IMG/VR virus record: IMGVR_UViG_3300017707_001200
Location: 1 to 62,529 of that record
DNA length: 62,529 nt
Direction: 5' to 3' (one strand)
Source: a virus
Taxonomy: Duplodnaviria > Caudoviricetes
How positions within the stretch are numbered: position 1 is the stretch's first letter; each line of letters starts with the position of its first letter. The translations under genes were made by a program, and so were the position numbers. This document shows positions 1-62,529 of this stretch, in pieces. Below the pieces are notes generated by a model. It saw only the letters and a list, made by a program, of their open reading frames with translations, was not told the DNA's origin and did not search any database.

Positions 1-123
1 CCATCGGAACCCCTGTGTACGCACCCTGGGATGGTCGAGTCTACGGATGGGGAAACAGTATTATCCCTGCAACGGGTCGGTGGGTCGGGCTTGATCTCAC
101 CAACGGTCAGCGCTTCAGGGCCA
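1..123. repeat. Terminal 123-bp exact repeat of 62407-62529 (circular assembly overlap)
   Basis: CCATCGGAAC...TTCAGGGCCA is identical at both ends and falls inside the endolysin ORF. Confidence 0.95.
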
Positions 124-665
124 CGCACTTCTCCCGTATCGTACTCTCTGAAAGCGTTCTCCGTAACGGGGGCTTCGTGCGGAAGGGGCAGTTGATTGCC
201 TATTCCGGAGCTTCCGGGTACGGGGATAACGACTGGTCGGATAATCCGGATACGGGCGGAGCGCACACCCACGTCACCCTGTGGCCCACACATGAAACCC
301 GTTTCGGATATCGCCCCAACGGGAAACCGTACACCATTGACTTTATGAGCTATGCGGATACGTCCCAGCCCTCAGGCGGTGGAGGCGTAACCCCGAATCC
401 TACCCCCAAACCCCCCCTTGATGAAGAAGAGGAAGAAGAGATGAAACCGTTTCTGATCTGGAAGAAGAACCCGAACAACACCCGACAGTGGGCGCTGATT
501 TCCGGCGATCTGGCTCGCATGGTGCCGATCTTCAAGCTGGAAACGGCTAACGCTCTGGGAAAGATTTACGGCGCGGCCACCTTGGTTGTCCAGAACGAGT
601 GGGATGGATTCGTTCGGGCCTCTGAGATTTCCGTTGCACTTACGGACGCTACCGAACCGGCGTGA
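1..665 (+). CDS. Endolysin, M23-family peptidase (3' part; true start at 62301 across the junction)
   Basis: Joined frame reads GTDFYCPIGTPVYAPWDG...GQLIAYSGASG...AHTHV (M23 HxH), then a Pro/Glu linker and a C-terminal domain. Confidence 0.85.
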   Translation, partial: IGTPVYAPWDGRVYGWGNSIIPATGRWVGLDLTNGQRFRATHFSRIVLSESVLRNGGFVRKGQLIAYSGASGYGDNDWSDNPDTGGAHTHVTLWPTHETRFGYRPNGKPYTIDFMSYADTSQPSGGGGVTPNPTPKPPLDEEEEEEMKPFLIWKKNPNNTRQWALISGDLARMVPIFKLETANALGKIYGAATLVVQNEWDGFVRASEISVALTDATEPA

Positions 666-808
666 TCCGTACATAGGCTCCGACAGGAGAACAGGGTACT
701 CGCTACACCCTAAAATAAGGATGGAATAGACCGTGTGCAGGTCATTGAGAGAAAGGAACTCAAGATCAATCCCATGTAAGTGATTGGAGGGTTCTATATC
801 TCGGCAAA

Positions 809-850
809 GCCCCCTGGTTCCGGCCTCTTACACCGGACATACCAGGGGGC
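809..850. terminator. Putative bidirectional terminator between the convergent arms
   Basis: GCCCCCTGGT / ACCAGGGGGC 10-bp inverted repeat with an inner stem. Confidence 0.65.
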
Positions 851-859
851 GATGTCGTT

Positions 860-1489
860 TTAGTTCTCGTAAAGAGCTAGAATCTGTTTAGCCCATGCGA
901 CCTTATCCCTAACTCGTTGTCCAGCGGGCTGTGAAGTGCTCCACAGCTCCAGGTTTTCAATCCTGTTGTCATCTCGCACGCCGTTAATGTGATGAACGTT
1001 CTCGCCAGGGAGTAGTTTTCTACCCAAGTGAACCTCCATTACGTAACGATGTTCCCCGATGATCCGCTTTTGACCCTCGTACCACCCGGTTAGCCTGATG
1101 TACCCCCGCGGGTCTCGATCCCGATACCACGTGGACGGGTCATCCGGATCGGTGGAACCCTTACGGCGTTTACTGTGTTTACCCCGCCCCTGGGAGACTT
1201 TTTGGGAGTCCCAAAGGTGGAATAGGCACATTCCGTTCGAGTCTCTTCGTAGGGCGCAGTCTGGAATATGGCATTGTGAGTGCTCAATACAGAATGCACT
1301 TCTCCTTACTCGAATATTGCCGCAACCAGGTTCGCGGCATTGCGTAGTCGGGTTTCTCTCGGGAGCCGATAACGGTACTCCTTTTTGATGCCTCCTGTGG
1401 TGAAATACGCACAGTTTGGTTGAGGGGTAGGCTAATGGGTCAGGACACTCATCTACAAAGCACGCGTCTAGGTTTCGAGTGTCCCTCAA
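860..1489 (-). CDS. HNH endonuclease with N-terminal Cys/His repeats
   Basis: EHRYVME...[24 protein letters not shown]_3 motif. Confidence 0.9.
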
Positions 1490-2217
1490 ATTGCCCTCGT
1501 CTCCCCCACAGGGGTTCTCTCCGGGCCTCTAAGCCATGTTCCACAGGTCTGACACTGGTACCGCGGGTACTCCCCCTGTAGCGTCTTAGAAGTGCCTCTA
1601 CGCTGGAGATGAGTGCCATTACAGTTACGGCACACAAGCCCCGCCTGATCGGACACGGGATGCGGCATCTTAATCCAGGGCTTCAGGACTTCGAACAGGT
1701 TCTCCAGGAGATCAACGTCTCCCTTCTGATACCTCCGCATCTTGTTCCAGGACTTCTCGTCGCCTGCCATAACACCCCGCCAGAGATCGAAGCCCCCCGT
1801 ATCGACCTTACGTCCCACACCGAGTTCCTGTGCCACGGAGTCCAGCTTGTTAGAAGCGAATGCGAACCTCTGCTTGACGATACGCATAAGGTCCACCTCC
1901 TTATACGGTGCCGGGGGCGTCAGTCCTGCCTTAATGAACTCGCGGTTTGCCATGCGGGTATCGTACTTGGCCCCATTCCAGGAAACCACAAGGTCAGCCT
2001 CTAGAAGCTGATCCCGAAGCTCAGTGAGCATTTCAACCCGGCCCACACGTTCATCGACAACCTTGGTCGGCTTCTTGTACCACTTGGTTCCAAAGCAAAG
2101 CATTCTCTGAGTCTCGTCAACAAAGCTATACGGGATATTCTGATCCCACAAGCCCCAGAAATAGCCGCGGTTCGGGGTGAACTCCGTGTCCCAAAACAGA
2201 ATCTTAGCGTCGGTCAT
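1486..2217 (-). CDS. RNase H-like/DnaQ-like 3'-5' exonuclease with C-terminal Zn ribbon
   Basis: WDTE, WNGAKYD, YQKGD exonuclease motifs; CRNC...CQTC. Confidence 0.8.
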
Positions 2218-2591
2218 CTCGTTTCCCTACTCTTATGTCCGTGCTTGCGCATAAAGTCCCTTGCGATATACCGTCTTTCAAGTCGGGTCAGGCCATCATT
2301 CCCGACCTTGCCAAATCTCGTCCACCATGGGGTATAGATAACCTCCCACTCGCCCTCATCGTCGGTCATAACTCATAATCCCTTCAATCGCTTCCACGAG
2401 AAATGAATCCCGCTTACGTAGGCGCTTTACTTCACTCGCCGTTTTCGTCTCCCATGCCAGTCTCAGCATTATGTGATAGTAACTAAGCCAATCATCCTCT
2501 GTCCAAAGACCTGGATCGCTCACCTTCAACCTCCCCTTAAAGCCTACCACTGATAGAATAGAAGAACGTCTCAAACTCAAAAGGAGCCTCA

Positions 2592-2816
2592 ATGGTCACT
2601 GTTTACTCCCAGCCCTCCTGCGTTCAGTGTGTCGCTACTTACCGCCGTCTCGATGCCAAGGGAGTCGAATATCGCGTGGTCGATGTGAGTGAGGATAGTG
2701 CAGCGCTGGAGAAGATCAAGTCGCTTGGCTACCTCCGTGCTCCTGTTGTCATTACCCCCGAGGGAAGTCATTGGTCCGGATTCGACCCCGACCGCCTCGA
2801 CGCTATCGCCGCCTAA
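2592..2816 (+). CDS. nrdH: NrdH-like glutaredoxin
   Basis: VYSQPSCVQC and HWSGF motifs; AAGGAG RBS; own upstream TGATAGAAT promoter. Confidence 0.92.
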   Translation: MVTVYSQPSCVQCVATYRRLDAKGVEYRVVDVSEDSAALEKIKSLGYLRAPVVITPEGSHWSGFDPDRLDAIAA

Positions 2817-2972
2817 CACCGCGACCAAATAATCTCAAAATCCGACAGCCCTTCGGTCTCCTCAATGCCTTCCCGGCACGCGGTTTCCGCTTGGGCTTTT
2901 GTCGTACCCTGGAAAAACAGGTTGAATTCTCCCACGTACCCTCTCCACTCTGAGCGGTTTACCTGCTGAATA

Positions 2973-3227
2973 TCAGCCCTCACGTAACGAGGCATCTTTT
3001 TCCTCCTTGATTCTATTGCTCAGGTAGTCCAGAACATCCCACATTTTGTCTGCCTGATCTTCAAGAGCGGTAATTTCCTGCCCACGCCACAGCCGAGCAT
3101 AGTAGTTCAGTTCTCCGCGCATCTCCAGTTCGATTCTCTCGCGAAGAAGAGCCGCAGACTGGTCATAGAGTCTCCTCTGCTTATCCGCAAGAATGCGATA
3201 GGCACCCTCCGCATCAAACTTAGCCAC
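2973..3227 (-). CDS. Hypothetical protein
   Basis: ORF in a tightly overlapping leftward operon. Confidence 0.6.
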   Translation of the reverse strand: MAKFDAEGAYRILADKQRRLYDQSAALLRERIELEMRGELNYYARLWRGQEITALEDQADKMWDVLDYLSNRIKEEKDASLREG

Positions 3228-3450
3228 GGAGTTCCCATCCCTGTTCTGCCATAGCCTCAGTAAGCAACAGAAGAGCTTCCCCTGCGGACTGAGAAGATCG
3301 AGACATCTGGACTCGTTCCTTGGTGGGTCTCACGGGGCCATCCACTCGGGCGTACCACCGCCGGTAGGTCTCGATGCCGGTCGAACCATACTCAATCTCT
3401 TCTTCGAGTTCCACGTAACGGCGTTCGATGTACGGCTTATCGTTCGGCAT
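3220..3450 (-). CDS. Hypothetical protein
   Basis: GGAGG RBS, operon context. Confidence 0.6.
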   Translation of the reverse strand: MPNDKPYIERRYVELEEEIEYGSTGIETYRRWYARVDGPVRPTKERVQMSRSSQSAGEALLLLTEAMAEQGWELRG

Positions 3451-3881
3451 AGTGAGCCTCCAGTCGTTCCAGCAGTCGGTCGATCTCTTCTTCGTCAGTC
3501 ATACAATCCTCACCTCTACGATAGTCGATTCGTACTGCATATACCCGCTACCTTCCCGATCCATAAGATAGTAAACGGGTGTATCGAACTCATTTTCGGT
3601 CAGGTAAACCTCCTCCAAAGTAATGAGGAGCCATTCAGGTTCATCCCAGCCAGGGTAGAAAAGGAACTCAAAGGTCTTACCTATCAGATCACCCCAATCA
3701 GCGTGTCCCTGCCTCGTTAGCCTAGTCACGATGCGCCATCCAAATATTCAGGCGGTAGTACGCATCGTCCAAAGCATACTCTTCATTCGTGTAGTTCTCG
3801 CCAGAGTCAATCTCCGACCCGTCCATAATCAGGCGGTAGTCGTAGAGCGCGAACTCATTCTCTTCGATCTCGATAGTCAGC

Positions 3882-4397
3882 TTAGCCACGTCGATCCCTT
3901 CTTCTTGCTCGTTCCCTAAGTGCGTGACACTTACGGCATTTCCGCCCTGGGCGGCCATTGCGGGTAAAAGAGTACGTATTCTCTTCGTCGTAAGGATGAT
4001 TTTCCGGGCAGTGCGTCTTAGAAGAACCGTAGTGAGTTCCATTGCGGATAGAATCTTTCTGGTTATCCGAATTAGTACCCCAGGCCAGGTTCTCGATGAC
4101 GTTATTTCCCTTATTGTCGTCTAAGTGCCGGACCATCGGAAGATTCTCGGGGTTAAGTAGAAACGTCTCACCCATCAGCCGGTGGACGTTGACCGTCCTG
4201 CGTTGATTTCCCCTACTCAAAACGACGCGGTGATAGACCCTCTTACTTACGTCCTGCCTGAGAATGTAGCTTCGATAGCGCCAGGTCCCGCCTTTCTGAA
4301 AGACCGTTCTATCTACGCTTCGTACCCGTCCCCGAGTGGAAACTTCATACTCGCCCTCGTACCCAACGACTGTCCCCCACCGCTCTATACCGTCCAT
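3882..4397 (-). CDS. NUMOD4-HNH homing endonuclease
   Basis: WGTVVGYEGEYEVSTRGRVRS (NUMOD4); VHRL...VRHLDDNKGNNVIENLAW; KTHCPENH. Confidence 0.92.
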   Translation of the reverse strand: MDGIERWGTVVGYEGEYEVSTRGRVRSVDRTVFQKGGTWRYRSYILRQDVSKRVYHRVVLSRGNQRRTVNVHRLMGETFLLNPENLPMVRHLDDNKGNNVIENLAWGTNSDNQKDSIRNGTHYGSSKTHCPENHPYDEENTYSFTRNGRPGRKCRKCHALRERARRRDRRG

Positions 4398-4975
4398 GAC
4401 CTAACCATATCCCAAGTTGGTTTGTGTTTCAAGTCCCTCATAATATAGGCAATTCCGTGGGCCATCGCGGACCTCACGTCGTCCGCATCCGCCGTACCGA
4501 AATCCTTTCCCGTCCGATAGAAGCCGTTGGCCTTCAGAAAGGAATGTTGCTTCTTCTTGCGCTCAGCCTTACCCGTACCACCCGAAAAATACTGAAGGCT
4601 GGGGTCCCGCCACCGCTTCTCCGCCACAGAATAGTCTGGCATCAGCCCCAGTGCGATCATGGCACCCTCTCCCCGGAGGGGTTCTAGAGAGGCTGTCGTG
4701 TAGCTGAAGCCCTTCGTGTTGCGGGCGGTGAACTTCTCCGCTACCACGGTGGGGGCCTCGTCATAGTAGAAACCCACCTCACCGATTTCGGGAAGGGTCC
4801 AGCCAGTGAAGAACGGGGAGTCCTCAGTATACTGCCCAAACCAGTTGAGAAGGCCCGCCACTCCTCCCGTAAACTGCCAGCCTTCGACAAGTTCCGCAGG
4901 GCTATCCTCCTCGAACGACAGAAGGGCGATTCCTGTTGAAAGTCCCGGATCGATTGAAAGAACGTACTCAGTCAT
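4385..4975 (-). CDS. RuvC-like Holliday junction resolvase
   Basis: VLSIDPGLSTGIA, VVAE, DDVRSA acidic motifs. Confidence 0.7.
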   Translation of the reverse strand: MTEYVLSIDPGLSTGIALLSFEEDSPAELVEGWQFTGGVAGLLNWFGQYTEDSPFFTGWTLPEIGEVGFYYDEAPTVVAEKFTARNTKGFSYTTASLEPLRGEGAMIALGLMPDYSVAEKRWRDPSLQYFSGGTGKAERKKKQHSFLKANGFYRTGKDFGTADADDVRSAMAHGIAYIMRDLKHKPTWDMVRSWTV

Positions 4976-5420
4976 TTCGACCCTTTACAAAATCCAGAAG
5001 CCGAGACCACGCCCAAAGAGCATCTTCAATGTACGCTTCGCTCAGGTCTTCTTCATCCCAGGACCAACGCTCACCTCCTGGGGTTTCCACTGAGTAATAC
5101 TTTCTCCCGTGAGACTCTTCAACCTTGACTTCGTTCATCGCAGAATCCTTTCAATCTCTTCCAGCACGGCCAGGAGGTCCCCGTCCCGGTCTTCGTCGTA
5201 CACCCCTAGCTTGATCCGCCTAGTCCTGTCTTGGACATAAACCCCGATCTTGGTTGCCCTATCGTGAAGTTGCCACCATGTCGCGCTATCAAGGTCATCC
5301 CAGTCAATCATTTGTCTCCTTCGTGGCAAGTACAAGAACCGTTCTCAATATAACAGAACTTGTGGGCAGAACCAAATGCGCACCATCCTGATAGGGACAT
5401 CGGGATCGGTTTGTCAGCCA

Positions 5421-7403
5421 TCAGTGACTCGCATTCTTCCAGGTCTTCCCGTATCCGTGACCCACGGGGAATTTGATCGCCAGGCTGACGTTCGTCCCCG
5501 GGTCAAAGGTGTGCTCCATGCACTCACGAATGACTTTCACATCACGGTCAATCGTACTCTCATCGAACTCCATAAGCAACTCATCATGGATAATCGCCCG
5601 CATCGCTCGAATGTAGTATTCTCCCCGCCGGATGAGACGCAAAATAGCATCGCCCATCATCTCTCGGGTAACCGACTGACCGTGAAGGGCTGGACCCATG
5701 GTGTAAGCGCGACCTGAGTCCACCGCCATACGCCGCCCCCACGAGTTCGTGACAAAGCCGTTATCTTCGGCTTCCTTGACAGCCTTATCTTTGAACCTCT
5801 TCAACCACACGTAGGTCTCATTGAAGTTGTCGATGAAATCCCGAGTGTGCATCGAGTTCGGCTGTTCCTCAATAGGCTTCTGTCCGTACTTCGTGTTAGC
5901 CGGTGCCCAGAAGTGAAGCCCCAGCTTCTCCTTCTTGGACTCACGGTTCAGAGTGTTAGCGAGCTTGTAGGCTCCGATGTTGTAATTCTGAGCGTGTCCT
6001 GCGGCTTTGGAGACCGGGCGGAGAGGGGGCTTAGCGCTCTTATCCCGTGGTCCGTCTCCGTAATATTCGTCTGCTCCGAAGATCGCCTCCCCCGTCAGGT
6101 TGTGACCATCGTAGAGTGCGTTACCCTCTTCGTCTTCCTCGAACCGCTTAGCGAATTCATCGTCTCCAGAGAGCGCTGCCATAGCCCGAGCGTCCGCGGA
6201 AGAGTAATCGAATCCCGCGAGAACATTGCCCTCATCTGCGATAAAGAGGGCCTTATCAGCCTTGAGCTTCTCATTACGCTCTCCGAAGATTGTGACCCCC
6301 GGCTCCGTGAAACTCCACCTCCCGGAACGCTGAAGGGAGGACACCTTCGGGTGAACCCGCCCATCCGCCTTCATCGTATCCAGGACCAGCTGGGGAATTC
6401 CCCGCATACCCTTAAGTTCCGCAATCGCCTGAACGAACTCTTCAGCCTCATCACTGACGCCTTCAACCAGCATCATAAGCTCTTCGCCACCCAACTTCAA
6501 AGCCCCCGTAGGAGTGCGCGGCCAATCCACCGTCTCGGGGGTGATGCCGTAGTCTGCGAGAGCGGACACGATGGCGTCTTTGCCCTTAGCCGAGGCCCAC
6601 GGAGACTTTCCCTCCACGGGGAAATCGTACTTCTCCACCAGCCACTTCATAACCTCTTCACGGCGAGATTCCATTTCCGCCACACGCTTATTCGCGTATT
6701 CCTGATTGACGAGAATTCCGTTGCGGGACATTTGACCCACGGTTGCGGAGATAAGCTCCATCTCGCGCCAGATGTATTCTCCCGGGTAGTCCTGAACACG
6801 AATCTCATTGAGGAGGTACTTGTAGAGGTTTCGAACCGCAATAACGTCCTGCTCAGCGTAGGCTCGGAATTCAGGGTCATCGAGCGGGATCAGCCCGTAT
6901 TCGTAGTCTGCGACCTTGGTACCCGCCAGTTGGTACGGCTTCGCAAGCTCTTTCAGGTTACCCAGCTTCCCCTCCAAGCCGAACTGGAAACACAGGTTCG
7001 CCAGGGACAGCCATCCCATCGCGTGCTCAACGGGCTTACTGGACGCGGTGGAGACAGAGCCGTTCTCGCGGGTAAAAGAGTAGGGAGCAGGCTTCAGAAG
7101 GTTGGCGAGATAGAAGGTATCAATCACCTTTCGATCCATTGCCATATACAGCGGCTCTACAGAGTCAATCCCGAAAATCCAGCTAAGGTCGCTAGAGATG
7201 CCGTTGTGTGAGACGTTGTAGTCTGCCGCACGGAGGATGTTGCGAACGCGCTCCAGGTCGGACTCACTGTGAATCTCAATAAGCTCTACGGGGCCGTCAT
7301 TGATCGCGTACTGAAACAGACGCACGAATTCGTGAGGTGCCATCCCGTACTCGGTACGGGCTGATCGGGTCTCCGAATCGAAGAACACGTACTGCTTGCC
7401 CAT
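5421..7403 (-). CDS. polA: Family A DNA polymerase with 3'-5' exonuclease domain
   Basis: FDSET, YAEQD exo motifs; SGRWS; motif A DYSSADAR; motif B RPVSKAAGHAQNY; motif C IHDE. Confidence 0.95.
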   Translation of the reverse strand: MGKQYVFFDSETRSARTEYGMAPHEFVRLFQYAINDGPVELIEIHSESDLERVRNILRAADYNVSHNGISSDLSWIFGIDSVEPLYMAMDRKVIDTFYLANLLKPAPYSFTRENGSVSTASSKPVEHAMGWLSLANLCFQFGLEGKLGNLKELAKPYQLAGTKVADYEYGLIPLDDPEFRAYAEQDVIAVRNLYKYLLNEIRVQDYPGEYIWREMELISATVGQMSRNGILVNQEYANKRVAEMESRREEVMKWLVEKYDFPVEGKSPWASAKGKDAIVSALADYGITPETVDWPRTPTGALKLGGEELMMLVEGVSDEAEEFVQAIAELKGMRGIPQLVLDTMKADGRVHPKVSSLQRSGRWSFTEPGVTIFGERNEKLKADKALFIADEGNVLAGFDYSSADARAMAALSGDDEFAKRFEEDEEGNALYDGHNLTGEAIFGADEYYGDGPRDKSAKPPLRPVSKAAGHAQNYNIGAYKLANTLNRESKKEKLGLHFWAPANTKYGQKPIEEQPNSMHTRDFIDNFNETYVWLKRFKDKAVKEAEDNGFVTNSWGRRMAVDSGRAYTMGPALHGQSVTREMMGDAILRLIRRGEYYIRAMRAIIHDELLMEFDESTIDRDVKVIRECMEHTFDPGTNVSLAIKFPVGHGYGKTWKNASH

Positions 7404-7412
7404 TGGACCCTC

Positions 7413-7631
7413 CTAAGCCGTAATAAGATGTCGTTGGTCGTCTACAATCCAACCGCCCTGCTTGATGATACCCGCTTCGTACCGCGTTCCGCAACTCCCG
7501 CAGTAGGCAAGTTCTCCCTGCGGCATCTCGAAGTAGAAGTACGCCCGGATCGAAGGGCCACAGTGATCGCACCCGATGAAATCGTTCACGGCATCCTCAG
7601 CCATTCGATTTCCTCCTTGACGATAACCCAC
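7413..7631 (-). CDS. Small Cys-containing hypothetical protein
   Basis: CDHC...CGSC; start uncertain. Confidence 0.55.
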   Translation of the reverse strand: MGYRQGGNRMAEDAVNDFIGCDHCGPSIRAYFYFEMPQGELAYCGSCGTRYEAGIIKQGGWIVDDQRHLITA

Positions 7632-7725
7632 GAATCAAATTCGAGCTTATCCCCGATCCGCTCTAGGCTAGCTGCAATCTTCAGGTCGATCATTCTTGAA
7701 AGCTCATCGTAGTCCCAGCTATCCA

Positions 7726-8157
7726 TCATCTCCCACCCTTCACGTTGAATCCTGAATCGCGGTTTTTCTTGACCCTACCGTTCTTGTCAAGGTCTCCCAA
7801 CTTGCGGTTAGCTTCCCGGAGTACAGCCGCTCTCCCCGAACCGCCCACCGGCCACCCCGCCTTTGGAAAATGCCGCTTGATCGTTCGGTGGTCAACCGAA
7901 AGTGTTCGCTTAATCTCCGTCAGACTACAGCCTTCCGCCACCATCTGCCCCATCCGCTTGAACTTATCTGGGTCCAGTTTATCTAGGGTCAGTCCGCCGT
8001 TTGATCCGACAGTCTTACCCGCGTTTGGGAAATGTCTCTTGATAGTTTCGTAGTCCATCTTCAGGGTTTGCTGAATCTCCCGGATCGTAGCGCCACGGGC
8101 AACCATCTCCTCCGCTTGGTGATAGCGCTCAGAGTTCTTGGTCAGGTTAGCTGCCAT
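7726..8157 (-). CDS. Tandem helix-turn-helix DNA-binding protein
   Basis: Two repeats MVARGATIREIQQTL...TIKRHFP and MVAEGCSLTEIKRTL...TIKRHFP. Confidence 0.7.
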   Translation of the reverse strand: MAANLTKNSERYHQAEEMVARGATIREIQQTLKMDYETIKRHFPNAGKTVGSNGGLTLDKLDPDKFKRMGQMVAEGCSLTEIKRTLSVDHRTIKRHFPKAGWPVGGSGRAAVLREANRKLGDLDKNGRVKKNRDSGFNVKGGR

Positions 8158-8690
8158 CACTCGTCTCCAGCCATACTCTTGTGATAATGCTCCCAGATAT
8201 CGTCTTCGCGAATAGCCTCCAGGCACTCAATAACAATTTGGTACCAATCAAGAGGCTTCATCGACTGATTGGACTTCGTGGACCGCCCCACGCGCTTGTA
8301 CCACTCAACCTTTAGGCCCGAAGAGTGATGATAGAAACCCGGGAGGTTTAGCTCACAGTCGTCCGCGTGGCTTCTTTCTTCTCCCTGAGTGACATTCCCG
8401 TACTCCATGTCGTACAGCCGCCACCACTCGGAATCAGGGGATTCTGATTCGCCCCCAGGGTACTGCTTCATGCGTTCCATTACCTGTGCGTCGATCTGCC
8501 AAGACCAGTCCTCGAAACCACAGGTACAAGTATCGCAGTGCGCCCAATAGGAGTGAGTCTCAAAAACGTCGTTCTTGTAGTCGATCCCTGTGGACACATC
8601 GTAGCCTCCTCCCAGACGCCAATCCACCGCCTTCAGGATGTTGTAGATGCCGTCTGCAAAGTCTTCGTTCTCCAGTACATACTTAGTCAC
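8157..8690 (-). CDS. Hypothetical protein
   Basis: ORF with coupled start/stop overlaps. Confidence 0.65.
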   Translation of the reverse strand: MTKYVLENEDFADGIYNILKAVDWRLGGGYDVSTGIDYKNDVFETHSYWAHCDTCTCGFEDWSWQIDAQVMERMKQYPGGESESPDSEWWRLYDMEYGNVTQGEERSHADDCELNLPGFYHHSSGLKVEWYKRVGRSTKSNQSMKPLDWYQIVIECLEAIREDDIWEHYHKSMAGDE

Positions 8691-8998
8691 AGTTCGAACC
8701 TCTTTCCCGAATAGACTTCATCAAGACCACCGAAGTAACCCTCGTGCCGTGCCTCAGAGATACGGCGATCAACTTCCCGCTTCACATGGGGGTCCTGGAG
8801 AATGTCGTCTACCAGTCTTTCAACCGCCCGAGTAATCTCAAAGGGAAATGTATCCTCCCCATGCGATTCCGAAACAGAGAACCCGACCCGCCACTTCGGA
8901 GGATTAACTCGGTAATTGTGCGCGTCAATCATGATCAGGACACCGTCATCGATCAACGTCCAGTTGTCCCCGAGCGGAGTAACCTTCTTCCTATCCAT
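8687..8998 (-). CDS. Hypothetical protein
   Basis: AAGGAGG RBS. Confidence 0.65.
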   Translation of the reverse strand: MDRKKVTPLGDNWTLIDDGVLIMIDAHNYRVNPPKWRVGFSVSESHGEDTFPFEITRAVERLVDDILQDPHVKREVDRRISEARHEGYFGGLDEVYSGKRFEL

Positions 8999-9154
8999 AT
9001 AAGACCTCCTTCAATCCTTCCAGCAGCGCCTCAGCTTCGTCCCGAGGAATCACCACTCCGTTGTTATCCCCGCCGATTCGAATGTAAACTCCGAGTCCCG
9101 CGGGATTGTCCGCAACGTGCCACCAGAATCCGTCGCTCCCGCTTCGTGCGATGT

Positions 9155-10405
9155 TCACCAGATATCATCCTCCTCGTCCCAGTTTGCATTCGGCTGATAT
9201 CCACCTGAAACATTAGCGGACTTCCAAACCTTCCGGATGGCGTCGTGAATTCCCTCCAACTCTCCAGGGAACCTACCGTTATTCCGACCAACCAACTGCA
9301 CCACTGAACCATCCTTGGGCCGAAGCTCCATGTTCCCCAGCATCTTCCCCTCCCGGTCACGGACGGCATAGAGCAGAGACGTTCCACGAATAGCGGCACT
9401 ACCGTAGGAGCCGATGCAGTTGTTCATCGTCGTTCCCCAGTCCACAAGAGAGTGTGTCGTCGCGGGGGCTTCAATGATGAAATCGCCGTAGTCACCCGCC
9501 AGCTTCGCGGCTTTCTCCTTGTACTCGATGTCCTGCTCCATCACATCCACCTTACGGAAGTCACGAGCAAGAACGTCGTGAAGTTCCTGGAAATCCTTAA
9601 AGTGAATATCAGAAAGAGAGTAATCCGCCTTCCGGGACTGAATTGCCTTCAGGCTACGGTGAGCGTCAAAGAGATGTGTCACCTGACCCGTAGAGTTACG
9701 CAGTGCCCGACGAATCTGCATCTGATCCGCACTCTGGAAAAGCTCCTTGATCTGCTTTGGAGTGAGTGCCCACATCATCGCCGTGTTCCGCACATCTGAT
9801 CGCGCACCTTCAGCTTTCAGGTACTCCACCAGCCAGTCGATAGGGACCGTCCGGGAGAGACCCAGCGCCAGGGCCGTCATGCGGGAAACGACCTGCGGAT
9901 TGGTCCACGTGGCCAATTCAGCAATCGTTCGCGCCAAGTCCTTACGGTACTTAGTCCCAAACAGGTCTCGCGTAAAGGTCTGCATGTCCGGGCGGTTCAG
10001 CTTAGGCGTGAGGCCGTCGAGAGGTGCCAGGAACTCCACGAGCGGGTAGTTGTTCTTCAGGACTTCCGCCTTGGTCTGTCCAAACCGCATTTCAAACGGG
10101 TCATCTAGCTTGTACGTGCTCATCCCGTCGTTCATCAGATACTTATTCGTCAGTGTTCCCAGGGCGTGTGAGGTCTCATCCCGGAACCCGATCTTGGGCT
10201 GGTTCGTATATACGCGAAGACGGTCAGACTTCCAGGAATAGAACGTGGCCTTGCGAGGCTGAAACCGAGAAAAGCTCTTACCCGAATGCTTGTTCTGACC
10301 CTTAATGTGCGTCGAGTCTTTAATCGCGATCACGTCATCCTTGACCACAACAGTACGCCACTCGTTAGGGTTCCACTCCTGCTGGCCCGTCATTACCTGA
10401 TGCAT
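9155..10405 (-). CDS. PcfJ-like domain protein
   Basis: C-terminal LHD...LVDWGTTMNNCIGSY...QLVGRNN pattern. Confidence 0.7.
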   Translation of the reverse strand: MHQVMTGQQEWNPNEWRTVVVKDDVIAIKDSTHIKGQNKHSGKSFSRFQPRKATFYSWKSDRLRVYTNQPKIGFRDETSHALGTLTNKYLMNDGMSTYKLDDPFEMRFGQTKAEVLKNNYPLVEFLAPLDGLTPKLNRPDMQTFTRDLFGTKYRKDLARTIAELATWTNPQVVSRMTALALGLSRTVPIDWLVEYLKAEGARSDVRNTAMMWALTPKQIKELFQSADQMQIRRALRNSTGQVTHLFDAHRSLKAIQSRKADYSLSDIHFKDFQELHDVLARDFRKVDVMEQDIEYKEKAAKLAGDYGDFIIEAPATTHSLVDWGTTMNNCIGSYGSAAIRGTSLLYAVRDREGKMLGNMELRPKDGSVVQLVGRNNGRFPGELEGIHDAIRKVWKSANVSGGYQPNANWDEEDDIW

Positions 10406-10410
10406 ACTAC

Positions 10411-12861
10411 CTAACTCCCGTTCAGTTGGTATGAAACCTTGTTGTCCCCACGGTTGTTGAGGACTCTACCTGACTGTACCAGGAAGTTGATCCTGTCGTC
10501 AAGCTCACGCGGGGAGTTGCGGATCATGTTCCGGAAGCGGTGCAGGAGCTTGGCTGAGGTGACAGTGCCGCCCTGGCCCTTGATGTACGCTTCGATCTCG
10601 CTTACGTCTGCCGCGAACTCCGACTCACTTGTCGCTTCCACGACCCGAGCCAGGTTCTCGTACCACCCGGTGGCGTAGTGAATCGCCACGAGCGCATCGT
10701 TGAGCGTGAAGACTGTCTCTCCCCGATAGAGGGCCAGCAACGCCGCACACTTCCAGATCGTCTCACGACCCAGACGGGTGATTGCAGGCTCCAGAGCATC
10801 GTACTTCTCATGATTCTTCGCCGCTCGATCAAACGCCGCGTGAGCCTCTGTAAGCCGCTTCACCGCCTCCTCAGTCCCCCACACGGCAACTCGGGTGCTG
10901 AAGGTAGCCCTAGCGCTTGCGAGGTCTCCTGCGAGGTCGAAGGTGACAGGAGGAGAGTTCTTCTCGTTGTCGTTCTCGCTACGAGTTGCGCGATACTTGT
11001 CATCCGTCTCGACAGGAGGCTCTGCCCACATCCAGTTGTACCGGGCCATGAAACCCGTGGCAAACATGTCGGTGTTGATAAGCTTCAGAAGGCGGTCAGG
11101 GGTTGCGATCATAAAGATGTTGAAGCTTGTCTCCGCACTCTTACCGCGCAAATCCTTCAGGCTGATCTTGTTTGACGGGGGTACATCCCCCATGTAGTAG
11201 TTAGACAGGTCGTACTCCAGCGCCTTGACCCAATCCTTATCGCGAAGGGCCTGGAAGAAGCTCGCTGCCTCATCCTGGAAGATCATGCTGGGCTTGCCGT
11301 CCCGGGTGAGAAGTTCCAGAAGAATTCCTTCAGGCGACGACATTGCACCCAGGTTGTAGTAGCCGTCTCCGTCCTTCAAGAGATGATCCAGAACGTGCTT
11401 CAGAAATGCCGTCTCCGCGGACTTACCCGTACCTGAGTACCCCATCGGCATGAACCAGAGGTTGACGCCGAGATTCACACCCTTCGGGATCACCGCCTTC
11501 AGCCCGAATGCCATGCTCAGCGCCGTCCATGCAGCGGGCACCGCGTAGGCCGTATTCGTAAAGCCCTTAGAGGCCGACGCCACCAGATACTTGTCAATGA
11601 ACGTGCGCGTCCCGGCTACGATCTTCCGCTCTTCTACATTCAGGAAACTGCCGTTCTCCGCCGCGGGCAGAACGATCTCTTTTGTGGAATTCGTCTCAGG
11701 TGCTCGCTCAGGAAGCGTCGGATTCTCCCGAACAGGTTCCGGTTTCTCCCTGGCGCTCTGAACTCGGGCAAAAACGAACTCCAACCCCCATTCCCGGGCG
11801 ATATCCTTCGTGCGCGGAGAGTTCCACAGGACACTTGTCACCAGCAGATCATCGTCGGTTGACTTGATAAGTTCTGCCAGCAGTTCGCGGAAGGTATCCT
11901 TGTTTCCAGCCGCACCCGTGAGGACGCGGTCAGGAACACCCGCCGGGCCGATGCTCAGAGAATACGCCGGGAGGGACTTGCGAAGCTCCGTGGCCCCACC
12001 GTGCTTCTGAATACCCGAGGACAGTGCCTCCTGGAACTCGTAGTCCCATTCTTCCTCGGTGCGGGAGTGATCCCCCTCGCGAGCGTGAAAGAGTTCTTCG
12101 ATCAGGGCCAAAAGCTGGGGCACGCCAGGGTGACCCTCAGAACCCAGACGCACAGCTTCAAACTGACGCTCTACGAGATCAGAGTGGGAGTAGTCGTTGC
12201 CCCCCCGCTCAAATGCTTCACGGGCACGGTCCATCGCCGCCCGCACAATGACACTCGGCTCACCCTGTTCAAGTGACTGATACCAGTCACGAACGTCACC
12301 TTCGAAGTGCTCAGCGGAACGCACGGTCTTCTCATCCAGCAACCACTCAGGAGCGGGTGCAAAGGCGTCCCGGGAGGTAGGGACAGGGCCATTCCACACG
12401 GAGTACGATCCACCTCCACGCCGGTCTACGCCCTTAATGGCTCGGTAGTTGGAGTCTGGACCGAGCTTCACGCCTTCGGGAGCCGCATAGATATACTGCT
12501 TGCCGCCTGCACCGCTGATGGAATCGAAAGAGTGCGTTGTCGGCAAATCCAGCCAAGCCTTATCGAACTCCTCGAAGCCGTCCACCAGAATCTCGCCGGA
12601 AGGATCACGCTTCACATCGATGTCCGCCGCAACCAGCCCACTCGGCTCCATCCACACGCCGACCTCAGCCTTAGCGTGCCGTTCGAACAAATCTTCGAGA
12701 AGGAAGGGGTCGTTCGTTGCGTCGTAGAAACCGTTCGGGGTTCCTGGCTTCTTGGTCGTCTTGTACGGGTTCTCGGGGTCCCGGGTCACGTACACAGGGA
12801 ACGTCCACACCCCCAGGGAAGCCAGTGCCTTCGCCCTCTTGATGTTGTCAGCGGTCGTCAC
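10411..12861 (-). CDS. Bifunctional primase-polymerase fused to a P-loop helicase (DUF3987-like)
   Basis: TFPV...GFYDAT...DID prim-pol N-terminus; Walker A GYSGTGKS; FQDEA. Confidence 0.88.
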   Translation of the reverse strand: MTTADNIKRAKALASLGVWTFPVYVTRDPENPYKTTKKPGTPNGFYDATNDPFLLEDLFERHAKAEVGVWMEPSGLVAADIDVKRDPSGEILVDGFEEFDKAWLDLPTTHSFDSISGAGGKQYIYAAPEGVKLGPDSNYRAIKGVDRRGGGSYSVWNGPVPTSRDAFAPAPEWLLDEKTVRSAEHFEGDVRDWYQSLEQGEPSVIVRAAMDRAREAFERGGNDYSHSDLVERQFEAVRLGSEGHPGVPQLLALIEELFHAREGDHSRTEEEWDYEFQEALSSGIQKHGGATELRKSLPAYSLSIGPAGVPDRVLTGAAGNKDTFRELLAELIKSTDDDLLVTSVLWNSPRTKDIAREWGLEFVFARVQSAREKPEPVRENPTLPERAPETNSTKEIVLPAAENGSFLNVEERKIVAGTRTFIDKYLVASASKGFTNTAYAVPAAWTALSMAFGLKAVIPKGVNLGVNLWFMPMGYSGTGKSAETAFLKHVLDHLLKDGDGYYNLGAMSSPEGILLELLTRDGKPSMIFQDEAASFFQALRDKDWVKALEYDLSNYYMGDVPPSNKISLKDLRGKSAETSFNIFMIATPDRLLKLINTDMFATGFMARYNWMWAEPPVETDDKYRATRSENDNEKNSPPVTFDLAGDLASARATFSTRVAVWGTEEAVKRLTEAHAAFDRAAKNHEKYDALEPAITRLGRETIWKCAALLALYRGETVFTLNDALVAIHYATGWYENLARVVEATSESEFAADVSEIEAYIKGQGGTVTSAKLLHRFRNMIRNSPRELDDRINFLVQSGRVLNNRGDNKVSYQLNGS

Positions 12862-12889
12862 TGTTCTCCCTTCGTTGTCCCTGCTTACA

Positions 12890-12918
12890 AGTCTATCGGT
12901 TCTCCCGTTTCGATGGAA
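12890..12918 (-). promoter_or_regulatory. Putative promoter for the primase gene
   Basis: TTCCAT-17 nt-TAGACT on the minus strand. Confidence 0.5.
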
Positions 12919-12920
12919 TT

Positions 12921-13083
12921 CACGTCAGTCAGGCATGGAAGCCAAATCTTGCCTCAGCGGTCAAATTACGTCCGAATCCCGTATGCTTGACGCTACTCTT
13001 ATCAGGCTCGCTAGGCCAGACTGAGGACTTCGGAGAAGGTTGCAACTCTGACTGTAAGCCTGTGGCTAGGGCCAGCTTCTCCT
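12921..13083 (-). ncRNA. Predicted structured RNA downstream of the tRNA-like domain
   Basis: Complementary pairs GGAGAAG/CTTCTCC, CAGTCAG/CTGACTG, CCTCAG/CTGAGG, GTCAA/TTGAC, TACG/CGTA, AGGCA/TGCCT in a non-coding gap. Confidence 0.55.
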
Positions 13084-13085
13084 TG

Positions 13086-13185
13086 TGGACCTGTGGAGAG
13101 TCGAACTCCAGTTTCCGGAAGAATTACACGTCCGCTGGATTCCAGAAGACTTGTGCATCCCACCGGGCAAATACCCGTCAGGCCC
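13086..13185 (-). ncRNA. tmRNA-like tRNA(Ala)-mimic domain without an internal mRNA-like domain
   Basis: Acceptor GGGCCTG/CAGGTCC-A with G3-U70 and A73; T-arm TGGAG-TTCGACT-CTCCA; no D-stem; long irregular helix in place of an anticodon arm. Confidence 0.8.
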
Positions 13186-13253
13186 GTTGTGCGTTATCCA
13201 GTCGCACCCCTGGTCACCACTCGTCTCTGATCAGAGATCAAGGGTGAGTCTCT

Positions 13254-13262
13254 AGTCTATCA
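13254..13262 (-). promoter_or_regulatory. Extended -10 promoter upstream of the ncRNA locus
   Basis: TGATAGACT overlapping the ssb stop codon; same form as the late motif. Confidence 0.55.
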
Positions 13263-13562
13263 GAAAGGACTGTTATCCTCGTCAGACTGGTCCTCAATCT
13301 GCTCAAAGCGTGCACTGTTCAGGACGATATCCGCCGAGTGACGAGTCTCACCCTCCTTCTCGTAGCTACTCACCTTCGCGGAAAGAAGCCCCGAGAACTT
13401 ACCCGTGTCCCCGTCCGAGAGGCCGTGGGGTGCGTCGAAGAACGCGGTGTAGTAACTCGCCCCCTCCGTACCGTCTCGCTTGGTGAAGGTCTCCTTAACG
13501 GATGCGCCCTTCCCATCGAAGAAAGTGCGCTGGACCGTTCCGTTTACAATTGCAAATGCCAT
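13260..13562 (-). CDS. ssb: Single-stranded DNA-binding protein
   Basis: OB-fold size, acidic tail ending DEDNSPF, replication context. Confidence 0.8.
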   Translation of the reverse strand: MAFAIVNGTVQRTFFDGKGASVKETFTKRDGTEGASYYTAFFDAPHGLSDGDTGKFSGLLSAKVSSYEKEGETRHSADIVLNSARFEQIEDQSDEDNSPF

Positions 13563-13563
13563 C

Positions 13564-14499
13564 TTAGTTGTTCTCCTTCTTTTCTGTGGTTTCAAACTCA
13601 CGCAACTTCCGCTCCGCGTGTCGTGCCTGTAGTGCTCCCGTAAACAAGCCGTGTGCCGCCTGAATCTTTTCGTGGGGAATGATCTTCAACTCGCAGAACG
13701 AATCCATCCACTTCCCCTTCGAGTCCGTATCCTGCGGCCTCATATGAAGGATAGCATAGTCGCTGAAGTCTGGCAACGGCTCCTCCACCCAGTACGTTTT
13801 GCCCCATTTTTTTGTTTCATATTCTACCGCCCCAGGAAAATCAGCGGTCACTTCCCGCATCATCGCCTCAGCCGACCCCAGAGCCGAAAGCTGGCCGTAG
13901 TGGCTGGAGCGGATCGCACGACTGGTCTTCAAGTCTACCAGGTATGTTACCCCATCGATCCGGAGAATATAGTCCAGCGTTCCGGCCCAGTTCGCCCCCA
14001 CCACCGTAACCTCTGTGGCGATCACTTCCACTTCATGCTCAGCGTACCACTCCAGGAAGCGGTTCACCATCTCCACCTGTTCGTTGCGGATCAGGTCTTC
14101 GTTGAAGTAGTCGTTCAGGAAGTCGGCAACCCAGTCGTGAGTCATCGTCCCAAGCTCTGCCAGATCGTTAAGAACGCCGTTGGAGTAGTCGGTGATGTCC
14201 ACTACCGGGTCGTCAAAGTCCTTCGGCTTCATGCGGTTGTGATACCAACGCAAAAAACCGTAGCCCTGATCTTCCGTCCGGTTGAGAAGCGCATCGATAT
14301 TGGCGATTGCGTAAGCGGCAGTATTATTGACCGCCCACTGTACGATTCCCCCCTTATCCAGTGCCGAGAGAACGGTGGTTACACCCGGGACCAGAAGAGG
14401 CTTTCCATCCTCCCCGAGTCGCGTGGGGATACGGTAGCCGCTGCCCCCGTACCGGCTTGCTGCAACTCTGAGTCTAGGCTCCCAACGATCACGGGTCAC
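13564..14499 (-). CDS. PD-(D/E)XK exonuclease (RecB/Cas4-like)
   Basis: PGVTTVL, GTMTH, WAGTLD...VDLKTS...QLSA. Confidence 0.85.
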   Translation of the reverse strand: MTRDRWEPRLRVAASRYGGSGYRIPTRLGEDGKPLLVPGVTTVLSALDKGGIVQWAVNNTAAYAIANIDALLNRTEDQGYGFLRWYHNRMKPKDFDDPVVDITDYSNGVLNDLAELGTMTHDWVADFLNDYFNEDLIRNEQVEMVNRFLEWYAEHEVEVIATEVTVVGANWAGTLDYILRIDGVTYLVDLKTSRAIRSSHYGQLSALGSAEAMMREVTADFPGAVEYETKKWGKTYWVEEPLPDFSDYAILHMRPQDTDSKGKWMDSFCELKIIPHEKIQAAHGLFTGALQARHAERKLREFETTEKKENN

Positions 14500-14745
14500 A
14501 GGTCTTCAACCCGCACCTTAGCATCCAGGAAAGTCGCATCCCCGAGGATAGCCCCGATGACCAACTGATGCTGTGCGTACTTATCGTCGCTGACTTCAAT
14601 CGTGATCTGCTTACTCATTAAATCTTCTCCGCCCTCTGAATTTTCCGAAGCCACTCATTGGGTTCTCCCTGCTCATCGTAGAGAAGGTTACCCACCGCCG
14701 TGCTCAGGTCGGGCGCTTCCACTACGAGGGTGATTTCAAACAGGC

Positions 14746-15414
14746 TCACTTGGCACTCTCCAAATCCTTAAGAATCTGATCGAACGCCTTCGCACCCTCT
14801 ACGCCCTTACCCTTCAGCGCGTCATAGCGAGCGTTCACCTCTTCCTTGGTGATCTTTCCCTTCTCGATGTATTCCGTGCGGATTCGATCCTTGGCGCTTC
14901 CTGGAGCGGGCTTAGCCGCTGCGGGAGTGTTACGTGCTCGCTCGATCTTCTGCGTCGTTGCGCTAGGTGCCTCGTCAGGGCCGTTCTTGGCTGCATCCTC
15001 CACAGACTGCTCCGTAATAAGGAAGGTACGCAGAAGGGCGTTCTTCAGAGCATTGGTGCTTGCGATGTTCGATGCGACCGCCGTTCCTCCTGCCAGGCCG
15101 TCACCCGTGCCCGAGACCGTGACAGAAGAACCATCCTCGGTAGATACGAAAGTGTACTCCCCGGTGATAGAGATAAGAACATTGATGCGATCCTTGTTCA
15201 CAATCTCCTCGTGCTTGAAGATCGTCTCTCGCGGCAGGAAGATCAGGTTGTTCTCCACGAACTGAGCCTTGACCTCCTTAGCCACATCCACGGCGGTGAT
15301 GTAGGGCTTGCCTCCCATGTTCGAAGGAAGGACTCCACCCTTTGCCACCCCCAGCGTATTGAGGATGTTGGCAATAGCCGTGTGAACGTGCGGTGCGGTG
15401 TATGTGTCTGTCAT
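14746..15414 (-). CDS. ERF-family ssDNA-annealing protein
   Basis: YTFVSTEDGS...GTGDG...ASTNALKNAL; adjacent to the exonuclease. Confidence 0.7.
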   Translation of the reverse strand: MTDTYTAPHVHTAIANILNTLGVAKGGVLPSNMGGKPYITAVDVAKEVKAQFVENNLIFLPRETIFKHEEIVNKDRINVLISITGEYTFVSTEDGSSVTVSGTGDGLAGGTAVASNIASTNALKNALLRTFLITEQSVEDAAKNGPDEAPSATTQKIERARNTPAAAKPAPGSAKDRIRTEYIEKGKITKEEVNARYDALKGKGVEGAKAFDQILKDLESAK

Positions 15415-15668
15415 TAGTTATTCTCCTTCTTATCCAGTCCCAAAAACTTAATCATCTCTTTGCGGTCAACTTCTCCCGAGTATACGGCTCCCATCACCGC
15501 GGCCACAAAGTCATAAACAAGTGGGACCCCTGTGTTGAATGACTCGTATTTCAGTCTAGCCCACAGCTTATCCGCCGGGTCAGTGGAGTCCTTAAGTTGG
15601 ATGTCTTCCCTGAGGTCAGCTACTTCCTGCCGGAGCTTTTCGATTTCCCCATCTGTTCTCCAGCCCAC
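15414..15668 (-). CDS. Hypothetical protein
   Basis: Abutting ORF in operon. Confidence 0.6.
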   Translation of the reverse strand: MGWRTDGEIEKLRQEVADLREDIQLKDSTDPADKLWARLKYESFNTGVPLVYDFVAAVMGAVYSGEVDRKEMIKFLGLDKKENN

Positions 15669-16352
15669 TTAATACCCCTTAATCTTCAGCGGCCAGTTCG
15701 GATCAACGATAGCATCTGAATCCGAGCGTTTCAGGTACTTCTCTAGCCCTGCCGCCCAATCAGCGTACCACGAACTTTGCTCTTCGGTAGTTGGAACCCC
15801 AAATTTTTCCAGGACTTTCACAGTTACCTTAGCGGTCGCCTCGACATCATAGCGTGCGTTGTGAGCGGCCTCAGGGTCAAACGGAACTCCGTAGTGCTTA
15901 GCCTGTGCCTCCAGCGTCCGCTTACCCTTACGGTACTTATCATGGTGTCGGTCAATGACAATGGCGTCTACGAGACGTGCCTTGTCGCGCATGTAGTGAC
16001 CGAAATCTTCGGTTACACCGTGCCGTTTAAATTCGGCATCCAGAATACTCAGGTCGAAGTTCATATTGAAGGCGACATGAATCAGGTCGATGTTCTCCAG
16101 GAAGATCAGCCGGATTTCTCTCAGCGCCTCCGCAGGGTCCTGACCGTTCGCCGCAAGCCACTCATTCGTCAGCCCGTGGACCGCGATAGCTTCCTCGGCA
16201 ATGGGGACTCCCGGGTCGATGAACCACTGCCATTCGTCCAGCAGATTTCCGTCCTTATCCGCGGTAGCCATAAACCACTGGACAATGCGGTCTTCGTGAA
16301 CGTCAATTCCTCCGGTCTCGGCGTCGAACACCAAGTACACCGCGTCAGTCAT
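15669..16352 (-). CDS. DnaQ-like DEDDh exonuclease
   Basis: FDAETGG, AFNMNFD, AHNARYD. Confidence 0.92.
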   Translation of the reverse strand: MTDAVYLVFDAETGGIDVHEDRIVQWFMATADKDGNLLDEWQWFIDPGVPIAEEAIAVHGLTNEWLAANGQDPAEALREIRLIFLENIDLIHVAFNMNFDLSILDAEFKRHGVTEDFGHYMRDKARLVDAIVIDRHHDKYRKGKRTLEAQAKHYGVPFDPEAAHNARYDVEATAKVTVKVLEKFGVPTTEEQSSWYADWAAGLEKYLKRSDSDAIVDPNWPLKIKGY

Positions 16353-16680
16353 CTTCCATCGCCTCCTTCAGCTTTCGTCCCTTGACGACTCCTGCCCAGT
16401 TTCCCCACGCCGGATGAGCCGCCTCCCGGTAGGCATCACACTGCTCGAAGACCCTACAACCTGCACAGTCGAGTTGAGCTTGCCGGTCGGTAGGAAGCTC
16501 CTCCCCTGTCCATTTCTCCGGGTTCCCCAGACAGTTAGCGCCTTGCTTGACCGCCTCTGTTCGAAGTACCGTGAGAAGCTTTGCCGCGGTATGGGACTGC
16601 TTCAGATAATCGTAAGAGAGGGACCTATCCTTGGGGCGGTCTCCGATGATGCGATAGCCCCGGATCGAATCGTCAGCCAT
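16345..16680 (-). CDS. WhiB-family transcription factor
   Basis: C...CAGC.....C four-Cys pattern plus WGNWAG turn. Confidence 0.75.
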   Translation of the reverse strand: MADDSIRGYRIIGDRPKDRSLSYDYLKQSHTAAKLLTVLRTEAVKQGANCLGNPEKWTGEELPTDRQAQLDCAGCRVFEQCDAYREAAHPAWGNWAGVVKGRKLKEAMEDD

Positions 16681-16936
16681 TCGATGCTCCAAACCACAGC
16701 CAAATCATAAAACTGATGAAGTTTCCCAGGGCCAGCATCACAACTGCGAATAGCGGAAACGCGATAATTGCGACTCCGAAAGAAGCTGCGCCGATTCCAT
16801 CTTCCTGAATTGGCCGTAAAAGGATCGATAGCCCCACAAAGATGACAATGACGCTTAGTATGTAGATAAACGTCCACTGTCCCATTGTAAGCAGGTTAGA
16901 CATCCAGTCGTGAATCTGCGGCAGGTCAGCCATCAA
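16673..16936 (-). CDS. Small membrane protein
   Basis: Two hydrophobic segments. Confidence 0.65.
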   Translation of the reverse strand: MMADLPQIHDWMSNLLTMGQWTFIYILSVIVIFVGLSILLRPIQEDGIGAASFGVAIIAFPLFAVVMLALGNFISFMIWLWFGASNG

Positions 16937-17971
16937 AAACCTTTCACGACGAAATAACGATCCAGGTAGTCCTCGATCTCATCCAGCCCCTTGAACGATA
17001 CCACATGCGTCCCGCTCACGTACAGGGCGTACTCAGTCGGCATGTTCACCCACCCCACGGGCACGATGTCCACACCTTCCCCGAGTTCTTCCGACCAATA
17101 CGTTTCTACGTCGGTTACTGATTTAGTCATCTTTCCACCCCTCCGTTAAAGTATCGATCAATAGTAGCACGCTCTTCCTCAGACCAGTTACCCGTCATCT
17201 TCGGCTTCCAATCCTTAGCGGTAGGGGGCAAGTCACGGAACAGTGGGTAGTGAGGGATTCTTGAAAAAGAAAGGCCCGTCAGGATTCCCAGCGCTAGAAC
17301 TAGTACGTATTTCACGAGTTCTCCCGAACGTAGGCCGTATCCTCTACCACTACGATCTCGTCTCCCGGGTGCATGTGAGTGATGTTTTCGCCAATCATCA
17401 CCGCGAGTTCGTCATCGTCCGTAACCCAGCACGTAGCGTAAAGAAGGTCTTCGCAGGTATCGAGTGCGTCCCCAAAGTGGCCTGCCGTTTCCGTCTTTCC
17501 CCAGCGAAGAACAGTTGCTTCAAGCATCTGCGTCGTTCTAATCACTTCTTCTCCTCAAACATCGGCTTCCACTCATCGGTCATCTCCTGCATCACCGACA
17601 TTTCCGTCACAATGTCCCATGGCTCAGCTACCCTGTCAGCCTCTCTCTTTGAAAGATAGAGACTAATCCCGTACTTCGGGGTAATAACAGCCCAAACCTC
17701 GTGATGCGCTTTCCACTGTCGGTTAGTCATTTCGCGGCCTCGCTAAAGTAATAGTCAATGAACTTAGAAAGACTAGTCTCAACCACCGTGTAGTCCTTCG
17801 GGTCTTTCATGGAAAGCAACTCCGACAGGTTTGTCAACTGCCCCTCAACCTCTATCAAATCATCGTCTAAAGCATCTACCAGACGCTCCACAAGTCGATA
17901 AGAGATGGGACGAACGTCCGGGTAAGCAATTGCGTGCTCCGCTTCCTTGATTAGTGCCTCATGTCTCATCA

Positions 17972-18343
17972 TCACGATTCCTCCTTACGAACCAGTACGG
18001 TTACCTCGGCGTCTCCGATTCGAATCAATAAATCTTCTTCTGAAACCTGGCTGGTGGGGTTACTGGTTTCCCAGACGTGGTTGTCAGGGTGTCCAACTCG
18101 CTTTGCATAGTGAGCGGAATTAGCCCAAGACATGTAGTAGACAAACTCAGCATCGTCGGGAATCTTCGGCTTGGGCGTGGTGTCGATCACTTCGGTATCA
18201 TACCCCCCGTAGATACTGCCCGCAATCTGCTCTGCGTCCTGAAGGTCACTGAACCGTCCCAGCAATTCCTGTGAGAACCGGACGCGCACTACAAACGGCA
18301 GTTCGGGATCGTACTTTAGTTCGTCAGTCACAGCGTAACCCAC
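17972..18343 (-). CDS. Hypothetical protein
   Basis: One of a run of small overlapping leftward ORFs (16933-18964). Confidence 0.6.
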   Translation of the reverse strand: MGYAVTDELKYDPELPFVVRVRFSQELLGRFSDLQDAEQIAGSIYGGYDTEVIDTTPKPKIPDDAEFVYYMSWANSAHYAKRVGHPDNHVWETSNPTSQVSEEDLLIRIGDAEVTVLVRKEES

Positions 18344-18703
18344 CCTTCTTCGATCAGCTTATCGGCTTGGAATTCGTTCTTGCCTCGGTCGTCGTCCTTG
18401 TCGCGAGCAGCCCAGAGAACTGCGTACTTTGCCACATCCTGAGCTAGCTTATCGCGCTTAGTCGGGAAGTTGTAGTCAATCATCGGGGAAACATCTCCAA
18501 TACCTCATAAAGAATTTCGCGGGTAGCACAAGGCCATGCGGGCATTTCACATTCGTTGCACCACGACTCGGTAAATTCATTGCCCGAAGCGTCGATATCA
18601 GTCCGAGCCTCCACGTAATGCACCGATAGTACCGCGTGAATAGCCGAGCGGTAGGCTAGAATCTCCTGTCGGTTGCTAAAGGCGTCAAGATCGCCAATGG
18701 TAA

Positions 18704-18964
18704 TCATCGCGTCCACTCCGGCTGGATAAAGCTCTCAGCAATCTTCTTAAGAACTTCTGAGTTGTCTGCCTGGTAAACATCAAAGGTATTCGTGTTGATC
18801 GTCATTTCGGAGACACCCGGGAGAGCCTTAGAATTGAGGTTCACTTTCAAGTAGGCAAGACCTGTAAAGCAGTTCTTACTTTCATTGGCCCACGCCTTCA
18901 TGTATCCGGTGGTCTTGCTGTAGATATAGAGTTGGTCACCATCGGTAACATCGTCGTGCTGCAT
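18704..18964 (-). CDS. Hypothetical protein
   Basis: CGAAGGGAG RBS and upstream promoter. Confidence 0.65.
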   Translation of the reverse strand: MQHDDVTDGDQLYIYSKTTGYMKAWANESKNCFTGLAYLKVNLNSKALPGVSEMTINTNTFDVYQADNSEVLKKIAESFIQPEWTR

Positions 18965-18996
18965 TATTGCTCCCTTCGTAAGTCTTTCGTTTCACT

Positions 18997-19025
18997 AGGA
19001 TAACAGATCAAGCTACCCGGCGCAA
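18997..19025 (-). promoter_or_regulatory. SigA-like promoter
   Basis: TTGCGC-17-TATCCT. Confidence 0.6.
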
Positions 19026-19517
19026 CTTCCTAAGTTCACTTGCTCTTGCATTCCTAATTGCTCGGCACGTCTTACACTGCCGACCGCCTTTAACGTACCA
19101 CGCCGTATTCTCCTCGGTGTACTCGTGGTTCTGAGGACAGTGTGTTTTACGGGTCTCTGCGTGGGTTCCGTGTCTTACAGCATCTTGTAGGTTTTCTGAC
19201 TGGTCGCCCCATCTAAGGTTAGAGACGACGCTGTTCTGAGAGTCACCGTCACCGTGCAGCACAAGTGTCTTTCCCTCTGGCGCTGGACCAATGAAGGCCT
19301 TGGCAACCAAGCGATGTACGGTACACATCTTACGCTTACCGTCTTTGAAGAGGGGTACGATCCAATAGCCTGTGCGGTTCAACCTCAACTTCATAACTCG
19401 CCCCTTAATATTGCGACCCGCAATGTCTACTCTGTCCAGACTACGCACGCGAGCGAGGTTAGAGACCTCATAAAGACCTTCGTAATCCACAACCGACCGC
19501 CACTCCTCCTCGGTCAC
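19008..19517 (-). CDS. NUMOD4-HNH homing endonuclease
   Basis: WRSVVDYEGLYEVSN, VHRLVA...HGDGD..NSVVSNLRW, KTHCPQNH; paralog of 3882-4397. Confidence 0.92.
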   Translation of the reverse strand: MTEEEWRSVVDYEGLYEVSNLARVRSLDRVDIAGRNIKGRVMKLRLNRTGYWIVPLFKDGKRKMCTVHRLVAKAFIGPAPEGKTLVLHGDGDSQNSVVSNLRWGDQSENLQDAVRHGTHAETRKTHCPQNHEYTEENTAWYVKGGRQCKTCRAIRNARASELRKLRRVA

Positions 19518-20977
19518 GCTACTCTCCTCAGACTACGGTTCAGCATAAGTCTCTTCTCCATTGCTTCGCTGTACCTGCCCTCGGCCAATCCGAGATCGTC
19601 AACCAGTTCGAGCCTGAGCACTTGCTTGTGCTGTCCGATCCGGAAAAGCCGACCCTCCGCCTGTTCATTGATTGTCTCATCGGTGGACCGGGACAGCCAA
19701 ACCTCCGTGTTAGACACCTTCTGGAGGCCGTCATACCCCTCCGCAATGGCCGCGAGAACTCCTACCAGCACGCGGTACTTGGTCCCGAACTCCTGCGCCT
19801 GAGCGTGGCGTGTAGCCCTCGTCTGACCGCTGAATTCGAAAGCTGAAATGCCCCGTGAGTTTAGCCGGTCGGTAACAATTCGGGCGAATTTTGCGGAATC
19901 TACAAAGACCACGACATTTTCGTCGGCTACTTCATCGGTAAGGAATTCTTCCAGCCGGTCATAGAAAGGTGAGATGCAGTCCGCAGCGAAAGTAACCTCC
20001 GCGTTTTCCTGGTCGTCGTAAGTAACGGTAGGTACGCCCAAGCTCAACTGGCGGATACGGGTAGCCTTCGTCAACGGCAGGTCACAGACCATGGGGTTAT
20101 CTCCCAGCCACGTCATATAGTGAGTTTCGAGTTCCTTAATGGCCTTCTTCTGAATCGGGTGCAGGCTGATAACCTCACGCTTGACAGTCGGGGCTTCCAG
20201 CCTAAGGTACCCGGATGGATGATATGGGCAACAGTTCTCGCGCTTCAGATGCGTAATCACGCAAGGCGCTTCAGACAGCCACTGGCCGGGGTTGATCTCC
20301 GAGAGGTACTGCTTGACCACCTTGGGCTGTCCGTTAGCGTCACGCTGATTGGTATATACGTTCTGATAACTCATGTACATGGACTGCCACATATAGAAAT
20401 TGTCGTATCCCGGTTCGCCTTTTCGGTAAAGCTCGTTCCACAGCGCTCTTCCGTAGCTCCAGGCAAGTTCGAAGCGATTCCTGAGCGGCGTCCCCGATAG
20501 CATAAGTCGTCCATCGAACCTGCGCACAAGAGGCTCACCGTCCGAGACATGGTAACCCGACAGCTTACGCTGGCCCTTAGACTTCGGGGTTGAAAGTTTG
20601 TGGCTCTCATCGATAGCAAGGAAATCACCACTCCAAGCGGATACATCGGCACGGGTGAAGAGTTCCGGGGTGCAAAGGTAGATTCCGCCGTAGCCCATCT
20701 CCATGTCAAAGAGGGCTTGCTTCTTTGCCTTGTTCCCATTGCCGATGACCCGACCCTCAGTGTCCAGGATGTTCTGGATGGTGGGAAGCCATGCGGACTC
20801 GTGCGTCTGCTCAGGGGCGATGATAAGGGTAGTGGTGGGGTTGGACTCGCGGACTGCAAACAGCGTCTCAGCGGTCTTACCAGAGCCGGTACCCATGTTC
20901 AGAAGACCTCGGTACCCCGCAGACCGAAGCCTCGTCAGGTCCCATGCCTGATAGTCGTAAGGCTCTAGCTTAGCCAT
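19514..20977 (-). CDS. SF2 (SNF2-like) DNA helicase
   Basis: GTGSGKT, DESH, LSGTP, QAEGRLFRIGQ. Confidence 0.92.
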   Translation of the reverse strand: MAKLEPYDYQAWDLTRLRSAGYRGLLNMGTGSGKTAETLFAVRESNPTTTLIIAPEQTHESAWLPTIQNILDTEGRVIGNGNKAKKQALFDMEMGYGGIYLCTPELFTRADVSAWSGDFLAIDESHKLSTPKSKGQRKLSGYHVSDGEPLVRRFDGRLMLSGTPLRNRFELAWSYGRALWNELYRKGEPGYDNFYMWQSMYMSYQNVYTNQRDANGQPKVVKQYLSEINPGQWLSEAPCVITHLKRENCCPYHPSGYLRLEAPTVKREVISLHPIQKKAIKELETHYMTWLGDNPMVCDLPLTKATRIRQLSLGVPTVTYDDQENAEVTFAADCISPFYDRLEEFLTDEVADENVVVFVDSAKFARIVTDRLNSRGISAFEFSGQTRATRHAQAQEFGTKYRVLVGVLAAIAEGYDGLQKVSNTEVWLSRSTDETINEQAEGRLFRIGQHKQVLRLELVDDLGLAEGRYSEAMEKRLMLNRSLRRVA

Positions 20978-21159
20978 TAGTCTTCAATCACCTTAATGTA
21001 CTTCGGCTCATCGCACGTGGGGCACAGAACGCGCACGTCATCTCCCTCAATGCTGTCCACGGGAATGATACCTTCGGCATCGCAGTGGTCGCACGAGAAC
21101 TCGATGTACTCAGGGTAGTAAGAGGGTGAGAGTCGCATGATCTTCCTTTCGTTACCTTC

Positions 21160-21188
21160 AGGATACACACAAAAGGCTCGAAGCGCAA
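21160..21188 (-). promoter_or_regulatory. SigA-like promoter
   Basis: TTGCGC-17-TATCCT. Confidence 0.65.
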
Positions 21189-21318
21189 GCCCCGAACCTT
21201 AGGTGTTTTCAGTTTTCCCAGCGCATATACCAGTTAGAATCCGCTGATGAGAGCGCAATTTTTCCGAAACTGACGTGAATGTTCACATTCGTTCCCTCAC
21301 GGGGCCAAACTAGCCAAC

Positions 21319-21795
21319 TCATCGCACACCCCCTTCCCGAAGGGAAAGAGCATCACGCAGAGCGGCGAGAGCGGTCTTCGCGGCCTGCTCGCTGAGGATG
21401 ATGACCGGCCCGTCCATGTCGTCCTGCACGTAGGCGTCGGGGATCTCTGACTCCAACTCGCGGATCGCTTCGACCTGCGCGTCGGACGGTTCGCCCTGCA
21501 CCTCGGTGCGACGGAAGCCAGCAGCGAGCACGCGGTCGGCCGCGTCGAGAGGGAACGGGTAGGCGTGCAGTTCGAGTGCGTTCGGGTCGATGAGCAGGGC
21601 CAGTTCTTCCCGCTCGTCGTCGGTCGGGATGACAGTGGCTTCACCAAGCGCCTTCTCGAACACGGCCAGAGCTACCTTCAAGGCTCTGCGGTGCCGCTCG
21701 GGTTCCGTCACTCCGTCAAGCCGGTACCATTCGTCCTCGAAGACTTCCTCGATCCTGGCGTTTCGCCAATCATTGTCGGTCACGCGGCATCCCAC
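21319..21795 (-). CDS. Hypothetical protein with a GC-rich internal segment
   Basis: ORF; start uncertain. Confidence 0.6.
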   Translation of the reverse strand: MGCRVTDNDWRNARIEEVFEDEWYRLDGVTEPERHRRALKVALAVFEKALGEATVIPTDDEREELALLIDPNALELHAYPFPLDAADRVLAAGFRRTEVQGEPSDAQVEAIRELESEIPDAYVQDDMDGPVIILSEQAAKTALAALRDALSLREGGVR

Positions 21796-21982
21796 CCCTC
21801 ATAGAAGCGGCCCTTGAAATCCCCCACGTCATACGCGGCAGAGGCATCGTAAGGCAGAGGCGTCAGCCCCAGCATACGGCCCCAGCTAAGGGCGTCCTCC
21901 GCTTCATGCTGACCGCAGTTAAAGTCCAGGTCACAGTCACAAACGTTCATCGTAGATTCCTTTCGATGGTTTCCATACTCGA

Positions 21983-22011
21983 AGCATACCAAGAAGTCAT
22001 CCCCGAGTCAA
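21983..22011 (-). promoter_or_regulatory. SigA-like promoter
   Basis: TTGACT-17-TATGCT. Confidence 0.7.
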
Positions 22012-22357
22012 ACACTTTCTCACCCCGAACATTTACTCCCAGGCAATCCCCATCATGCGGGGTACCGAAAACACACGCTGCGCAGTCGTCTGCCTCACCG
22101 TACCATAGTCCAAAGCGAAGCTCCCTCATTCTATACCCCTCTCCGAGACTGGCCCATGAGTTTGTGACGGGTTCTCCACAGGGCACGGCGAGCAACATTT
22201 TGGTACCTTCGAGGAACAGACTGAGTGATCCACCTGTCACTATCCAGCATAGAAGCCGCGTGAGCCGTAATCGGAAAGCGTTCCGTAGTTTCAAAAACGA
22301 ACTGTTCCTTGACAGCGAGTGCGAGGGCAAACCTAATTGCGGATGCGGCCTTGGCGT

Positions 22358-22669
22358 TCACCGGATCATCCTCGCCCCGCGCTCCAGAGCCGCCAGAATT
22401 TCAGACTTGGTAGGTGCGGACTCGTACCCTGCCGCCTCATCCAACGTCACGGCCCAGCGTTCTCCTGAGTTGTATACTAGAACATATGTTCGAATCCTGT
22501 TCCACGCCGCATATCCCTCACCCTTAAAGTAGTTCTCCGCCTTAGCGTAATTCTTAAGCGGCTTTACAGGGGCCACATCGATAGCGTGATATACCTCCGC
22601 GCGCATGGTTTCATCCCAATCCGGGAACATATCGAGCGCTATGGCTATTTCTTCAAGATCGATGGTCAT
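22358..22669 (-). CDS. Hypothetical protein
   Basis: ATGA-coupled ORF. Confidence 0.6.
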   Translation of the reverse strand: MTIDLEEIAIALDMFPDWDETMRAEVYHAIDVAPVKPLKNYAKAENYFKGEGYAAWNRIRTYVLVYNSGERWAVTLDEAAGYESAPTKSEILAALERGARMIR

Positions 22670-22932
22670 CGTGTCGGCCCACCTTTCTCAATAGCGTCTG
22701 CGAGAGCCCGGTAGAAGTCAGCCACCTCTGCCCGGGTGGATTCGTTGGCCTTACCGAATACTCCGGAGTTGGCAATCCAGGGCACCTGATCGTCCCTCAC
22801 GTTACTCCAGAACCCAACGAGCATAAATGCCTGATCGTTCGAATTCTGAAGCGCCAGAAGCTCGCCCAGGCCCTCCCAATCGGATACTCCGACTTCGATA
22901 CTCAATGCATCTTCAAGCTTAGTAATGCTCAC
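22666..22932 (-). CDS. Hypothetical protein
   Basis: RBS and promoter upstream. Confidence 0.6.
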   Translation of the reverse strand: MSITKLEDALSIEVGVSDWEGLGELLALQNSNDQAFMLVGFWSNVRDDQVPWIANSGVFGKANESTRAEVADFYRALADAIEKGGPTR

Positions 22933-22962
22933 GGTAAGTCCCTTCGTTGGTTCGTTGTACCC

Positions 22963-22991
22963 AGGATACCAAAAATCCCTCTCGACCGCAA
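22963..22991 (-). promoter_or_regulatory. SigA-like promoter
   Basis: TTGCGG-17-TATCCT. Confidence 0.65.
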
Positions 22992-23390
22992 GATCAAGAA
23001 GGAGATTGGTTTAAAAAATCCAATTGAGAAGTGCTGTCAACCCGTAAGCAATGCCCCACAGGACAACGACAACCACGGTAAAGACAGTGATCCTCACCAT
23101 ATCAGCCCAGTAATCATCTGAGTTGGGGTGAGGATCGTCAAACGGCGCTCCGAGGTCACTTCTTTGGCTAGTCATTAGCTTCGTAAGGGTTGTCAAAGGG
23201 CAGGTCTTCGTCTCTCCAGTCTTGAACGCCCCACTTAGCTCCCGACTGCTGGCCCTCGTTCCACGCTTCCGCCTTCACCTTCTGGAGCCAGCGCTTGAAC
23301 TCTTCCGATGATACCTCATGGGGTTTAAACTCTTCGTCCCAACCAAGCCACTTATAGCCGTCCTCGATATCTTCGGTACTCGGGGTGTAT

Positions 23391-23609
23391 TCAGTCATTG
23401 TCCCGCCGCTCCTTTCGCGTGATGTGGTTGTACAGGAAAAGCAGTCCCGTAGCTACGGCGAGAAGTCCTGCAACAACCCAGCCTGTCATGTCGGTACCGC
23501 CCGTTGTAGCGAGGGTATCCGTAAAGGTCTTGACAATGACCTCAGAGGCGGGGACTTTGTTGCCGGGAGGGCAAGCGTACCCTTCGCATGCTTCGAGAAA
23601 TACGTTCAT
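23391..23609 (-). CDS. Small protein ending in a LAXTG cell-wall sorting signal
   Basis: LATTG + GWVVAGLLAVATGLLFLY transmembrane segment + RKERR tail. Confidence 0.7.
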   Translation of the reverse strand: MNVFLEACEGYACPPGNKVPASEVIVKTFTDTLATTGGTDMTGWVVAGLLAVATGLLFLYNHITRKERRDND

Positions 23610-24125
23610 TCTTTCGGTTCCACTTTCTTGAGTGTTAGCTGCCATGTTCCGTATTTCTTAAGGGGCAACTCCAGTGCCAGGTTTTTCCCCACCATTATAG
23701 ATGCGTCCATCATCTCGTAAACCTCGTACATATTCTGGAAGTTATGTGTACTGGGCATCAGAGTTCCTTTCTTACGTCGTCGGTAATTACGCCTAGCACT
23801 TCGAAACCCTCGCCAGGAAGGGTGTTGTCCCACGCTTCTCTAAGCTCTGCTCCGAACAGGTCTACGTCCCCGTAGTCTGTATCCACCCACAGACCGTACC
23901 CGTGCTCTAGGGCTTTGGCTACGAGCGTATTCACGTCTGCGGCGTTCATGCTTCCACCTTAACCACATCATATCCTGAAAGCAAGTATCGACCCGCCAGA
24001 CCGTACTCCAGAGCGTCATCATCGCTGATCCAACGTCCCGGCTTAACGTTTCCGTCGTAGTCAGTGACAGCCCAACCAGGTCCAGTTTCGGAGATTTCGT
24101 TTCTGTTCATGTTCTAGAGCCTACC

Positions 24126-24416
24126 TTAGATCGGTCGGATTGTCCAGCACTCAGCCGTATCAATTTCGCAGTTGCCGCACACACGATTAGGATCAGCCTG
24201 ACTCTCCATGTTCCACCGATATGAGGACGCGCAAATCAGAAAATCTCGATGTTGACAACCCACCGTCTTAGTAGCAACGACCTTAACAGAGCAGGTAAGG
24301 TTGTCCTCATGACTGGACTGGCACTTGGCTTCGTGTTCGAAAGTTTGTTCGAGGATTTCTAGTTCCAGATCGTTCCGGCTCTTCGTGTTCAGCATTTGTT
24401 CTACGAGCCGGTTCAT
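24126..24416 (-). CDS. Cys-rich hypothetical protein
   Basis: Coupled ORF. Confidence 0.6.
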   Translation of the reverse strand: MNRLVEQMLNTKSRNDLELEILEQTFEHEAKCQSSHEDNLTCSVKVVATKTVGCQHRDFLICASSYRWNMESQADPNRVCGNCEIDTAECWTIRPI

Positions 24417-24758
24417 TCGTCAAATCCATTCCAAGAAAAGGGGTCATCTATTACCTCCCAGGGCAACCGCTCCTCCAATTGCTTAATGTAAATAGCATCC
24501 TCCGCCAAAGTAGTCCGCATGTTTTCCAGTTCAGATTGGTGGACAATTGCGTATCCGTTATCCTGGAGAAGCTGCATAAAGATATTTGCAATTACTTCGC
24601 TCGGCTCTTTTGGTTCGGTCATCAGTCAACCTCCTCGATAGAATAGTAATTCGGGTCGCCGTTTAGCGCTTTGATAAAGTCTTTTGCGTCGGCGTTGGTC
24701 ACCTGATAGATCACGGTTTCGGTTGACATGTACTGTTCGATCCTCTTAGTAAACGGCA

Positions 24759-25043
24759 TTATCCCCACGTCCCTTCTACAGGCTCCGAGTAACCCCGCTT
24801 AGACGCATATGGCTCCAGGAAATCCAGCCGGTAGTGACGGGTTCCGCTCATCGTCAGAATGGCGACCCCTGGGAACGTTACTTCGTAGGTCTCCGCAGGA
24901 TTAGCCAAAGCCTCCCGGTGGTACGGTGCCCAGAACGTGCGAACGATCACGTCAGCGTCGAAGTTGAAGCCCTGAGGGTAGTTCGCGATTGTTGCATCCA
25001 GTGTGTCCATGAGATTCGGCATACTCATCTGCATCTTCTTCAT
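24759..25043 (-). CDS. Hypothetical protein
   Basis: CGAAGGGAG RBS. Confidence 0.65.
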   Translation of the reverse strand: MKKMQMSMPNLMDTLDATIANYPQGFNFDADVIVRTFWAPYHREALANPAETYEVTFPGVAILTMSGTRHYRLDFLEPYASKRGYSEPVEGTWG

Positions 25044-25633
25044 TACAGGCTCCCTTCGTTCGGTCGGACGTGTCCTGCATCAATCTGACGCTGGATTTCC
25101 GCGTTCACCATCTTGCCAAAGGCGTAAGGTTCGTCCGCGTGGATTGTGGAGATGTAAAGCTCTTCGTCATCCGGGATCGGGTTCCACTTCTTATCCCGCT
25201 TTTTCAGGTTCGCCATGTTATAGGTGACCGGCTCCGGAAGAACGTGGCCCAGGCTGTTGCGCTTCACCGTAAGGATAGCGTAGTCCTCGCTCCAAAGGAA
25301 GGTTGCATTCTCAAGCTCTGCCGTGCGCTTAGCATTCTGTACCGTCACTCGGTCCGGCTCCATCCCGGCAAGGTCACGCCAATACGTCCAGATGTCCCAG
25401 ACGTTCGTGCGCAATACCTCCCGGCGCAGAAGGGCCTGTGAGACTCCCGCTGCGTTGACACGGGCCAGAGTACGAGCGAACTCGATTTCGGCGTTCTCGG
25501 TGGCCTCTGCGGTCTCTCGCTTGATCTGTGCTTCGTACTTCCGGCGTACTTCTGCCTTGATCCGCTTCTTAGCCTCCTGCATCCGGCTACGTGCGTCCTG
25601 TGCCTCGATGATGAGGCTTGTTACGTCCTGCAT
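25043..25633 (-). CDS. Hypothetical protein, N-terminal coiled coil
   Basis: TAATG-coupled ORF. Confidence 0.7.
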   Translation of the reverse strand: MQDVTSLIIEAQDARSRMQEAKKRIKAEVRRKYEAQIKRETAEATENAEIEFARTLARVNAAGVSQALLRREVLRTNVWDIWTYWRDLAGMEPDRVTVQNAKRTAELENATFLWSEDYAILTVKRNSLGHVLPEPVTYNMANLKKRDKKWNPIPDDEELYISTIHADEPYAFGKMVNAEIQRQIDAGHVRPNEGSL

Positions 25634-25974
25634 TAGTTCCTCTTTCCGTGGTCAGTGATGACGTAAATCTCGGTCTCTTGGGGGGCTTCAGCCTTTGCTG
25701 CGGCTAGCATCCGCTTGCGGGCCGGTGGGTTTGCGGTGTGGATGGTGAGAATCTTGGGCCACGCGCTCCAAGAAATTATCCAATCCAATACCTTGAAGCC
25801 AGTGTCATCCCCGCCTAAGTCATGGTCAAGACTGATTTCTTCGAGACTGTCACCCATCTCTATAACAGCGGGGGTGCCGATCATGTACAGATGGCTAATT
25901 GCCGCATCCGAATTTCTTGCTACTGTCCAGCTATCGTCAGGTGCCGGACGTTCGTCCCCAACCCAAAGCTTCAT
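25633..25974 (-). CDS. Stand-alone receiver-like domain (cyclic-phosphate processing receiver family)
   Basis: MKLWVGDERPAP, ISLDHDLG, TIHTANP motifs. Confidence 0.8.
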   Translation of the reverse strand: MKLWVGDERPAPDDSWTVARNSDAAISHLYMIGTPAVIEMGDSLEEISLDHDLGGDDTGFKVLDWIISWSAWPKILTIHTANPPARKRMLAAAKAEAPQETEIYVITDHGKRN

Positions 25975-26337
25975 TTCTCTCTCTTTCGTCGGTGTCTTAC
26001 AACAGTAACACTCATTAATCAGGTTTTGATAGATTAGGCCCGACTCACAGGCAACTCCCAGCAAGTTATCGACCTCCAAGAGAGGATTAGACTAGCGGAA
26101 TCGAGACTGTACAGGCTGGGTAACCGTAGGCTAGCTGAGGTGCGATCCGGGCTGAAACGGCTTTGAGGGGCTAAGTTATTGACCTAGGCCAAAGTGAAAA
26201 ACGTTGATTTTCCGCGGTTTGAGTGAAAGTAGGGTGTCTCTATAGGTGAATATCTTATCATCTATTAATATATTACTGTTAGATTGTTAGTTGTAGTGTG
26301 TGCGTAAGGTATAGGGCACCGAGAATTTTTGGAACGG

Positions 26338-26369
26338 AAAAACCCCCTCCGACAACTCAGGAGAGGGCT
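26338..26369 (-). terminator. Intrinsic terminator
   Basis: GCCCTCTCC...GGAGGGGGT-TTTT on the minus strand. Confidence 0.65.
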
Positions 26370-26907
26370 TGACCGTATCAGCCTGTCAGACCGGAAGGTG
26401 CGAGATGATCCCGGCGATGAGGACGGTGGCGAGGATTGTTCCTCCTGCGGTGGCGGTGAGGAAGTTCTTCACTCAGCGATCCCCTTAGTGAGAAGTCGTG
26501 AATACTGCCGGTCAGTGTATCGCTGCTCCGTCGTGCGGTTCTTGCGAACGGTGCGGATTGCGAGGGTTGTCGCCTTGCTCTGCTCAGAGCGCTTAGCGTC
26601 TTTGCGCATTGTGCCCTCCTAGGGCTTCTATAGCGGTTTTAAGGGCCTAACTAGGGTTGTCTCGTGTCCTACCCTGGAAACGGGGGTAGAGGCGCTTAGA
26701 CGGTCGCGGGCTGTCCCTGCTCGTCCGTAACGCTGTAACCCTCGTATCGAACGGCGTGGTCAATGCTGTAGCTGTGCTCACGGTGGAACCAACGGAGCAG
26801 TTCGAATTGATCGGAGACAGCGATGATGTGCTGTCCGTCGCGTGCGATGTTGAACATTTTGTGTCCTTTGCTCGGTGTCTTGTTCGGGGGTAGAAGTGCT
26901 TAGAATT

Positions 26908-27174
26908 TCAGCTAGCGTAAAGTGCTTCAAGTTCAGACTTGGAACCACTCTTTAGCCCCATTTGCTGGATGAACTCCTTGACATGGCGGAGGGTGGTTGC
27001 TGAGTGATCCCAGAGGGGCATGAGAGCAAGAGTCTCGGTACCCTTGTGGAAGGTAGAAACATGAGTGTTGTAGGAGTAAAGGCGCAGTGCTACTCCATCA
27101 TCTTCGATTCGAGCCTTGTTGTAGAAAGACTTGCGGCTGTCGTACTTGGCTTCGAGGTAAGAGGTGATAGCCAT
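26908..27174 (-). CDS. Early hypothetical protein
   Basis: ORF directly below promoter 27217-27245. Confidence 0.7.
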   Translation of the reverse strand: MAITSYLEAKYDSRKSFYNKARIEDDGVALRLYSYNTHVSTFHKGTETLALMPLWDHSATTLRHVKEFIQQMGLKSGSKSELEALYAS

Positions 27175-27216
27175 AGTTTCAATCCCTTGTTAGGTGGTGT
27201 CTTGCTTGTTACTTAC

Positions 27217-27245
27217 AGTTTGCCCTGGTTCGGGCTGGAAGTCAA
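27217..27245 (-). promoter_or_regulatory. Early SigA-like promoter
   Basis: TTGACT-17-CAAACT. Confidence 0.6.
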
Positions 27246-27265
27246 GCGTTTTTCGAAAGAAAGTC

Positions 27266-27410
27266 AAAAAGAAAAAGACGGAGACAGCCCCACACTGTCC
27301 CCGCCTTGGCTAGCTCGTCCCCAGACTCCTAGCCTTGTTGGCAATCCCCCATTGCCGTTGTGCCCGCTGCTATCCCCTTCGGTTCCCCAACCGATTCGGT
27401 AGAACAGGCA
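27266..27410 (-). ncRNA. Predicted small RNA of four G-looped hairpins ending in a U-tract terminator
   Basis: TCGGTT-GGGG-AACCGA; GGCAAT-GGGGG-ATTGCC; GGCTAG..GTC-TGGG-GAC..CTAGCC; GGCGGGGACAG-TGTGGGG-CTGTCTCCGTC-TTTTT. Confidence 0.7.
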
Positions 27411-27413
27411 TCG

Positions 27414-27471
27414 TGCGCCTAGGGGACTCGAACCCCTGTGTAATCCTCGACAAGTCGAAGCCGTTGGCGCT
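27414..27471 (-). ncRNA. Minimal tRNA-like element
   Basis: T-arm AGGGG-TTCGAGT-CCCCT; GCGCC/GGCGC acceptor-like stem; only about 58 nt. Confidence 0.6.
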
Positions 27472-27480
27472 GTGTGAGCG

Positions 27481-27609
27481 TTACCACTCGTTGTCGTGAT
27501 CCACATCGACGTGGAAGCCGTGAGTCTTGCACGGGTAAAGGTCATACCACTTCCCGAATTCCTCCGAGAAATAGCGGCCCTGACGTTCTTCGCCGTAGCA
27601 TTTATCCAT
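27481..27609 (-). CDS. Small 42-aa hypothetical protein (below the ORF-track cutoff)
   Basis: AAGGAGG RBS; MDKCYGEERQGRYF...DNEW. Confidence 0.55.
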   Translation of the reverse strand: MDKCYGEERQGRYFSEEFGKWYDLYPCKTHGFHVDVDHDNEW

Positions 27610-27777
27610 TAAGTCTTAAACCTCCTTGATAGCGAATTCCCTATTTGGGTGAAACTACTGTCGGTTTTTGATAAAGGTTTCTGCATCCTCCCGAGAATAA
27701 AAGTCTTGGAGAAATGCCCAATAGCCTAGATAGTGTTCAAATACGCGGTACATTTCATCTTCCCTTTCGTTACTTCT

Positions 27778-27806
27778 ATTCTGCCCTACGCGAGTGAGAA
27801 AGTCAA
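27778..27806 (-). promoter_or_regulatory. Early SigA-like promoter
   Basis: TTGACT-17-CAGAAT. Confidence 0.65.
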
Positions 27807-28011
27807 GACCCAATTTCGCGAATACGCTTCCATCGCTGCAATACCTCAGAGGCGTCCCACTTCTCTTGCAATGTTGGTTCTCGACTGAGGTTCTTCCACA
27901 GGATCGGGCACCCTGGATTACGGCGGGCATAGGCAAGAATGATGTTTTCTTCGCTGGGTCCAAGCATGATCGGCCCTTTCTCTAGGTTGTTAGTACGCTG
28001 CTTTAGCTCTT

Positions 28012-28040
28012 AGTCTACGCGCGATCCGGCCTGTTGTCAA
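28012..28040 (-). promoter_or_regulatory. Early SigA-like promoter
   Basis: TTGACA-17-TAGACT. Confidence 0.8.
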
Positions 28041-28252
28041 GCCCCAATTTCAACAATCGACCAAACAACCTTTACGCCCCGCCCCGGCAACGCGAGTCCC
28101 TGAGCTGCGGCACCCTCCAGTGCCAGGAAACGGTACGCGCGCTTCCACTCATTGTCGAGAGTGACCCAATCCTGAACCGTGGGGCCCTCTACCGTGACGG
28201 ATTTCCCGTCCGGGTTGGTGATCGTTGCGAGGGTCTGCACGTAGTTCGACAT
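28037..28252 (-). CDS. Early hypothetical protein
   Basis: RBS and promoter upstream. Confidence 0.65.
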   Translation of the reverse strand: MSNYVQTLATITNPDGKSVTVEGPTVQDWVTLDNEWKRAYRFLALEGAAAQGLALPGRGVKVVWSIVEIGA

Positions 28253-28279
28253 TTGTTCTTTCCTTTGTTCGTTAGTATG

Positions 28280-28308
28280 ATCCTACGCGCGCTGCTTGCG
28301 GTTGTCAA
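28280..28308 (-). promoter_or_regulatory. Early SigA-like promoter
   Basis: TTGACA-17-TAGGAT. Confidence 0.8.
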
Positions 28309-28537
28309 GTACCACGTGAAAAATAAACCGATGCAACCCTGTCGAATACCGGAGTGTTCACGGAAGAAAGACCCCTGAGAATGGTTTCTTTGTCGTACTC
28401 CCCGTTAATAACGTAAAAGGTATCGCGGTTCATTTCGGCTGTTAGTCTATTCACTATCACTCCTCTCGGCGTAGCCGACGTCACAATTCCAGCATAATTC
28501 GTCGTCATTAACCAATTGCCCGCATTCACATTGCGCA

Positions 28538-28756
28538 TTATCGTACATAATAGGCCGTTCCGTTAATGTCGATAAACGAATTACCCGTGCCATTCCCCAT
28601 TGTGTCCGCATTCCAGAAACAATTGGTGCTGTCTTCGGTGGCACACGCGGGGAACGATACCCCGCCCTGTACGGGGCTAGGGCTGAGAGCGTACGCGTAA
28701 CCACCTACCAGGACCGCCGTTACTAGGGTGGCCCGTACTACGCTACGGAGCTTCAC
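28538..28756 (-). CDS. Small secreted or membrane protein
   Basis: Signal-peptide-like N-terminus; CATEDSTNCFWNA motif. Confidence 0.65.
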   Translation of the reverse strand: MKLRSVVRATLVTAVLVGGYAYALSPSPVQGGVSFPACATEDSTNCFWNADTMGNGTGNSFIDINGTAYYVR

Positions 28757-29029
28757 GACTCATCCCCGCCCCAGTAGAAAGCCAGGGCTGCGATACCCAT
28801 GCCCAGGGAAATGAGGATTGCGGATGCCCAGTTGAGGTTGGTGCTGGAGATGTGGCACACGATGTCAAGGAACAGCACCCATACGATGATCGCCAGGGGG
28901 GTGATAAGGCCCCATCCCAGAATGGCGATGTGTGCGCGGTGTGCGGTGACGTAGGCCTCTGCTGCGGTGGTGTCGGTTTCGGTGTGCATCATGTCCTCCA
29001 GGTGGGGGTGGTCCCTTGTTGTTATTACC

Positions 29030-29058
29030 AGTATGGCAGTGATGGGGGTGGGCGTCAA
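29030..29058 (-). promoter_or_regulatory. First leftward SigA-like promoter
   Basis: TTGACG-17-CATACT. Confidence 0.65.
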
Positions 29059-29425
29059 GGGGTACGCGGTGACCAATGGTAACGATACGGTAACGGTGTG
29101 AATGCGGATTGTGAATGCGATATTCGAATATCGTTTCGATTTGTAGTAGGTTTGTTCGATTGTGTGGGGGCAGCTAGGGCCAGGCAGGGCGGGGGGCAGG
29201 GTCGGTATTTGCTATGGGTTTGCTATGAGAGGGCGATGAGCCTCACGCGGGGGCTGGGGGCGGAGGGGGTGTTGAGGTGACGGTCGCTTTATTTGTAAGG
29301 GCGATAAACAACAAGAGGTCTCGGATTTGATCGGACGACGGGGGTGCTATGCCTCGGCTCCCCCATGCGTCCAGATATCGCCCATAGAAAGGTGTCAAGG
29401 TCAAAAAGGTGATAGAATAGATGTA

Positions 29426-30244
29426 ATGGATAATATTTTTTGCACCCAAGAAAATTGTACTAACGCGAGCCGTAGCATGGGCATGTGCGCGACTCATTAC
29501 TCGCAAGGGTTACTGAACCGACAGGGCCTTTCCAGGAATGACGCACCCTATGCGAACTGCGCCGTGCCTCACTGCGACCTGGAGGCCAATAGCCGGAAGG
29601 AGGGGGCGCTGTGTAACCCGCACTACCAGCGCAAATATCGTGGTCTCGATGTGGAGGCTTACGTGATTCCTCTAGACCATCCAGCCCGCAATGCGCCATC
29701 CTGTGCCGAACCCGGGTGTGAGCGCCGCTCTGTGACCAAGGGCTTCTGCAACTATCATCGCCTCCGTGCACAGCAGGGAAAGAGTTCTGTGCCCTCCACC
29801 GTTAAGGTGAATCCTCCGTGCGCCTTTGAAGGGTGCGACTACTTGTCATCTCAGAGAGGTCTTTGCCAAGGCCATTACGAGCAGAAGAGGCTGGGTCAGG
29901 AGTTAAAGCCATTGCGCGAATGGGGTAAGTACGTCACGGGAGAACTTCGGTGCCCGATTCCAACATGCCGTCGCCCTCAGATGACTCAGGGGGTTTGCCT
30001 TCATCATGCTCGAATGTCGCGAGAGTACAAGTTGACGACTGAGCAAATGATCGAGGTCTGGAGGAACCCTGTTTGTTCAAACCCTCGATGCGGTAACACG
30101 ACGAGACTTCACATGGACCACGATCACTCCACTGGAGAGTTCCGTGCCCTACTGTGTAGCGGGTGCAACACTGCGCTAGGTCACTTGAAGGAAGACCCCG
30201 AACGTATGACGGGGCTTCGAGAGTACATCGAACGCTTTTCCTGA
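29426..30244 (+). CDS. Endonuclease VII-family nuclease with five Cys/His repeats
   Basis: LHMDHDHSTGEFRALLCSGCNTALG; ATG 7 nt after TGATAGAAT (leaderless). Confidence 0.88.
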   Translation: MDNIFCTQENCTNASRSMGMCATHYSQGLLNRQGLSRNDAPYANCAVPHCDLEANSRKEGALCNPHYQRKYRGLDVEAYVIPLDHPARNAPSCAEPGCERRSVTKGFCNYHRLRAQQGKSSVPSTVKVNPPCAFEGCDYLSSQRGLCQGHYEQKRLGQELKPLREWGKYVTGELRCPIPTCRRPQMTQGVCLHHARMSREYKLTTEQMIEVWRNPVCSNPRCGNTTRLHMDHDHSTGEFRALLCSGCNTALGHLKEDPERMTGLREYIERFS

Positions 30245-30563
30245 AAGGTACCCAAATATCCGCTTCAAACAGATACCCCGTCGATTCGGATTATTTTTCA
30301 TTCACAGAAAACTCCCAGGGAAAGTGGGCCGATCCCACGATTTCTTTGGTAGTCTGGAGGGAGGGAACAACAACTGAAGGAGGAACAATGGATGAGCGAA
30401 TCAAGATACGAAGCTACTACTCACCGAAGAGCAAGATGTACTACGCCTACGTGCGGGTGAACGATGAGCAGTACGCCAGCGCTTCCGGACCGGACAAGCA
30501 GAGCGTTCTAGCAGAAGCGAACCACTACGCAAGTCAGATCGAGTTCGATGAATGGGGTAACTG

Positions 30564-30755
30564 GTGACTAAGAACGACTGGAGTGATGTTCCCGTATCAG
30601 ACGTAAGGAAGCGCATCATCCAGTCTAATGATGTAGCTGAGATCGTCATTGGCGTGATAAGGGCTGAGACACCTGACCTGTTTCCGCTTCTGAACCTTCG
30701 CTACGGAATCGCAGACGCTTTGTGGGACGCGGGCTACAGGAAGGAGGAGCAATGA
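30564..30755 (+). CDS. Hypothetical protein (first part of a run of small rightward ORFs, 30388-32644)
   Basis: Overlapping start/stop codons and RBSs. Confidence 0.55.
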   Translation: MTKNDWSDVPVSDVRKRIIQSNDVAEIVIGVIRAETPDLFPLLNLRYGIADALWDAGYRKEEQ

Positions 30756-32687
30756 ACTGGCTAGCAACCGACAGCCTCGGACGCCGCTGGTACCCGTATA
30801 TCCGGACCTCACCAAACGGGAATAGCAACGTTCTGATGCACCGGGAGGGAGCCGACACGGACATGGGCGACCTGTACCTGGACGAACTCGTGGAGTGGGC
30901 AGAGCCGCTGACGATTACGCTTATCAAGGATGAGCAATGACCGAGGAAGAAATCTCGATTGCGTGTGATTGGTCTGACTACCGGGTTGCACCTATGACTG
31001 AAAGTACCCCCGCGGGCGTCACCCTCCCGGTGATCCATGTTTTTGATCCATTAAACGAGGCCATCCGCACCGGAGATATTGACCGGATTGCAGAACTGAC
31101 TTCCGCGTACCGGTTGGAGGATTCCTATTATGACTGAGTTTGTAGCCAGCAATGGGGTAGGGGTTAGGTACCGTGAGGACGGTTCAATTGAGGTGTCAAC
31201 CTTATTTGGATGGGCGCTTGCAATGCCAGCCCCTGCGTCTTCCGCAGTTCTAGAATTTCTGAGAAGCGAAAACGAGAGTGCAAGTAACGGGGATATCCCC
31301 GGGACCCGTCCGTATCCCAATTTTAAACCCAGCCCAGATCACGGATACACGTCGATCACGCATAACCCGAGGAGAACTAATGGAAATCAAGAAAGCCGAT
31401 AGCAAGGGCCGAGTCTCCGGATTCGAGCCAACAACGTTCTACCGAGTGGAGACGGATAAGTACGGGACGATCACCCTGACGCCGGTGAAGTATTACACCG
31501 AAGCCGAGCTACAGCTTTTGCCCCCAGAAACAGGTACAAATGCGACATTGGCGGGTATGACGTGGGATATTCGGGAAACAGATGAAGGACTGGAGGTTAT
31601 ACCTGCCGCAAGTATAAGTCCGCGCCATGAAGACGGGGGCACTGTTCCACTAAAGAATCCGGTTATTGGCTTCCCCGTCTACGAAAAAGCGGTTAGGGGG
31701 AATAATGACAAACGACGAGCATAAGCGCTTGACGAACCGCACCTACCTGCCATACACTGTAACCGTGTCGATCTCAGAGCGGAAGGGCTGGGACGACAGT
31801 AAGCTCATCGCCCAGGCGGCAGGGGGTGTGTCTGTCTGGCGGGATCGGGCTGAGATTCTGAACGCGGTACGAGAGTTGACGGACCTACTACTGGAGGATT
31901 GGAGTATTGATGAAGAGCCGAGATGATTTCGAAACCCAACGTCAGTTCGAGGACTACGTGGACTACATGATGGGTAATCCCGCGGACGATTGGGGCCTTC
32001 CTGAGCTTGTAAAGGTCTACTGGTGCGATAAAGCCGAAGGGCATTGGGACGTGGAGGGTTGTTGCGGCTCTCATCACTCGGGCGAATACGTGTGGTGGGA
32101 CGGGGATGATGTTTACGATATGCCGCTGGACAAAGAGGAGGCCATCCTGTTGAGTCTGCGAGGAGGGGTCGAGTATGATTGACAGACTCCCGGACTGGGT
32201 TCTGGCCCTTCTTGAAGGGGTCGCCACGGGAATTGTATTCGTGGGATTCGTGATCCTTTGTTTTGGGCTGCTAAGTAGCTTATAGGTGAAGACGTGTGAG
32301 TGCGTCTCAAAGTTCGGACCCAAGAAGGTGTACCACTCCCGTCAGGGTGCGGTGAACTCGGCAATCCGGCAGGGTCTCAAGAGGTTTAGAACGTATCCGT
32401 GCCCGACGCTCAAGGGGAAGTGGCACATTACAACGAAGAGGAGAAAGTGATGAACCAACGAGAATACGAAAGCGCACTGAAGGATTTGCTGGAGGAGATG
32501 GCGACCTTGGTGGAGGAGCACTATCTGACGGACCTTGAGAGCGTTTACATGCCCCAGAATGTACCGGGAGTGGATAAGATCAGCGTCAAGGATTGGTTGG
32601 ATGCTCGATGGATCAAACGAAATTACCCCGCGGGGCCACAGTGATAAACTAGTAAATGAACCTTGTCTACAAGAAAAGGAGTTCCCA

Positions 32688-32936
32688 ATGAGCACCCCCA
32701 TTTATGATGCTGTTACCACTGACGAGAAGGGTCAGCCCACCGCCAAACCCACCGCAAAGGTCCGTAACGGCGCGATTACGGGTATTGCGCTCGCAGTTGG
32801 TGTTGCGATCCTCAATGCTGTGACCCCGGACATGCTGTCTAACCTCGGATCTTGGGGCGTCCTGATTTATGCAGGCGTCGTGGCGCTGGGTTCGTCCCTT
32901 GCCGCGTACATCACCAAGCCCACGGGTATCGGCTAA
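32688..32936 (+). CDS. Holin-like two-TM protein
   Basis: PTAKV, two TM helices, AAYITK; AAGGAG RBS; TGATAAACT promoter. Confidence 0.65.
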   Translation: MSTPIYDAVTTDEKGQPTAKPTAKVRNGAITGIALAVGVAILNAVTPDMLSNLGSWGVLIYAGVVALGSSLAAYITKPTGIG

Positions 32937-32943
32937 GCAAGAC

Positions 32944-33354
32944 GTGTTCCGCAAGATCAAGCAGTGGCATAAAGACCCCCTGGTAATTCCTCGTTCCCTT
33001 CTCACGGCCAAGTACGTTGGTTTCGCGATTCTGGGCTTCCTGGTTTTGCTGGGGGGTCTGCCGACTCTTGATCTTTTGACTTTCGAGGGCTATACCGCGG
33101 TGTGGGCCGGGTTTCTGACCCTGGCAAGTCTGTGGGGGTCCTATTACTCTTTCAGTGAAGCGGGAGAGAAACGCGAGAGGCTGGGGGCTCTTGCTGTCTG
33201 GGGGCTACTGGCAACGTGGGCCGTGCTGGCTATTGGTCGGGCGCTTTTCGTAGAGCCGGACCTGGATCGCCTGTCGGGGGCGTGGACTGTTGTGTTGATC
33301 TCGATGCTTCCCGGGGCGCGTGCGTTCGGCTTGCTGAAGAGGGGAACGAAATGA
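32944..33354 (+). CDS. Four-TM membrane protein (possible lysis accessory)
   Basis: Four hydrophobic segments. Confidence 0.65.
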   Translation: MFRKIKQWHKDPLVIPRSLLTAKYVGFAILGFLVLLGGLPTLDLLTFEGYTAVWAGFLTLASLWGSYYSFSEAGEKRERLGALAVWGLLATWAVLAIGRALFVEPDLDRLSGAWTVVLISMLPGARAFGLLKRGTK

Positions 33355-33758
33355 AGTGGTGGGAACTTGTCGCCATTGCCCTCCCCGGGCTATTGGCCCT
33401 CGGTGGCGTCGTCTACGGGAAGATGCAGGACCGGAAACAGAGGCGGGAGGAACTGGATCAGACCAACCAGGCCCGGAAGGAGCCGACGTGGAACGAACTG
33501 GTCACGGAGAATAGGAATCTGCGTGTGGAGGTGAACGCTCAGGGAGAGGCCATCGATAACATCAAGAAGGACTTGGAGCGGTACAAGAAGAGTACCAATA
33601 AGAAGTTCAGCGCTTTCGAGAACATGCTCCGGGACATCTTTCACCAGTGGCCCAAGGATGTCGAGTACCCGGTCTTCAATTCGGATGATCTGTCCGAACT
33701 CCGGGACGCCGATATCCCGTGGCGTGATCGAGTCAGGATTATCCCCGGCGTTCCTTAG
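33351..33758 (+). CDS. Single-TM coiled-coil protein (possible lysis accessory)
   Basis: N-terminal TM followed by coiled coil. Confidence 0.65.
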   Translation: MKWWELVAIALPGLLALGGVVYGKMQDRKQRREELDQTNQARKEPTWNELVTENRNLRVEVNAQGEAIDNIKKDLERYKKSTNKKFSAFENMLRDIFHQWPKDVEYPVFNSDDLSELRDADIPWRDRVRIIPGVP

Positions 33759-33846
33759 CTGAGAAGTTCCTGAGAATTAACCCCTTTTGAGTCGATTTGC
33801 GATTCAGAGGGGGTATTCTTTTTATAGGGACAACGAAGGGAGCAAC

Positions 33847-34296
33847 GTGGTTGAATTTAAAGTGGGGGATCGGGTTCGTCTTACGGGGAAGAGTTGGCCG
33901 GATACCGAGTTGGACCTGGAGGTTTCATACGAGGTTTTACAGGTATCGAACGGCGTATCTTCTATCCAAGATGGCTGGGTTATTTATGATGACCACGGTG
34001 ATTGGCACGCGGATACAGTTAAAGATACCCCCGAAGAGTCATCATTTGAGCAGTCTGTCCGATATCACACAAACAAGATCGCGGACCTTCTCGTCAGCAA
34101 GAACAAGGCTTACGGCGACTCAGCACTAAACCCCGTGCGTATCTTCTCTCAGGCCAGTCGCATCGAGCAGTTGAACGTGCGCATCGATGACAAGATCAGC
34201 CGGATTCAGCGAGGAACGGACTACGGGGACGAGGATACGGTGCGGGACTTGATCGGCTACCTTGTGCTTCGACTTATCGCGGAAGAGTCGGAATGA
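33847..34296 (+). CDS. DUF1599/Nmad1-like protein with N-terminal SH3-like domain
   Basis: KNKAYGDS...VRIDDKISRI...DTVRDLIGY; FKVGDRVR. Confidence 0.75.
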   Translation: MVEFKVGDRVRLTGKSWPDTELDLEVSYEVLQVSNGVSSIQDGWVIYDDHGDWHADTVKDTPEESSFEQSVRYHTNKIADLLVSKNKAYGDSALNPVRIFSQASRIEQLNVRIDDKISRIQRGTDYGDEDTVRDLIGYLVLRLIAEESE

Positions 34297-34516
34297 GATT
34301 TCGAAACCGCCGCGGTGCCTCTCATGTTAGCGAATACGAGAGAATAGCCGATGGACGTTTGAAATTGGGTACGCCGTGCTTTTCAGGGCCGGTACTTAAG
34401 AAGCGTTTTGAGTCAGAAGATGAAGCAATCCAATGGACCGTGGATAACCCCAAGATTAAGATGTACGTATACGAGTGCTTTATGTGCGGGGGTTGGCACA
34501 TGACGGGAAAGAAGAA

Positions 34517-35056
34517 ATGACTACGATTGCAGCAAAGATCACCAACGGCAAGGTGAAGATCGCCTGGGACTCTCAGGTGACATCGGGTAACAGCAAGAGC
34601 CTGGGCATGAACAAGGTCGTGAAGATCAACGATCAGTTCGCAGTGGGAATTGCAGGTCTGCTTCGCTTCGCCAATATCATCCACCGGACGAGCGTCAATA
34701 AGATTCACCCCTTTGACCTGAAGCAGGACGACTTCGACGGGTACGGATGGCTTCTCGATGATGCAGTTCCCGCCTGGCAGAAGGCTGTCAAGAAGGACCT
34801 TGACAATAACCCGATTGTGGACTCCTATGAGGATTACGTCCCGGACGGTCACTGCCTGATCGTTCTGGGCGGAAAGCTCTACACGATGGGGGTTGACTTT
34901 TCCGTCTCCACCCGCGGGGACTACGCCTCTATTGGCTCCGGTTCGGCTTTCGCTAATACGGCAATGCACCTGGGGAAGACCGCAAAGCAGGCCGTGGAGG
35001 TTGCAACAGAATTGGACCTCTACACCGGAGGCAATGTCAAGGAGATGACGGTTTAA
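34517..35056 (+). CDS. HslV/proteasome-beta-like Ntn hydrolase
   Basis: MTTIAA N-terminal Thr, AWDSQVT, K33-like KVV, IGSGS, DLYTGG. Confidence 0.85.
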   Translation: MTTIAAKITNGKVKIAWDSQVTSGNSKSLGMNKVVKINDQFAVGIAGLLRFANIIHRTSVNKIHPFDLKQDDFDGYGWLLDDAVPAWQKAVKKDLDNNPIVDSYEDYVPDGHCLIVLGGKLYTMGVDFSVSTRGDYASIGSGSAFANTAMHLGKTAKQAVEVATELDLYTGGNVKEMTV

Positions 35057-36435
35057 TATGGGCGCTTATACGCTTGACGAAGTACACGAAGAGATCAAGT
35101 CTATTTACTATTGGTGGGCAATCCAGGCCCCGGGAGTCACCCCGCTAGAGGAGGGTCACCTGGGGGACCTGTGGAGCCTTGCCGACCGGATGCACGCTGA
35201 GGAGGAGAACAATGACGCTTGAAACCGATAACGATATTATCCCCATCAATTGGGGTCTTACCCCTCATCCCCACGAGATTACACTCTCGATCTGTCCTCT
35301 TGATGAGATCGGCCTGCCATTCGAAAAGCGGAGTCTGAGGGTTAGCGTGCCCGATGACCCGAATGAGTGGCAGGATTTTGCAAAGGCGATCTCCACTCAG
35401 GTTGAGAAAACGCTTATCGTTATTTTGGAGGCGGGGAAGAATGGCTAAGGTATACCCCGAAAAGCTCGATATCGACACGAAGCTGCTGGACGTGTTCACG
35501 GATGCCGCCGAACAGCTTATCAACGCTTACGAAGAAGGTAAGGTTACTGCCGAGAGTTGCATCGCAGGTATCAGCGACCTCATTACCCTGACCAAGAAGG
35601 TTCCACGCTCTGTGGCGATCACGATTGGAGATGAAGATGAAGATGACTAGCCGCTACGATGAATACACGCTCACGCACTGGGAGGAGCCAGACGGACTCA
35701 CCTACGGCCATTTCGTGGCGAAGAACGGATACGTCTCGGTAACGCCCGAGCTTATCTACAAGATGCTGAAGTCGTTTGAACCGGTGGCCTACCAGGAGGG
35801 CGAGATCACGCTGGACATTCCTGTTAAGTCCCTGCTGGACTACTGGAAGTCGCTCGGCGGAGAATACGGGGTGGACAAGTAATGGACTACGGCGCAGGAC
35901 TTCTGAAGCACCACCTTCTGTCTGAGCTTGTGGCAGAGGGTCTTCTGGAAAAGGAGGGCGTGGATTTCTATTACCGTGGCCCCCACCAGGACTACCGGAT
36001 CGGAATGACGATTACCGCGGTGAACAAGACCGTTCGATTGAGTGAGGACTAAGACACATGGCCGATATCTATATTGAACTTAAGACTAAGGCCGATGGAA
36101 GTGCCCGTAAAATCGCCAAAGAGATTCTGAAGGTGACCAAGGCATTTCCGAAGGTGAGATTCCGTGTCGATACGGAGTTAGACAATGTGGTCACCTTAAC
36201 GGGCAATATTCCTAGAAAGGACTGAAAATGGTTGACAAGTTCATCAATTACAGTGAAAACGTGGATACTATTCCCGAAGCGTTCTCTTTCATCATGGAGT
36301 ATATGGACCAGTTTAAAAGCCCCAACATCTCTATCCAGCCATATACGTCTTACGAAAGTCTTTCCGATTTGACTGACGACGATGCAGGAGAGCAGAAATT
36401 CGGAGTGAGTGTTTCCGGCACGGTAGAATAGAGAT

Positions 36436-36543
36436 AACAGGTCGGAGTCTCCCTCCCTTCGCTCCATCCCCTGTTGAGAGGCCCCTTCCCTGGCCTCGGG
36501 ACCCCCTGAGAGTTTGAGCATTGCTCCTCCCAGGGGGTCTTTC
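36436..36543 (+). ncRNA. Predicted late small RNA with two C-rich loops and a terminator
   Basis: TAGAAT at 36424; stems AACAGG/CCTGTT + GGAG/CTCC, GAGGCC/GGCCTC, GACCCCCTG/CAGGGGGTC-TTT. Confidence 0.7.
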
Positions 36544-36595
36544 AACATTTGTACCTCGAAATGAGGACAAATGCTAAACTAGGAGGGGAGGCATA

Positions 36596-37096
36596 ATGAC
36601 TGACAGTGAAATTGATCCGCGTATCCAGAGAATTGTGTGGAAGGGCCTCGGCAATAAGAGTGTCCGGGAGATGTCGGAGGAGACCGGCCTATCACCCGAG
36701 GAAATCTTTGCTGTCAAGCGGGAACTTCTCGGTGCGGTGGATGTTCTTACCGTTCAGGAGAAGCGTCAGAAAATCCTTATCGACATGGAGAAGTTGGCAC
36801 AGGACGCACTGGATCGCGCAGAAGACTCCAGCGACGAGTTCTTCGCAGGTATGATGAATGCCGCCCGGGGGGCAATGAAGGACATGCTGACGGCACTTAA
36901 TCAGACTGCCAAAGGCGAGCAGGAGGCAATTGAGCGCCTGAACGATCTGCGTATTCGGGAACTACTGAATCTTATCGACCGGACCGTATCGTACACGTTG
37001 GCTGAGATCGCAACCACGTACAGTCTGGAAGAGAACGACCTCCAGGACATCTTCCAGAAGCACTTGAAGCCCGCCGCTCAGGAACTTGAAGCGTGA
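36596..37096 (+). CDS. Probable terminase small subunit
   Basis: N-terminal HTH, helical, overlaps the large terminase. Confidence 0.6.
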   Translation: MTDSEIDPRIQRIVWKGLGNKSVREMSEETGLSPEEIFAVKRELLGAVDVLTVQEKRQKILIDMEKLAQDALDRAEDSSDEFFAGMMNAARGAMKDMLTALNQTAKGEQEAIERLNDLRIRELLNLIDRTVSYTLAEIATTYSLEENDLQDIFQKHLKPAAQELEA

Positions 37097-38718
37097 CAGG
37101 TCTTTATCTCGTAGCGGACGGCGCACTCAGTCAGATTGAGAAGCGTCGTGAGAAGCAACGTTACTTCTCTAACCCGGTTCTTTGGGCTGAGGAGTACCTG
37201 GGGATCAAGCCGTGGAGCGCTCAGGCGGATGTCGCGATGAGCGTTGTCGATAACAAGAACGTTGTCGTCAAGGCCGGTCACGAGGTGGGTAAGTCCTGGC
37301 TTGCGGGGCTTCTTATCTGTTGGTGGGTGGATACCCGCTGGGACCTCCCGGGTGGATGCTTTGTGGTTTCCACCGCACCTTCTACACGTCAGATCAACGC
37401 TATTGTGTGGCGAGAAGTTCGCAAGTTCCACAACCTCGCGAAGAAGCGTTTCAACGAAGGTCTTGTCGATCACCCACTCCCCGGTTACGTGACATCCGAC
37501 GCACATTGGCGGCTCCCCGACGGTATTGAGCTTGGGTACGGCGCAAAGCCTGCGGATTCTGCCGATAAGGAATCGGGTAACGACTCTATGTCGGGTATCC
37601 ACGCCCGGTACGTTCTAGCCGTGGGTGACGAGGCCGTGGGTCTGTCCAAGGGCCTTATTGGTGATCTTGCCAACATCACCTCCAATGCTACCTCTCGTCG
37701 TTTCCTGATCTGTAACCCCACCAACCCGCTTTCCTACGTGGCGTCCATCTTTAAGCGTCAGTTGAAGGGCTGGAAGACGCATACCATCAGTGTGTTCGAC
37801 TCACCGAACTTCCACGGGCGCGGAATCTGTAACTCTGAATCTTGCAAGCGCTGGGAAGAGCATCAGAGGATGGAGCCGTATGAGGGGTTCCCCGTTGAGG
37901 TTCTGGAAACCCTGGTCGATCAGTCTTACGTAGACGATATGGCGGAGGAGCACGGTGTTGATTCCCCCACATACATCTCCCGTGTTACTGGTGAGTTCGC
38001 ATGGGACATGGGTTTCACCCTCATCCGCCCAGAGGACATTGCAAAGTCCCTGGATTGCGAAATCGTTCCCGACTACGGAAGTGTTCCGCGTCTCGGAGTA
38101 GACGTGTCCCGTTCTAAGCGAGGGGATAAGAACACGGTCTACAAGTGGCAGGATGGCCGTCTGAGATTCGTGGATGACTGGAACGACCCGGACGCGATGG
38201 CAACAGCCGAACGTATTCACGACCATGCGATTAGACTTGCGGTGGAGGAGGTACGTATTGACGGCCAGGGTCTCGGAGGGCCTATTGCTGACCGTATCCG
38301 AATGCTCGCTCAGGGGGCGTATCAGGTTTACGAAATTCTGGGTAACGACCCCAGCCCCGACCTTGACCGCTGGCAGAACTTCCGAGCCTGGAGTTGGTGG
38401 GACCTTCAGGACAGGATGTCCAAGGGTCTCGTGGATATCGATCCGGAAGATGAGAAACTTCAGGAGCAACTTCTCGGTGTCGAGATCAAAAAGCGCACCA
38501 CGGGCCGCAACAACATCCTTCTGGAAAGCAAGGAGGAAATGGCAAAGCGGGGTATTCATTCCCCCGACCACGCCGACGCCGCAGTTTACGCCTCCGTGGA
38601 CTTGACCTCCTGGCAGAACCGCCTGCCCGCAGGAACCGTCATCGCAAAGGACCGAGAAGAGATTCCGGACATGGGTCTTTTCGAGTACATTAGGATGCCC
38701 GGACGCCCCCTTCTCTAG
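37093..38718 (+). CDS. terL: Terminase large subunit
   Basis: AGHEVGKS Walker A, GDEA, CNP, LGVDVSR, SPDHADA nuclease motifs. Confidence 0.95.
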   Translation: MTGLYLVADGALSQIEKRREKQRYFSNPVLWAEEYLGIKPWSAQADVAMSVVDNKNVVVKAGHEVGKSWLAGLLICWWVDTRWDLPGGCFVVSTAPSTRQINAIVWREVRKFHNLAKKRFNEGLVDHPLPGYVTSDAHWRLPDGIELGYGAKPADSADKESGNDSMSGIHARYVLAVGDEAVGLSKGLIGDLANITSNATSRRFLICNPTNPLSYVASIFKRQLKGWKTHTISVFDSPNFHGRGICNSESCKRWEEHQRMEPYEGFPVEVLETLVDQSYVDDMAEEHGVDSPTYISRVTGEFAWDMGFTLIRPEDIAKSLDCEIVPDYGSVPRLGVDVSRSKRGDKNTVYKWQDGRLRFVDDWNDPDAMATAERIHDHAIRLAVEEVRIDGQGLGGPIADRIRMLAQGAYQVYEILGNDPSPDLDRWQNFRAWSWWDLQDRMSKGLVDIDPEDEKLQEQLLGVEIKKRTTGRNNILLESKEEMAKRGIHSPDHADAAVYASVDLTSWQNRLPAGTVIAKDREEIPDMGLFEYIRMPGRPLL

Positions 38719-38769
38719 TCATTAGGATAGAATAGAAAGGGAAACACTGCGAATTGGAGCGAATTACCC

Positions 38770-40362
38770 GTGACTAATTGGGACCAGGCAACTTACGAAG
38801 CTCTTCAGGAGGACATTCGGGTGCCTGAGGTGATCCCGAACGAGTCATTGATCCGTGAAATTGCTACGCTCCAGAACAAGAACGAAGTCCTTGAAGAGTC
38901 CATCGCTGAAGTTCGCGCGATGATGAACTACGAGGACATGGGCTGGCAGTTGATTGCCGGTATTACCGCAGGTGACCGTCTAGAGGGACTAGACATCGAT
39001 GAGGTCCAGTCGATTGCGGAAAAAATTTCTCCCCGTGTTGCCGCAGGCTCTCTTGTCAAGCGCGCCGTTGACCTCCACTCCGGATTCGCCTTCGGTCGGG
39101 GGATGTACATTGAGGGCACGGAGAAGCCGAAGAAGGCCGGTGCCCCAAAGGCTATTCGAAAGTTCTTTATAGACCGGACCAACCAGGAGTCCATTTTTGG
39201 GGACGCCGCTCACGAAGAGCTTCAGAAGGCTCGATTCATTACAGGTAACGTTCTGGTGGTTTGCAATACAAAGACGAAAAAGGTAGACCGAATCCCCTTC
39301 AACCAGATTATCGGCGTGAAGGTCGATAAGGAGTTCCCTGAGAAGGTCATTGCCTATCAGCGCAAATGGGACACTCAGGACGGGTCGACCAACAGCGTCA
39401 GGACGCTCTGGTACTACACCGCGCGATTTGAGGGCACTCGTCAGAAGTCGTTCACCAAAAACCGTGAGACCGTGCCCGTTGCAGAAAACTCAACGATTGT
39501 TGACCTCCGCGTAAACCGTCAGGTCGGTCACGTTCTCGGTATCCCGGACGGTCTCGCTGGATTGGCGTGGAGCGAGGCATACGGCCAGATTATGCAATAT
39601 GGTCAGGTGGTCAACGAGTCTCTCGCTAAGATTCTCTTCAAGGTCACGAATAAGACTAAGCAGGGTGTTCAGTCCACGGGCGTCAAGGTCTCCAGCTTTA
39701 ACGACCACGGTGGCACGGCGTCTATGGTGGAGGGTCAAGACCTCACGGCGGTTTCTACCGCAGGCCGGGGCTATGACTTCAGTCAGGCACGACCTGTCGC
39801 GGCGATGGCGGCGGCAGCGTGGAACGTGTCGAACATGGACCTCCTCAACGATTCCTCAGCGGCAGGCTCTTCCTACGGTTCAGCTCAAGCCCTTGTAGGC
39901 GGTAACCGTAACGCCATGCTCCTTATGCAGAAGGAGTGGGCTGACTTCTACAAGGACATCTTTGACGCAATGGGCTATGACCGCCCCTCTATCGTCTTCG
40001 AGCCTTTCGATGCCCCGGACCAGTACCGCGCTATGCAGGCTCTCCGCCTTGCGGCCACCGAGCTTCAGCCTGTGGAGCGTCGTCGTGCGGCCCTTGACAT
40101 CATGGACATTGTGGGTGACCCCGAAGAGGTTCCTGAGTCTATGAAGTTGGAGCTTGACGCGGCGAAGGCGGCCGTGCAGACTGCGGCTCCAGACCAAGGG
40201 AAATCGACAGGTGTTGGCCCCGGAGCGGGTCAAGGGGCTAACGACCAACGATCCGATTCTATTGCGGACCAGGCAGAATCGATCCGGCGCGAGATGTCTT
40301 TGGAAAATCTTGCTGAAAGGCTCGAAAATGCACTTTCGCGTATTGAAGGCATGGTAGGCTAA
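38770..40362 (+). CDS. Portal protein
   Basis: 530 aa directly after terminase (synteny, size). Confidence 0.85.
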   Translation: MTNWDQATYEALQEDIRVPEVIPNESLIREIATLQNKNEVLEESIAEVRAMMNYEDMGWQLIAGITAGDRLEGLDIDEVQSIAEKISPRVAAGSLVKRAVDLHSGFAFGRGMYIEGTEKPKKAGAPKAIRKFFIDRTNQESIFGDAAHEELQKARFITGNVLVVCNTKTKKVDRIPFNQIIGVKVDKEFPEKVIAYQRKWDTQDGSTNSVRTLWYYTARFEGTRQKSFTKNRETVPVAENSTIVDLRVNRQVGHVLGIPDGLAGLAWSEAYGQIMQYGQVVNESLAKILFKVTNKTKQGVQSTGVKVSSFNDHGGTASMVEGQDLTAVSTAGRGYDFSQARPVAAMAAAAWNVSNMDLLNDSSAAGSSYGSAQALVGGNRNAMLLMQKEWADFYKDIFDAMGYDRPSIVFEPFDAPDQYRAMQALRLAATELQPVERRRAALDIMDIVGDPEEVPESMKLELDAAKAAVQTAAPDQGKSTGVGPGAGQGANDQRSDSIADQAESIRREMSLENLAERLENALSRIEGMVG

Positions 40363-40428
40363 GAGCATAAGAACGCCCCCGCAACGCTGTGAACGTTCGG
40401 GGGCCTGACCGACTGAAAAGGAGTCGAT

Positions 40429-41025
40429 ATGACAAGTGTAACACGAGTCTGCCGAGTCGAGGGGTGTGGACGACCCTTTAACTGTCGAGACCTCTGCAAA
40501 ACCCATGGAGAACGGGAGAGGAAGGGTCTTTCAGTTGACGACTATGTTGTCCGGGTACGCAACCCCGCTCAGGGTTGCTCTGTCCCCAAGTGCAGTCGAT
40601 CTCATCATGCCAAGCGACTTTGCTATAAGCACTACATGAGGGATTACTCCGGCGTCGTTCTTGATAGCTTTGAGAGAGACCTAACTCGTTATCAGGGTCG
40701 AAAGTGTTTCGTGTCAGAGTGCGATAACTCAGCGGGTGGCGAAAGGGGTCTCTGTAAGTGGCATACTAATTGGTCGGGGAAATATGGGTTCAGTGTTGTA
40801 CAAGCTCTTCACATCTTGAACTCGCCCACGCTTTGCGACATCTGCTCATCCTCGCTCTCTAACAGTAATATCAACGTGGATCACGACCATTCATGTTGCC
40901 CCGGGCAACAAACGTGCGGTGACTGTCTCCGCGGACTTCTCTGCCGAGGTTGTAATCGCGCATTGGGGTCGTTTTCAGAAAGTAAGGAGAATGTCCGTAA
41001 GGCCCTTGCATATCTTGGAGGATGA
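40429..41025 (+). CDS. Endonuclease VII-family nuclease with three Cys/His repeats
   Basis: VDHDHSCCPG..TCGDCLRGLLCRGCNRALG. Confidence 0.88.
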   Translation: MTSVTRVCRVEGCGRPFNCRDLCKTHGERERKGLSVDDYVVRVRNPAQGCSVPKCSRSHHAKRLCYKHYMRDYSGVVLDSFERDLTRYQGRKCFVSECDNSAGGERGLCKWHTNWSGKYGFSVVQALHILNSPTLCDICSSSLSNSNINVDHDHSCCPGQQTCGDCLRGLLCRGCNRALGSFSESKENVRKALAYLGG

Positions 41026-41066
41026 ATTCAGCCCATTTCCAGAATGCTGATAGAATAGAAAGTGCA

Positions 41067-41984
41067 ATGAAAAAGCACCTACTTGAAGCCGCTACGCTGG
41101 TTGAAGCCGATACTGAGGCCGAGACCTGGAAAGTGCGCTTGATTAATGAGGGTCGAGGAAGTTCGGGCGTCTATTCGGCTCAGCTTCTCGAAGACTATGG
41201 TCACGCCTTCAACGGCGCTATCTCCTTTCTGAACCACCCCGCCTCCGGGCCTGAGACCCGCAACTTTACGGAAATTGCAGGTCGCGTCCAGGGCGAGGTC
41301 TGGAAAGAGAAGGCGGAGGACGGAACTCTCGGACTCTACGCCAATTGGCGTCCGGATGATGACCACCGCGCAAAGCTTGAGCGGTACAAGGACAAGCTGG
41401 GCCTCTCAATTTACATCTCGGGATCGGGAGAGGTTGAAGACGATGGAGAGTTCCATGTTCGTGAGTTCGACGTAGAGGACCCGTTTAAGTCCGTTGATGT
41501 CGTCATCGCCGCGGGTCGTGGCGGTCGATTCGAGATCACCGAGTCTTACCGACAGATTTACGAGTCCGCACGTGTTGCGGAATCGGATGAAAAGCCAAGT
41601 GTCACCTCGGCACTGGACAAGAAGAATGGAATCCACATGGAACTGGAAGAGAAGGTCGATAAGGCCCTCGAACTCCTCGCCGGACTGGTTGCCAAGGAGC
41701 AGACCGCTCAGGCGGAGGCCGCACAGGCCGAGGCTGACAAGGACGCAGGTCGTAATGCCGTTGAGGCTTATGACGCGGCTGTCACGGCTATCGATGCCGC
41801 TGAACTTCCTGAGAAGGTTGTTGAGTCCCTCCGGAAGCAGGCTAAGGACGGTGCGGATGTCACCCCGCTCATTGAGCAGGCCAAGGAGATGAAGGTCGCC
41901 CTCTCGGAGTCGATCTCGTCTGATGCAGGTCAGGGACGAGACTTCGGTACGGGCACGCAGAGCAAGTTTGGAGCGTGGAGCTAA
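41067..41984 (+). CDS. Capsid maturation protease/scaffold
   Basis: FLNHP, GLSI, SVDVV..AGRGG; Ala/Glu-rich C-terminus. Confidence 0.85.
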   Translation: MKKHLLEAATLVEADTEAETWKVRLINEGRGSSGVYSAQLLEDYGHAFNGAISFLNHPASGPETRNFTEIAGRVQGEVWKEKAEDGTLGLYANWRPDDDHRAKLERYKDKLGLSIYISGSGEVEDDGEFHVREFDVEDPFKSVDVVIAAGRGGRFEITESYRQIYESARVAESDEKPSVTSALDKKNGIHMELEEKVDKALELLAGLVAKEQTAQAEAAQAEADKDAGRNAVEAYDAAVTAIDAAELPEKVVESLRKQAKDGADVTPLIEQAKEMKVALSESISSDAGQGRDFGTGTQSKFGAWS

Positions 41985-42412
41985 TGGCTAAGAACCTCGT
42001 ATACCGGAATAACGACCTGCTGAACCGTGTTGAGGCTCTTGCCGCAACGCATCAGCCTGGGGTTGCTGTTCTCTCGCTGGGTGGGCAGCCCGCGGTTACC
42101 GTTACTGCTTCTGGTGATGCAACCCGCACTGACTCCACCTCCTACCCGCCCTACACCATCTCGGGTATTCCGAACGGTGGAGTTGGGCTGGTTGGCAAGG
42201 AAGTTACCCTGGCCTTCGACGGCACCTGGGAGTTCCTGGCTTCGGGCATCACCGGCATCACTGCCGCTTCGCCCCAGGGCACCGTGGTTTACATCACGAG
42301 TGGTCTTGTGCTGACGAACTCCTCGTCTGGTAACACCCGCTTCGGAACGGTGGACTTCCCGCCCGATTACGACAAGACTCGCGGCTACGTGCCGATCAAG
42401 GTTGGTGCATAA
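41984..42412 (+). CDS. Capsid decoration/cement protein
   Basis: Small beta-rich ORF between protease and capsid. Confidence 0.6.
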   Translation: MAKNLVYRNNDLLNRVEALAATHQPGVAVLSLGGQPAVTVTASGDATRTDSTSYPPYTISGIPNGGVGLVGKEVTLAFDGTWEFLASGITGITAASPQGTVVYITSGLVLTNSSSGNTRFGTVDFPPDYDKTRGYVPIKVGA

Positions 42413-43551
42413 TGCCTGAGTACAAGGATCAGTTCACTCTCGACGGGCACCTGAAGCCTGCTCACCCCACCGTTACGCGCCGCAAGGTGGAAGAGGCCGA
42501 CCGCCTTCTCCAGCGGGCACTGCGTGGCGACAAGATCGCTTCCGGGCAGCTTGCGGAGGTCCACACGACCTCGGACCTGCCGTTTGTGATGGCCCACCTC
42601 ATCTCGGCTACTGCTATCCCGCAGTTCCAGGAGGCAGAGCGTAGCTGGAGCCAGGTTGCAGGCGTTCGCGTCGTCCCCACGTTCGACAAGGTTCGCCTGT
42701 TCTCGCTCTTCAGCGATGTCACTGGCGCGGGCGTTGTCAACGGCCCAGATGGCTCCACCCTCACGGGTGGTCTCCCCCGCATCCCCGAGGCAGCACCGTA
42801 CCCGTACATCACGCTTGCCGGTCAGGAAGCGTACTACAGCGGTGTTGCTAAGAACGGAGCGGCGTTCGGGAAAACTTGGGAGTCTAACGTCAACGACGTT
42901 GAGGACTTCTACGGTAATGTCCCGAATGAGCTTGTCCAGCTTGCCCTCGACACCGAAGAGCGTGAGGTTTACGACGCCCTTATCAATGGTACGACGGCTG
43001 AACTTGCGGCACAGACCCTCCCGGACGGCACTACGACCCTCCCGAACAACGCTCTCACCCCCGAGGGCATCTGGGCGGCCCTGATTCAGCTTCAGAACGT
43101 CACGGTCAACGGTAACAAGGTTGGTCGCGCGACTGGGTACAACATCGTCGTGCCCGTGGGTACCGCGGAGTTCATCCAGTGGAAGCTCAACCAGACGATC
43201 ATCGCTATCCAGGATGGTTCGATCACCTTCGGCCCCGGCGACCGTTCGGCCCTCAACGGCATCACCATCGTTGAGTCGGCTTACGTCACCGGCACCAACT
43301 GGTACGTTCTCCCGAAGCCTGGCGCGATTCGTCGCCCTGTGCTGGAGCTTGCTCGCCTTCGTGGCTACGAGACCCCGGAACTGCGGGCGCGTGGAAACAC
43401 GGGCGTCTACCTCGGCTCATCCGCTGTGGTCCCCTTCAACGAGGGTTCCTGGGAAAATGACACCATCGACTACCGTATCCGGTACGTTGCTGGCGGAATT
43501 ATGTGGAGCACCGCATACTCCCTGAAGTCTGACGGTACGGGCGAGGCGTAA
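42412..43551 (+). CDS. Major capsid protein
   Basis: 379 aa, strong codon bias, TTSDLP motif, followed by terminator. Confidence 0.88.
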   Translation: MPEYKDQFTLDGHLKPAHPTVTRRKVEEADRLLQRALRGDKIASGQLAEVHTTSDLPFVMAHLISATAIPQFQEAERSWSQVAGVRVVPTFDKVRLFSLFSDVTGAGVVNGPDGSTLTGGLPRIPEAAPYPYITLAGQEAYYSGVAKNGAAFGKTWESNVNDVEDFYGNVPNELVQLALDTEEREVYDALINGTTAELAAQTLPDGTTTLPNNALTPEGIWAALIQLQNVTVNGNKVGRATGYNIVVPVGTAEFIQWKLNQTIIAIQDGSITFGPGDRSALNGITIVESAYVTGTNWYVLPKPGAIRRPVLELARLRGYETPELRARGNTGVYLGSSAVVPFNEGSWENDTIDYRIRYVAGGIMWSTAYSLKSDGTGEA

Positions 43552-43569
43552 GCTTAACCCATAAACACA

Positions 43570-43600
43570 GCCCCCGGCGCTTTCACAGGTCGGGGGTTTT
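43570..43600 (+). terminator. Intrinsic terminator after the capsid gene
   Basis: GCCCCCGGC/GTCGGGGGT-TTT. Confidence 0.75.
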
Positions 43601-43652
43601 GTGTACCCGCCTGGTAGAATAGAGGTTAGGACTTCTTTCGAAAGGAACCCCA

Positions 43653-43874
43653 ATGGCCGATCCCCGTCCGATCACTCTGACGAGTGGCACGAACCCTAAC
43701 CCCGCGTTTACGCCTGAGCCTGTTATTGTCGTTGGTGGACTCCCCACTAAGACGCAGGTTGCGGCACTTACGCCCGTTGCCACGGCAGATGCAACAGACC
43801 TCCCCACTGCTATCGCTCTCGCCAACGCCAACAAGGCTAAGATCAACGCAATCATCACTGCTCTGAAGGCGTAA
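43653..43874 (+). CDS. Small head fiber/decoration protein
   Basis: ATDLPTAIALANANKAKINAIITALK motif. Confidence 0.6.
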   Translation: MADPRPITLTSGTNPNPAFTPEPVIVVGGLPTKTQVAALTPVATADATDLPTAIALANANKAKINAIITALKA

Positions 43875-43876
43875 TC

Positions 43877-44647
43877 ATGGCTCAGCCCAGACCTGTATCG
43901 CTGACGCAAGTTGACGCACAGGGCTACGAGGGGGCGTTTGAGCCTGAACCGCTTCTCATTGTCGGACCTGTCCCCGGAGGCGGGGGTGGGGGCGGTGGCG
44001 ACGTTGCCTCCGTCAACGGAAAAACCGGAACCGTTGTTCTTTCGGCCTCTGACGTAGGAGCGGCACCTACAAACCATACTCAGGCCATTTCTACGGTCAC
44101 TGGTCTGGAAAGCGCTCTCGCCGGTAAGGCCACTACCGCAGACCTCGACAACACCTTCGGGATCGCCACAGAGGCTCACACCATTGCCGACGAGGCGCTG
44201 GGTAAGGCCAACACCGCGGTTCAGCCTGCCGCTCTTGCAAGCTATGTTCCCAACACGCGCACTGTGGCGGGGAAGCCTCTTTCGTCCAATGTCGCGCTGG
44301 ACAAAATTGATGTCGGTCTTTCTAACGTGGACAACATCTCTGCGGCGAATATGCCTGTTTCCACGGCTCAGCAGACTGCTCTCGATGCAAAGGTTCCCAC
44401 CTCCCGGACAGTGGCAGGTAAAGCCCTCACAGCCGATGTAACGCTCGCAAAGGGCGATGTGGGCCTCGGTAACGTAGACAACACCTCGGATGCGAATAAG
44501 CCGGTCTCTACCGCTCAGGCTACAGCGATCAATGCTAAAGTCGGCTCCCCGAACTCCACAATCACCGGACTCGCTTACTACCCCACCGTCGCATCCCTCC
44601 CGGCAACGGGTGTCGCAGGAGTTATCTACTACGTAGACGCGGTGTAG
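43877..44647 (+). CDS. Fiber-like virion protein with internal repeats
   Basis: SVNGKTG; two RTVAGK..DVGLxNVDNxSxAN.PVSTAQ repeats. Confidence 0.7.
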   Translation: MAQPRPVSLTQVDAQGYEGAFEPEPLLIVGPVPGGGGGGGGDVASVNGKTGTVVLSASDVGAAPTNHTQAISTVTGLESALAGKATTADLDNTFGIATEAHTIADEALGKANTAVQPAALASYVPNTRTVAGKPLSSNVALDKIDVGLSNVDNISAANMPVSTAQQTALDAKVPTSRTVAGKALTADVTLAKGDVGLGNVDNTSDANKPVSTAQATAINAKVGSPNSTITGLAYYPTVASLPATGVAGVIYYVDAV

Positions 44648-44649
44648 TC

Positions 44650-46383
44650 GTGGGGGTCTATCGTTGGGATACGGGCCAATCCCTGTATGTCAACTTGCGG
44701 GACGGCTCCACCTATACCCCGGGTGGGGCGGGTGTTCAGGTTGGGTCAGCCCCGTTGGGAACGACTAACTACTCCTACCCCGGGGATGCGATGTTCGTGT
44801 CACCCTCAGGTAATAACTCCAACCCTGGCACCCTTCTCTCCCCTAAGCAGACCATCGCCGCGGCTTTCTCAGCGATCTCGGCGGGCGGGACCATTGTTGC
44901 CCGGGCGGGACTGTATCACGAGCAGATAAACTTCAACAAATCGGTCACTCTCCAGGCGTACCCCGGGGAAGTGGTGTGGATGGATGGATCAACGGTCTAC
45001 GCGGGGTGGACCGGCACGGGGCCGTGGACAAGTGCTTTGGGACCAGATTGGGAGCCTATCGATTCCGACCGGTATGCCCATCCCGACGACCCGTATGCCA
45101 ATCTCCCCGAACAGGTATGGGTCGATGGCGTAGCTCTGAAGCAGATAGCCGACGGCGCTACCCCTGCAACGGGTCAATTCTCTGTAAATCGAACAAGTCA
45201 GACCATAACGATTGGCACGAGCCCCGCGGGGAAAGAGATTCGTGTATCCGACCTCCGGTACGCAGGCGTGTTCTCGGCTCAATGCAACGTTTACGGAATT
45301 GGCCTTCGCCGCTACTCCCCTGAAGAGATGGAGGGTATCTCAGGGCTTGTGTACTTCGGAGGTACCTCCCAGAACTCGATCATCGAGAATTGCGTGTTCC
45401 AGGATTCCGGGGTCCACGGCCTGTCTACCGCCCGAAAGATCACCCTCCGAAACATCACTGTTCAGGACTGTATGCAATCTGGCATTCAGGCCACCACGGC
45501 TAATCAACTCCTTGTGGAGAAATTCGTCATCCGCCGGGTCAACCGAGGACTATGGAACTTCCAGCCCATCACCGCAGGGATCAAGGTAACCAAGTCCGAT
45601 CAGGTCATCATCCGGCACGGATTGGTCTCGGATGTTCCTAATGCAGCGGGCGTATGGTTTGACACGTTTGTACCCCGTCACTTTGTGGGGAATGTTCATG
45701 TGGACGGGGCTACAGCACTGGCGGATCAGATGGAGGTGGGTCTGCACCCTGAAGGTGCTGATGGAGGCAAGTTCTCGGGAACTCAGTACAAGGGCTATTT
45801 CGTAAGCTGTAGCGTGAAGAACACCAAGAACTCGGTGAAGATTCTGGACTCCGGATGGATTGAGGTCTGGAACTGCGACATTAGCGCCTATAGTAGCGTG
45901 GGAATGTATCTCCAGCAGGACGACCGCAGGAATGATGGAACCAAGCCTGGAGAGGGAACTATTGACGAGTCGCCATGGTTGACGTTGAACAACTCCCTGA
46001 TAAACAACAAGATCGGACAGGGCGGTCTTCAGGTGATCGCCTATCAAGACCCCGTAAACTGGACACCCGCCCAGTTGGGGTGGGACGCCTTTGAGCTTGT
46101 GCAGGGTAACTGGTTCGCTCCCGCGCCTCCTGGATCGATGTTCCAATTGGGTAAGGCGGATGGGACGCGCAACTCTTACAACTCTCTCGCTACTCTGGAA
46201 TCAAGCCCGTCTACTGTGGGGGGCCCCCCTGGTGGGAAGCTTGGAGCGAACTATCAGGGATCAACGACACCCTCAAACTCCATGACAGCCCCCCTTCCGT
46301 CCAACTTGGCTACTCTTCTGGGGATTACCGCAGGTACGCAAAAGGTAGGACTTCTTATGCCAATCCCTACCGCCACATTCTAG
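44650..46383 (+). CDS. Right-handed beta-helix (pectin lyase-like) protein
   Basis: FVSPSGNNSNPGT...PKQTI...AGLYHE...LQAYPGE; parallel beta-helix repeats. Confidence 0.8.
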   Translation: MGVYRWDTGQSLYVNLRDGSTYTPGGAGVQVGSAPLGTTNYSYPGDAMFVSPSGNNSNPGTLLSPKQTIAAAFSAISAGGTIVARAGLYHEQINFNKSVTLQAYPGEVVWMDGSTVYAGWTGTGPWTSALGPDWEPIDSDRYAHPDDPYANLPEQVWVDGVALKQIADGATPATGQFSVNRTSQTITIGTSPAGKEIRVSDLRYAGVFSAQCNVYGIGLRRYSPEEMEGISGLVYFGGTSQNSIIENCVFQDSGVHGLSTARKITLRNITVQDCMQSGIQATTANQLLVEKFVIRRVNRGLWNFQPITAGIKVTKSDQVIIRHGLVSDVPNAAGVWFDTFVPRHFVGNVHVDGATALADQMEVGLHPEGADGGKFSGTQYKGYFVSCSVKNTKNSVKILDSGWIEVWNCDISAYSSVGMYLQQDDRRNDGTKPGEGTIDESPWLTLNNSLINNKIGQGGLQVIAYQDPVNWTPAQLGWDAFELVQGNWFAPAPPGSMFQLGKADGTRNSYNSLATLESSPSTVGGPPGGKLGANYQGSTTPSNSMTAPLPSNLATLLGITAGTQKVGLLMPIPTATF

Positions 46384-46392
46384 GAGACCATT

Positions 46393-47199
46393 ATGACTGT
46401 GCGACCATGGCTTTACGACGGACAAACCGCCGGAACCGCTATCACAGGAAGCCTCGCGGGCACGGGGGCGTACAACCCGGTTGTCGATGCGGGGGGTAGC
46501 GCGACCTATCAGACAGACACCCCGTACCAGGGAAGTTCCTACGCTCGGTTCAGTTACCCGGCATCGGGAGCTACAGGAGCATTCCAGGGCTTGTCCCCGG
46601 CGGCATCGGCGGCTCTTCATTCCTGGACACTTGCCTTCCGGCTGAGAAGTGATATCACAGCCGTTACTGTCAACTCTCAATTGGCGCAGTTCCGAACATC
46701 TGGCGGAGCGCTGTACTCTATCCGTATCGTGTGGACCACGGGTACCCCTACAATCCACCTGTTCGCAGGATCAACGGACCTCGGTCAAGTCGGCGGAGTA
46801 ACGATCAACGACGCGGGCACCACGTGGTATCGTGTGACGGGTGTTATCAATGGCACCACAGGAGCTTATGAGATTCGACTTCGATCTGGAGCGGATGACA
46901 CGCTCTATGGGTCGGCACTCACGGGAACGAATGCGGGGATGGTTGGGACCATTAACGCAGGGACCACAAGCGGTTCTGCCGGTCTTCGCGTCGGAGTTGC
47001 CGCGTCCTTTACGTCACAAGCCCTTGTTGTTGATGTCGATGATGTTCGATTCGATGATGGGGGTACAAGTGAGCTTCCAAAGCCTGGGGTAGCCGTACCG
47101 AGCACAACCTACCGGTGGAACGGATCGGCCTACGTGGCTCTCGATTCGTACCGGTGGAGTGGTTCCGCTTATGTAGCTTTGGATCGTGCTACTCCTTAA
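46393..47199 (+). CDS. Concanavalin A/LamG-like virion protein
   Basis: Beta-rich; TWYRV, DVDDVRF; terminal YRWNGSAYVALD repeat. Confidence 0.55.
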   Translation: MTVRPWLYDGQTAGTAITGSLAGTGAYNPVVDAGGSATYQTDTPYQGSSYARFSYPASGATGAFQGLSPAASAALHSWTLAFRLRSDITAVTVNSQLAQFRTSGGALYSIRIVWTTGTPTIHLFAGSTDLGQVGGVTINDAGTTWYRVTGVINGTTGAYEIRLRSGADDTLYGSALTGTNAGMVGTINAGTTSGSAGLRVGVAASFTSQALVVDVDDVRFDDGGTSELPKPGVAVPSTTYRWNGSAYVALDSYRWSGSAYVALDRATP

Positions 47200-47229
47200 A
47201 GATTATATAATCCGTGATAGACTGAAGTA

Positions 47230-47853
47230 ATGGATATTTCAGGGGAAGTTTACGGACTGTACTGTGTTTGCGACGATTGCGCGCTAGACCGTCCCGAGAG
47301 GGTGAGATACGTGGGGGTCACAGTCGAGGGCATCGAGAAGCGTCTCAGGGCACACTTGAATGAGGCGAGAGGGTCATCCCAAAAAGCCAAGGATCGGTGG
47401 ATTCGAAAGCATGGGGCTGAGAACATCCGGTCGATGCTACTGGAGACCGTTAGGACATCTCTCGATGACCTCCGTGTAGCCGAGATTTCTTGGATTGCAA
47501 AGCTTGACACGTTTGGTAATCTGAATATGACCCGCGGGGGTGACGGAATCTGGGGTTACAGGTTCGATGACGATGTCAAGGAGCGATTCCGTGAACGAAC
47601 GGCCCAGCAAATGGCGGTGAAGCACCCGCGCGCAAAACTGAATGCCTCAGACGTTTCGACCATCCTTGAAAGACTATGGGGTGGCGAGGGACCTGTAGAC
47701 ATTTCCAAAGACTACCCAGTATCGTCGTTTACTATTCAGAAGATTTCAGACGGACTCAATTGGCCTAACATTCCACGACCTATAGGGCCAAAGAACAAGC
47801 CCCTAAATGACAAGGGTTATAGGTCCTGGAGAACAAGGCGACTGGTAGACTAG
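47230..47853 (+). CDS. GIY-YIG endonuclease
   Basis: VYGL...RYVGVT...RLRAH...E..WI...NMTRGGDG. Confidence 0.85.
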   Translation: MDISGEVYGLYCVCDDCALDRPERVRYVGVTVEGIEKRLRAHLNEARGSSQKAKDRWIRKHGAENIRSMLLETVRTSLDDLRVAEISWIAKLDTFGNLNMTRGGDGIWGYRFDDDVKERFRERTAQQMAVKHPRAKLNASDVSTILERLWGGEGPVDISKDYPVSSFTIQKISDGLNWPNIPRPIGPKNKPLNDKGYRSWRTRRLVD

Positions 47854-47877
47854 AATAGTACCTTGATTGGAGATCGC

Positions 47878-48342
47878 ATGGAGTACCCAGACGGAAATCC
47901 GGGGGAATGGCCCGTAGACCTCGCTTCCGATGCCGGACGGTTCCGGGCCTTGACAGGCGACCTCAACGCTATTGAGTACGATCCCGTAGAGCCGGGTTTC
48001 CGCTCATTCGAATTCTTTTCGGATGCAGAGATCGAAGCGTACATTGCACAGGGAGGGTCTGTCGCCCGGGGCATTGGTTATTCATACATTTACCTCGCCG
48101 CACAGGCGGCAAAAGAGTCGCTCTCGGTGCGCGACTACGATTTGCAAGTGGATCAGACTAAGCGCGCCGCCGACCTTCGAGCGATTGCACAGTTCTGGTT
48201 CGATCAAGCGGACAGTGAAGACGTTATCTCCGGGGAAGAGGCTTTCGAGATTGTCCCCACGGGCACCCGTTCAGGTCCGTTCATCCCGGAGGGAGCTATC
48301 CCTATCTACGGGCGCAAGTACACGTTGGGCCGTTGGCGGTAA
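47878..48342 (+). CDS. Head-to-tail adaptor
   Basis: RALTGD...FSDAEIEAYI motif; synteny. Confidence 0.75.
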   Translation: MEYPDGNPGEWPVDLASDAGRFRALTGDLNAIEYDPVEPGFRSFEFFSDAEIEAYIAQGGSVARGIGYSYIYLAAQAAKESLSVRDYDLQVDQTKRAADLRAIAQFWFDQADSEDVISGEEAFEIVPTGTRSGPFIPEGAIPIYGRKYTLGRWR

Positions 48343-48797
48343 TGGCATATAGCTTTGCAGTTGATAATTGGGCAGATGAAATCGCGAAGGTCTCCACTCA
48401 GCCCCAGTATCAGCGCGCCATTATTCGTATCGAAGACTCTTCCCTTCTTACGCAGTCGGACTATGACCTTGAGACGGGGGAGTGGACGTTCGAAGGAGAC
48501 CCGGTAATCTACCCTGTAGGCGATGAGGACGGAAGAGCACGTATCATCGGAGTACGGTGGGGCGTGCAGTCCGGCGGCGAATCCCAGGCTAATGCCACCA
48601 CGATCTCTGCTATCCGTGTTCAGATTCCTCAGCACGCCGTAGGTCGGGTGAAGAAGGGTTGCAAGGTGTTCGTGGAATCTGCACCCAACCTCGTGCTTTC
48701 CTCATACATCTTCACCGTGACGAGCGACATGCAGGGTTCATCCCCCGCTGCCCGGACCTTTGAGTGCTCTCTTGACATCGACGTTAAGGTGGCCTAA
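48342..48797 (+). CDS. Head-to-tail stopper-like protein
   Basis: Synteny; Y..G.ARI pattern. Confidence 0.55.
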   Translation: MAYSFAVDNWADEIAKVSTQPQYQRAIIRIEDSSLLTQSDYDLETGEWTFEGDPVIYPVGDEDGRARIIGVRWGVQSGGESQANATTISAIRVQIPQHAVGRVKKGCKVFVESAPNLVLSSYIFTVTSDMQGSSPAARTFECSLDIDVKVA

Positions 48798-49186
48798 TGG
48801 TAAGTTTTGAGCAGGCCGCAGGCGGATGGTTCGAAGCCAAGGTGAATGAGATCAACCGCCGCAATTTCGCCTCCCTACGTAACGCGATGAAAGACGGGGA
48901 AGAAATCACTCGGACCTTTATTGCAACCCGCGGTACAGAGAAGTCGGGCAAGCAGGGCCGTGTCGATACGGGGAAGATGCTGGAGTCCGTAGACAGCGAG
49001 ACGAAACTTGAAAGCCGTGATGAAGCTGTGGGACGTTTCGGATGGACTGACAAGACGCCTTTTTACGCCAAATACCAAGAGCCGGGTACTAAGTACATCG
49101 CCCCTATGTATGCGCTTACGGATGCCGCCGAGATCGTCTTGGATGAACTGATTAAAGACATCTCAGATAACATGAAGGGTGCGTAA
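48797..49186 (+). CDS. HK97 gp10-like tail completion protein
   Basis: RVDTGKMLES...YAKYQEPGT. Confidence 0.7.
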   Translation: MVSFEQAAGGWFEAKVNEINRRNFASLRNAMKDGEEITRTFIATRGTEKSGKQGRVDTGKMLESVDSETKLESRDEAVGRFGWTDKTPFYAKYQEPGTKYIAPMYALTDAAEIVLDELIKDISDNMKGA

Positions 49187-49611
49187 TGTCTACCATCGAG
49201 CAGACGCAGGAAGACATCCTGGAGTTGCTGGAATCTGAGTTTGTCCAGCCTATAGTCGAACAGGGCATACCTGACATTTATACCGTCCTGAGGAATAATG
49301 TAGGCCAGATCGAGCCGTACATCGCGATCCAGTTTGGAGACCTCCAGAACTCGCAGGGGAAGAGCATGATCGGACCCCGGGGACACGATTACGATATGCC
49401 GATCTATGTGCAGTGTATCGCCCCCGATCCGAAGATTGCACGCCAGCTTCAGAACAAGTTGGTGAACGTTCTTCTGGGCATTAGTTTTGATTGGTCGGGG
49501 AATATGGCAAAGCGGCCAGGAGGTGGCATGTTCCCGATGACAAATTCTAATTCTGCAACCGAAGCCTATGTATCGGCGTCGTCTTTTGGCCTGCCGGTGC
49601 AATTCGAATAA
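49186..49611 (+). CDS. Tail terminator
   Basis: PYIAI motif, synteny. Confidence 0.6.
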   Translation: MSTIEQTQEDILELLESEFVQPIVEQGIPDIYTVLRNNVGQIEPYIAIQFGDLQNSQGKSMIGPRGHDYDMPIYVQCIAPDPKIARQLQNKLVNVLLGISFDWSGNMAKRPGGGMFPMTNSNSATEAYVSASSFGLPVQFE

Positions 49612-49630
49612 CTGATAGAATGGTATAAGG

Positions 49631-49876
49631 ATGAATAACGTTGAGCGCGTAGTGGTTTTTAACACCGAGACCGAAGAGACCGGTGTAATTCGCCGTTCCC
49701 TTTTCGAGAGTGAAGTCTTCAACCCAGGGGGTCTCCTTCTGCTTGAAGTAGAGGACACTCGAAGCGGTTGCGTTGACTGCGGTGTGGAGCCGTCCTACGT
49801 TCCAGAAACCGACCAGGACGAGGTTGAGTCTGATGGCCTCCTCGAATATGAGAACATTGACGAGGAAGAGGACTAA
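49631..49876 (+). CDS. Acidic hypothetical protein
   Basis: ORF after a TGATAGAAT promoter. Confidence 0.65.
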   Translation: MNNVERVVVFNTETEETGVIRRSLFESEVFNPGGLLLLEVEDTRSGCVDCGVEPSYVPETDQDEVESDGLLEYENIDEEED

Positions 49877-49878
49877 TA

Positions 49879-50445
49879 ATGGCCTTGAAGAGACTAGCCC
49901 GCGATGAGGTCTACCGGTTCTACCTGGCCTCTAAGCTCGCGTTCGAAGATTGGGAAAACCCTACAGTCGCGGAGATGAACGCGAACCCCACCAACGACCC
50001 GAACGGCCTGATCTGGAACCTGTCCTGTGCTCTTGACACGGACACGACCCAGTTCGATCTTGACGAGCCGGATTCGGATGACTCGCTGACGTTCTGCCAG
50101 TCCTCGGGTAACCAGGAGCCGACTGAGTACGCGGCCACGGTCGTTTACGGTCTCCAGCTTGCCAAGGAGCGTTGGCTGGATGCTGACTCCACCCTGGCGG
50201 CTGACGGCTTCAACACCTCCACCCTCGCACAGAGCCTCCTCACCTGGAGAGGCATTGAATACTTCGCGATTCTCTCTGTCGGAGAGGATGTGGATGCCCC
50301 GTTCGCAGTGGGCCACCGACTTAAGATGGCTGAGGTCGCAACTGACCACGGTATTGTTGAGGGTGGCACGGGTGAAATGCTGAAGATGACGCAGACATTC
50401 GCCAAGAGGTCAAGTTTGAATTGGAACTTTGCGCTTACCGCTTAG
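49879..50445 (+). CDS. Major tail protein-like, copy 1
   Basis: PTVAEMN...NLSCAL pattern of actinophage tail tube proteins. Confidence 0.7.
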   Translation: MALKRLARDEVYRFYLASKLAFEDWENPTVAEMNANPTNDPNGLIWNLSCALDTDTTQFDLDEPDSDDSLTFCQSSGNQEPTEYAATVVYGLQLAKERWLDADSTLAADGFNTSTLAQSLLTWRGIEYFAILSVGEDVDAPFAVGHRLKMAEVATDHGIVEGGTGEMLKMTQTFAKRSSLNWNFALTA

Positions 50446-50942
50446 TTAAAACCCAGGTACGTCAAGAGGCCCCGGATTCGTTCGGGGCTTTCTTGCATTT
50501 GACCCAATGTAACATTGCAAGAGTGACAAAGCCAACCGCGAACACAGTTCCCACAGGCCCACTTAGATTTTTGAGGGAAACTTCCCGCGGGGCAGCACGC
50601 ATGATCATGGTCGATGTGAAGACGCTCCCGAGACCTGCATCCCGTGTTAGCGCATACTCGATTTTCGGGCTTCATCATCTCCATCAACCTGTCGGGTTCG
50701 ATACCATACCTCCACCCGATCCGGCGGCAATCACCACATATCTGACTGGTCGCCAGTTTCCGCTTTTCGCAACCTGGGATCGGGCATTCCGAAAACACGG
50801 TTGACTCCCCGTAAAGCCGTAGCTTACGTTCGCGATGATAGTGAGCACCGCAAACCCCTGCGCTATGGATCGGCCTATCGCAGCCCTCTCGAAGGCACTC
50901 CTTACGACTCCCGTCTGGGTTGTTCCATTTCTCGTAAACCAT
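50442..50942 (-). CDS. Endonuclease VII-family nuclease, antisense to the tail operon
   Basis: LHIDHDHACC...CGNCVRGWLCHSCNVTLG. Confidence 0.88.
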   Translation of the reverse strand: MVYEKWNNPDGSRKECLREGCDRPIHSAGVCGAHYHRERKLRLYGESTVFSECPIPGCEKRKLATSQICGDCRRIGWRYGIEPDRLMEMMKPENRVCANTGCRSRERLHIDHDHACCPAGSFPQKSKWACGNCVRGWLCHSCNVTLGQMQESPERIRGLLTYLGFN

Positions 50943-51088
50943 CAGAACCAACTATTCTTGGAAGACTCGTAATAGAAGTGCTGATAGTGCCGGGAGCACA
51001 GTCCATGACACCTCACAGGCTCTTCGCATTGTTCGTACTGACAGGCCATTCGCGTTCCGTCCTCATTAACCCACTTCAGGTTCGGCAT
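50942..51088 (-). CDS. 48-aa stand-alone Cys/His module
   Basis: GAAAGGAG RBS; CQYEQC...GLCSRHY; TGATG coupling. Confidence 0.7.
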   Translation of the reverse strand: MPNLKWVNEDGTRMACQYEQCEEPVRCHGLCSRHYQHFYYESSKNSWF

Positions 51089-51177
51089 CTTGCTCCTTTC
51101 AACATGTTCAATCTTAATGGTATCATGGAATAAGACGAACTTACAACCCTCAAACACTGGAGGACATCATAGCTACC

Positions 51178-51975
51178 TTGGACTACACAAAGCTCCCAGC
51201 CGATAAGCGCCAGACGGTGTGGATCGGCCCTTCCGGGGGTACGACTCTCGGTATCACTGACGTTGCAGAGCCTCTTGCGGCTGAGATCAACAACACGGGT
51301 GGAACTTCGGGTGTTATTCCGGCGTCTCAGTCGATCTCATGGAATGACTACGGCTTCGGCACCCAGGCTTCTGAGGTTCTGAATGAGCCGTCTCTCGCTG
51401 ACTCGGCCTCTTACGAGGAGTTCGGCCAGGAGAACTACGGCGGCGACATGTCGTTCTACTACCCCGAGTCCTACGATGACAACTCCAACCTGCACAGTGT
51501 CATCTACGACCTCACCGATATCCCGGGTGAGCGTCAGGACATCGCGGTTCGGGTTGACGGAGACCTGGAGACGACGGTTGCGGCGGCTGACGGCCAGTTC
51601 GTCTCCGTCTACCGGGTTCAGGGCGTTGCCGAGGCTAACCCGTTCACGCCGGGCGAGTCCAAGCGCCGCACGGTGACCTTCTGGAACAAGAGCGACTTCA
51701 GTCACTTCACGGTTATTGGTGACCACGCAATCACCGCTATTCCGCCTGCAACGACTCCTTGGGCCACTGGTGGCGTCGGACGTATTCGCGCTTCCCAGCA
51801 GGGTCGTGACACGACTAACCGCCTTTCGTTTACCACGAGTAACGCGGCTGTTATTCAGGTTTACCCCGGGGGATTCTACGAGGTCCTGGGTGCGGCGGCT
51901 GCAACGGCCACCATTACCATTGAGGACCAGGAGACTGGCGACACCGCAACTGTGAACGTGGTCGTTACTGCATAA
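51178..51975 (+). CDS. Major tail protein-like, copy 2, with C-terminal Ig-like domain
   Basis: PLAAEIN; FTTSNAAVIQV..G Ig-like tail; followed by terminator. Confidence 0.8.
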   Translation: MDYTKLPADKRQTVWIGPSGGTTLGITDVAEPLAAEINNTGGTSGVIPASQSISWNDYGFGTQASEVLNEPSLADSASYEEFGQENYGGDMSFYYPESYDDNSNLHSVIYDLTDIPGERQDIAVRVDGDLETTVAAADGQFVSVYRVQGVAEANPFTPGESKRRTVTFWNKSDFSHFTVIGDHAITAIPPATTPWATGGVGRIRASQQGRDTTNRLSFTTSNAAVIQVYPGGFYEVLGAAAATATITIEDQETGDTATVNVVVTA

Positions 51976-51993
51976 GGTAGAATTAATAGTAGG

Positions 51994-52024
51994 GAGCCTC
52001 GGGGGATATTCCCTGGGGCTTTTT
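51994..52024 (+). terminator. Intrinsic terminator
   Basis: AGCCTCGGGG/CCCTGGGGCT-TTTT. Confidence 0.7.
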
Positions 52025-52041
52025 ACTTTAGAGGAGGACTA

Positions 52042-52626
52042 ATGACTGACGCACTGAACGCCAGCACTTTTGACATCGCAGATATGTTTGCCGGGGTTTC
52101 TTATCCCGCAGAGGTAGTGCCGTTCTACACGGACCAGGCAATCGCTTACGAATTCCATAAGCTCGCGGGTGAAGCCCTGGACGCTGTTCGGGATAAGGAC
52201 GAGGATGCCGCACGCGCAATTGAAAAGCGCCGGGACGAGCTTATTAAGAAGGCGGAGTCCAACCGCTACGAGATTCATCTCCGGGGGCAGAGCCGCGATA
52301 ATCGGGACGCCGTTCTGAAGAGTGTGCGAGCTAAGTACCCTGTCGAACGAGACTTCCTGGGTCGGGAGACGCCTAACGCAGAGGCAGATGAGCTTTACAT
52401 CAATAAGTTCTGGGCACTTCACATTGAGAAGATCGTGGCCCCTAACGGCGCTATCGTCGCGGCACCGGACGAGGCAGCTATCAAGGTTCTCCGTGGTAAC
52501 TCCCCGGACTCGGAAATCGATAAGGTCGAGAAGGCAATTCAGGAGCTTTCTTCGGGCGCAAAGAGTGGCTTCGAGTCGCTTGCGCAGGAACACGATTTTT
52601 TGTCCAGTGCCTCACCCGAGGCATAA
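52042..52626 (+). CDS. Tail assembly chaperone (G)
   Basis: Between tail tube and tape measure; slippery site near its end. Confidence 0.8.
   Translation: MTDALNASTFDIADMFAGVSYPAEVVPFYTDQAIAYEFHKLAGEALDAVRDKDEDAARAIEKRRDELIKKAESNRYEIHLRGQSRDNRDAVLKSVRAKYPVERDFLGRETPNAEADELYINKFWALHIEKIVAPNGAIVAAPDEAAIKVLRGNSPDSEIDKVEKAIQELSSGAKSGFESLAQEHDFLSSASPEA
52596..52602 (+). promoter_or_regulatory. Predicted -1 programmed frameshift site T TTT TTG
   Basis: -1 frame is open from here into the 52638-53066 ORF. Confidence 0.7.
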
Positions 52627-52637
52627 GTAAGCTTTAC

Positions 52638-53066
52638 ATGCCCTCGATCCGCATTGCGGTGAAGATGCAAAAGCGTCCGACCGCGGCGATTATGGGCGAC
52701 GATTGGTTCGGTCATCGTGACCCCTTGACCTTTGAGCCTTTGGGCGACCGGGAGGAGTACACCTCTTGGGACTGGTCGATTCTGAATGCTTTCCAGACCA
52801 TTGAGGACTACTCTGATAAGCACGGGCTTTTGGTGTGGGAGATTGATGACGAGCGTGTAGTTGTTGACGCGATCCGGAAGACGGACAAATTCCAGCGATC
52901 CATTGATGAGCGGACTAAGGGAACAGACAAGAAACCCTACAAGCCCATCCCCGGGGAGTATTTTGTCCCGGACGTTCATTCTCGCGAACATGACGAGAGC
53001 GGTAATGAGGTATTCAACACATTCCGTGAGTGGGTCGAAAAGTCTATTGCGAAGGAACAGGGCTGA
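52638..53066 (+). CDS. Tail assembly chaperone (T, frameshift extension)
   Basis: No RBS; in the -1 frame relative to G. Confidence 0.7.
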   Translation: MPSIRIAVKMQKRPTAAIMGDDWFGHRDPLTFEPLGDREEYTSWDWSILNAFQTIEDYSDKHGLLVWEIDDERVVVDAIRKTDKFQRSIDERTKGTDKKPYKPIPGEYFVPDVHSREHDESGNEVFNTFREWVEKSIAKEQG

Positions 53067-53109
53067 TAGAATAGGTAATAGAGACTTTACTTCAGATCGG
53101 GGCGCATAA

Positions 53110-56100
53110 GTGGCAGGCGACAAATTCAATTGGGATATCGTCGTCCGTCTTGCAACCGTTGGAGCACGCCAGGCCAAGGGTGATATTGAGGGCTTCAGTA
53201 CCGCCGTTGATGAAATGGCGCGTACCGGTAAGGTCTCGGAGAAAGCCGCCGAATCTGCCACCCGGGCGACAATCCAGCAAGGCCGAGCCGCCAAGACAGC
53301 CTCTGCCGATGTCAAGCAGATGGAGACGAGTATCATCTCGCTCCGGTACGCTAACTACGATCTTGCTACCTCCATGCTGTCCCTCTCGGCGGGAATCACT
53401 GCCGCGGGGGTGGGGGTCGTTACAGCCTTCGCTTCTCAGGAGTCGGCATTCACTAACGTGGAGCGTACCGCAGACGGAGCACTCGGTAATATTCGCCAGG
53501 CTTTGGTGGAGCTTAGCACGCAGATTCCCCTGACGTTTAACGAGCTTGCGGGGATCGCCACTCTCGGTAACCAGTTGGGTATCGGCGCAGATCAGCTAGA
53601 GGCGTTTACCACCACGGTTGCACAGTTCTCCGCTGTGACCGGCATCTCCGCTGAGGAATCGGCAATCGCCTTTGGTAAGCTGGGAAACCTCTTGGGCGTC
53701 CTGCCGGATGACTATGACCGGCTGGGATCAGCTATTGCCCTCGTGGGCCGTACAACCGCCGCTACAGACGCTCAGATCATCTCCACGGCCAGGGAGCTTG
53801 CAGCGACTGCGGCAGGTGCCGGGTTTACCGCAGATCAGGTCATCGGCCTCTCAGGTGCCCTGGCTTCCCTGGGTGTACCTCCAGAGCGTGCCCGTTCTAC
53901 TATCCTCCAGTTCTTCGAAACCCTCAACATGGCAACCGCCGAGGGTGGACAGAAGCTAGAGGACTTCGCGTCCATCGTGGGGGTCACGTCTAGCGAGCTT
54001 GAGTCTATGGTTCGTAGCGGCCAGGGTGAAAGCATCCTCCAGCGCTTTGTCGGCAGTGTCTCGACTCAGGACACGGTTGCTATCACCACGGCGCTTGAAA
54101 ACCTTGGTCTCGCGGGCCTTCGCACGAACCCCACTATCCGGGCAATGGCGAACAACTTCGACCTGGTTTCGCAGTCCATCGCCACGGGTGAACAGGGCTT
54201 CCGAGAGAACACTGAGCTTCAGCGTCAGATGGCATTCGTGCTTGACGACCTTGCCACTAAGTGGAAGACATTCATCAACGCGGCAACCAACGCCGCCGCC
54301 GCCATCGGCAGTTCCATTGCTCCTGCCCTGGGGACGTTCCTCGACATCCTCAAGGACACCCTTATTGGCCTAACGGCATTCGCAAGTTCCGAGTTTGGTC
54401 AGGCCCTGTTCCGGATGGTCGGAATCATTGGCACGGCTGTTGCGGCTTATGCGGCTCTGCGTGGTGGGATCGCCCTTGCGAGTGCATCTCTTCAGGCGTT
54501 CTCTCTTATCTCTAACGCTCTTGGGGGAGCGGGAATCCTCGCAGGTCTCCGTGGACTCTCCAGCGCATTCACCCTCGTGACGGGTAGCTCTATTGCGGCA
54601 GCAGGCGGAGTCTCTACCTTGCAGCTTGCGTTGACTCGTCTCCTCGCGGCTAGCGGCGTAGGTGCCGTCCTTCTGCTTATTGGAAGCGCCCTTACTGACC
54701 TCCGAGGTACGGCCCTAAACGCTATTAATGCGGTGCAGTGGCTCCTAGACACGTTCGGAGCAACCGCTTTCACTCTGGGTAACCTCCAGGGACTGTTCTA
54801 CGGCATCGTTAACGTTATCAACTTCCTTGCGGGGTCGACAAATAGCGCGGGGCAAACTATCGCACTGGGCATGGATAGGATCGGTCGGGCCTTCGAGATT
54901 GTTTCGGGCTATATTGCCTCCACGATCTCCGTAATCCAGGCTTGGGCGCAGAATATTGTAAACTCCGCGATCACAATTTATAACCGTCTCGCTCCTGTTT
55001 TCCAGGCCATCGTGCAGCTTGTGGGCGGATTTGTACAGGGATTCGTCAGCACCTTTAAGCCGGTGTTCGACATCTTCGGCGCATTTGGTCAGGGCTTCGC
55101 AGAGGGAACTGCCGCATTCGGGGACGGCCTCAACGCTCAGTTGGAATCTGCTCGCGAGTGGGCGAACACCCTGCCCTCCATGCTCGGGGATATTGAGGAC
55201 TTCACCCCCTCCGCTGACAGTGCCGCCGCCGCCACGGCTGGATGGGGCGATGCAATGGGCGGGCTGGGAGATAACGCCGGGGGAGCCGCCCGTGAAATTC
55301 GTACTCTCGTAGACTACGGAAATGACCTCCAAAGCGTCTTCTCTCGCGCCTTCGATCTTCGCTTCTCGGGGGGTTCCACCCTTGACGCTATCACGTCTAC
55401 CTTTATTACGATGCGGGAAGCCTCCGCAGAGGCCGCACGTAACATCGCCCGACTGAAGGCGGAGATTCAGGGCCTCCAGTCTGACCTCAACATTCAGAAA
55501 ATCTTCCTCGGCGTCGCAATCGAATACGGTGACACCGCCCGGGCAGAGGCGATTCAGGCTAATATCGCCCAGCTTCAGGCAGACCTGGCCGACAAGACGG
55601 CGAACCTCAGTGACGAACAGTCGAAGAACTCGAAGACCCTGGTCGGGAACTCTAAAGCGGCTATCGCCAACCGGACCCAGATGGAGGAGTTGGTCAAGCA
55701 GTACCAGGCCCATCTTGTGGCTCTTGCGTCCTCGGGTCTGAGCCAGGCTGATCTTGCACGAAAGACGGCAGAGCTTCGCGCACAGTTTATTCAGCAGGCA
55801 ACTCAGTTGGGGTATAGCCGAACCGAGGTTGAGAAGTACGCCAAGGCATTCGATGACATGCGTCTTATCATCGCTCGGGTGCCTAGGAACATTACCCTCT
55901 CGGTCAACGCCAACCCCGCAATCCAGGCGCTTTCGGAATACGAGGCGGCTCTGAATAAGGCCCGTGCGAACGCAGGCCGCGGGGTTTCTCTCGGGTCTAT
56001 CACCAACCCCACAAACGGCAAGGAAGTTCGACGGGCCGGTGTCGAGGCGAATGTGGCGGCACTGATCGCTCGGCTGAAGCAGTTGATCGCCGCCGGTCAG

Positions 56101-56529
56101 GTCAGTGGTTCGGAGGCGGTCACGGCCTATAACCGTATTGCGGACCTTGTGGCACGGCTGAAGGTAGGAAACTACGCCTCCGGTGGATACACGGGCGCGG
56201 GCGGTAAGTATGAACCGGCGGGTATTGTCCACCGTGGAGAGTACGTCGTTCCGAAGAAGGATGTCAACCAGCGCACAGGACTCCCCTATGCCGATGCGAT
56301 GGGTCGTCTTCAGCGTGGGGCTTCTGGTCCGGGCTACGCAGGTGGTGGATTCGTTCGCGGTGGAGGGTCCGGAGTCGGTATCGGTCAAATCGCATCCTAC
56401 GGCCCCATGGCGATGCAACAGCAGGCGCAGTTGTTTGCGGAGTACATGAAGGTCTACCTTGACGGTCAGCGTGTAGCAGATAACTCCGCTCGGCAGTACG
56501 CTCATAGCACCTCGGTAGGGGGAAACTAA
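53110..56529 (+). CDS. Tape measure protein
   Basis: 1139 aa, Ala/Gly-rich helical; C-terminal YASGGYTG...AGIVHRGEYV. Confidence 0.95.
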   Translation: MAGDKFNWDIVVRLATVGARQAKGDIEGFSTAVDEMARTGKVSEKAAESATRATIQQGRAAKTASADVKQMETSIISLRYANYDLATSMLSLSAGITAAGVGVVTAFASQESAFTNVERTADGALGNIRQALVELSTQIPLTFNELAGIATLGNQLGIGADQLEAFTTTVAQFSAVTGISAEESAIAFGKLGNLLGVLPDDYDRLGSAIALVGRTTAATDAQIISTARELAATAAGAGFTADQVIGLSGALASLGVPPERARSTILQFFETLNMATAEGGQKLEDFASIVGVTSSELESMVRSGQGESILQRFVGSVSTQDTVAITTALENLGLAGLRTNPTIRAMANNFDLVSQSIATGEQGFRENTELQRQMAFVLDDLATKWKTFINAATNAAAAIGSSIAPALGTFLDILKDTLIGLTAFASSEFGQALFRMVGIIGTAVAAYAALRGGIALASASLQAFSLISNALGGAGILAGLRGLSSAFTLVTGSSIAAAGGVSTLQLALTRLLAASGVGAVLLLIGSALTDLRGTALNAINAVQWLLDTFGATAFTLGNLQGLFYGIVNVINFLAGSTNSAGQTIALGMDRIGRAFEIVSGYIASTISVIQAWAQNIVNSAITIYNRLAPVFQAIVQLVGGFVQGFVSTFKPVFDIFGAFGQGFAEGTAAFGDGLNAQLESAREWANTLPSMLGDIEDFTPSADSAAAATAGWGDAMGGLGDNAGGAAREIRTLVDYGNDLQSVFSRAFDLRFSGGSTLDAITSTFITMREASAEAARNIARLKAEIQGLQSDLNIQKIFLGVAIEYGDTARAEAIQANIAQLQADLADKTANLSDEQSKNSKTLVGNSKAAIANRTQMEELVKQYQAHLVALASSGLSQADLARKTAELRAQFIQQATQLGYSRTEVEKYAKAFDDMRLIIARVPRNITLSVNANPAIQALSEYEAALNKARANAGRGVSLGSITNPTNGKEVRRAGVEANVAALIARLKQLIAAGQVSGSEAVTAYNRIADLVARLKVGNYASGGYTGAGGKYEPAGIVHRGEYVVPKKDVNQRTGLPYADAMGRLQRGASGPGYAGGGFVRGGGSGVGIGQIASYGPMAMQQQAQLFAEYMKVYLDGQRVADNSARQYAHSTSVGGN

Positions 56530-57458
56530 TGGCCTTGGATACTCGGCGTTGCTTCTTTTTCGGTACAGAGGACCGAATGCAGATGTTTGCTACCCCTCTC
56601 CAGGGAGCAGATTCCTCCCCGTCCGCATGGGGTGTTGATGGAACACTCCTGAACGGTGGGGGGTATGGGTTCCACTCTTTCGGCTCTCATAAGCGCTACA
56701 CCTACGAGTGGCCTCAATCCTCCTCTCCCGAGACCGCGCAGATGATGAAGTCCTACCGGGACGGAACCTACGGACGAGGCTTGCTATATTTCCTGGAACC
56801 GGGAATCTATAGGACAAACGTGCTTCCTGCGCACTGGGCCGATCCTTCGATGTCCCTGGATAATGAAGCCCCCTCCTTGGTTTACGGACTGGACCCAATC
56901 GAGGTTCCTACTAGCGGAGGAGAGAATCTGGGCCTTCCTGTTTCCTCCGTTCTTTACGACCTCTCTAACACCCCCGCTCAGATTACACCCACGCCCGACT
57001 CCTCGGTATTTATTCCCATCCCCCCGGGGCATACCCTTATTCTCGGAGCATTTTATTCCGCCACCGGGACTGCGGGTATCTACGCAACCCCACTGAATAA
57101 CAACGGGACGTTGGGTGATAATGTCAAGCTTACGGAGAAAGATAATTCGGACCTCGACGTGGTTACTGACCAATTTGAGGGTGATATAAAGGGTGTGCGC
57201 CTGTGGGTGGCCCGGGAAGACGGTACCGACTCCAGTTTGACTATCGCTGCGATGTGTGGTCGTTTGATTGAAACTGTAGACCTCGCTAACCCCGCCAAGG
57301 AGGCAAAGCTGGTTTCGGGTCCGTGGATTGGCGGTCAGGGGCACAGCGGGTGCCGATTCTCAGGAACCCCTTCCTACGTAACAAATAGCCCTGTTCAGGG
57401 TGGACGTGTCGGATTTGCGGCTTCCTTTGTGGAGGTCGGTAGTTGGGTCTACGGATAA
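56529..57458 (+). CDS. Minor tail protein (Dit position)
   Basis: Directly after tape measure. Confidence 0.7.
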   Translation: MALDTRRCFFFGTEDRMQMFATPLQGADSSPSAWGVDGTLLNGGGYGFHSFGSHKRYTYEWPQSSSPETAQMMKSYRDGTYGRGLLYFLEPGIYRTNVLPAHWADPSMSLDNEAPSLVYGLDPIEVPTSGGENLGLPVSSVLYDLSNTPAQITPTPDSSVFIPIPPGHTLILGAFYSATGTAGIYATPLNNNGTLGDNVKLTEKDNSDLDVVTDQFEGDIKGVRLWVAREDGTDSSLTIAAMCGRLIETVDLANPAKEAKLVSGPWIGGQGHSGCRFSGTPSYVTNSPVQGGRVGFAASFVEVGSWVYG

Positions 57459-57467
57459 GGATAAATT

Positions 57468-59150
57468 ATGGCTCTCCCTAATCTTCCCACCGCGGGACAA
57501 AGCCCCTGGTACGTCCCTCGAACGGACTGGGATAATGCGGTTGAAGCGGAACTAGAGGGTCGTCTCTCTGACGCATCACTCTCTTCCACTATCGTCAACC
57601 GGACTAAGCAGAACTACGGATTGGGTCTATCCCCTTATTCGTTCGGTGCTGTGGGTGACGGTGTGGCGGATGACGGTGCCGCGCTCCAAGCCTTCTTCAA
57701 CTACGTGACAGCAAACGACGTGGGGGTAGGCTACGTCGGGGGTATCTTCCGATCTTCACTCCCGCTCACGATGGGGGCCGCCCTCACCAAGAGCTTCGTT
57801 GGGAAGATGGACCTCACTTTCTCCGGAACGTCAGGGGTCATCGGCCTCACCATCGGGGGTTGGGCTAACGGATATTGGCAGCATATGCGCCTGTATGGCC
57901 CCTCTTCTGGGACGACCAACTATGCGTCAAAGACGTGGCACACAGGTCTGTACCTTACAAATGGAACGGCACGGAACCAGTTCGGCAAGATCGAGGGTGG
58001 GAACTGGTCTTTCTCCTTGATCGCCACTGCCGACGCCCCGGCAAACACCACCGCTAATGACTTCGGAAACATCCGCGCTCAGGACTGTGGCTCGGGTCAC
58101 CGAACGGCGAATGGAAGCACGAGGTATGGTCTGACGACCACCTGGTCCAATCCTGTGAACAACGGATCGTCCGGCTCGAACGCTCAGAGCACAACTATCG
58201 ACGTCGCCACCCTCCCGCCGCAGTACATCATCGATGGATTCCACGGAGCCGTTGGATCAGCCCCCTACATGATTCGGATAACGGACAACTTGGGGAAGAC
58301 CCGACTTCACTACATTCAGTCAATTGATGTTGCCAACAGCAGATTGACAATTTTCCCGTGGGTTGACCCTGCAACGACTCCGACACTTGCTGACTATCAG
58401 TGGGGTGGCGCTCTTTATACAAAGGGTTCTGACTCTAACGTTCAGTCCTTCACGATGATTGATGCTGTGCGATGCGGTAGCGCTTTGGTAGTTGCCTCTC
58501 TCTACGGCCCCGTGGGAAAGAGGATCATCTCTCAGTTCACGGGTGCCGCCGTTGTACTCGGAGCTTCTCCTAGTTCAGCCATTCTCGGGTCCAGCCTTTC
58601 GGGGTTGTATTACGAAAACAACATGGAGGACTTCATCTATGTCGCCCGCCCCAATAGCTCAAACGTGTACAACTACATCGACTCTGACTACGCCCTGAAT
58701 CTCGCTAAGACATACGTAGTAAGCGCTCCACGAGTCTCGGGCACCTTCACGGATGCTCCCGCGTCTCAGGGATTTGGCGGGACGATGTTCGCAGTTCGCG
58801 GGCGGTTCTACAACTTTGAGAAGACTCCACGTAATGGCGGATATGGTGCGACCCAGACGATTGCTCTGAACAGACAGGACATGCAGGTACCGCTTTACGG
58901 CAATACCTTTACGATCAATGTGACCCTTGACCTAGATATACACCGCCTCTTCGGATACGATACCGTACAATTCCTCATTGCATCAACAACGGGGGGCGCA
59001 CCCTCGGGGACCATTACATTCAACGCACCGTCCGGGTACACAATTAATGGTGGTGCCGGACCTGTTGTATTCTCTGGACTTGTGGCCCCGACCCGCTATC
59101 TTTTCCGTTTTGATACCGTGGCAATGAACGTCGTCGTATTCGCAATCTAG
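57468..59150 (+). CDS. Tailspike-like beta-helix protein
   Basis: FGAVGDGVADDGAALQA pectate-lyase-3-type motif. Confidence 0.75.
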   Translation: MALPNLPTAGQSPWYVPRTDWDNAVEAELEGRLSDASLSSTIVNRTKQNYGLGLSPYSFGAVGDGVADDGAALQAFFNYVTANDVGVGYVGGIFRSSLPLTMGAALTKSFVGKMDLTFSGTSGVIGLTIGGWANGYWQHMRLYGPSSGTTNYASKTWHTGLYLTNGTARNQFGKIEGGNWSFSLIATADAPANTTANDFGNIRAQDCGSGHRTANGSTRYGLTTTWSNPVNNGSSGSNAQSTTIDVATLPPQYIIDGFHGAVGSAPYMIRITDNLGKTRLHYIQSIDVANSRLTIFPWVDPATTPTLADYQWGGALYTKGSDSNVQSFTMIDAVRCGSALVVASLYGPVGKRIISQFTGAAVVLGASPSSAILGSSLSGLYYENNMEDFIYVARPNSSNVYNYIDSDYALNLAKTYVVSAPRVSGTFTDAPASQGFGGTMFAVRGRFYNFEKTPRNGGYGATQTIALNRQDMQVPLYGNTFTINVTLDLDIHRLFGYDTVQFLIASTTGGAPSGTITFNAPSGYTINGGAGPVVFSGLVAPTRYLFRFDTVAMNVVVFAI

Positions 59151-59179
59151 TTTAAGATAGAATAGATTAGGAGGCGTCA

Positions 59180-60946
59180 ATGGGATTTCGCGTAGATATC
59201 GAAGGTCTGAGGGTTGAGATTAGCGAGTATTCCGTCACGGAAGCCTCAACTCCTCTAGCCGCTGGAGACTCCTCGGGTCAAGTAGGGACCTTTTCGATCA
59301 CCCTCCCCATTCCTGACCAGTACGTTCTTTTGGGTACGGTCATCGGAGGTTATGGGTACGGCGAGGGACCCTACGGCGAGGGGCCCTACGGCGGCACCAC
59401 TTTCTTTGGTATACCGAACTCACCCTGGAAAGTGATTCGCCAGGTCGGACCACAAATCCTGATCGACAAATCCGTTCGAATCTTCGATTCCCGCAAGGGG
59501 TTCACTCTCGGGACTATCACGGATGCGGTGGAGAGTCGAGACGGGGGGACCATCCAACTTTCGGGAGTTTCGCGACTGGGTTCTCTTAATGTCTACGGTA
59601 TTCAGGCTCAGCCTTTCGTGGGGACTCTCCAGGACGCATTCGAGTATTACCTGAGTCTCGCCGGGATCACCACGGATCTTTTTGTTGACGAGAGTATCGC
59701 CTCCCGGGGTGTGGTGTTCCCCGGGTGGTCGGGTGAACTGTGGTACTACCTGAAAATGATGGCGGCGGCTCAGGACTGTGATATCTCACTCGTTTCCGGC
59801 GTTGTTCTTCTTCGTCCCATCCGGGCGAGAATTGCCACCGAAAACCGGGATACCTCACGAACGATTAGCACGGGGTCTGCGACATTGGCCCAGGCGGTCG
59901 AGGTTTATCAATACAATAATCGTCAAATCACCAACGAACTCGTGTACCCTATTGGGGGATGGACTCCCGAGGTTCAGGTAATGACCGTGAACGCGGGGGA
60001 AACCACCGAATACACCTTGGAGCTTTCTGCGTCTGTTTCAAGCATCCAGGAACCTGTCATGCAGACCTTTGTGGCGCAGGGCTACAACTCCTCCTCGGTG
60101 TACACCATTGTGGCGGATGACGGTCTCGCCGTTAGCCCCGCTCTCTGGACGGCACAGGGCGGCTCCCTCTCGGTATCTATTAGCGAGGACACAACGCACC
60201 TTATTGTCAAGCTTACGGGGGCTACAGGCGTGCCCACGACAGCCGGGGCTGCGGCTCAGAACTTCTCTGTCGCGCTGGGGGCCGATACGACGGGAAACCG
60301 CTATTCCACGTTCCGCATCGTCGGTTCCGGGGTCGCCTATACCAAAGTAAAAAAGCGCATCCGGACGGGTGTTCCCGCGTCGAAGACTGCAACAGATGTG
60401 GGCGTGACAATCGACAACCCCTTCATCTCTACAGTCAATGACCTCTACCGGGCGGGCACACGAGCCGCGAAAAAGTATGCGGGAGTCGGAATGACCCTCT
60501 CTGGAAATGTCATTGCGATCAACAGGCGAGGGGATTCAGGCGCGGCGACGTACCCCACTTACGGAGAAGTACAGGACGCTATCGAAGACGAAATTCTAGG
60601 GACACCAACCTATGCCAACGTCGAGACGTACTACGACGGGCTGGGGTTGACGAGCTACGAGGATATTCGACAGCACTGGTTCCAAGTCTTCCGCAACGAC
60701 GAGAGAGATCAGGTCTTCGGAAACGCGCAAGGCGCACGAATCTACGACCGTAAGAGCCGTAGGTGGTACCGTATTCGTGATGCGTCTCTAGCCCCCGGTG
60801 GTATCTCTATCGGAAGCGCCGACGATGATCTCACCCTGGGAGACATTCAAGGCCTCTATGATAATCTGACCTACGGAGATGTCCAAACTATTCTTGACCC
60901 CTTTACCTATCACGAGGCGGAACTTGCCGGAATGTGGAGACCCTAA
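59180..60946 (+). CDS. Minor tail protein (baseplate hub position)
   Basis: 588 aa, synteny, AGGAGG RBS. Confidence 0.7.
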   Translation: MGFRVDIEGLRVEISEYSVTEASTPLAAGDSSGQVGTFSITLPIPDQYVLLGTVIGGYGYGEGPYGEGPYGGTTFFGIPNSPWKVIRQVGPQILIDKSVRIFDSRKGFTLGTITDAVESRDGGTIQLSGVSRLGSLNVYGIQAQPFVGTLQDAFEYYLSLAGITTDLFVDESIASRGVVFPGWSGELWYYLKMMAAAQDCDISLVSGVVLLRPIRARIATENRDTSRTISTGSATLAQAVEVYQYNNRQITNELVYPIGGWTPEVQVMTVNAGETTEYTLELSASVSSIQEPVMQTFVAQGYNSSSVYTIVADDGLAVSPALWTAQGGSLSVSISEDTTHLIVKLTGATGVPTTAGAAAQNFSVALGADTTGNRYSTFRIVGSGVAYTKVKKRIRTGVPASKTATDVGVTIDNPFISTVNDLYRAGTRAAKKYAGVGMTLSGNVIAINRRGDSGAATYPTYGEVQDAIEDEILGTPTYANVETYYDGLGLTSYEDIRQHWFQVFRNDERDQVFGNAQGARIYDRKSRRWYRIRDASLAPGGISIGSADDDLTLGDIQGLYDNLTYGDVQTILDPFTYHEAELAGMWRP

Positions 60947-61605
60947 TGCCCGATGTATTTCCCCGAAGGAATCTTCCCGACTTGGCGGAACAGTGGGGCC
61001 GAGACGTAGAGGGCCGTGTCCTTAACCTCGATACCTCTATTCAGATCGTCGGACAAGAGGTTCAGAGCCTCAACCGCAATACGGCGTCCTCCCTTTCCGT
61101 TATCGCCAACCAGATCACGCAATTGGAGCAAGCTCAGGCGGCCATCGAAGCGATTCAAGCGCAGATCATTGCGGCACAAGCCGATATCACGGCAACGACC
61201 AACTTCCTCAGCACCCAGATTGTTTCGGATTCTAATTCGACCGTCGACAACTTCACTGGGTCGCACAGCGGAATAACGTGGGAGCCTTTCAGTGCAACAT
61301 TTGATTGCTCTGTCAACGTGACAACTGGACCCGCGGGTAAGTTGCTCATTCAGGCATCCGCTAACCTCACAGGTGGAGCACTGACGGCCTTGCTGGGTAT
61401 TGAAATCGTCGGCGTACTGGGTCCTACCTACCCCGGACCATACTCCACCTATGTCACGGACGGATCGGCGGGTGTTAGTCGAGTGGTGACCGCGGGTCTC
61501 AGTCCAAATACGGCGTATACCGTCCGATTGCGGCGGGGGATTGATGGCAACACCACCGGGCTTACGATTTGGAGAGATCAGACTCTTTCCGTGACCCGTT
61601 CCTGA
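60946..61605 (+). CDS. Minor tail protein
   Basis: Coiled coil plus beta-rich C-terminus. Confidence 0.65.
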   Translation: MPDVFPRRNLPDLAEQWGRDVEGRVLNLDTSIQIVGQEVQSLNRNTASSLSVIANQITQLEQAQAAIEAIQAQIIAAQADITATTNFLSTQIVSDSNSTVDNFTGSHSGITWEPFSATFDCSVNVTTGPAGKLLIQASANLTGGALTALLGIEIVGVLGPTYPGPYSTYVTDGSAGVSRVVTAGLSPNTAYTVRLRRGIDGNTTGLTIWRDQTLSVTRS

Positions 61606-61635
61606 TAGAATAGAATTAGACTTAGAGGAGATACA

Positions 61636-62301
61636 GTGGCAACCACTTCCCCCGACAATATTTGGACTCCAGATGCGGGAGACGACTACGCACTGACAAC
61701 CGATCTTGCTGCGATGGCGGATACGATTCAGGACGCAATCACCGCCAACCGGGTCGATCTTGTGGGGCTGGACTCCGCGCGACCGGCTGACGGATCCCCC
61801 GGGCTTATTGCGGGAATGACGTGGTACTCCACGGATACGGGCGTTACGTGGCGCTACAGTGGGTCCTCTTGGTCAGTCGAGTACCGGCCCCTGTCGTCCT
61901 ACACCCCGACTGTTTCCGGGATCACTGCCGGTCAGATCACCACTGTAGGAAAGTACGAGCGTCGCAATAGCTTTATCGAGGGATTCGCAACCATTACTAA
62001 GACGGGTGGCGGGGTTCTTACTGGGTCTGTTACGGTGTCCCTACCTACGACGCCCCTGGATAGCTCTACCGTTCGAAACCTCGGGGATGGAACGGTCCGG
62101 GTCATTCTCACGGGACCGGTTACTACCGACTATATCGTGACAGCTCGGTATACGGGAGGGTCGAATGTGAACCTCAATATTCCTGATCCGGGAGGCTCGG
62201 CGCTCACTGCCGGGACGAACCTCAGCGGTACATTCCCCACGTCGGGGTCCCATCTTGCAGGTAGCTCGTATTACATCACCTTCAAGTACGAGTCGGCGTA
62301 A
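61636..62301 (+). CDS. Minor tail/fiber protein
   Basis: GMTWYSTDTG..WRYSGSSW, YTPTVSG, VSLP motifs. Confidence 0.7.
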   Translation: MATTSPDNIWTPDAGDDYALTTDLAAMADTIQDAITANRVDLVGLDSARPADGSPGLIAGMTWYSTDTGVTWRYSGSSWSVEYRPLSSYTPTVSGITAGQITTVGKYERRNSFIEGFATITKTGGGVLTGSVTVSLPTTPLDSSTVRNLGDGTVRVILTGPVTTDYIVTARYTGGSNVNLNIPDPGGSALTAGTNLSGTFPTSGSHLAGSSYYITFKYESA

Positions 62302-62529
62302 TGGGCGACCTGCTTCTTCCCGTGGGACCTCGAAGGATGAGTTCCTGGGAAGCTCACCAGCACCGTGTGCCCCGTTCTACGGAGCCGGGGACGGACTTCT
62401 ATTGCCCCATCGGAACCCCTGTGTACGCACCCTGGGATGGTCGAGTCTACGGATGGGGAAACAGTATTATCCCTGCAACGGGTCGGTGGGTCGGGCTTGA
62501 TCTCACCAACGGTCAGCGCTTCAGGGCCA
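62301..62529 (+). CDS. Endolysin 5' part (continues at position 124)
   Basis: TAATG-coupled ATG in frame with ORF 15-665. Confidence 0.8.
   Translation, partial: MGDLLLPVGPRRMSSWEAHQHRVPRSTEPGTDFYCPIGTPVYAPWDGRVYGWGNSIIPATGRWVGLDLTNGQRFRA

What the first reader, a model, noticed from the sequence alone, without database searches (positions are those of the whole stretch)
13086..13185. A 100-nt tmRNA-like alanine-accepting domain with no internal message
Seen (minus strand): GGGCCTG ACGGGTATTTGC CCGG...CCGG AAAC TGGAG TTCGACT CTCCA CAGGTCC A. This gives a 7-bp acceptor stem with G3-U70 and discriminator A73, a perfect T-arm, a 12-nt unpaired segment instead of a D-stem, and a long interrupted helix (CCGG/CCGG, TGCAC/GTGTA, GTC/GAC) instead of an anticodon arm. 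Established: G3-U70/A73 is the AlaRS identity, and this stem-less D region plus long helix is the SmpB-binding tRNA-like domain of tmRNA. Normal bacterial tmRNA carries about 250 nt more (pseudoknots and tag ORF) inside that helix. Inference: a phage mini-tmRNA that titrates SmpB or AlaRS, frees stalled ribosomes without tagging, or replaces tmRNA cut by host defence nucleases. It ends in CAA, so CCA must be added by the host.
Basis: partly seen in the sequence, partly recalled or inferred. Interest (0 to 1): 0.9.

Follow-up and report, generated by a model that had tools for sequence, protein, structure and literature searches.

The report
Phage tag-less mini-tmRNA gene
This phage carries a real, conserved gene for a 100-base RNA that keeps only the alanine-accepting, tRNA-like end of the bacterial ribosome-rescue RNA (tmRNA), a kind known from one mycobacteriophage but here part of a large unannotated phage family whose function is still untested.

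Summary
On the minus strand at 13185-13086 (plus CAA to 13083) lies a 7-bp acceptor stem with G3-U70 and A73, a perfect T arm, an 11-12 nt linker and a long closed helix instead of an anticodon arm. It is not chance: 0 of 100 window shuffles match its frame. All 31 pairs are kept in four Microbacterium cluster GB phages, 10 through changes on both sides.

ARAGORN and Rfam's gathering thresholds miss it. Rfam's tmRNA model gives 32.9 bits against a cut-off of 47. Pattern scans found dozens of relatives in viral and metagenome contigs with the same frame and different inner arms. Some carry a linker and junction closer to the tmRNA consensus and pass the tmRNA cut-off.

The kind is already in print. 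Mycobacteriophage DS6A has a "TLD only" tmRNA reported to inhibit tmRNA in E. coli (PMC4131195, PMC11915505). This scan has also followed up such RNAs on other DNA.

Function is inferred only. The likely route is host processing, CCA addition and alanylation, then SmpB binding that competes with host tmRNA. No RNA data exist. Verdict: a new member of a known but barely described kind.

The parts
13086..13185 (-). Whole RNA gene (positions 1-100): anticodon-less, alanine-identity tRNA-like RNA (CDS-less mini-tmRNA)
   Evidence: Sequence. Fold z-score -3.61. Rfam tmRNA 32.9 bits, E 1.7e-11. Family model R1 63 bits, the only match above 12 bits in the window. Frame pattern matches 1 time against 0 in 100 shuffles.
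13179..13185 (-). Acceptor stem, 5' strand GGGCCUG (G3 at 13183)
   Evidence: 7 of 7 pairs with 13093-13087. Identical in all 5 phages. G1-C72, G2-C71, G3-U70, C4-G69 in 13 of 13 relatives found with a pattern that left these positions free.
13167..13178 (-). Linker ACGGGUAUUUGC, the analogue of the tmRNA D-loop (GA..GG..U-rich); can alternatively form a 4-bp hairpin with 13165-13168
   Evidence: Rfam aligns GA-C-GGGUAUU to the tmRNA consensus GAucuGGaUU. Relatives with the same acceptor stem carry GGAUUUCGAC, GGGUUUCGCC or GGGUAUCGGC here. Alternative hairpin.
13115..13166 (-). Rod: long interrupted helix closed by a CUGG-AAU-CCAG hairpin, in the place of the anticodon arm (tmRNA helix P2 position)
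   Evidence: 19 pairs are standard in all 5 phages; 6 of them changed on both sides between the window and the cluster GB phages; none is broken. No 7-nt anticodon loop. ARAGORN finds no tRNA.
13111..13114 (-). 3' junction AAAC between rod and T arm (family consensus xAAC; GGAC in the tmRNA-like relatives)
   Evidence: Alignments A1 and A3.
13094..13110 (-). T arm UGGAG-UUCGACU-CUCCA
   Evidence: 5 of 5 pairs. 4 pairs changed on both sides in the cluster GB phages (CUCCG/CGGAG).
13087..13093 (-). Acceptor stem, 3' strand CAGGUCC (U70 at 13089)
13086..13086 (-). Discriminator A73
   Evidence: A in 27 of 27 rows of alignment A3 (these rows were found with patterns that fixed A73). A in 13 of 13 relatives from the scan that left it free.
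13083..13085 (-). 3' trailer CAA (no encoded CCA)
   Evidence: C follows A73 in 25 of 27 rows of A3; the next two bases vary.
13193..13198 (-). Tentative -10 box GATAAC, 8-13 nt upstream of G1
   Evidence: Inference only. Similar boxes sit at the same distance in relatives: GATAAA in the cluster GB phages, TATAAC, TATAAT, TACAAT or TACACT in other family members. The sigma-70 consensus scan found no promoter here.

Best explanation
This is a functional phage gene for a roughly 100-nt RNA that is a stand-alone tRNA-like domain of the tmRNA type. It has an alanine-identity acceptor stem, a T arm, a short single-stranded D-loop analogue and a closed helix where tmRNA carries its message and pseudoknots.

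Shown here: the gene is real, its structure is conserved, and it belongs to a large phage family.

Inferred: it is transcribed from its own promoter. Host RNase P and 3' nucleases trim it, and the host CCA-adding enzyme completes it. AlaRS charges it with alanine through G3-U70 and A73. It then binds host SmpB (and EF-Tu when charged) and competes with host tmRNA. The outcome is either a block on trans-translation tagging or rescue of stalled ribosomes without a degradation tag.

The strict conservation of the alanine identity set suggests that charging, and hence ribosome entry, matters. Simple sponging of SmpB would not require it.
For: Structure:
- 31 pairs are kept in the window and in WaterT, LeeroyJenkins, Cassita and BarnCat. 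10 changed on both sides and none is broken.
- Fold z-score is -3.6.

tmRNA likeness:
- RF00023 is the only Rfam family with a significant E-value at this spot (32.9 bits, E 1.7e-11).
- Relatives with the identical acceptor stem carry linkers and GGAC junctions closer to the tmRNA consensus. They score 54.4, 48.9, 46.8 and 44.8 bits.
- Other family members score 65 and 47.3 bits.
- The family model R1 finds the published DS6A element at 35.7 bits.

Alanine identity: 13 of 13 well-formed relatives, found with a pattern that did not fix positions 1-6 and 66-73, have G1-C72, G2-C71, G3-U70, C4-G69 and A73.

It behaves as a gene:
- It has a -10-like box at a fixed distance.
- It lies in tRNA clusters or tRNA slots in other phages.

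No message:
- ARAGORN finds no tmRNA.
- The neighbouring frame is not conserved.

Precedent: the DS6A 'TLD only' tmRNA. [quoted passage not shown] The phage has no SmpB of its own, so any SmpB partner is the host's.
Against: - There is no evidence of expression, processing, charging or SmpB binding.
- 32.9 bits is below Rfam's cut-off of 47. It is only modestly above what ordinary phage tRNAs score with the same model (24-27 bits).
- The tmRNA model finds nothing in the four cluster GB records (0 of 4). It did not report the near-identical L309 copy in a larger search.
- The linker lacks the UCGAC motif and can form a D-stem-like hairpin.
- According to PMC4131195, inhibition by a TLD-only RNA did not need charging. 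Titration alone therefore does not explain the conserved alanine identity.
- Phage Lifes, of the same cluster, lacks the element, so it is dispensable.
- The host tmRNA and SmpB could not be compared.
- The primary paper (Mao et al. 2009) is not held. What it showed is taken from two later papers.
Confidence: 0.5

Rival explanations
1. It is a cis-acting punctuation element. A tRNA-shaped structure at the head of the primase transcript would be cut by RNase P and RNase Z only to define or stabilise the downstream mRNA, as with plant mitochondrial t-elements or mascRNA. The released RNA would have no role of its own.
For: - It sits between a promoter-like box and the primase gene with no terminator in between.
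- In 15 IMG/VR loci the family member sits just upstream of the scaffold and major head genes.
- One earlier follow-up in this scan reached this reading for a similar RNA (e1-6137575).
Against: - RNase P and RNase Z need neither G3-U70 nor A73, yet these are invariant in 13 of 13 relatives.
- The rod is kept by 6 double changes, which a mere cutting signal would not require.
- The same frame occurs in three different genomic contexts.
- The mascRNA model scores only 15 bits against a cut-off of 42.5.
Confidence: 0.2
2. It is an alanine-accepting decoy or carrier that acts on something other than SmpB. Candidates are a sponge for AlaRS, for a tRNA-targeting defence nuclease, or for RNase R, or an alanyl donor for a non-ribosomal transferase.
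For: - The alanine identity set is conserved while the inner arm changes freely.
- tRNA and tmRNA fragments of about 90 nt are used by the anti-CRISPR AcrIIIA1 and bind RNase R (PMC11662646, passages).
- The linker departs from the tmRNA consensus.
Against: - No partner gene is conserved beside it. The window's neighbours are an SSB-like protein, an exonuclease and the primase.
- There is a continuum to elements closer to the tmRNA consensus.
- Nothing supports any specific alternative target.
Confidence: 0.17
3. It is the acceptor half of a two-piece tmRNA whose message lies on a separate RNA just downstream (12921-13083), docked to the rod by loop-loop pairing.
For:
- ARAGORN calls permuted tmRNAs that start at similar elements in two low-GC viral loci, L158 and L164.
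Against: - ARAGORN finds no tmRNA of any form in the window.
- Both acceptor strands are in one closed piece.
- The frame is not kept. WaterT reads on for more than 30 codons, Cassita stops after 7, and LeeroyJenkins lacks it. What is kept is a hairpin, GGAGAAG/CTTCTCC.
- In the relatives a tRNA gene separates the two parts.
Confidence: 0.04
4. It is a decaying tRNA-Ala or tmRNA remnant without function.
For: It is absent from Lifes. Gene finders miss it.
Against: - 10 compensatory double changes and no broken pair across phages whose primases are only 61% identical.
- A near-identical copy lies in a different flank (L309).
- The family is large.
Confidence: 0.03

Closest known systems
CDS-less ('TLD only') tmRNA of Mycobacterium phage DS6A (JN698994, 28478-28560; tmRNA Website tmID 11587; PMC4131195, PMC11915505)
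   Same: Phage-encoded. 7-bp acceptor stem with G3-U70 and A73, a T arm, no anticodon, no tag frame, a short closed helix, and no encoded CCA. It is unannotated in its GenBank record. The family model R1 finds it at 35.7 bits.
   Different: DS6A is 83 nt and has a 14-nt linker ending in GGUCGAC, closer to the tmRNA consensus. It scores 43.2 bits with the tmRNA model against 32.9 here. Its acceptor stem is GGGGCCG. Its inner helix is short, and its fold is no better than shuffles (z -0.86). The window's RNA has a 52-nt covarying rod and a shortened linker.
Bacterial tmRNA (Rfam RF00023), tRNA-like domain
   Same: Acceptor stem with G3-U70/A73, T arm, a GA..GG single-stranded D-loop analogue, and a helix (P2) leaving where the anticodon arm would be (alignment).
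   Different: About 270 model positions (pseudoknots, resume codon, tag frame) are replaced by 25 nt. The score is below the gathering cut-off. The UCGAC of the linker and the GGAC junction are changed to UUUGC and AAAC.
Mitochondrial (jakobid) and Mallomonadaceae plastid CDS-less tmRNAs (PMC11915505, passages)
   Same: tmRNA reduced to the tRNA-like domain, with no tag frame.
   Different: Those are organellar descendants of a resident tmRNA and act with an organelle-targeted SmpB. Here a virus adds a second, message-less copy to a cell that has a full tmRNA.
tRNA-Ala
   Same: G3-U70, A73, T arm. Phage tRNA-Ala genes are the best cross-hits of the family model in Streptomyces phages (25.1 and 20.3 bits).
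   Different: No anticodon arm and no regular D arm. ARAGORN does not call it, and tmRNA is the family reported at this spot in the Rfam scan.

Membership tests
CDS-less (TLD-only) tmRNA | 7-bp acceptor stem with G3-U70 and discriminator A73 (alanine identity) | tested here: met
   Invariant in 13 of 13 relatives found without fixing these positions.
CDS-less (TLD-only) tmRNA | T arm: 5-bp stem and 7-nt loop UUCGAnU | tested here: met
   UGGAG-UUCGACU-CUCCA. 4 of 5 pairs covary.
CDS-less (TLD-only) tmRNA | No D stem: a single-stranded D-loop analogue (GA..GG..UUCGAC) after the acceptor stem | tested here: inconclusive
   GA, GG and a U-rich run are present, and Rfam aligns them to the consensus. 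UCGAC is absent, and a 4-bp hairpin that overlaps the rod base is possible and conserved. Relatives with the same acceptor stem have motifs closer to the consensus.
CDS-less (TLD-only) tmRNA | A helix in place of the anticodon arm, closed without a message, pseudoknots or tag frame | tested here: met
   52-nt rod, 19 pairs, 6 double changes. No tmRNA or tag found by ARAGORN.
CDS-less (TLD-only) tmRNA | Alanylation and SmpB binding | not testable with these tools
   No RNA-protein or charging test is available. The window encodes no SmpB.
tmRNA, Rfam RF00023 | Score at or above the gathering cut-off of 47 bits | tested here: not met
   32.9 bits. None at gathering threshold. Family members L152, L187, L297 and L311 do pass.
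tmRNA, full length | Resume codon, tag reading frame and pseudoknots | tested here: not met
   Absent inside the rod. The downstream frame is not conserved.
Two-piece (permuted) tmRNA | Separate coding piece that carries the 5' acceptor strand and a tag frame | tested here: not met
   ARAGORN finds none. Both acceptor strands lie in one piece.
tRNA (RF00005 / ARAGORN) | Anticodon arm with a 7-nt loop, and a D arm | tested here: not met
   0 tRNA genes in the window. No tRNA match was reported at this spot. The rod tip is a 3-nt loop.
tRNA-like processing signals (mascRNA, t-elements) | Match to the mascRNA-menRNA model; use only as an RNase P/Z site | tested here: not met
   15 bits against a cut-off of 42.5. 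The processing itself is not testable here.

The most novel reading that the evidence does not exclude
The RNA is charged with alanine and, with host SmpB and EF-Tu, enters stalled ribosomes. There it adds alanine but offers no message. The phage thereby turns the host's tag-and-destroy rescue into tag-less termination, or repeated alanine addition. This would protect phage proteins made from cleaved mRNAs, for instance under attack by defence RNases. The constant alanine frame with an ever-changing inner arm would then be a modular platform whose arm docks to a lineage-specific partner.
Probability: 0.2. Interest if true: 0.8.

Novelty: new member of a known kind. Interest (0 to 1): 0.55.

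Why it matters
In the two tmRNA-database papers read here, CDS-less tmRNAs in viruses rest on a single example, DS6A (PMC4131195, PMC11915505). This element shows the kind in cultured, easily handled, lytic Microbacterium phages (cluster GB), where it is unannotated. It also ties the kind to a broad family in uncultured phages.

The family has three notable traits: an invariant alanine identity, a swappable inner arm, and placement in tRNA slots. Together these suggest that phages commonly interfere with ribosome rescue. The question becomes directly testable with a non-pathogenic host. It also marks a blind spot of standard annotation, since ARAGORN and Rfam gathering thresholds both miss the element.

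Tried and rejected
- Ordinary or intron-containing tRNA: rejected. ARAGORN finds 0 genes. No tRNA match was reported at the spot. The rod is too short for an intron and has no anticodon loop.
- Apical motif as a family signature: a 14-mer scan gave 116 loci, read as chance matches and not followed up. The 22-base version gave 0.
- Prophage or host copies: a genome-contig scan with the acceptor/T-loop pattern gave 1 locus, a split tRNA in an Oscillospiraceae MAG, judged to be chance.
- Close kin of the primase in IMG/VR: none.
- Host tmRNA comparison: not possible.
- Expression: no RNA holder is listed among 24 runs. The contigs laid show presence only. A compost contig carries a variant of the element (4 of its 8 differences listed), a soil contig holds 13085-13195 unchanged with different flanks, and another soil contig replaces 13048-13187 with 200 other letters. 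I read this as cassette-like exchange, not as evidence on expression.
- Phage-encoded helpers in the window: no SmpB, no CCA-adding enzyme domain, no RtcB.
- Partner protein beside the element (lead from e1-5801566): the upstream gene is an SSB-like protein with an acidic tip, not a small cysteine-rich protein.
- Tag frame downstream: not conserved. In the 15-locus lineage the scaffold gene has its own Shine-Dalgarno and ATG, and the short frames after the element differ.
- TLD-only element in the tRNA arrays of Streptomyces phages FlowerPower and Treat: none. The best R1 hits are their tRNA-Ala genes.
- BLAST of the L128 element against cultured phages: only tRNA hits.
- ARAGORN's 366-nt tmRNA call in L318: its 5' end does not pair with the 3' strand, so I judge it spurious.
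- Literature: searches for mini-tmRNA, tmRNA-like, tag-less tmRNA, anticodon-less and TLD-only gave 3 papers, none on such a phage RNA. The cluster GB paper does not mention it. Supplements were not opened. The tmRNA database tables of PMC11915505 may list further phage entries that I could not see.

Full report
**What is there.**
- Acceptor stem: 7 bp, GGGCCUG/CAGGUCC, with G3-U70.
- Discriminator: A73, followed by CAA rather than CCA.
- T arm: perfect, UGGAG-UUCGACU-CUCCA.
- Linker after the acceptor stem: 11-12 nt.
- Junction before the T arm: 4 nt, AAAC.
- Between linker and junction: a 52-nt interrupted helix capped by CUGG-AAU-CCAG, with no anticodon loop.

The fold is much more stable than shuffles (-41.8 against -30.9 +/- 3.0 kcal/mol; 0 of 200 shuffles as good). 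The bare frame pattern occurs once in the window and in 0 of 100 shuffles. ARAGORN finds no tRNA or tmRNA anywhere in the window. Rfam at gathering thresholds finds nothing. With permissive settings on 701 bases, tmRNA (RF00023) is the only family to reach a significant E-value: 32.9 bits, E 1.7e-11, cut-off 47. The match spans the whole model with about 270 inner positions deleted (the same).

**The genome.** The window is a complete-looking virus record of 62,529 bp with direct terminal repeats. Its primase/polymerase is 61% identical to that of five Microbacterium paraoxydans phages: WaterT, LeeroyJenkins, Cassita, BarnCat and Lifes. A paper assigns these to cluster GB and predicts them to be lytic (PMC12776033, passages). 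The element lies between an SSB-like gene with an acidic C-terminal tip and the primase gene.

**Conservation.**
- BLAST found the element in WaterT, LeeroyJenkins, Cassita and BarnCat, at the same place. It is unannotated in all four.
- Lifes lacks it.
- I mapped the helices by hand and counted them by script. All 31 pairs (acceptor 7, rod 19, T stem 5) are standard pairs in all five sequences. Ten pairs differ on both sides between the window and the cluster GB phages (rod 6, T stem 4). None is broken.
- This is one evolutionary split, so the ten changes are ten pairs along one branch, not many independent events.
- A 4-bp hairpin in the linker is also kept, with one double change. It overlaps the rod base, so the two are alternatives.
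- A metagenome contig, L309, carries the window's element with a single change (U64 to C, which turns a G-U into a G-C) in different flanks. L308 has the same promoter-like upstream sequence but an 80-nt element with another rod.
- Contigs of public runs show the same cassette-like behaviour at the element's borders.

**A wider family.**
- A scan of IMG/VR for the window's acceptor strands plus the T loop gave 4 loci with other inner arms, two of them inside tRNA clusters.
Among all 131 pattern matches in the loci then held, 35 had a perfect acceptor stem and T stem. About 0.05 would be expected if the free positions paired at random. These 35 reduce to 29 distinct sequences. I set aside 6 as artefacts: a tRNA T arm followed by the next tRNA, and one split tRNA.
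- Constrained folds show one plan in the remainder: acceptor stem, 9-11 nt linker (AC-NGG-...), closed rod, xAAC junction, T arm, A73, then usually C.
- A further scan fixed only the linker, junction and T loop and left acceptor positions 1-6 and 66-73 free. It gave 55 loci and 39 distinct sequences. The 13 with well-formed stems all have G1-C72, G2-C71, G3-U70, C4-G69 and A73. The other 26 have 5 or fewer acceptor pairs and are unrelated. These 13 fall into a few rod subfamilies, so they are not 13 independent lineages.
- The metagenome scan gave 23 loci and 19 distinct sequences.

**Is it tmRNA-like or just tRNA-like?** The window's 32.9 bits alone is weak evidence, for three reasons.
- Ordinary tRNAs of one phage score 24-27 bits with the same model.
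- The model finds nothing in the four cluster GB records.
- It hits 8 of 20 family records, with 2 over the cut-off.

The stronger argument is a continuum.
- Elements with the very same acceptor stem carry linkers such as GGAUUUCGAC and GGGUUUCGCC, and GGAC junctions, which lie closer to the tmRNA consensus shown in the Rfam alignments. They score 54.4, 48.9, 46.8 and 44.8 bits.
- L152 holds one 80-nt element at 65 bits and a second, more divergent one at 25.7 bits. L187 scores 47.3 bits.
- The window's linker, GA-C-GGG-UAUUUG, aligns to the consensus GA-ucu-GG-aUUCGAC.
- My family model R1 scores the window at 63 bits, as its only copy. It scores the published DS6A element at 35.7 bits and tRNAs at 11-31 bits.

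**Context in other phages.**
- Fifteen IMG/VR loci share one arrangement: a ~380-aa gene, the element, then the scaffold and major head genes.
- Their cultured relatives, Streptomyces phages FlowerPower and Treat (capsid 50-54% identical), carry 21-22 tRNA genes in that slot and no such element.
- The element therefore sits where tRNA genes sit.
- Many copies have a TATAAC-type box 6-13 nt upstream. The window has GATAAC there. The consensus promoter scan found nothing.

**No message.**
- What is kept is a hairpin, GGAGAAG...CTTCTCC, with a variable inside and a compensatory variant in LeeroyJenkins.
- In the relatives a tRNA gene lies between the element and this hairpin.
- The phage encodes no SmpB, no CCA-adding enzyme domain and no RtcB.

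**What is known.**
- Hudson, Lau and Williams 2014 list 'Mycobacterium phage DS6A (TLD only)'. They state that a similar molecule, chargeable or not, strongly inhibits tmRNA, perhaps by titrating SmpB, citing Mao et al. 2009 (PMC4131195, passages).
- Nawrocki, Petrov and Williams 2025 name DS6A as the earlier-reported similar form, beside the jakobid mitochondrial and two plastid CDS-less tmRNAs (PMC11915505, passages).
- I located the DS6A element at 28478-28560 (43.2 bits). It is unannotated in its record.
- Mao et al. is not held.
- Searches for other names of such RNAs found nothing relevant.
- This scan has followed up several similar phage RNAs on other DNA, mostly with the same reading.

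**Mechanism.**
- Shown: a conserved, structured, anticodon-less RNA gene with the full alanine identity set, of the tmRNA tRNA-like-domain type.
- Inferred from established knowledge: G3-U70 and A73 direct AlaRS. SmpB binds the elbow of the tRNA-like domain and stands in for the anticodon arm. EF-Tu delivers the charged complex to ribosomes with an empty A site.
- Inferred for this RNA: it competes with host tmRNA for SmpB and for stalled ribosomes.
- The published inhibition reportedly did not need charging, yet the family keeps the charging marks without exception. I therefore lean towards a role that needs ribosome entry, such as tag-less rescue or a ribosome-bound block, over pure sponging. 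This is inference.

**Verdict.** Function is untested. This is a new member of a known but barely described kind, in a convenient laboratory phage group.

Noticed in passing
L124 (Lifes) about 1339-1407 +; L308 about 826-893 -: An unannotated tRNA-like RNA with regular acceptor, D and T arms but a 5-nt 'anticodon' loop UCGCU on a covarying stem. It is shared by phage Lifes and a metagenome relative. ARAGORN does not call it, and R1 gives it 21.6 bits.
   Followed up: partly
L001 3183-3258, L002 3188-3262, against L120/L121 706-790 and L124 1203-1285: The 'tRNA-Leu(CAA)' of WaterT and LeeroyJenkins is 75-76 nt and has no long variable arm. Cassita, BarnCat and Lifes carry an 83-85 nt class II tRNA-Leu(CAA) in the same slot. 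The window has none.
   Followed up: no
window 13082-13076 pairing with 13038-13032, then GAAGTCCT (minus strand): A hairpin GGAGAAG...CTTCTCC closes the small-RNA slot in all phages of this group. Its inside is variable, and LeeroyJenkins has a compensatory variant (GGAGAGT/ACTCTCC). It is probably a leader or processing structure of the primase mRNA. The Ala-starting frame inside it is not conserved.
   Followed up: partly
L125, L127, L166, L175, L212, L223, L250, L253, L254, L257, L277, L278, L290: the ~100 nt after the element: A conserved pseudoknot-like leader (CCAG..ACCGG..CTGG..CCGGT, with covarying stems), then a hairpin with a CCCC loop. It lies between the element and the scaffold gene, which has its own Shine-Dalgarno and ATG.
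   Followed up: partly
L152 1298-1377 and 3208-3291: One low-GC (29%) viral contig carries two message-less tRNA-like domains. One is close to the tmRNA consensus (65 bits) and the other is divergent (25.7 bits).
   Followed up: no
L158 540-841 and L164 7440-7767 (minus): ARAGORN calls permuted (two-piece) tmRNAs with tags ANKIVAFSRSKVATLV and ANDMRIAA that begin at elements matching my frame pattern. In L158 a second 5' acceptor strand with a tmRNA-like linker follows 8 nt after the element.
   Followed up: no
L295 1601-1669 (FlowerPower), L296 1753-1821 (Treat): The tRNA-Ala genes of these Streptomyces phages are only 69 nt and appear to have a reduced D region. They are the best cross-hits of the family model.
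   Followed up: no
window 13260-13601 (minus): The 113-aa protein upstream has no PHROG match but ends in DEDNSPF, like the acidic tip of SSB proteins. The equivalent genes in cluster GB are annotated as ssDNA-binding proteins.
   Followed up: no

Follow-up and report, generated by a model that had tools for sequence, protein, structure and literature searches.

In the minus strand of the DNA analysed here (hereafter the window, a stretch of 62,529 nt representing an IMG/VR virus record with terminal repeats), a short region stands out by a series of hairpins that have different stems, but similar loops with runs of G. This raises the question whether the region produces a conserved RNA and, if so, what such an RNA could do. 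The four hairpins with G-run loops that a sequence-only reading had placed at 27410-27266 were all found by folding. The interval itself is real, but the element is larger, because a tRNA-like module that belongs to the same conserved unit lies directly upstream and had been missed. The stretch is most likely the 3' two-thirds of a non-coding RNA unit of about 200 nt (27470-27264, minus strand).

The hairpin array and its place in the phage genome

The window is collinear with Microbacterium phage Lifes, and shared genes have about 68-93% DNA identity. Rightward genes in the window are late genes, and leftward genes are early or replication genes. The G-loop RNA is located in the leftward block, which is the early arm by synteny with Lifes, in line with the early placement that had been proposed from the sequence alone. 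Immediately before the unit, there is a gene for a protein of 42 amino acids (27481-27609, minus strand), a homologue of Lifes gp120, with a stop codon 10 nt 5' of the tRNA-like element. DNA likeness to Lifes stops at this stop codon, and the following ~215 nt of the minus strand do not contain a credible gene. The 42-aa product and Lifes gp120 are 97.6% identical at the amino acid level, compared to only 83% at the DNA level, which suggests strong purifying selection on this tiny early protein. The microprotein contains two Cys and three His residues.

Using a consensus scan, we identified a sigma-70-like motif (TTGACT, 17 nt, CAGAAT) at 27778-27806 (minus strand) as the nearest candidate promoter upstream of the unit, presumably an early one. 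The next early promoter-like site (TTGACT, 17 nt, CAAACT) is found downstream of the array, at 27217-27245 (minus strand), and judging from the layout may serve as a restart for the 88-aa gene at 26908-27174 (minus strand), the product of which matches phrog_4264. The site at 27806 has the layout CTTGAC...A.ACT in common with sites at 29058, 28040 and 27245, also on the minus strand. All four can be described as CTTGAC, a spacer of 17-18 nt, and nAnACT, and in two of the four (27806 and 27245) GTAAC is found shortly after the promoter-like motif. Soil-metagenome contigs were heaped on 27716-27817 and 27196-27262, with a depth of up to ~580, suggesting that the promoter-like motif is common to many related phages.

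All hairpins of the array are read on the minus strand. H1 (27361-27410) has a base stem, UGCCUG.../...CAGCGGGCA, that aligns with H1 of the family model R1 (described below), and an apical hairpin, UCGGUU-GGGG-AACCGA, with the GGGG loop at 27388-27385. The stretch GAAGGGGA (27380-27373), which had been described as unpaired, is indeed unpaired within the predicted H1. H2 (27340-27356, GGCAAU-GGGGG-AUUGCC) is supported by the fold and by model R1, and its GGGGAUUG is also present in the Lifes-type copies. H3 (27308-27334) consists of an outer stem, GGCUAG/CUAGCC, and an inner GUC-UGGG-GAC with the G-run at 27322-27319; it represents an insertion at the H3 position in the R1 alignment. H4 (27264-27307), which aligns with H4 of R1, is a predicted intrinsic terminator. 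Its hairpin (27307-27275) has a stem of 13-14 bp with a UGUGGGG or GUGGG loop and is followed by the U-tract UUUCUUUUU. The consensus scan, which looks for a GC-rich stem-loop and a U-tract, also found H4 to be terminator-like (14 pairs, 7 of them G-C, then TTTCTTTTT), as anticipated by the sequence-only reading. In total, the array has five G-runs in the window, four of them with an A in the next position, so that GGA results.

The predicted fold is far more stable than expected by chance. The 145 nt at 27410-27266 gave a folding energy of -68.6 kcal/mol (z = -6.05), which was not reached by any of 200 shuffles. With inclusion of the tRNA-like part (27266-27475), we obtained -91.2 kcal/mol for the minus strand (z -4.5, 0 of 200 shuffles) and -66.0 kcal/mol for the plus strand (z -2.1, 6 of 200 shuffles). 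As the minus strand folds better than the plus strand, the structure is specific to the transcribed strand. Clustering of G-loops within the window, on the other hand, is only modestly unusual. There are 27 sites with a GGGG-loop hairpin on the minus strand and 21 on the plus strand, and three such hairpins per 130 nt are the maximum on either strand, but a cluster of equal size was found in 13 of 300 first-order Markov sequences. In a scan of minimum free energy structures, the locus was among 3 of 1560 minus-strand segments with at least two unpaired GGGG hairpin loops. That the array is more than a chance arrangement follows from its conservation in other phages, and not from these tests within the window.

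Conservation, covariation and coding potential

The G-loop RNA is conserved, as judged by sequence comparison, in lytic siphophages of Microbacterium that are relatives of Lifes and of cluster ED2. A BLAST search detected the family in 23 Microbacterium phages from GenBank. In Lifes, a nearby gap of ~200 nt without annotation is full of GGGG-loop hairpins, and this gap is kept in BarnCat, WaterT, Cassita and LeeroyJenkins. LeeroyJenkins bridges two types of the element. Its 3' half matches Lifes and BarnCat, and its 5' half, comprising a window-like minihelix and H1, matches Wolfstar, Roman, Lupine and others. A search with the gap in Roman identified 19 Microbacterium phage records, 17 of them without annotation at this place, and Fork, Lyell and Musetta from cluster ED2 were among the 19. 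The part of PMC7302621 available to us describes these three as lytic siphoviruses of cluster ED2, with terminal repeats of 3.1-3.8 kb that carry leftward genes; this part of the paper does not mention a G-loop RNA. In ED2 phages, the element is located inside the direct terminal repeat, and is therefore present twice.

Twelve copies were folded, and all had the same order of parts, namely the minihelix, ACGA, H1 on a conserved base stem, H2, H3 and H4, with G-runs in the loops. The window has the family order as well (minihelix, ACGAUGC, H1 with the conserved base stem, hairpins with G-run loops), but departs from its relatives by the linker hairpin, a longer H1, the insertion at the H3 position and the U-tract past H4. 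In order to search for the element by structure, we used a covariance model (R1) built from 10 relatives, with the window left out. In the 62.5-kb window, R1 had a single match, at 27274-27453 (minus strand), with 29.5 bits and an E-value of about 7e-7, which is a rough estimate due to the short calibration. For comparison, Wolfstar scored 93 bits and LeeroyJenkins 48 bits.

Covariation was quantified in an alignment of 13 copies that was fitted to R1 and thus leans towards the model structure. In this alignment, 98.9% of 621 cells pair, and 31 of the 50 pairs have changed on both sides. None of 500 shuffles reached any of the measures, and only 29-44% of cells paired in slid controls. Conservation of the loops in homologs had been named as a test of the hairpin design, and it was observed here: as aligned, the loops have at least GGG in all 13 copies for H1 and H4, and in 12 of 13 for H2 and H3. 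An alignment of the four Lifes-type copies by MAFFT alone still contained 15 compensatory pairs among 56, mostly in a GGGG-loop hairpin. The pattern of constant loops on variable stems, noticed originally within one molecule, therefore also holds across phages, with compensatory changes in the stems and retention of GGG or GGGG in the loops. Because the stems covary while the loops stay constant, the element is clearly selected as RNA. Many G-U and U-G pairs are conserved across the copies and, together with the asymmetry of the fold, they indicate that the transcribed strand is the strand under selection. Not every loop appears to be essential, since a near-identical metagenome variant has GGGA in place of GGGG in the H1 loop, and one soil-metagenome contig joins 27363 to 27411, so that H1 is missing or replaced (47 nt).

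The RNA family is absent from Rfam 15, in which no model matched the array at gathering scores. We found no description of the G-loop RNA or of the minihelix in the literature, the supplementary cluster ED maps of PMC7302621 not being covered, and no regulatory RNA described for Microbacterium phages. In Hortus1 (cluster ED1), the first 4 kb are devoid of the element. In IMG/VR, searches with the neighbour proteins of 88 aa, 42 aa (as an alignment) and 148 aa did not lead to a confirmed locus, and exact or degenerate patterns for the T arm plus acceptor had 0 matches. A looser pattern had 38, but 0 of the 38 loci match R1, and they were rejected as chance matches. In bacterial genomes, a 23-mer was not found, and a degenerate pattern identified three loci in unrelated metagenome-assembled genomes.

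The region itself is non-coding, as far as can be judged by comparison with relatives. It overlaps with an ORF of 93 codons (27545-27264, minus strand), the conservation of which the sequence-only reading had considered an argument against an RNA. This ORF starts inside the conserved 42-aa gene, in a different frame, does not have a match by tblastn, Pfam or PHROG, and is broken in close relatives by 1-nt indels.

Flanking genes differ between phages on both sides of the element, and the gene located 5' of the element in Cassita has its homologue 3' of it in the window. Only the window copy has a clear terminator and a new promoter-like site after the array, which suggests a role that is independent of the downstream cistron. 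In 12 of 13 relatives, there is no terminator past H4, and the ribosome site of the next gene is 40-60 nt away, so that a cis-acting leader would also fit. In ED2-type phages and Wolfstar (L009-L012, L016-L020), the RNA is always preceded by a conserved protein of ~100 aa (8 of 8 loci translated) with the motif MATPHxCHVDCEL...GRYQWELNR and an Arg-rich, variable C-terminus. A homologue of this gene was not detected in the window by tblastn.

A tRNA-like minihelix upstream of the array

The element directly upstream of the array (27470-27414, minus strand) resembles the 'top half' of a tRNA without D arm. It comprises an acceptor stem of 5 bp (GCGCC/GGCGC, 27470-27466 with 27419-27415), a linker with an inserted hairpin of 6 bp and a CUUG loop (27460-27445), and a T arm, AGGGG-UUCGAGU-CCCCU in the predicted fold (27437-27421). 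The 3' strand is continuous up to a discriminator-like A (27414), with CGA next. According to a MAFFT alignment with four relatives, the window copy is equivalent to the minihelix plus a linker insertion of 16 nt, and model R1 aligns the T arm, the 3' acceptor strand and ACGAUGC of the window. We defined the minihelix as a module of its own (R2), with a 5-bp acceptor stem, a GG-containing linker of 10-11 nt, a 6-bp T stem, a UUCGAGU-type loop and a continuous 3' strand. In the window, R2 matched the T arm alone (16.5 bits, E 0.55), because the 16-nt hairpin sits in the linker of this copy.

Several more familiar identities were considered and rejected. ARAGORN reported 0 tRNA and 0 tmRNA genes for the window element, and the Rfam tRNA model did not match it at E-values up to 10; the loop of the middle hairpin is 4 nt long. 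As neither program recognises the element as a tRNA, this identity was dismissed. A tmRNA was likewise not found by ARAGORN or Rfam, and there was only a chance-level likeness of 28 nt to the T arm of mycobacteriophage tmRNAs (E 9). An attP site, in which the 3' end of a tRNA serves as the integration core, was discarded since no integrase was seen, both acceptor strands are present, and the relatives are lytic according to the accessible part of PMC7302621. With relaxed thresholds, mascRNA (E 6.9) was the sole Rfam match to the tRNA-like element.

The minihelix is a separate module with a wider distribution than the G-loop array, on the evidence of its occurrence in other phages. Matches to it were found in 43 Streptomyces phage records and in mycobacteriophage LittleE. 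In phiScoe25, three minihelices are found in three successive intergenic gaps within 1.8 kb, and there are two each in Lika and LittleE. The 44-nt copies are located at L014:568-611, 905-948 and 1631-1674 (phiScoe25), L013:149-192 and 901-944 (Lika), and L015:766-809 and 901-944 (LittleE). In Streptomyces phages, the minihelix lies 40-60 nt upstream of start codons. The LittleE minihelix is antisense to the annotated gp35. No G-loop array was found downstream of the minihelices of Streptomyces phages or LittleE, and Rfam did not have a match at any of these loci.

In a plain MAFFT alignment of 12 minihelix copies from the three phage groups, all 121 cells pair, and compensatory changes are present in 9 of the 11 pairs. 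The near-identical metagenome variant mentioned above has a C to U change in the T stem, by which a G-U pair is kept. Distant soil-metagenome fragments combine a different T stem (GCAAG/CUUGC) with a different GGGG-loop hairpin. The recurrence of the minihelix suggests a tRNA-style punctuation of actinophage early operons. Such punctuation of mRNA would depend on tRNA enzymes and would change the way in which these operons are read.

RNase P and tRNA 3'-end enzymes recognise the top half of tRNA, i.e., the stack of acceptor and T arm together with an elbow-like GG. Since the top half is what tRNA-processing enzymes recognise, the module is probably a processing handle. Other tRNA-like processing signals are mascRNA at MALAT1, the tRNA-linked hairpin RNAs of murid herpesvirus 68, and the 't-elements' of plant mitochondria. 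By analogy, the phage element may be compared to them, as an acceptor/T-arm structure abuts another RNA, which in the known systems is released by tRNA-processing enzymes. The phage element differs in that it has no D arm, anticodon loop or encoded CCA, matches mascRNA only with an E-value of 6.9, and comes from phages of Actinobacteria. In the E. coli leuZ tRNA precursor, the 3' external spacer acts as an sRNA sponge; it spans the distance from the tRNA 3' end to the terminator, and in this respect resembles the arrangement in the window. An acceptor stem and T arm with a GG-containing linker replacing the D arm are also features of tmRNA and YrlA (bacterial Y RNA), but the phage element has neither a tag reading frame nor a Ro-binding stem, and was not recognised as tmRNA by ARAGORN or matched by Rfam.

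A protein of 148 aa encoded 1.2 kb downstream of the tRNA-like RNA (25633-26079, minus strand) contains a cREC_REC domain (cyclic-phosphate processing receiver, PF20274, E 1.5e-19). With respect to a possible RNA-repair context, no RNA-related domain was found in 10 further neighbouring ORFs.

Possible functions and partners of the G-loop RNA

The structure, strand, conservation, non-coding nature and independence from neighbouring genes are observed properties of the element, and any function has to be modelled on them. We tentatively favour, at somewhat less than an even chance, an early RNA that is cut at its tRNA-like handle and binds C-rich partners with several G-loops, 6C-type host sRNAs being the leading candidate. 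In this model, the first part, as a mimic of a tRNA top half (acceptor stem, T arm with UUCGAGU loop, GG-containing linker), would be recognised by host enzymes, RNase P acting at the 5' side and the tRNA 3'-end nuclease past the discriminator-like A. Cleavage at this place would free the downstream RNA from the mRNA. The second part would consist of H1-H4, with stems that are free to change and loops that always expose a G-run; in the window phage, H4 would also be the terminator. The freed RNA of ~145 nt would then present several unpaired G-runs at a time, and act in trans in a multivalent manner. By mimicking the G-rich targets of sRNAs with C-rich loops (6C-type, from high-GC Gram-positive bacteria), it would titrate these sRNAs early in infection. 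Base-pairing to C-runs fits better than a sequence-specific protein site, because the bare G-runs of the loops are kept and the rest is free to vary.

For the S. aureus RNA RsaI, unpaired G-tracts reportedly pair with C-rich motifs of other sRNAs. The phage RNA would, by analogy, likewise offer unpaired G-tracts. RsaI is an sRNA encoded in the chromosome, has a dual function and contains two G-tracks, whereas the phage-encoded RNA has four to five G-runs in hairpin loops. As described in the accessible part of PMC6486639, the binding of 6C to single-stranded G-rich segments, many of which are located in loops, takes place without the help of a chaperone, and sRNAs of high-GC Gram-positive bacteria commonly contain unpaired C-rich segments. 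The idea of 6C as a partner is thereby supported indirectly. The phage RNA has several sites of the kind bound by 6C; the known 6C target sites differ in being present once per regulated mRNA, in the 5' UTR, while the phage sites are clustered in a non-coding RNA. The 6C copies that we fetched from other Actinobacteria have 6-7 consecutive C in their loops. Under strict filters, 6C was matched in only 7 of 151 genomes sampled from one phylum, and a 6C hairpin pattern derived from one locus had only Mycobacteriales-type records among the matches listed. Complementarity cannot discriminate between partners, since a four-base G-run pairs with any C-run.

An RNA of the phage itself (36436-36543) had also been suggested as a C-rich partner. 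A C-rich leader of the late operon is indeed present upstream of the small terminase gene, both in the window (36432-36595, plus strand) and in Lifes (L003:5805-5990). Besides CCCUCCCUUCG, it contains a hairpin whose loop is rich in C and a terminator-like stem, and in the predicted fold its C-rich start pairs with the G-rich ribosome site GGAGGGGAGG. In Roman, a phage with the G-loop RNA, no such leader was seen ahead of the small terminase gene. The leader therefore cannot be the family-wide target, which weakens this part of the proposal.

The main rival to action in trans is a processing or stability block that acts in cis on the early polycistronic mRNA and includes a tRNA-like processing site, but has no trans target. 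Such a block could set mRNA ends, shield neighbouring cistrons against attack by RNase E, RNase J or 3' exonucleases, stop Rho, or affect translation of the next gene. We consider it unlikely, though a serious contender. In its favour, no terminator lies between the array and the next ribosome site in 12 of 13 relatives, and the minihelix occurs alone in successive gaps of Streptomyces phages, 40-60 nt upstream of start codons, which suggests transcript punctuation. However, stability or processing alone would not need a G-run in each loop while all stems change, the upstream and downstream genes are not conserved, and the array of the window is set apart from the next gene by its terminator and a further promoter-like site.

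A trans-acting RNA could also be a protein sponge similar to CsrB or RsmZ, and sequester a protein with affinity for hairpin loops that contain G-runs or GGA. Its target would be a host factor or a phage protein, and could for example be the Arg-rich protein of ~100 aa that is encoded upstream in ED2 phages, where the gene precedes the RNA in a conserved manner. The likeness to CsrB, CsrC and RsmX-Z lies in a single short G-rich loop motif on unrelated stems and an intrinsic terminator as the last hairpin, for which multivalent titration is the natural reading, and GGA is found at four of the five G-runs in the window. The phage motif is a bare G-run and thus differs from A(N)GGA. The nucleotide that follows the run varies, and H2 of ED2 phages reads GGGG-U. 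Moreover, the phage array is preceded by a tRNA-like module. Rfam models of the Csr/Rsm RNAs were unmatched, the best being CsrC with 9 bits (gathering score 61), and this for the terminator only. No RNA-binding domain and no CsrA were seen among the 19 window ORFs that were scanned, and the ED2 upstream gene lacks a counterpart in the window. To our knowledge, CsrA is not typical of Actinobacteria. We therefore regard a protein decoy as improbable.

An RNA G-quadruplex formed by four loop G-runs, within or between molecules, is very improbable as the functional form. The number of hairpins in ED2-type copies is exactly four, all of them with a GGGG-type loop, and the window copy has five G-runs, but stem covariation indicates that the hairpins form, and their loops of 4-5 nt leave little freedom for stacked quartets. 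In addition, some loops have only GGG (as in H1 of Roman), or GGGA in one variant. That the region encodes a 93-aa protein, or acts as DNA (origin or packaging signal), can hardly be credited despite the open frame and the position inside the ED2 terminal repeat, because the frame is unmatched, overlaps a conserved gene in a different frame and is disrupted by indels and by the 47-nt replacement or loss in one variant, the G-U pairs restrict the structure to a single strand, and the place of the element relative to the ends differs between the window and Lifes-type phages.

The titration of C-rich sRNAs that we favour can be extended to a more ambitious scheme, a two-part takeover RNA. A tRNA mimic would free the G-loop RNA, which would titrate 6C or other C-rich sRNAs, derepress G-rich ribosome sites (e.g., that of dnaB) and in this way reprogramme host translation, and the minihelix would separately punctuate the early operons of Streptomyces phages and mycobacteriophages. 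As a whole, this scheme is speculative and rather improbable. We know of very few phage-encoded regulatory RNAs outside enterobacterial prophages. The G-loop RNA sits among the first genes that enter the cell. Should it prove to be a sponge for sRNAs with C-loops, this would be the first case of a phage countermeasure against the main sRNA type of high-GC Gram-positive bacteria, and the poorly understood role of 6C would become directly accessible to study. Both the G-loop RNA and the minihelix should be easily testable in phages from teaching collections and in hosts that are non-pathogenic.

The densest G-run cluster of the genome is not in the array, but at 29126-29300 (plus strand), with 11 GGGG per 150 nt. 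It lies where the leftward and rightward early blocks diverge. The terminal repeat of Lifes has a comparable G-run region (L003:1300-1440), with 14 GGGG per 150 nt. The cluster at 29126-29300 may serve as an origin or a regulatory region, or form quadruplexes at the DNA level.

What the first reader, a model, noticed from the sequence alone, without database searches (positions are those of the whole stretch)
36424..36543. Late small RNA whose loop is exactly antisense to the ribosome-binding motif of the phage's own genes
Seen: a TAGAATAG promoter motif, then two hairpins with C-rich loops (TCTCCCTCCCTTCG and CCTTCCCT) and a terminator, just upstream of the terminase genes. Loop 1 contains CTCCCTTCG (36453-36461). 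Its complement CGAAGGGAG is the RBS of the primase-helicase (12866-12874), of the ORFs starting at 18964 (18970-18978) and 25043 (25050-25058), and of the Nmad1-like gene (33834-33842). An 8-nt match lies at 22939-22946, and loop 2 matches AGGGAAG at 27759-27765. Established: actinobacterial 6C RNA and other CU-rich-loop sRNAs repress by pairing to G-rich RBSs. Inference: a phage-encoded translational switch that silences replication/early genes when packaging starts. Late genes mostly use AGGAG-type or leaderless starts and would escape. Caveat: SD-like composition inflates matches.
Basis: partly seen in the sequence, partly recalled or inferred. Interest (0 to 1): 0.8.

Follow-up and report, generated by a model that had tools for sequence, protein, structure and literature searches.

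The report
Phage small RNA with C-rich loops
A Microbacterium-type phage carries, just before its DNA-packaging genes, a conserved gene for an RNA of about 108 bases whose exposed C-rich loops could pair with ribosome-binding sites, most exactly those of some of the phage's own early genes, so it may be a translation brake, although the RNA has not yet been observed.

Summary
Positions 36424-36545 (+) carry a TAGAAT -10 of the phage's recurrent TAGAATAG class, two hairpins with C-rich loops and a terminator-like hairpin. The phage is an uncultured relative of the cluster GB Microbacterium phages.

The element is a real, conserved RNA-level structure. Six homologues each fold alone into the same shape. 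Seven distinct sequences keep 93% of pair cells through 17 compensated pairs while the loop TCCCTCCCTTC never changes. No Rfam family matches it, 6C included.

CGAAGGGAG, the exact complement of loop 1, precedes four start codons and is among the most recurrent 9-mers in the ribosome-binding-site (RBS) windows. It recurs in WaterT and Cassita, partly at non-orthologous genes. Permuted loops rarely do as well (24/2000, 14/2000, 226/2000).

Against the self-targeting switch:
- Loop pairing tracks generic anti-Shine-Dalgarno (anti-SD) pairing (rho 0.72).
- The terS site is itself a top binder.
- A cofold ranking singles out only the primase.
- A sister subfamily with other loops shows no own-RBS match.
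- No RNA data exist.

Verdict: the sRNA gene is well supported. 6C-like RBS pairing is plausible (about 0.45). The self-targeting early-to-late switch is unproven (about 0.3). The scan has noted similar RNAs before terminase genes in other actinobacterial phages.

The parts
36424..36431 (+). P1: -10 hexamer TAGAAT inside the recurrent TAGAATAG motif. It overlaps the stop codon of the upstream 67-aa ORF. The predicted transcript start is about 36436, at the base of hairpin 1.
   Evidence: TAGAATAG has 11 matches, all on the + strand, against 0.83 expected. Most sit at gene junctions of the structural block. A TAnnnT hexamer lies 5-8 nt before the first paired base in 11 of 12 family members; for the twelfth, WaterT, it was read by eye.
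36436..36475 (+). Hairpin 1: outer stem 36436-36441/36470-36475, inner stem 36444-36448/36461-36465, loop CUCCCUCCCUUC at 36449-36460. CTCCCTTCG at 36453-36461 is the complement of the RBS motif.
   Evidence: Folds. Helices 1 and 2 of the alignment are 100% paired, with 7 of 9 pairs changed on both sides. The loop TCCCTCCCTTC is identical in 7 of 7 distinct sequences.
36478..36497 (+). Hairpin 2: stem GAGGCC/GGCCUC with the C-rich loop CCUUCCCU at 36484-36491.
   Evidence: Fold. Helix 3 is 92.9% paired, with 3 of 6 pairs compensated. The loop is C-rich in every relative.
36498..36552 (+). Hairpin 3 (36498-36541): a long G+C-rich stem with the conserved apical part UUGAGCA..GCUCC, followed by the U-rich tail UUUCAACAUUU. 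It is the presumed intrinsic terminator and 3' end of the RNA.
   Evidence: Fold. Helix 4 has 19 pairs, 7 of them compensated. The simple terminator scan did not list it, because the loop exceeds 8 nt and the U run is interrupted.
36572..36580 (+). P2: an extended -10 (TGCTAAACT) 21 nt before the terS ATG. It is a separate promoter for the packaging and structural operon.
   Evidence: An equivalent TAAACT, TAGAAT or TACAAT stands directly before the terS RBS in the relatives.
36581..37096 (+). terS: the RBS AGGAGGGGAGG (36581-36591) and the 166-aa ORF 36596-37096. terL follows at 37093-38718.
   Evidence: The RBS is the fourth-best predicted binder of loop 1 (-17.7 kcal/mol).
12866..12874 (-). 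CGAAGGGAG, 4 nt before the GTG of the 816-aa Prim-Pol/helicase gene (10411-12861). A TAGACT -10-like hexamer lies 34 nt before the start.
   Evidence: The same RBS is kept in WaterT and Cassita although the proteins are only 61.6% identical. It ranks 3 of 100 in the cofold ranking.
18970..18978 (-). CGAAGGGAG, 5 nt before the ATG of an 86-aa gene. TTGCGC-17 nt-TATCCT lies upstream.
   Evidence: The WaterT ortholog has ACGAGGGGAG, one change that would leave a G-U pair.
25050..25058 (-). CGAAGGGAG, 6 nt before the ATG of a 94-aa gene, lying inside the end of the gene before it.
   Evidence: No ortholog was found in WaterT, Cassita, G001 or G004.
33834..33842 (+). CGAAGGGAG, 4 nt before the GTG of a 149-aa gene (33847-34296).
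   Evidence: It matches only function-unknown PHROG families. The orthologs have GAAAGGGAG (WaterT) and AGAAGGGAG (Cassita).
22939..22946 (-). CGAAGGGA (an 8-nt match) before the GTG of an 88-aa gene. TTGCGG-17 nt-TATCCT lies upstream.

Best explanation
Positions ~36436-36545 (+) are the gene of a phage small RNA of about 108 nt.

- **How it is made.** It is transcribed from its own -10 (TAGAAT, of the TAGAATAG class that precedes the structural genes, hence probably late). It ends at the hairpin 3 terminator, just before a second promoter that drives terS/terL.
- **Shape.** It folds into two hairpins that display invariant C-rich loops; loop 1 contains the anti-SD core CCUCC.
- **Proposed mechanism.** Like 6C, RsaE/RoxS, RNAIII and sX13, the loops pair with G-rich Shine-Dalgarno regions and block 30S binding.
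- **Best candidate targets.** These are the phage's own leaders carrying (A)CGAAGGGAG: the primase-helicase gene and four small genes, several of them promoter-proximal.

What is shown: the structure, its conservation, covariation, strand, promoter-like and terminator-like ends, and the complementarity. What is inferred: that the RNA is made, when it is made, that it pairs, and that pairing represses.
For: **Structure and family**
- Six homologues each fold alone into the same three hairpins, with z from -3.4 to -5.4.
- On 7 distinct sequences, 93.3% of pair cells are standard pairs against 75.3% in shuffles (0/500). 17 of 34 pairs changed on both sides. Slid controls give 45-55%.
- Loop 1, TCCCTCCCTTC, is identical in 7 of 7 sequences.
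- About 20 G-U cells fit the + strand only. Reverse-strand model hits are weak (E 0.76 and 0.079).

**Ends**
- TAGAATAG occurs 11 times, all on the + strand, against 0.83 expected.
- A TAnnnT hexamer lies 5-8 nt before hairpin 1 in 11 of 12 members.
- In subfamily B the conserved block begins near the -10 hexamer and runs through the terminator. The RNA is 95-97% identical where terS/terL are 58-64% identical.

**Targets**
- All 4 non-self CGAAGGGAG sites are RBSs.
- ACGAAGGGA and CGAAGGGAG are the most recurrent 9-mers in the RBS windows.
- A complement of 9 nt or more occurs in 4/100, 4/97 and 2/99 RBS windows of the three subfamily A genomes, and in 0 of 98, 77, 97 and 91 in four others.
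- Permuted loops reach the observed count in 24/2000 and 14/2000 trials.
- The motif sits at non-orthologous genes in the window and in WaterT.
- The primase RBS follows the loop type: CGAAGGGAG in A genomes. In G001 it is GGAGGAGGAG, beside a G001 loop holding CCUCCUC.
- RBS populations favour their own loop in 13 of 14 genome comparisons (p 0.005-0.01 for A versus G001).

**Mechanistic precedent**
Against: - No transcript evidence exists.
- Loop 1 pairing energy correlates with generic anti-SD pairing (Spearman 0.72), so much of the match is SD composition.
- In Cassita the permutation test is not significant (226/2000).
- The three A genomes are related, so their counts are not independent. 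The 9-mer was also chosen after seeing the data.
- A cofold ranking puts the five motif genes at 3, 25, 31, 32 and 63 of 100.
- The stronger pairing with early genes (p 0.02) drops to p 0.12 after correcting for SD strength.
- terS, a late gene, is among the best predicted binders.
- Subfamily B loops have no enriched complement in their own complete genomes.
- The U tract of the terminator is weak, and the simple scan missed it.
- The reverse strand folds as well by energy alone (z -4.2).
- Gene starts come from my own crude caller. It picks starts by SD strength and missed at least one WaterT site.
Confidence: 0.45

Rival explanations
1. The same small RNA is made, but its real targets are host mRNAs or G-rich SD sites in general. 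It would then be a functional mimic of the host's own 6C-type sRNA, or a general SD blocker used for host takeover. The exact match to a few phage leaders would be a by-product of SD-like composition.
For: - At least one loop in every subfamily contains the anti-SD core CCUCC.
- Pairing energies track anti-SD pairing (rho 0.72).
- Subfamily B shows no own-RBS complement, yet is 95-97% conserved across phages with 58-64% identical flanking genes. That pattern is expected if the whole RNA must match a fixed host partner.
- The 6C L3 loop is UCCUCCCCCCCU, and overexpressing 6C arrests growth (PMC6486639, passages).
Against: - The C of CGAAGGGAG lies upstream of the purine-rich SD-like core, yet it is kept at all RBS-type sites and is matched by the loop's G.
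- The 9-mers are found only in genomes carrying that loop.
- RBS populations favour their own loop.
- No host genome could be searched.
- The 6C model does not hit the locus.
Confidence: 0.2
2. The element acts in cis on transcription of the late operon. One version is a put-like or attenuator RNA that decides whether polymerase from P1 or from the upstream genes passes hairpin 3. Another is simply the structured 3' end of the upstream operon. Either way it would have no trans-acting role.
For: - The order promoter, two hairpins, terminator, packaging genes resembles lambda PR'-6S-tR' and HK022 put (recalled, not tested).
- Relatives without the C-loop hairpins at this spot keep only a terminator hairpin here (L008, L012, L013). 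The terminator may therefore be the older part.
Against: - A separate -10 stands directly before terS in all relatives, and further TAGAATAG copies precede later genes. Late expression therefore does not need read-through.
- In G001 and G003 a related RNA lies elsewhere in the structural block, not before terS.
- Invariant loops on variable stems suggest that the loops are the working part.
Confidence: 0.12
3. The C-rich loops dock onto another partner. One candidate is the phage's own G-loop RNA (27266-27410, minus strand), as a sponge and counter-sponge pair. Another is a protein that binds C-rich loops.
For: - The window encodes a structured RNA with GGGG, GGGGG and UGUGGGG loops (z -3.75).
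- G-loop clusters stand at the matching end of the early arm in Cassita and WaterT.
- The G-loop RNA contains CGAAGGGGA.
- Loop-loop contacts suffice for 6C (PMC6486639, passage).
Against: - The whole-RNA duplex energy is not unusual: 59 of 500 shuffles do as well.
- The CGAAGGGGA stretch is mostly paired in the predicted fold.
- No G-loop cluster was found in G001, G004 or G005, which do carry C-loop RNAs.
- No sequence homolog was found by blastn.
Confidence: 0.1
4. It is a DNA-level site, such as a packaging or regulator binding site, or it has no function beyond termination.
For: - The position is next to terS.
- In the L010 type the motif TTCCCTCCCTT occurs twice, 32 bp apart.
Against: - Compensatory stem changes and G-U pairs point to a single-stranded RNA fold.
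Confidence: 0.05

Closest known systems
6C sRNA of Actinobacteria (Rfam RF01066; M. tuberculosis 6C/B11)
   Same: - A short RNA in the same host phylum, with hairpins displaying C-rich loops.
- 6C's loops bind G-rich RBS regions (panD, dnaB) and repress without a chaperone (PMC6486639, passages).
- The loop compositions are alike: 6C L3 is UCCUCCCCCCCU.
   Different: - The RF01066 model gives no hit at E<=10, either on the window or on the locus, so homology is not detectable.
- This RNA is phage-encoded.
- It has a late-type phage promoter.
- Its loops are CCCUCCCUUCG and CCUUCCCU, not C runs.
- The best complements are the phage's own leaders.
C-rich-loop anti-SD riboregulators of Bacillota (RsaE/RoxS, RNAIII hairpins) and Xanthomonas sX13
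   Same: The design is the same: several hairpins whose C-rich loops pair with SD regions. This knowledge is recalled, apart from the family names in search listings (PMC8216469 abstract).
   Different: - The hosts are unrelated.
- sX13 scored only 11.9 bits against a gathering score of 50 (E 8.2).
- No other Rfam family reached threshold.
Highly expressed non-coding RNAs of mycobacteriophages L5, D29 and StarStuff
   Same: [quoted passage not shown]
   Different: - They lie at the right genome end and in the 63-64 intergenic region, not before terS.
- They are early and very abundant.
- The passages I read describe no C-rich-loop design.
- No sequence relation was tested.
Lambda PR'-6S RNA-tR' and HK022 put RNAs
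   Same: A promoter, a short structured transcript and a terminator stand directly before the packaging and late genes. For put, the transcript is two stem-loops. This is recalled, not tested.
   Different: - Here a second promoter follows the terminator.
- The conserved parts are the loops, and they look like anti-SD sequences.
- In G001 and G003 the related RNAs lie elsewhere.

Membership tests
6C RNA (Rfam RF01066) | A match to the family covariance model at or above the gathering score (47 bits) | tested here: not met
   - No family reached gathering score on the window.
- RF01066 was not listed at E<=10 on 36300-36700.
- The direct RF01066 search of the record gave 0 matches at E<=10. In that search none of the 14 control genomes, C. 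glutamicum included, passed the cut-off either, so its sensitivity is doubtful.
6C RNA (Rfam RF01066) | Hairpins with conserved cytosine-rich loops | tested here: met
   The loops are CUCCCUCCCUUC and CCUUCCCU. TCCCTCCCTTC is invariant in 7 of 7 distinct sequences.
6C RNA (Rfam RF01066) | Loops pair with G-rich RBS regions and repress translation | not testable with these tools
   Only complementarity is shown.
Free-standing bacterial or phage sRNA gene | Its own promoter, with the transcript start at the 5' end of the conserved structure | tested here: inconclusive
   - A -10-like hexamer lies 5-8 nt before hairpin 1 in 11 of 12 members.
- TAGAATAG is 13-fold enriched and strand-specific.
- The sigma-70 consensus scan found no promoter with both hexamers.
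- No 5'-end data exist.
Free-standing bacterial or phage sRNA gene | An intrinsic terminator at the 3' end | tested here: inconclusive
   A long G+C-rich hairpin with compensated pairs is followed by UUUC..UUU. The consensus terminator scan did not list it.
Free-standing bacterial or phage sRNA gene | Structure conserved with covariation, and not coding | tested here: met
   There is no + strand ORF across 36432-36595. GenBank relatives annotate nothing there.
sX13 (Rfam RF02232) | A match to the covariance model at the gathering score (50 bits) | tested here: not met
   11.9 bits, E 8.2.
put-type processive antiterminator RNA | A nascent two-hairpin RNA that makes polymerase read through downstream terminators | not testable with these tools
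   The architecture is compatible. A separate promoter before terS argues against need for it.

The most novel reading that the evidence does not exclude
The phage family runs a private ribosome-binding-site code. A late small RNA displays, in an invariant loop, the exact complement of an extended RBS (CGAAGGGAG; in sister lineages other words such as GAGGAGG or CGAGAGGGGAA). That RBS marks the promoter-proximal early and replication genes. Loop and RBS change together between lineages, so the phage can switch off its own early programme at the time of packaging. The same C-rich loops might also neutralise the phage's early G-loop RNA.
Probability: 0.25. Interest if true: 0.8.

Novelty: new variant of a known kind. 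Interest (0 to 1): 0.6.

Why it matters
Phage-encoded riboregulators are few, and I found none described for Microbacterium phages. GenBank records of the five relatives annotate nothing at this locus.

What this locus offers:
- It is a conserved, Rfam-unlisted RNA family built like the actinobacterial 6C sRNA, but carried by lytic phages.
- Cultured members exist (WaterT, Lifes, LeeroyJenkins, BarnCat, Cassita on M. paraoxydans). Northern blots, loop mutants and reporter fusions are therefore feasible at once.
- If the RNA represses the phage's own early leaders, it would be an RNA-based early-to-late translational switch.
- If it acts on host mRNAs, it would be a phage mimic of a host sRNA class.

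Together with earlier notes of this scan on other actinobacterial phages, it suggests that small RNAs with anti-SD-like loops next to terminase genes are a recurrent phage device.

Tried and rejected
**Searches that found nothing**
- Rfam at gathering score on the whole window gave nothing.
- Rfam in E-value mode on the locus gave only sX13 (E 8.2) and a flavivirus element (E 8.8).
- Rfam in E-value mode on five relatives' loci gave only a chance snoRNA hit.
- The RF01066 search of the record gave no match.

**Sequencing runs**
- No RNA holder was listed.
- Laying four DNA-contig runs on 36350-36650 gave only DNA variants. One divergent contig was too gapped to read for covariation. Nothing on expression can be said.

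**MAFFT alignments**
- Alignments A2 and A3 misplaced the hairpin 1 arms, and RNAalifold on A2 gave a wrong hairpin 1. I replaced them with model-guided alignments.

**Collection scans**
- A loose loop pattern on viral-contig hit at least 117 stretches. The R1 model was run over the 80 loci that were listed and found 0 at E<=0.1. These were chance matches.
- The genome-contig scan with the TerL alignment gave one MAG contig and no Microbacterium genome. I therefore could not fetch the host's 16S tail or its 6C gene, and that comparison was dropped.

**G-loop RNA as partner**
- The whole-RNA duplex energy is not unusual (59/500 shuffles).
- blastn found no homolog in relatives.
- A first permissive hairpin scan was uninformative. 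A stricter one is reported.

**A correction of my own**
- I first concluded that G001 and G003 lack a C-loop RNA, and read their lack of CGAAGGGAG as co-absence. Searches show that both carry a related RNA elsewhere, with other loops. That argument was withdrawn and replaced by the own-versus-other loop test.

**Limits of the statistics**
- The three A genomes are not independent.
- Gene starts come from my own caller.
- Several tests were run and were not corrected for multiplicity.
- Supplementary files of the papers were not seen. Those of PMC6486639 hold the 6C structures and target lists and might sharpen the comparison.
Full report
**What the window is.** The window is a complete IMG/VR virus record of 62,529 bp with a 123-bp terminal repeat. 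Its nearest cultured relatives are the Microbacterium paraoxydans phages WaterT, LeeroyJenkins, Lifes, BarnCat and, more distantly, Cassita. Cassita is assigned to cluster GB. It is a lytic siphovirus whose genome has defined ends and direct terminal repeats (PMC9670968, whole text). Genes at about 860-27,000 run on the minus strand; these include a Prim-Pol/DUF3987 primase-helicase. Genes from about 28,000 onward run on the plus strand, with terS at 36596-37096 and terL at 37093-38718. The finding lies in the 164-nt gap between a 67-aa ORF (36228-36431) and terS.

**Observation check.**
- TAGAATAG sits at 36424-36431.
- Hairpin 1 has the loop CUCCCUCCCUUC (36449-36460). Hairpin 2 has the loop CCUUCCCU (36484-36491).
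- A long third hairpin (36498-36541) is followed by UUUCAACAUUU.
- CGAAGGGAG occurs 5 times against 1.11 expected, and 0 of 100 shuffles reach 5. One occurrence is the loop's own complement. The other four all lie 4-6 nt before an ATG or GTG.
- The 8-nt match at 22939 and AGGGAAG at 27759 are also RBS-placed.

**The element is a conserved RNA structure.** Protein-guided retrieval, which is unbiased with respect to the RNA, brought in TerS and TerL relatives from GenBank phages, IMG/VR and metagenomes.
- Upstream of terS, WaterT-type phages, Cassita and the contigs L003, L107, L009 and L010 carry the same three-hairpin unit. Its stem sequences differ but the loop TCCCTCCCTTC is identical.
- Six homologues folded separately give the same architecture, with z from -3.4 to -5.4.
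- On a model-guided alignment of 7 distinct sequences, 93.3% of pair cells are standard pairs. Shuffles give 75.3% (0/500 reach the observed value) and slid partners give 45-55%. 17 of 34 pairs changed on both sides. This alignment was fitted to the structure, which favours it somewhat.
- About 20 G-U cells and the weak reverse-strand model hits assign the RNA to the + strand. Folding energy alone would not: the reverse strand has z -4.2.
- A second subfamily, B (L007, L056, L057, L060, L104), has the same layout with the loops CCACUCCCAC and CCCACCCCUCCU. Its RNA is 95-97% identical between phages whose terS and terL are only 58-64% identical. The upstream sequences diverge up to the -10 hexamer.
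- A model built from the 7 sequences finds B only marginally (E 0.006-0.03). It also picked up related one- or two-loop RNAs elsewhere in the structural gene block of G003 (E 0.0012) and G001 (E 0.32; judged by eye to share the design).

**Ends of the RNA.** TAGAATAG occurs 11 times, always on the + strand, against 0.83 expected. It is mostly found right after stop codons at junctions of structural genes, often as TGnTAGAAT, an extended -10. It is thus a phage promoter-like motif of the late block.
- In 11 of 12 family members a TAnnnT hexamer ends 5-8 nt before the first paired base of hairpin 1. For WaterT I read this by eye. This is the spacing expected between a -10 and a transcript start.
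- Hairpin 3 with its U-rich tail would end the RNA at about 36545, giving about 108 nt.
- A second extended -10 (TGCTAAACT, 36572-36580) stands 21 nt before the terS ATG and is present in all relatives.
- The consensus scans found neither a two-hexamer promoter nor the terminator, so both ends remain inference.

**The target question: evidence for.**
- (A)CGAAGGGA(G) is the most recurrent 9-mer in the RBS windows of the window (5, 4 and 4 of 100 genes). CGAAGGGA is the most recurrent 8-mer in WaterT.
- WaterT has 5 and Cassita 3 further CGAAGGGAG sites. Three in each are RBS-placed by eye.
- The primase RBS, CGAAGGGAGaacaGTG, is identical although the proteins are 61.6% identical. Other sites sit at genes with no ortholog in the other lineage.
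- Complements of 9 nt or more to loop 1 occur only in genomes carrying that loop: 4/100, 4/97 and 2/99, against 0 of 98, 77, 97 and 91.
- Permuted loops reach the observed count in 24/2000 (window), 14/2000 (WaterT) and 226/2000 (Cassita) trials.
- In G001 the primase ortholog has GGAGGAGGAG, and the G001 RNA loop holds CCUCCUC.
- Across genome pairs with different loops, the RBS population favours its own loop in 13 of 14 comparisons. The p values are 0.005-0.01 for A genomes against G001, 0.02-0.11 against G003, and weak for B.

**The target question: evidence against.**
- Loop 1 contains the anti-SD core CCUCC (the core as stated in the abstract of PMC3522020).
- Its pairing energies correlate with those of a generic 16S tail (rho 0.72). 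That tail was recalled, not fetched.
- The stronger pairing with minus-strand genes (p 0.02) becomes p 0.12 after correction for SD strength.
- terS is the fourth-best binder.
- A cofold ranking places the five motif genes at 3, 25, 31, 32 and 63 of 100.
- Subfamily B has no own-genome complement: TGGGAGTG occurs only as the loop itself in two near-complete genomes.

**Most likely mechanism.** I conclude that this is a free-standing, probably late, small RNA. Its C-rich loops act as 6C, RsaE/RoxS, RNAIII and sX13 do, pairing with G-rich SD regions and occluding them. [quoted passage not shown] The best candidate targets are the phage's own CGAAGGGAG leaders, first of all the primase-helicase. 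Shown: structure, conservation, strand, ends by motif, and complementarity. Inferred: transcription, timing, pairing and repression.

**Rivals.**
- Host or general SD targets, or mimicry of the host 6C class.
- A cis role at the terminator before terS.
- Docking to the phage's G-loop RNA (27266-27410, minus strand) or to a protein.
- A DNA-level site. This is disfavoured by the covariation and by genome ends lying about 6 kb away.

**Comparison and novelty.** The RNA works like 6C but is not a detectable member of it. No Rfam 15 family matches any subfamily. GenBank relatives annotate nothing at the locus. Four full-text searches found no description of such a phage RNA. Mycobacteriophage non-coding RNAs are known, but at other positions (PMC5712189, passages). 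Earlier notes of this scan describe similar small RNAs with anti-SD-like loops before terminase genes in other actinobacterial phages. They are unchecked AI notes on unrelated DNA (no sequence look-alike) and are not counted as evidence. I class the finding as a new variant of a known kind.

**Verdict.**

| Claim | Probability |
|---|---|
| The small-RNA gene is real | about 0.8-0.9 |
| It acts by loop-to-RBS pairing | about 0.45 |
| It is a self-targeting early-to-late switch | about 0.25-0.3 |

Interest 0.6.

Noticed in passing
window 24639-24646 (+): One of the 11 TAGAATAG copies lies inside the minus-strand early block and points rightward. It would drive a transcript antisense to the early genes at about 24650-25650, including the 94-aa gene with the CGAAGGGAG RBS. 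This is a possible late antisense RNA.
   Followed up: no
window 27266-27410 (-): A structured RNA with G-run loops (GGGG, GGGGG, UGGG, UGUGGGG), z -3.75. Clusters of similar G-loop hairpins stand at the corresponding end of the early arm in Cassita (59432-59564) and WaterT (58440-58640). None was found in G001, G004 or G005.
   Followed up: partly
window 18979-19030 and 22947-23000 (-); 33780-33833 (+): The leaders carrying the CGAAGGGAG or CGAAGGGA RBS are preceded by TTGCG(C/G/A), 17-18 nt, then TATCCT or a T-rich hexamer. WaterT has TTGCGC-18-TATGAT before its 52559 site. This may be a separate early or middle promoter class with -35 TTGCGN.
   Followed up: no
L007 1010-1115; L056, L057, L060, L104 about 1838-1943: The subfamily B RNA is 95-97% identical between phages whose adjacent terS and terL genes are only 58-64% identical at the DNA level. 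The RNA is far better conserved than the essential genes beside it, either through strong constraint or through recent exchange of the module.
   Followed up: partly
L039 16725-16850 (G001 36725-36850, +); L042 14951-15032 (G003 34951-35032, -): Related C-loop RNAs lie at other positions in the structural gene block. Their loops are UGCCCCU and UUACCCUCCUCUCUCG (G001) and UUCCCCUCCUCUCG (G003). Each is preceded by a TAAGAT or TAGGAT hexamer. G003 has two leaders reading CGAGAGGGGAATTG before ATG that match both ends of its loop.
   Followed up: partly
L002 3443-3495 (WaterT; same in Lifes, LeeroyJenkins, BarnCat): WaterT-type phages carry an extra imperfect palindrome of about 46 nt between the RNA's terminator and the terS -10 (gtgttagat...atctaacac). 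It is absent from the window and from Cassita and may be an operator or a further hairpin.
   Followed up: no
window 34517-35056 (+): A 179-aa protein matching the HslV peptidase family (PHROG 1040, E 7.5e-31; Pfam Proteasome, E 1.9e-5), two genes' distance upstream of the RNA.
   Followed up: partly
WaterT RBS windows (genome-wide): GATAACACAAA recurs in 4 of the 97 upstream windows of WaterT genes. It is another repeated leader or operator motif, unrelated to the C-loop RNA.
   Followed up: no
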